Assembly: GCA_963766075.1 (NCBI GenBank)
Contig: CAVYAN010000056.1
Coordinates: forward strand, 1-14,066
DNA length: 14,066 nucleotides
DNA from: an uncultured cyanobacterium
GTDB lineage: Bacteria; Cyanobacteriota; Cyanobacteriia; Leptolyngbyales; Leptolyngbyaceae
Reading direction: 5' to 3'
Shown here: positions 1 to 14,066 of the stretch, in pieces
Layout of the letters: each line of letters starts with the position of its first letter
Numbering within the stretch: position 1 is the first letter of the stretch
Translations under genes and position numbers: made by a program
Notes under the pieces: generated by a model
The model's database searches: none
Told to the model about the DNA's origin: nothing
What the model saw: only the letters and a program-made list of their open reading frames with translations

Positions 1-30
1 TGACAACCTGAAATTTAAGGACACTCAATC

Positions 31-1368
31 ATGGCACGAGATCACCATCAACTCCGGACCCACCGCAATGATTTACTCCCAGCCCATCGCCTGTCTGATG
101 GAATCGCAAGTCAACTGAAAAATGCACTATTTAGTGAATTAGACAGCATTGAGCGAAAATTTGCGGGCGCTAGCGATGGGACGGTCGTGAACCCACTGGA
201 CCCGACTCAACTGGGAAACCGTAACCCGCGAATCCAGGGAACCCGCTTCTCAGATGTAATTCTTGGGGGAATTGGTGATGACATCATTCATGGACAAGGT
301 GGTGGCGACTTTATCTTTGCCCGAGATGGAAACGATCAAGTCCAGGGCGGAGCTGGAAGGGACTTCTTGTTTGGTGGTATTGGCAACGATGTCCTGAAGG
401 GCGGTCGGGGCAACGATCGCATCAGCGGCGGGCTCGATAATGATGCCATTTTTGGGGGGCGCGGCAATGATGTCGTTACCTATGTGGCTGGGGATGGTAA
501 TGATACCGTCAGCGGCGGTTCGGGATCTGACCGCCTCAACATTATTGGCTCTCAGACCCAGAGCAATAACTTTACCCTCGGCAACGCCGCAGGCAAAGCC
601 CTATTTCAGCAAATTGGTCTAGAGAATCAGTCAGATGCAGCGGCCAATTTTACCCTGACCGTAGACACAACCGAAGTCTTTGATGTTCAGGGAGGCACTG
701 GTAATGACGCCTTGCGGGTGGATGACCTGACCGATACGGGGGTAAAGCGCGTCAAATTTCGGGGTGGTGAAGGGGATGATGTCCTGGATGCGAGTGCCAG
801 CGGTGTGCGAGTAACGGCCAGAGGCGGTCAAGGCAACGATACTTTGATCGGCGGGGCACTGGCCGATATTCTGGCCGGGGGCAATGGTGTTGATACGCTG
901 ACGGGCGGCGGTGGGAGCGATCGCTTCGTTTACGGCGGTAATCCCTTTGGCAATGGCACGCCGGTCGTCAATGCTGCAACTGGGATTGGCGTCCTCAATC
1001 AACCGGACAAAATTACGGACTACACCATTGGCGAAGATATTTTTGCCCTGAACAGCAAAGCCTTGGGAATAAAAGACATCCAATTTACTGAGGGCACCGC
1101 TAGCAGTATCGGCAATGGCACTATCATCAACCTGACGGATGGCTTTGCCAATGCTGCCGCAGCGGCCAAGGCGATCGCAGATAATGATGCTGTGACCGCG
1201 AAAGAGGGAGCTTTCCTCTACTTCAATACCACTCTTGGCATCAGTCGCCTCGCCTACTCCAGCAATCTAGCGGAAGGAGGTGATATCAGCGTATTGGCAA
1301 ATCTCAATAACCAAACAATTGCAGGGAATCAGGCGAATTTCAGCGCCAACGACTTTATGTTAGTGTAA
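31..1368 (+). CDS. RTX/hemolysin-type calcium-binding repeat protein, probable type I secretion substrate
   Basis: 445-aa ORF with many GGxGxDxLx nonapeptides (GGIGDDIIH, GGAGRDFLF, GGRGNDRIS, GGSGSDRLN, GGEGDDVLD, GGNGVDTLT). It has no N-terminal signal peptide and ends in FSANDFMLV, like other T1SS substrates. AAGGA lies upstream of the ATG. Confidence 0.9.
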   Translation: MARDHHQLRTHRNDLLPAHRLSDGIASQLKNALFSELDSIERKFAGASDGTVVNPLDPTQLGNRNPRIQGTRFSDVILGGIGDDIIHGQGGGDFIFARDGNDQVQGGAGRDFLFGGIGNDVLKGGRGNDRISGGLDNDAIFGGRGNDVVTYVAGDGNDTVSGGSGSDRLNIIGSQTQSNNFTLGNAAGKALFQQIGLENQSDAAANFTLTVDTTEVFDVQGGTGNDALRVDDLTDTGVKRVKFRGGEGDDVLDASASGVRVTARGGQGNDTLIGGALADILAGGNGVDTLTGGGGSDRFVYGGNPFGNGTPVVNAATGIGVLNQPDKITDYTIGEDIFALNSKALGIKDIQFTEGTASSIGNGTIINLTDGFANAAAAAKAIADNDAVTAKEGAFLYFNTTLGISRLAYSSNLAEGGDISVLANLNNQTIAGNQANFSANDFMLV

Positions 1369-1416
1369 AGCTCCACCCATAGACGCTACTGTTTGACCTT
1401 GGAATGAACGATGGCT

Positions 1417-1456
1417 ATTTGTGTCAAGGCAGTCCCCTAGCTGCCTTGACACAAAT
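1417..1456 (+). terminator. 16-bp perfect inverted repeat downstream of the RTX gene (terminator or mRNA-stabilising hairpin)
   Basis: ATTTGTGTCAAGGCAG (1417-1432), 8-nt loop, CTGCCTTGACACAAAT (1441-1456), about 50 nt after the stop codon. The U tail is short. Confidence 0.7.
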
Positions 1457-1548
1457 TTGCTGGCTCCCGATCCCCTCAATCCAATTAGGAGACTTTTCAA
1501 GAACCCAGTCCATTCAAACATCAGGTGATTAATCGTTCGACTACACTG

Positions 1549-1589
1549 ATTGCTCGCGCCATCAACGCATTGATCGCGCCATCAACGCA
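1549..1589. repeat. 20-bp tandem duplication upstream of the ECF sigma gene
   Basis: ATTGCTCGCGCCATCAACGC followed by ATTGATCGCGCCATCAACGC (one mismatch), then a degenerate start of a third copy. Confidence 0.85.
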
Positions 1590-1626
1590 GTTAATCGGTG
1601 TTGCAGGCTGAATATATCTGTCTACC

Positions 1627-2194
1627 ATGCCAAACTCGTCATTGCCTCCCACTGATGTCGAACTGATCCAGAGCCTCCGAGCGGGTGAACAGATGCCGCT
1701 GCGCCTGCTGTACGATCGCTACAGTGGGCTCGTGTATACGGTTGCCCTCCGGATTCTAGAGCGTAGTGAGGAAGCGGAAGATTTGACGCAGGAGGTTTTT
1801 CTCACCTTTTGGAAAGACGCCAAGTTTGATCCTGCCCGCGCCGCCCTGAGCACCTATTTAAGTTTGCTGAGCGCGATCGCGCGCACTGCACCGCTTAGAC
1901 CAACGGGCCAGTCGTCGCCGCTCCCTCAACCACCTGCAACAAATCGAGTTGAGGGAATCCAAAGCCCCAACGCCCCTGGAATTAGCGGCCCTAGAAGAAC
2001 AGCACCACCACGTGCGCGCTGCCTTGAGTCAACTATCTGACAACCAACGCCAAGTGCTGACGCTAAGTTATTATCAGGGTCTCAGCCATTCTGTCATTTC
2101 TCAAACACTGAACCTACCCCTAGGCACCGTCAAAACCAATGCCCGCCAGGGGCTATTAAAGCTTCGCAAAATTTTGGGGGAGACCATTGAGTAA
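1627..2194 (+). pseudogene. ECF sigma-70 factor (SigK/RpoE-like) with a +1 frameshift near 1870; pseudogene or sequencing error
   Basis: The 1627 frame encodes region 2 (LYDRYSGLVYTVALRIL...EAEDLTQEVFLTFWK...FDPARAALSTYL). The 1949 frame encodes region 4 (LSDNQRQVLTLSYYQGLSHSVISQTLNLPLGTVKT). Removing one base at about 1870 gives LSLL(A/T)RSRALHRLDQR and one 188-aa protein. Confidence 0.88.
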
Positions 2195-2205
2195 GGGGAA
2201 CAACT

Positions 2206-2939
2206 ATGGGGCAGGCTAAATTACCAATTTCCGATGTCGAGCGAGAACTGGCCGCAGGGTATATCTTGGGGGACCTAGATCCAGAAGAATTGCGGCAATT
2301 TGAAGCCCGGTTGTCCGGGAATGCGCTACTCCAAGCGGAAGTGCACGCACTCCGCGTGAGTTTAATGCTGATGCCCCAGGGATTGGAGCCTGTTGTGCCT
2401 CCACCCCAGTTGCGCGATCGGGTCCTAGCGGCCCAGGCTCTAGCATCGGTCGCCCGCCGTCGGAAAGTTTGGCCCGTTATCATGACCGGCATGGCCGTGC
2501 TGGTAGCGCTACTAGCGTTCGATAACCTGCGATTGCGTCGCGACCTGAGTGTGGCCCGCGGGCTATACCGGAAACCGTCGCATCCATTTTGCAGCGTCCC
2601 AAGAGTCGGTTGGTGGCCCTGCGATCGCCCACCCCCGCCCCGCCCACCGGCACCCTCCTATTCACGCCCGGTCAGTGGCAAGAAATTGTTGTGGCCCTAG
2701 ATCGGATCCCCCCTCTTCCACCCGATCGGGCGTATCACCTGTGGTTGACCCTCAACGATGGTCAGATCCTGTTTTGTGGAAAGTTTCAACCCAATGCCGC
2801 AGGACGTGTATTTGTAACCCTCCATCCGCCCCAAACGCCGCCTCCGGGAGTCAAGGCCACGGGAGTGTTTGTCACGCTGGATATGGGGACCACGCCGGGT
2901 CAACCCCACGGCGATCGGATTTTGGCTGGAGAAATTTAA
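2206..2939 (+). pseudogene. Anti-sigma factor (RskA-like) with a -1 frameshift near 2560; pseudogene or sequencing error
   Basis: N-terminal anti-sigma domain (ELAAGYILGDLDPEE...PPPQLRDRVL) and a TM helix (WPVIMTGMAVLVALLAF) lie in the 2206 frame. The C-terminal RskA-like domain (IPPLPPDRAYHLW...VFVTLD...PHGDRIL) lies in the 2589 frame. Adding one base at about 2560 restores ARxAIPETVASILQRP and a 244-aa protein. It starts 11 nt after the sigma stop. Confidence 0.85.
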
Positions 2940-2989
2940 ACCCTGTAGAGGGGGCAATATCAGCAGACGTCGCTAGCAGATATCACTCA

Positions 2990-3136
2990 GTGAGCACTCG
3001 CTGGGTGAGCACTCGTCGCCTATTGCCGTAGGTCGAGCGGTCCCGGCAGGGTGAACACCCATGGGCGAACGACTGGCGCTTGTCGGGATAGTGATTGGCC
3101 AGGATGACGATTGGCCAGGATGATATTGGGTCAGGA
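2990..3136. repeat. Two short tandem-repeat sets in the intergenic region
   Basis: GTGAGCACTCG at 2990 and 3005 (15-bp period). GATTGGCCAGGATGA at 3093 and 3109 (16-bp period), followed by degenerate ATTGGGTCAGGA at 3125. Confidence 0.8.
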
Positions 3137-3297
3137 AAAAACTTTTTCAATCTCTGGGTGCCACCCTGCATAAACGAGAAAACCCGCTCCTATCGGTAAT
3201 CTGTAAGGGCTCACGACCTAGGGGTTCACAATCCAGGGATTCATGACCCATACAACACATACCCTTTTTTCACTCTATTCAAATCGGAGTCACACCT

Positions 3298-3987
3298 ATG
3301 TTGCGTCAACTTTCTGCTTCTGTTTTGACCGTGACCACGATCGCCACCTCCGCGATTCTGCCCGCCCACGCTGGAGAACAGCAATCCTGGATCAACAGTG
3401 ACATCCTAGCCAAAGATCCCACCGCCCTGTGCAGTGACGTCGGTCTAGGCAGCAACACCCAAAACAACAACGGTTCTTCCAGTTCCTCCAGCCGCAGCGC
3501 CTCGGCCAACCGCAATTCGGCATCAGGTAGTAACTCCAACGTTCAGTCCAGCAGCAGCAGTTCCAAAGCCGGTGGCGGTGGTGGCGTCAGCTTCCTGGGG
3601 ATTGGCATCAGCGGCAGTGGCAGTTCCCAAAACAGTAATGCGAACTACTCCAACCGGGGCAGCCAATACAGCACCGCCAGCGCGGCCAGCCAATCAAATG
3701 CCAGCAGCCGCGCCTCGGCCTTCAACCGGGATTCCTCAACCGTAGTCGTCGGTAAGAACTGCGATGCCTTCGTGGGTGCAGCGGCAGCCCGCGATATTGC
3801 CCACGACACCAACCAAGCCGCCGTGCAAATGAACCAAGACAACAACTCCACAACGCGCTACGGCTTTGATACTCAAGTCAAGATCAACGACAGCAACAAC
3901 AAAACGGCTGTGGATTTGTTTAATTCCCAGCGCCGTGCCGGAGCCGTCAACAATCTGACCCAATGGTATACCCCCAGTGGCCGCTAA
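3298..3987 (+). CDS. Secreted Ser/Asn/Gly-rich hypothetical protein
   Basis: 229-aa ORF with a Sec-type signal peptide (MLRQLSASVLTVTTIATSAILPAHA|GE, AxA site). GGAG lies upstream. It has only two Cys (45, 155) and is followed by a terminator. Confidence 0.85.
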   Translation: MLRQLSASVLTVTTIATSAILPAHAGEQQSWINSDILAKDPTALCSDVGLGSNTQNNNGSSSSSSRSASANRNSASGSNSNVQSSSSSSKAGGGGGVSFLGIGISGSGSSQNSNANYSNRGSQYSTASAASQSNASSRASAFNRDSSTVVVGKNCDAFVGAAAARDIAHDTNQAAVQMNQDNNSTTRYGFDTQVKINDSNNKTAVDLFNSQRRAGAVNNLTQWYTPSGR

Positions 3988-4093
3988 TTATCGAAGCCAG
4001 CCCCTCGGGACGGTTTGATGAAGAATGTCTGACCCTTGGGCATGGGCAAAGTCGTGCACTCATCAAGTTTCAGGGTGCAGCATAACAAGGGCT

Positions 4094-4121
4094 AGGCACG
4101 GTGCGACCGTGCCTTTTTTTT
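4094..4121 (+). terminator. Rho-independent terminator
   Basis: AGGCACGGT-gcg-ACCGTGCCT stem followed by a run of T. Confidence 0.85.
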
Positions 4122-4176
4122 ACTCACACAGGGGCGAATCCCTTTATCCTGGAAAAGCAGATATGCCGATCGCCCC

Positions 4177-5136
4177 ATGCCTATGACCTCCCTGCCGACC
4201 CCGTCCCGCCCCATCAAAATTGCCATTGTTGGCGATGTGCACAACGCTTGGGATGCTGATGATGGACCGGCCTTGAAGCAGCTCGCCGTGGATCTGGTCC
4301 TGTTTGTCGGCGATTTTGGCAATGAGGCTGTGGATGTGGTGGATGCGATCGCCGCTCTTTCTATCCCCAAAGCCGTAATTCTCGGCAATCACGATGCCTG
4401 GTACACGGCCACGCCCTGGGGGGCCAAAAAATGCCCCTATGATCGCCGTGAAGAAGATCGGGTGCAGCAGCAACTCGATCGGCTCGGCATCGCCCATGTC
4501 GGGTTTAGTCACCTGGACTTTCCAGCTCTAAATCTTTCGGTTGTGGGAGCTCGGCCCTTTAGCTGGGGGGGATCTGACTGGAAAAATACAGCGTTTTATC
4601 AAGCGCGCTATGGTGTCAGTAGCTTTGCGGAATCCACCGCTAAGATGGTTGCAGCCGCGCAGCAGGCAGCCTGCCAGTCCCTGATTTTAATTGGCCATTG
4701 CGGCCCCTTTGGCCTAGGCGATCGCCCCGAAGATCCCTGTGGTAAAGATTGGAGTCCTCCCGGCGGCGATCACGGTGACCCTGACTTTGCCAACGCCATA
4801 GCCCAAATCCAGCAACGGGGCCAGTCCATTCCTTTAGTTGCGTTTGGCCATATGCATCATCAGATGCGTCACCGCAAAGACATTCTCCGCACTGCTTTAG
4901 TGAAGCAGACCGACGACACAGTTTACCTCAACGCCGCCTATGTTCCTCGGATTCGCAAAACTGAAACCGACTGCTTCCGCAACTTCTCCATCGTCACCCT
5001 AGAAAATGGCAAAGTTACCCATGCGGCACTCCTTTGGGTCAATCAAGATCTCGCGATCGCCTCAGAACAACTCCTCTATGCCCATCCCGCCGACACCACA
5101 GAAGTCATTCCCTTCACCGCCAGATTACCCCACTGA
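4177..5136 (+). CDS. devT: Calcineurin-like metallophosphoesterase, cyanobacterial DevT/TIGR04168-like
   Basis: Metallophosphoesterase motifs GDVH, VGDFGNE, GNHD, GHCGP and FGHMHH, plus CGKDW...GDHGDPD, which I recall from this cyanobacterial family. The family assignment is from memory, not a search. Confidence 0.8.
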   Translation: MPMTSLPTPSRPIKIAIVGDVHNAWDADDGPALKQLAVDLVLFVGDFGNEAVDVVDAIAALSIPKAVILGNHDAWYTATPWGAKKCPYDRREEDRVQQQLDRLGIAHVGFSHLDFPALNLSVVGARPFSWGGSDWKNTAFYQARYGVSSFAESTAKMVAAAQQAACQSLILIGHCGPFGLGDRPEDPCGKDWSPPGGDHGDPDFANAIAQIQQRGQSIPLVAFGHMHHQMRHRKDILRTALVKQTDDTVYLNAAYVPRIRKTETDCFRNFSIVTLENGKVTHAALLWVNQDLAIASEQLLYAHPADTTEVIPFTARLPH

Positions 5137-5248
5137 AATAGCGCCGACCCCTGAAATCACCAACCCTGCCACAGATCCGATCAGCACCTAGAAGAATTTT
5201 TAATTCTACCCCGCCTTCCGCCTCACCCACTCCTCCTACTCACCGACC

Positions 5249-6775
5249 ATGCACCCCGACTACCTCGAAAAAATCCTCACTGCCCGCGTCTATGACGTTG
5301 CCCAAGAAACCCCTCTAGAGGTTGCCCCTAACCTGTCAGCCCGGTTGCAGAATCGTATCCTGCTGAAGCGTGAGGATATGCAGTCCGTCTTTTCCTTTAA
5401 GCTGCGTGGCGCGTATAACAAGATGGCGCAGCTTGCCCCCGATATTTTGGCGAAGGGTGTGATTGCTGCCTCGGCGGGAAACCACGCGCAAGGGGTAGCG
5501 CTGGGGGCCAGTCGCTTGGGCACCACCGCCATTATTGTCATGCCCGTGACGACTCCCCAGGTAAAAGTTGCGGCAGTCAAGGCCCGTGGGGGCGAAGTAG
5601 TTCTGTATGGCAATACCTATGACGATGCCTACGCCTACGCGCGACAACTGGAGCAGGAAAAAGGATTGACCTTTGTGCATCCCTTTGACGATCCAGATGT
5701 GATTGCGGGGCAGGGCACGATTGGCATGGAAATTCTGCGGCAATATCAGCAGCCGATTCATGCGATTTTTGTGGCGATCGGGGGCGGTGGGCTCATTTCT
5801 GGGATCGGGGCCTACATTAAGCGGCTGCGCCCGGAGATCAAAATAATTGGCGTCGAGCCGATAGATGCCGATGGCATGTATCAATCCCTGCAAGCCGGAC
5901 ATCGGGTGAAGCTGCCGCAGGTGGGCCTATTTGCTGATGGGGTGGCGGTGCGGGAAGTTGGAGAAGAAACATTTCGGCTCTGTCAGCAATATGTGGATGA
6001 AATTATTCGCGTCGATACCGATGACATTTGTGCCGCCATTAAAGATGTGTTTGAGGACACGCGATCCATTTTAGAACCTGCGGGCGCGTTGGCGATCGCG
6101 GGGGTCAAGACCTATGTGGAGCGGGAGGCCATGACCGACCACACCCTCGTGGCGATCGCCTGTGGAGCCAACATGAACTTTAATCGGCTGCGGTTTGTCG
6201 CCGAGCGCGCCGAACTGGGGGAGCGGCGGGAAGCTATTTTTGCCGTCACGATTCCGGAAGAGCGTGGCAGTTTTCGCAAATTTTGTGCCTGCTTGGGCGA
6301 TCGCAACCTGACCGAATTTAACTACCGGATTGCTGATTCGCAGGCAGCCCATATTTTTATAGGCGTGCAAATTCAAAACCGTGCCGATGCCACTAAAATT
6401 GTGGCCACGTTTGAACAGCATGGATTTAAAACCATCGACCTCACGGATGACGAACTCGCGAAACTGCACTTACGTCACATGGTCGGTGGCCGATCTAGTC
6501 TCGCTGAACATGAGTTGCTCTACCGCTTTGAGTTTCCCGACCGGCCTGGAGCCCTAATCCAATTCCTGAACTGTATGCGGCCCCAGTGGAATATCAGCCT
6601 ATTCCATTATCGCAACCATGGGGCGGACTATGGGCGCATTGTCGTGGGCATGCAGGTGCCTCCGGATGAAATGACCGAATGGCAAGCTTTTCTCGATACG
6701 CTGGGCTATCGATATTGGGACGAAAGTCAGAATCCCGCCTACAAACTATTTTTAGGAAGTTCCGCTCAGGCTTAA
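5249..6775 (+). CDS. ilvA: Threonine ammonia-lyase (dehydratase), biosynthetic
   Basis: PLP-lysine motif KREDMQSVFSFKLRGAYN, SAGNHAQG, IGGGGL, GLFADG and EPAGA. Two C-terminal ACT-like regulatory domains (EFNYR, FEFPDRPGAL, LFHYRNHGAD). Confidence 0.97.
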   Translation: MHPDYLEKILTARVYDVAQETPLEVAPNLSARLQNRILLKREDMQSVFSFKLRGAYNKMAQLAPDILAKGVIAASAGNHAQGVALGASRLGTTAIIVMPVTTPQVKVAAVKARGGEVVLYGNTYDDAYAYARQLEQEKGLTFVHPFDDPDVIAGQGTIGMEILRQYQQPIHAIFVAIGGGGLISGIGAYIKRLRPEIKIIGVEPIDADGMYQSLQAGHRVKLPQVGLFADGVAVREVGEETFRLCQQYVDEIIRVDTDDICAAIKDVFEDTRSILEPAGALAIAGVKTYVEREAMTDHTLVAIACGANMNFNRLRFVAERAELGERREAIFAVTIPEERGSFRKFCACLGDRNLTEFNYRIADSQAAHIFIGVQIQNRADATKIVATFEQHGFKTIDLTDDELAKLHLRHMVGGRSSLAEHELLYRFEFPDRPGALIQFLNCMRPQWNISLFHYRNHGADYGRIVVGMQVPPDEMTEWQAFLDTLGYRYWDESQNPAYKLFLGSSAQA

Positions 6776-6997
6776 AGAAGGTGGAGTAATTTCCAGGCGA
6801 GGATTTGGAATCGATTGGGATCGGGTAGAGTGCCATCAGGCGCAAAGGCGGAAGAGCGCTTTGAGTCAAGCCAGCCGCGAACGTCCCAATCTCTCGATGC
6901 CTGCGCAAACAGAGCCAGAATGTCTGGGACACTCCCATGGCTCTGTTCTCGGGTCCTCCAAAACCACTCCGACTTCAGCCTGAGTCGTAACGTGCAT

Positions 6998-8083
6998 TTA
7001 AAGATTGCCCCGCAACGCTTGCTCCCGTTCCAGTGCCATAAATAGGGATTTAAAGTTACCGGCTCCGAAGCCTTTAGCGCCGTGGCGTTCAATCACTTCA
7101 AAGAATAGGGTCGGGCGATCGCCGACGGGCCGAGTGAACAATTGTAGAAGATAACCATCCTGATCGCGATCGACCAAGATCCCCAGTTCCGCCAGCCTTG
7201 CTACAGGCACATCAATTTCATTGATCCAATCCGGCAAATCTTCGTAATAGGTTTTGGGAATGGGCAGAAATTCAACGCCAAACTCCCGCAGTCGTGTCAC
7301 AGTTTCAGCAATATTTTCGGTTGTTAATCCAATATGTTGAATTCCAGGACCGTTATGAAACTCTAGATATTCATCAATTTGGGATTTGCGTTTGGCTATA
7401 GCGGGTTCATTGATATTGAACGCTGTTTTTGTTCCATTTTGCAGGACTTTTGACATCAGTGCCGAATATTCGGTTGAAATTGACTGATCATCAAAATGCA
7501 TCTGCAATTCGTATCCCATCGTTTTGATAAAGAACTCCACCCATTGGTTCATAGCCCCCATCTCAACATTGCCCACCACATGGTCAATGCCCTTTAATCC
7601 AGCTGATCGAGTCGATTTTGCCGAACGGGCCGTAAAGCCCGGTGCAAACGGGCCAGCGTAGTGGCTGCGATCAATGAATTTAATCATCGTGTCGCCAAAG
7701 ATGCGAATGGCAGCAAACTGCACTACACCGTAGTCATCTTCTTGGTGCGTCGGCGGAATGGCACCCACGGCACCCCTCTCTACGGCCTGGTGATAGGCTC
7801 GGCTGACATCTGTAACCTCCATGCCAATGACGGCGATCGTGTCGCCATGGCGCAACACACTGTTCGCAATCGGGTGCTCTGGGCTCAGGGCTGCACTGAT
7901 GACAAAACGAATATCTCCTTGCTCCAAAACATAGGAGGTTGTTTTACGTTCTCCGGTTTCTAGCCCAGAGTATGCCGTAATGGTAAATCCAAAGCATTGA
8001 GAGAAATACGCCGCCGCCTGCTTAGCATTTCCTACATAAAATTCTAAATGGTCGAGTCTTTTAATGGGATAGATGTTATTCAC
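6998..8083 (-). CDS. hppD: 4-hydroxyphenylpyruvate dioxygenase family protein
   Basis: 361 aa with a GTG start. Fe-ligand motifs DHVVGN, GPGIQHIGL and LFFEVIER, plus SQIDEYL, LLQLFT and GFGAGNFKSLF...E.EQ..RGNL. Confidence 0.92.
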   Translation of the reverse strand: MNNIYPIKRLDHLEFYVGNAKQAAAYFSQCFGFTITAYSGLETGERKTTSYVLEQGDIRFVISAALSPEHPIANSVLRHGDTIAVIGMEVTDVSRAYHQAVERGAVGAIPPTHQEDDYGVVQFAAIRIFGDTMIKFIDRSHYAGPFAPGFTARSAKSTRSAGLKGIDHVVGNVEMGAMNQWVEFFIKTMGYELQMHFDDQSISTEYSALMSKVLQNGTKTAFNINEPAIAKRKSQIDEYLEFHNGPGIQHIGLTTENIAETVTRLREFGVEFLPIPKTYYEDLPDWINEIDVPVARLAELGILVDRDQDGYLLQLFTRPVGDRPTLFFEVIERHGAKGFGAGNFKSLFMALEREQALRGNL

Positions 8084-8422
8084 CGGCTTTTCCTTGAATT
8101 GAGAGAGCGAATGGTTACAGCAAAGACCCCATATACCATGGCAGAACTAAAGATGCACTCGGGAAGCATTCCGTCACATCCTAACAACCTGATCATGCCG
8201 CCTGCTTGAAAGCCTCAGCGAGGCCTCAGGATCGGCAAAAATCTCGCAAGAGCCGAGGGTGTTCAGCGTCACAGCATTGGAGTCCGGGAACTGCGAGTAG
8301 GACGGCTTGAAATGCCTGCCTACTGGCGTAATGTGTCAAGTGTCTACTGCTCAATGCGTCTACAACTCAACATGCCTACTCCTACAAGTAAGCAGCAGGC
8401 CCAGAAACTTGCCCAAGAAATA

Positions 8423-8438
8423 TGCGTAAAATTACGCA
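8423..8438. promoter_or_regulatory. 7-2-7 palindrome, candidate transcription-factor operator
   Basis: TGCGTAA-AA-TTACGCA in the divergent hppD/NRPS spacer. Confidence 0.5.
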
Positions 8439-8611
8439 GTCTTCACTGGAGAGAGAGCATTGATTAAGATTCAATTTAACCGACTAGTAATTATCCGTAA
8501 TTCCACTTATAATCTCTCGCCACCGTAACGCTGGAAAAGTCTGCGCAGAATTCGTCTTTATCCTGAGCAACTTCCGTATAAGCGCTTAAAACAAGGAAAA
8601 TTGGAATATCA

Positions 8612-8772
8612 AAATCGTTGGCTTCACAGATAACGTATCACGGATTACCGAGAAAACGTGTTTAATCTTACACAAAAACCGTATCGTGAGCAACACAGAA
8701 AATGTATTCTGGGTTACCTTTACACAGTATCAAAGAACACTCGTTCAAGGCATCGTAAAACACACTGACCAG
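8612..8772. promoter_or_regulatory. Array of seven degenerate 23-bp units carrying NtcA-like GTA-N8-TAC boxes
   Basis: Units start at 8612, 8635, 8658, 8681, 8704, 8727 and 8750. Perfect GTA-N8-TAC occurs at 8635 and 8704; the variants are GTG..TAC, GTA..AAC, GTA..CAC and GCA..CAC. Confidence 0.65.
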
Positions 8773-9140
8773 ATTTGATTAGTATCTTATGTTCTATGTA
8801 TTTTTCCGGTGAAGGTTGCCGATTCTGTTCTGACTTTGCAGGTAGGCCCGTGTTATCTTGCATTTCTAAGGAATACACCCATGATTTCAGTGAGTAATTG
8901 CTGTGCTGGAATAAGGGCTTTGGCTTCGGTGAAGTCACCCAGGCGAATGGTAGAGGAGGGATGAGTATGCTGGAGCCAATGGCCATCCGCCGAGCGATCG
9001 AGGATTCCCCTTTCCTGCTGTTGTGAAAAAAGGATAGGGTGCGGGTGATCAGACCCACAATGGGTTAGTCAATCCACCCAACCACCGCGAATCTAACAAA
9101 TATTTTTTATAAGGATATTTTTCTGAGTAGGAACTGAATT

Positions 9141-12100
9141 ATGGATCTTGAATGCGCTTTAGAACCAATCGAGGTGTCGGCTCAATCCTATAGTCCCCAT
9201 CCTGAGGCATGCCCGCAGGATACTTCGGCGAGAATGATCTTCAGTTATGCCATCGCTGCGAGTCAAGCCAACATCCAGATTCCTACTGATTTTCTAGAGA
9301 AACCAAATGCTCTGTTTCGGCCTGAATTTTATTCATTTACATTGGTCAATCCACCCCGCTGCGCGACGGAAATTGTGTCGAAATCTGACACGCGATCGCG
9401 AATACTCGCGGCAGTCAACATTTTGCTGTATCGATACGCGCAACAAGAAACCGTAGACCTAGAACTAACCGGAGCGAATGCCATCATCAACACAGGGTAC
9501 AGCCCATTGATGCACACTCACCTCAGCGGAGAGGTCACCGTCCGGGATTATGTCGAGCAGGTGAGTGCTGCGGTTCGGGCCTTTGAAGCTGGATTGCCGC
9601 ACGGGCAATTTTCACAACCCAGGGCCAAGCCACCGGTTAAACCGGCGATCGCCCTCAGTTTTGGTGATAGTTTTGGTGATAGTCTCGGTGACAATCGATT
9701 TTTGGCAGACGGGGAGACATCCGCCACCGCCTGGGAACGCCTGCTGCCGGCACCCTTTGACGGGTTTGATCTGCATGTCATTGTTTCGCAGTCGCAGGTA
9801 TTGCCGTCTGGGGAATTGCCGTCGGAGTATGGATTACCGTCGGGACAAATAATCCCCGTTCTATTGCGCTATAACGCCAATGTATTCCAAGCGGACACAA
9901 TTCAGCGGGTGGCTGGACATCTCCAGACCTTGCTGGCAGGCATGGCACATGATGCTGATGGTGTGATTGCCCAACTGCCCCTGCTTACCCAGGCCGAGAC
10001 GCAGCAATTGCAAGTGGAGTGGAACGACACTGCGGTGGATTTTCCTAAAGCTCCCATCCATCATTATATTGAGGCCCATGCGGCGCAGCAACCGCAGGCG
10101 ATCGCCCTCAGGTTCAACGCACAATCCCTCACCTATGCCGAATTGAATCAGCGCGCGAATCAACTGGCCCACTATCTAATACAGCTTGGCATTAGTGCAG
10201 GCGATCGCGTCGCTGTTTGTGTAGAACCCTCCCTGGACATCGGGGTGGCTATCCTCGGAATTTTCAAAGCTGGCGGCACCTACGTTCCCCTAGATCCCAC
10301 CCATCCCACCGAGCGATTAGCGGTCATGGTGGAAGACATACAGCCCAAACTGCTGCTCACCCAATCGCCTGTATTGCCCAACTTGCCCAGTATTTCAGAC
10401 AGGGTGTTGTGTCTGGATCAGGATTGGCCTCAGATTCAAGCACTACCCACGCATAATCCTGAAATCCATTGGGATCTGGAGCAAACGGCCTATTTGGTCT
10501 ATACCTCGGGGACGACGGGCAAGCCCAAGGGGGTCGTCGCTACCCATGGCAATCTGGTGAATTACATTCTGTCTGCACAGCAAGCATTTCGGTTTGATCG
10601 TCAGGATGTGATTCCGGCGATCGCCCGGTTTACCTTTAGCATCACCTTTTTTGAGTTGTTTTCACCCCTGGTGGCCGGGGGAACGCTGGTCATTCTAGAG
10701 CGAGAACATATCCTAGACTTCAACCGCATGGTGCAGACCTTGCAACAGGTCACCGTGGCGCATCTGTCCCCCAGCCTATTGCGTAAACTGCTGGCCCATA
10801 TCCAAGACACGGGTGTAGACCGTCAAACATTTCAACGCCTGCGGCATATTTCAGCAGGTGGAGACATGGTATCTGCCGACCTCCTGGCAACGATGCATCA
10901 GGTGTTTCCACAGGCCGAAGTTTATGTGTTGTATGGCAGCAGTGAGGTGAGTTGCATGGGCTGTTTCTATACAGTGCCCACCGATCGCCCCATTACCCAA
11001 AGTCGCGCCGGCAAGCCCTTTGCTAATGTCACAGTTCGCCTACTCGATCCCGATCAAAATCTGGTGCCCATCGGAGTTGTAGGTGAAGTGTACTTTGGGG
11101 GCGCAGGCATTACCCAGGGCTACCTGAACCAGGCAGAACTCACCTCCGAAAAATTTGTTGAGCTTGAGGGGCAACGGTTTTATCGCATGGGCGATCTAGG
11201 TCGCTTCGATGCCGATGGCAACCTGGAGTTGTTAGGCCGTGCTGATTTTCAAATTAAGTTACGCGGCATTCGGATTGAACCCGGTGACATTGAAGCCGCC
11301 CTGCGACAGGTGCCGGGGGTAAGGGAAGGGGTTGTGGTGGCGCGGGCACTGGGCCACCGTGCAGAATACAGCGCAGAACAGAGCTTGGTGGCCTACATCG
11401 TTCTAGATCCAGCCCAGAAACCCACAGTGGAGGAGATTCGGCGGTTTCTACAACTCAAATTGCCAGACTATATGGTGCCCGTCCGCTTTGTCGAATTGGC
11501 GGCTCTTCCCCTCAACATCAATCAAAAAGTCGATCGGCTAGCCCTACCCGCGCCAACTGTCGTGGATCCGCAGTCGCCCCACCCATATTGTGCGCCGGAA
11601 ACCCCTCTAGAGAGATTATTGGCCGATCTTTGGGCAGCCATTCTGGGCTTAGAACAAGTCAGCATTCAGGATGACTTTTTTAGCCTGGGGGGACATTCGT
11701 TGCTGGCGGCTCAAGTGTTGTCACGGTTACAGGAAGCCCTGAACCGGGAGATTCCCCTGAGCCGACTGTTTGAATTTCCCACGATCGCGACCTTAGCCGC
11801 CCACCTGGCAGGCCCGTTCATGGAGGAGACTGCTCCGGCGATCGCCTTAACCCCAATTTCGCGTCAGCCCAATTTACCCCTGTCCCTGTCCCAGTCGCGA
11901 TTCTGGTACTTGGCCCAGTTAGAGGCCGGAACCGCCTATAACATTCCCCTCACCCTGCATTTGACTGGCGTTTTAGATGTTCCCGCATTGCAGCAAAGCC
12001 TGACGGCCCTGCTCCATCGGCATGAAGTCCTGCGCACAGTGTTTCCTGTGGTGGCAGGGACCCCGGTGCAACGGATCTTACCGCCCCCAGCATTCTCGCT

Positions 12101-14066
12101 GCCCGTGATCGATTTGCAAGATCTGCCAGCGCCAGAGCAACGGACAGAGGTATACCGTCTGGCTCAGAGGGCACTGCAACAAGCATTTAATCTAGCGGAG
12201 GATCTTCCTGTTCGGGGCAGCCTCCTGTGCTTGACAGAGACGACGCATGTGCTGCTGTTGACGCTGCATCACATCGCCGCCGATGGTTGGGCTTTGGCCC
12301 TGTTCCGGCAAGAATTGGCCCTGCTCTACACTGCTTTCTCCGAGGGACGACCCTCGCCCCTGGCCGACCTGCCGATTCAGTATGCTGATTTTGCCCACTG
12401 GCAGACCCACTGGCTGAACAGTGCCCCCGTGCAGGATCAACTGGTCTACTGGAAACAGCAACTGACCACAGCACCGCCACTGCTGGAACTGCCCTGCGAT
12501 CGCCCGCGTCCTCCCCAACAAACCTATCGGGGCGGAAGTGAATTCTTTACCCTCAGCCCAGAACTGACCCAGCAGCTTAAAGCCCTCAGTCAGCGGGCGG
12601 GGGCGACGCTGTTCATGACGCTGTTGGCCAGCTTTGCCACGGTGCTGTCTCGTCACAGCCAGCACTCCGACTTGGTGATCGGCTCCCCCATCGCCAACCG
12701 CAACCGCCGCGAGTTAGAAACGTTGCAAGGCGTTTTGATTAATTTATTGGCCTTGCGGATTGACTTATCTGGCAATCCGGCTTTTCTGGAATTGCTGCAC
12801 CGCGTCCGCCAAGTGGCCCTCGATGCCTTTGCCCACGCCGATATTCCGTTTGATCAGGTGGTGGAAGCGGTACAACCCGATCGCAATCCCAGCTATAGTC
12901 CCCTCTTCCAAGTTCTGTTTGTGCTCCAAAATGCCCCGGTGGTCCCACTGGAACTTCCTGGCCTAACGTTGACCACTCTGGCGGTGGAAAGTGGCACAGC
13001 CAAATACGATCTGACATTAATGATGGAGGAAACCGCCGCCGGATTAACGGGCGAGTTGGAATACAACCGGGATTTGTTTGATCGGGCAACGATCGCGCGC
13101 ATGGTGGGTCATCTCCAGACCGTGCTGGCGAGTGTGGTGATTCAGCCGGACCAGGTGATCGCCGAGCTGCCGCTATTGACCGCATCCGAGCAGCAGCAAA
13201 TTCTGGTGGCGTGGAACCATACCGAGGCCAATTATCCCCAAACCCTGGGCATTCATCAGTTGGTGGAGCAGCAGGTCGAACGCACTCCTGACGCGATCGC
13301 TGTTGTTTTTGAGCAGCAGCAATTGACCTACCGCCAACTCAACAACCGAGCCAATCAATTAGCCGAGCATCTGCAACGCCTAGGCGTGGGTCCAGAGGTG
13401 TTAGTGGGCATTTACGTCGAACGCTCTCTGGATATGGTGGTTGGTGTCCTCGGCATTCTGAAGGCGGGCGGAGCCTATGTGCCGCTGGATCCGGCCTATC
13501 CCCAGGATCGTCTGGCCTTTATGCTGGCGGATACCCAAGCGCCGGTTCTAGTGACGCAGCGATCGCTGCACGCCCAGTTACCGCCCCATCAGGCCCAGAT
13601 TGGGTATATCGATCATGATGCCGATTCCCTCCAGGAAAGCGCCAACACGCTAACCCCCAATCCAGTCAGCGGCGTGAACTCGCGAAATCTGGCCTACTTG
13701 ATCTACACCTCCGGGTCAACCGGCAAACCCAAAGGTGTCCAGATTGAGCATCGCAGTGCCGTCAACCTACTCAATTCAGTGCGTCAGCAGCCCGGTCTGA
13801 CGGCCCAGGACATCCTGCTATCAGTCACTACCCTCTCCTTTGATATCGTGGTGTCGGAACTCTTTCTGCCCCTCTCTGTAGGGGCACGCTTGGTCCTAGT
13901 CAGTCGGGAAGTGGCTGCCGATGGTCGGCAACTGCTGTCGGTATTAACCGAGTCCGGAGCCACCTTTATGCAACCCACTCCAGCCACCTGGCGGCTGTTG
14001 CTGGCAGCAGGCTGGCAAGGCACCCCACGCCTCAAGATGGTCTCCACTGGCGAACCCTTACCCCGC
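9141..14066 (+). CDS. Non-ribosomal peptide synthetase, 3'-truncated by the window: partial C - A - T - C - A...
   Basis: Hand translation from the ATG at 9141 (AGGA upstream) is open for 1642 codons to the window end; the ORF track misses it because it has no stop. A1 motifs: LTYAELN (10128), YTSGTTGKPKG (10500), YRMGDLGR, GRADFQIKLRGIRIE, NQKVDR (11520). T1: GGHSL (Ser at 11697). C2: HHIAADG (12267). A2: LTYRQLN, YTSGSTGKPKG (13704), FDIVVSE (13839). Confidence 0.95.
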   Translation, partial: MDLECALEPIEVSAQSYSPHPEACPQDTSARMIFSYAIAASQANIQIPTDFLEKPNALFRPEFYSFTLVNPPRCATEIVSKSDTRSRILAAVNILLYRYAQQETVDLELTGANAIINTGYSPLMHTHLSGEVTVRDYVEQVSAAVRAFEAGLPHGQFSQPRAKPPVKPAIALSFGDSFGDSLGDNRFLADGETSATAWERLLPAPFDGFDLHVIVSQSQVLPSGELPSEYGLPSGQIIPVLLRYNANVFQADTIQRVAGHLQTLLAGMAHDADGVIAQLPLLTQAETQQLQVEWNDTAVDFPKAPIHHYIEAHAAQQPQAIALRFNAQSLTYAELNQRANQLAHYLIQLGISAGDRVAVCVEPSLDIGVAILGIFKAGGTYVPLDPTHPTERLAVMVEDIQPKLLLTQSPVLPNLPSISDRVLCLDQDWPQIQALPTHNPEIHWDLEQTAYLVYTSGTTGKPKGVVATHGNLVNYILSAQQAFRFDRQDVIPAIARFTFSITFFELFSPLVAGGTLVILEREHILDFNRMVQTLQQVTVAHLSPSLLRKLLAHIQDTGVDRQTFQRLRHISAGGDMVSADLLATMHQVFPQAEVYVLYGSSEVSCMGCFYTVPTDRPITQSRAGKPFANVTVRLLDPDQNLVPIGVVGEVYFGGAGITQGYLNQAELTSEKFVELEGQRFYRMGDLGRFDADGNLELLGRADFQIKLRGIRIEPGDIEAALRQVPGVREGVVVARALGHRAEYSAEQSLVAYIVLDPAQKPTVEEIRRFLQLKLPDYMVPVRFVELAALPLNINQKVDRLALPAPTVVDPQSPHPYCAPETPLERLLADLWAAILGLEQVSIQDDFFSLGGHSLLAAQVLSRLQEALNREIPLSRLFEFPTIATLAAHLAGPFMEETAPAIALTPISRQPNLPLSLSQSRFWYLAQLEAGTAYNIPLTLHLTGVLDVPALQQSLTALLHRHEVLRTVFPVVAGTPVQRILPPPAFSLPVIDLQDLPAPEQRTEVYRLAQRALQQAFNLAEDLPVRGSLLCLTETTHVLLLTLHHIAADGWALALFRQELALLYTAFSEGRPSPLADLPIQYADFAHWQTHWLNSAPVQDQLVYWKQQLTTAPPLLELPCDRPRPPQQTYRGGSEFFTLSPELTQQLKALSQRAGATLFMTLLASFATVLSRHSQHSDLVIGSPIANRNRRELETLQGVLINLLALRIDLSGNPAFLELLHRVRQVALDAFAHADIPFDQVVEAVQPDRNPSYSPLFQVLFVLQNAPVVPLELPGLTLTTLAVESGTAKYDLTLMMEETAAGLTGELEYNRDLFDRATIARMVGHLQTVLASVVIQPDQVIAELPLLTASEQQQILVAWNHTEANYPQTLGIHQLVEQQVERTPDAIAVVFEQQQLTYRQLNNRANQLAEHLQRLGVGPEVLVGIYVERSLDMVVGVLGILKAGGAYVPLDPAYPQDRLAFMLADTQAPVLVTQRSLHAQLPPHQAQIGYIDHDADSLQESANTLTPNPVSGVNSRNLAYLIYTSGSTGKPKGVQIEHRSAVNLLNSVRQQPGLTAQDILLSVTTLSFDIVVSELFLPLSVGARLVLVSREVAADGRQLLSVLTESGATFMQPTPATWRLLLAAGWQGTPRLKMVSTGEPLPR
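9657..9692 (+). repeat. In-frame 12-bp tandem repeat x3 (SFGD SFGD SLGD) in the NRPS N-terminal region
   Basis: AGTTTTGGTGAT AGTTTTGGTGAT AGTCTCGGTGAC. Confidence 0.85.

Follow-up and report, generated by a model that had tools for sequence, protein, structure and literature searches.

What links a gene for 4-hydroxyphenylpyruvate dioxygenase (HPPD) to a divergently transcribed nonribosomal peptide synthetase (NRPS) whose loading domain lacks Asp235 (GrsA numbering)? The question is raised by a stretch of 14,066 nucleotides (hereafter the window) from an uncultured cyanobacterium of the Leptolyngbyaceae. The divergent pair and the serine replacing Asp235 in the first adenylation domain (A1), both described in an earlier note on this DNA, were confirmed (Table 1).

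Table 1. Features of the window, with the basis of each assignment.
Feature	Position	Strand	Basis and remarks
hppD, 4-hydroxyphenylpyruvate dioxygenase of the NRPS-tied cyanobacterial clade	6998..8083	-	TIGR01263; best PDB match 1T47
Asn223 in place of S. avermitilis HPPD Pro243	7415..7417	-	alignment to 1T47; common to 23/23 clade members covering the site
Divergent spacer, 1057 bp, 45% GC	8084..9140		no conserved element found
NRPS, cut by contig end	9141..14066	+	homologue P0001; domain search
Shortened condensation-like lead domain (C*), without HHxxxDG	9141..10070	+	missing in many homologues
First adenylation domain (A1), binding-pocket residues S I F H S G L C M K	10071..11546	+	Asp235 and the A5 proline missing, Lys517 present
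Ser codon AGC at the GrsA Asp235 position	10638..10640	+	aligned with LgrA and further A domains of known structure
Carrier domain T1, with its phosphopantetheine Ser at 11697	11616..11807	+	domain search
Condensation domain, intact HHxxxDG at 12267	11871..13205	+	domain search
A2 adenylation domain, first part, Asp235 at 13842	13263..14066	+	start coordinate approximate

The hppD gene is an intact open reading frame of 361 amino acids, whose product scored 400 bits over its whole length against TIGR01263 (cut-off 277). Its closest PDB match was the HPPD of S. avermitilis (1T47, E 2e-116), as compared with an E-value of only 5e-48 for the 4-hydroxymandelate synthase HmaS (2R5V). The 2-His-1-Glu metal ligands (His168, His250, Glu329) are retained, and of the residues which we take to be those for catalysis and ring hydroxylation in the S. 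avermitilis enzyme, all except Pro243 are present in the alignment to 1T47 (Ser230, Asn245, Gln255, Gln269, Gln334, Phe364). Asn245 and Phe364 are replaced in HmaS; an assignment of HppD as HmaS was rejected on the basis of the E-values and the retention of these two residues. In the quick tree from which the HPPD lineages were read, HppD belongs to a clade of 24 rows with a support of 100. It is the sole full HPPD of the assembly, in which a gene for homogentisate phytyltransferase is present as well; neither a tocopherol cyclase nor hmgA was seen in this genome (85% complete). Since no second full HPPD accompanies the phytyltransferase, hppD may serve the tocopherol pathway in addition to the NRPS.

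No conserved element was found in the spacer among the loci compared, and a promoter scan gave one match where 3.9 are expected by chance. The homologue P0001 matches the window's contig up to residue 1632 and a second contig of the assembly (C101) from residue 1634, and the NRPS probably continues on C101 with the rest of A2, a T domain and a Cys-type thioesterase (TE), followed by a gene for a GT2 glycosyltransferase. When the two contigs are joined, the order reads C*-A1-T-C-A2(Gly-like)-T-TE(Cys), then GT2. The A2 code (D I S Q V T L I W K), read from P0001 and matched to the pieces in the window and C101, is a variant of a glycine-type pocket, and no KR domain was found in the window's NRPS by Pfam search. 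The synthetase thus has two modules at most, its homologues are mostly single-module A-T-TE enzymes, and a glycosyltransferase is the recurrent partner. These features speak against the hydroquinone-capped peptide that had been suggested as product, and for which a small glyco-conjugate is the more likely substitute.

The A4 motif of A1 lies at NRPS residue 496. Serine occupies the Asp235 position in 78/78 genome loci and 49/66 metagenome loci, which rules out a sequencing slip. The A5 motif (YGSSE at 10938) lacks the usual proline, as it does in all 81 homologues listed; the catalytic Lys517 is present (11526), and the pocket code of the family is SIFHSGICMK. According to PMC11253843, loss of Asp235 and loss of the A5 proline each mark non-amino-acid substrates, and judged from its sequence the A1 loading unit is unable to bind the usual amino acids. 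Two known classes of such domains were considered and rejected. The siderophore enzymes DhbE and EntE resemble the proposed A1 in taking a dihydroxy-aryl acid without an amino group and in having a polar residue in place of Asp235 (PMC11253843, in part), but they are stand-alone enzymes for benzoates with the motif QQVxFMAEGL, whereas A1 has neither this motif nor Asn235, is part of an NRPS, derives from amino-acid-type A domains and would take a phenylacetate. StsA, EnSyn A1 and McyG, which act on keto or hydroxy acids, also lack Asp235, and the non-proline A5 of A1 does fit the StsA type, but these domains carry a hydrophobic residue or Gly at position 235 instead of Ser, and a KR domain is missing here (PMC11253843, in part). 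The architecture of atromentin-type A-T-TE dimerases fits most A1 homologues, but not the two-module enzyme of the window. Neither solved structures (profile E at best 5.5e-16) nor plasmids contained a close match to A1, and structure prediction gave low confidence for A1-T (pLDDT 38, single sequence) and for a short dioxygenase found at some related loci (pLDDT 36, 8 sequences).

If hppD supplies A1 with an acid free of an amino group, as the earlier note had proposed, the two should occur together. Among 90 genomes of the family, an HPPD of this clade was found with A1 in 19/19 cases (adjacent in 17) and in 0/62 genomes without A1, and 25/49 metagenome loci with Ser235 contained an HPPD as compared with 0/17 loci of the nearest Asp-bearing relatives; the genomes are related, so that these counts overstate independence, and the metagenome set partly overlaps the genome set. 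The synteny strongly supports a supply of the A1 starter, but not that this supply is dedicated, given the possible second role of hppD in tocopherol synthesis. The S299 pocket is present in 68/78 genome loci, 32 of which contain a full HPPD; for the cyanobacterial S299 loci the figure is 20/28, and seven of the eight misses are cut by contig ends. Of the 68 S299 loci, 18 are flanked by 4.5 kb or more on each side and still have no HPPD nearby, and 17 of these are non-cyanobacterial. No full HPPD was detected in 4 of the 15 A1 genomes that were searched whole because their locus lacked HPPD or was cut (three Elusimicrobiota and one Verrucomicrobiota MAG, of unstated completeness), and thus a different hydroxyphenylacetate may be accepted by this same pocket. 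The A1 family extends to Myxococcota, Pseudomonadota and Planctomycetota, and its HPPD partners form three separate lineages in the tree. In one protein (P0032), HPPD, C* and A1 are fused in this order and the pocket is identical, and the hppD-NRPS-GT2 unit stays together across different chromosomal settings. The pocket of A1 is altered where the clustered dioxygenase is replaced, the short dioxygenase having an F299-type A domain as its partner; at one locus (L195) an unchanged pocket lies beside a short dioxygenase. Among 401 genomes sampled evenly across the phylum, with scoring limited to 10 candidates in each, at least 3 carry A1, one of them the genome of the window, which indicates that the module is concentrated in the window's family. 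The family is at present annotated as generic amino-acid adenylation proteins; a single length class contains 291 of them at E <= 1e-35.

The partner genes recur as well. A Cys-type TE was found with GT2 in 16 cases and without in 7, and a Ser-type TE with GT2 in 2 and without in 14; P0190 and P0209 are A-T-TE-GT2 fusions. Prephenate dehydrogenase adjoins A1 in 14 loci. The combination of an HPPD-fold dioxygenase, prephenate dehydrogenase and an NRPS for an aromatic C6-C2 unit is also known from glycopeptide clusters, in which HmaS, Hmo, HpgT and Pdh feed hydroxyphenylglycine A domains such as teicoplanin Tcp9 A1, with a partly similar pocket (PMC12060904, PMC10687080, both in part). In contrast to these clusters, the dioxygenase of the window is of the HPPD type, A1 lacks the Asp, neither an oxidase nor an aminotransferase is among the annotated recurrent neighbours of A1, and there are one or two modules. 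In 18/78 loci, several of them within polysaccharide loci, A1-T and a hydrolase-2-like domain form one protein, and a hydrolase-1-like gene comes next. This resembles the exosortase A-associated sets of ligase, hydrolase 1 and hydrolase 2 (TIGR03100, TIGR03101), whose function is hypothetical, but the matches at the A1 loci fall far short of the family cut-offs, and the enzyme of the window has a Cys-type TE at its end instead.

Homogentisate appears to be the likeliest substrate of A1 given these associations. The strongest competitor, though an unlikely one, is that the dioxygenase has been retuned, or A1 has a broad specificity, and that a different arylacetate is loaded (quinolacetate or the oxepinone derived from it, 4-hydroxyphenylacetate, or 4-hydroxymandelate). 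It would account for the A1 pocket in the four genomes in which no HPPD was found and for the replacement of Pro243 by Asn throughout the cyanobacterial cluster HPPDs (23/23) and by Ala in the six myxobacterial ones, as the reaction becomes uncoupled in a variant engineered at this site, in which Thr leads to an oxepinone by-product (PMC13260116, in part). However, Pro243 is kept in the gammaproteobacterial, planctomycete and fused partner HPPDs despite an identical A1 pocket, Asn245 and Phe364 are conserved, another Pro-to-Asn HPPD directly adjoins a tocopherol cyclase gene (L133), and a Pro-to-Ala HPPD adjoins hmgA (L138). HPPD and tocopherol cyclase were both present in 27 of 40 relatives, both missing in 9 and in disagreement in 4, and in four genomes with the cyclase (G016, G017, G026, G431) the Asn type is the only HPPD. 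The Pro243 change was downgraded as a sign of altered chemistry on account of these neighbours and genomes; the Asn form apparently can make homogentisate. A1 also has Phe, His, Gly and Leu/Ile pocket positions in common with Tcp9 A1 (mapped by residue spacing), in which the His binds the para-phenol (PMC10687080, in part), but His at 278 occurs in serine-type A domains too, so that this likeness is weak.

The remaining explanations are less probable still. Fungal-type (atromentin-type) A-T-TE enzymes dimerise aryl-pyruvates, and A1 might similarly load the keto acid 4-hydroxyphenylpyruvate itself, with HPPD merely draining the surplus. The prevalence of single-module homologues and the adjoining prephenate dehydrogenase genes agree with this improbable scheme, as does the non-proline at A5, which is essential in StsA, but position 235 is hydrophobic in keto-acid domains (PMC11253843, in part) and no KR domain is present; moreover, HPPD would compete for the substrate, its repeated recruitment and fusion would be left unexplained, and a replaced dioxygenase goes with an altered pocket. 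It is very improbable that the clustered copy is a self-resistance gene against an NRPS product that inhibits HPPD: the active-site substitution is indeed clade-wide, but the precursor-supply genes suggest flux through HPPD, HPPD is fused to a loading module, and the clustered gene is the only HPPD in several genomes rather than a second copy. Changes near the Pro243 site confer herbicide tolerance, although a literature search for this found nothing. A housekeeping hppD lying beside an unrelated NRPS by chance is the least credible explanation; its being the only full HPPD of the assembly, together with the presence of a homogentisate phytyltransferase gene there, would fit, but the co-occurrence and adjacency counts and the intact hppD-NRPS-GT2 unit in different settings speak against it, and the family-wide counts largely refute it. 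The neighbouring ilvA, named in the earlier note as a possible conserved neighbour of a sole HPPD, was likewise discarded as a system member, since hppD adjoins ilvA in 0/21 relatives that have both.

We return to homogentisate, which A1 probably activates; in the window one small amino acid would then be added and the product glycosylated or passed to a sugar. The anatomy, its conservation, the co-occurrence and the fusions are observed, whereas the substrate, the product and the role of the GT2 enzyme are inferred. In this scheme 4-hydroxyphenylpyruvate, supplied in many relatives with the help of a clustered prephenate dehydrogenase and, in some cases, a DAHP synthase, would be converted by HppD to homogentisate, which would be adenylated by A1 and loaded on T1. 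In the window's genome the C domain may couple the homogentisoyl group on T1 to a single small amino acid, similar to glycine, that is carried by T2, with release by the Cys-type thioesterase in concert with the GT2 enzyme. The end product would be either a homogentisoyl-amino acid in glycosylated form or a sugar that bears the homogentisoyl group; the majority of homologues, which have no second module, would handle the aryl acid alone.

No paper on a homogentisate-loading A domain or on this cluster was found in the literature searched, which lay mostly outside the subscription journals. Homogentisate loading is directly testable, as cultured carriers exist (e.g., Leptolyngbya FACHB-321, Stenomitos frigidus ULC18 and Pantanalinema CENA516), the enzymes are small and HPPD inhibitors are at hand. 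The pairing of hppD and A1 in several phyla points to an unstudied route by which a redox-active aromatic group is attached to small molecules or sugars. More tentatively, and with doubt prevailing, the A1 family might be a cross-phylum system that decorates glycans, for instance the polysaccharide of sheaths or capsules, with hydroquinone (homogentisoyl) groups, creating an oxidisable coat able to cross-link, to form an anchored melanin-like pigment or to shuttle electrons, with a derived cyanobacterial branch, marked by a half-size dioxygenase and a changed pocket, installing a different aryl acid. If homogentisate is indeed loaded, NRPS enzymology would gain a new starter acid with a readable pocket signature for NRPS prediction (Ser235, no A5 proline, SIFHSGICMK), and homogentisate would gain a biosynthetic fate besides catabolism, tocopherol and spontaneous pyomelanin.

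In the window, the complete contig C56 of a 5.0 Mb assembly that is 85% complete, hppD and the NRPS gene are divergently oriented with 1057 bp between them, and the hppD product passes the TIGR01263 profile. The loss of Asp235 (GrsA numbering) noticed earlier in the first adenylation domain (A1) was confirmed, the position being occupied by Ser; the A5 motif of A1 is likewise devoid of its proline, whereas Lys517 is retained. According to a review (PMC11253843), Asp235 binds the alpha-amino group of the substrate, and the A5 proline, a conserved residue of amino-acid domains, has given way to another residue in the keto-acid domain StsA. Both features, which are independent of each other, argue that the A1 substrate would not be an alpha-amino acid. 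As tested, A1 does not fit the definition of A domains of the amino-acid, DhbE or keto-acid type.

The proposed link between HPPD and A1 was borne out in the family, in metagenomes and by a gene fusion. Window-like HPPDs (at least 69% identity to that of the window) occur in 19 of 90 family genomes, all 19 of which carry A1 (adjacent in 17), and in none of the 62 family genomes without A1. Nine further family genomes have A1 and no window-like HPPD; six of these apparently represent a short-dioxygenase variant, judged by ORF length, and three are fragmented. A scan of species genomes, covering the best 80 of 103 relatives, yielded 78 loci in Cyanobacteriota, Myxococcota, Pseudomonadota, Planctomycetota, Elusimicrobiota, Verrucomicrobiota and others. 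Among these loci, 68 have essentially the pocket of the window, accompanied by a full HPPD in 32 (20 of 28 cyanobacterial and 12 of 40 other loci); the remaining 36 comprise 18 cut by contig ends and 18 that are not. In metagenomes, HPPD was present in 25 of 49 Ser235 loci versus 0 of 17 loci of the nearest Asp235 domains, and the Ser235 domains formed a single clade when set against 10 of these 17 relatives. The partner HPPDs stem from three separate lineages (quick tree), and P0032 is a fusion of a proteobacterial-type HPPD with C*-A1 (C* being the lead condensation-like piece) that has the same pocket as the window; since its carrier domain T1 is seemingly missing, this protein may reflect a damaged gene or an assembly error. 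Genes of prephenate dehydrogenase (14 loci) and DAHP synthase (four loci) are also recurrent. The possibility that hppD merely accompanies ilvA found no support, as the two adjoin in 0 of 21 relatives having both.

The window HPPD is much more similar to that of S. avermitilis than to HmaS. Of the active-site residues listed, all are kept except Pro243 (S. avermitilis numbering), for which all 23 clade members have Asn and six myxobacterial partners Ala. Because engineered Thr at this site gives an oxepinone (PMC13260116), altered chemistry had to be considered. Several comparisons nevertheless make homogentisate the likeliest product: presence or absence of HPPD and tocopherol cyclase is concordant in 36 of 40 relatives; four genomes with the cyclase (G016, G017, G026 and G431, two of which are complete or consist of a single contig) have an Asn-type HPPD as their only HPPD; a Pro-to-Asn HPPD from another lineage adjoins a tocopherol cyclase gene and a Pro-to-Ala HPPD adjoins hmgA; and partner HPPDs that keep Pro243 pair with the same A1 pocket. 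The earlier note had the HPPD supply a dedicated starter. The supply link to A1 is supported, exclusivity is doubtful: although neither tocopherol cyclase nor hmgA was found in the 85% complete assembly, the genome encodes a single full HPPD plus homogentisate phytyltransferase, so that the enzyme may not be dedicated to the NRPS.

A paralogous synthetase on contig C31 of the same genome (C*-A-T-TE, frameshifted) bears on substrate choice. Its divergent partner has 222 aa and resembles only the catalytic half of HPPD; an esterase and, following the short dioxygenase gene, chorismate mutase/prephenate dehydrogenase complete this second cluster. The start of C31 matches contig C121 at 98% over 341 bp, indicating two copies or a strain variant of the cluster. 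The paralogue pocket (Phe299, Ser330, Leu331) occurs in 10 of the 78 loci from the best 80 of 103 relatives, with the short dioxygenase in eight and a full HPPD in none. These domains form one clade nested within the cyanobacterial group and therefore represent a single event; in addition, an unchanged pocket accompanies the short dioxygenase in one metagenome locus. Despite this single origin and exception, the pattern suggests that the pocket changes along with the product of the dioxygenase. The short dioxygenase, with 721 mostly unnamed homologues at E <= 1e-10, has Val at the HPPD Asn245 position (read from the alignment), a feature we take to be HmaS-like. When 15 A1 genomes lacking a neighboring HPPD were searched whole, HPPD was found elsewhere in 11 (of the Asn clade in three cyanobacteria, in pieces in one genome) and not in four, all MAGs. 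Either these four are incomplete, or the pocket also accepts another hydroxyphenylacetate; they thus count against a strict homogentisate rule. For the window, loading of homogentisate by A1 appears the rather probable reading of the sequence data.

Location and description of features in the window and in related loci
Location	Feature	Remarks
Window 31-1368	RTX calcium-binding repeat protein	Type common among cyanobacterial surface proteins
Window 1627-2194 + 2206-2939	ECF sigma factor and RskA-type anti-sigma genes	Each split across two frames; possibly assembly indels rather than pseudogenes, since NRPS genes on contigs C10 and C31 are split likewise
Window 3298-3987	229-aa Ser/Asn-rich protein	Likely signal peptide; no Pfam match
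Window 4177-6775	TIGR04168 metallophosphoesterase and ilvA	Former also close to A1 in L042; ilvA unlinked to hppD among relatives
Window 6998-8083, minus	hppD	
Window 9141	NRPS start	
Window 10638	Ser235 of A1	
L001:1820-6511 + G000:C31:1-330; L003:1659-3514	Second cluster	Paralogous C*-A-T-TE, changed pocket
L004-L006 (G000:C10:12000-45000)	Unrelated hybrid PKS-NRPS cluster	Fatty acyl-AMP-ligase-like domain first, then exporter genes
L120:8159-20425; L122:8151-20425	hppD and A1-T-TE	Two Cellvibrionaceae-like genomes; followed by formyltransferase/luciferase-like NRPS, GT2, WcaB-like acetyltransferase, PKS
L058:2635-3771; L076:8193-9389; L087:6488-7303	Anthranilate phosphoribosyltransferase/O-methyltransferase near A1	Each recurrent in 3 loci, the O-methyltransferase in the variant type

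The complete synthetase very probably has the order C*-A1-T-C-A2-T-TE, with a family-2 glycosyltransferase (GT2) after it, because residues up to 1632 of the homologue P0001 (2246 aa) align with C56 (77%) and those from 1634 onward with the end of contig C101 (84%). C* is shortened and lacks the catalytic motif, A2 retains Asp235 and has a pocket assigned to a variant of the glycine type, and the TE nucleophile is Cys; the genome also encodes a phosphopantetheinyl transferase. The hydroquinone-capped peptide envisaged in the earlier note is less likely than a glyco-conjugate, as most A1 homologues are single-module A-T-TE proteins and the second module, where present, is variable; what is conserved is therefore that the aryl acid is activated and transferred, rather than peptide building. 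A closely conserved GT2 accompanies 16 of 23 Cys-type TEs versus 2 of 16 Ser-type TEs, and two proteins are A-T-TE-GT2 fusions. Instead of the TE, 18 loci outside the cyanobacteria have a pair similar to exosortase-associated hydrolases, with scores below the cut-off. Among 22 loci for which 87 of 118 candidate neighboring ORFs were annotated, six (L083, L091, L096, L100, L102 and L106) contain genes of polysaccharide synthesis or export. We infer that the product is a glyco-conjugate. It could be a small glycoside, formed from homogentisate, from its lactone or from its amino-acid amide; alternatively, homogentisoyl groups could be esterified to a polysaccharide.

No description of a homogentisate-loading A domain or an HPPD-A1 cluster was found in the literature searched, mainly papers accessible without subscription. 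The HPPD-A1 system is real, widespread and apparently uncharacterised and, as a probable aryl-acid-primed NRPS with its precursor supply in the cluster, resembles glycopeptide and siderophore pathways.
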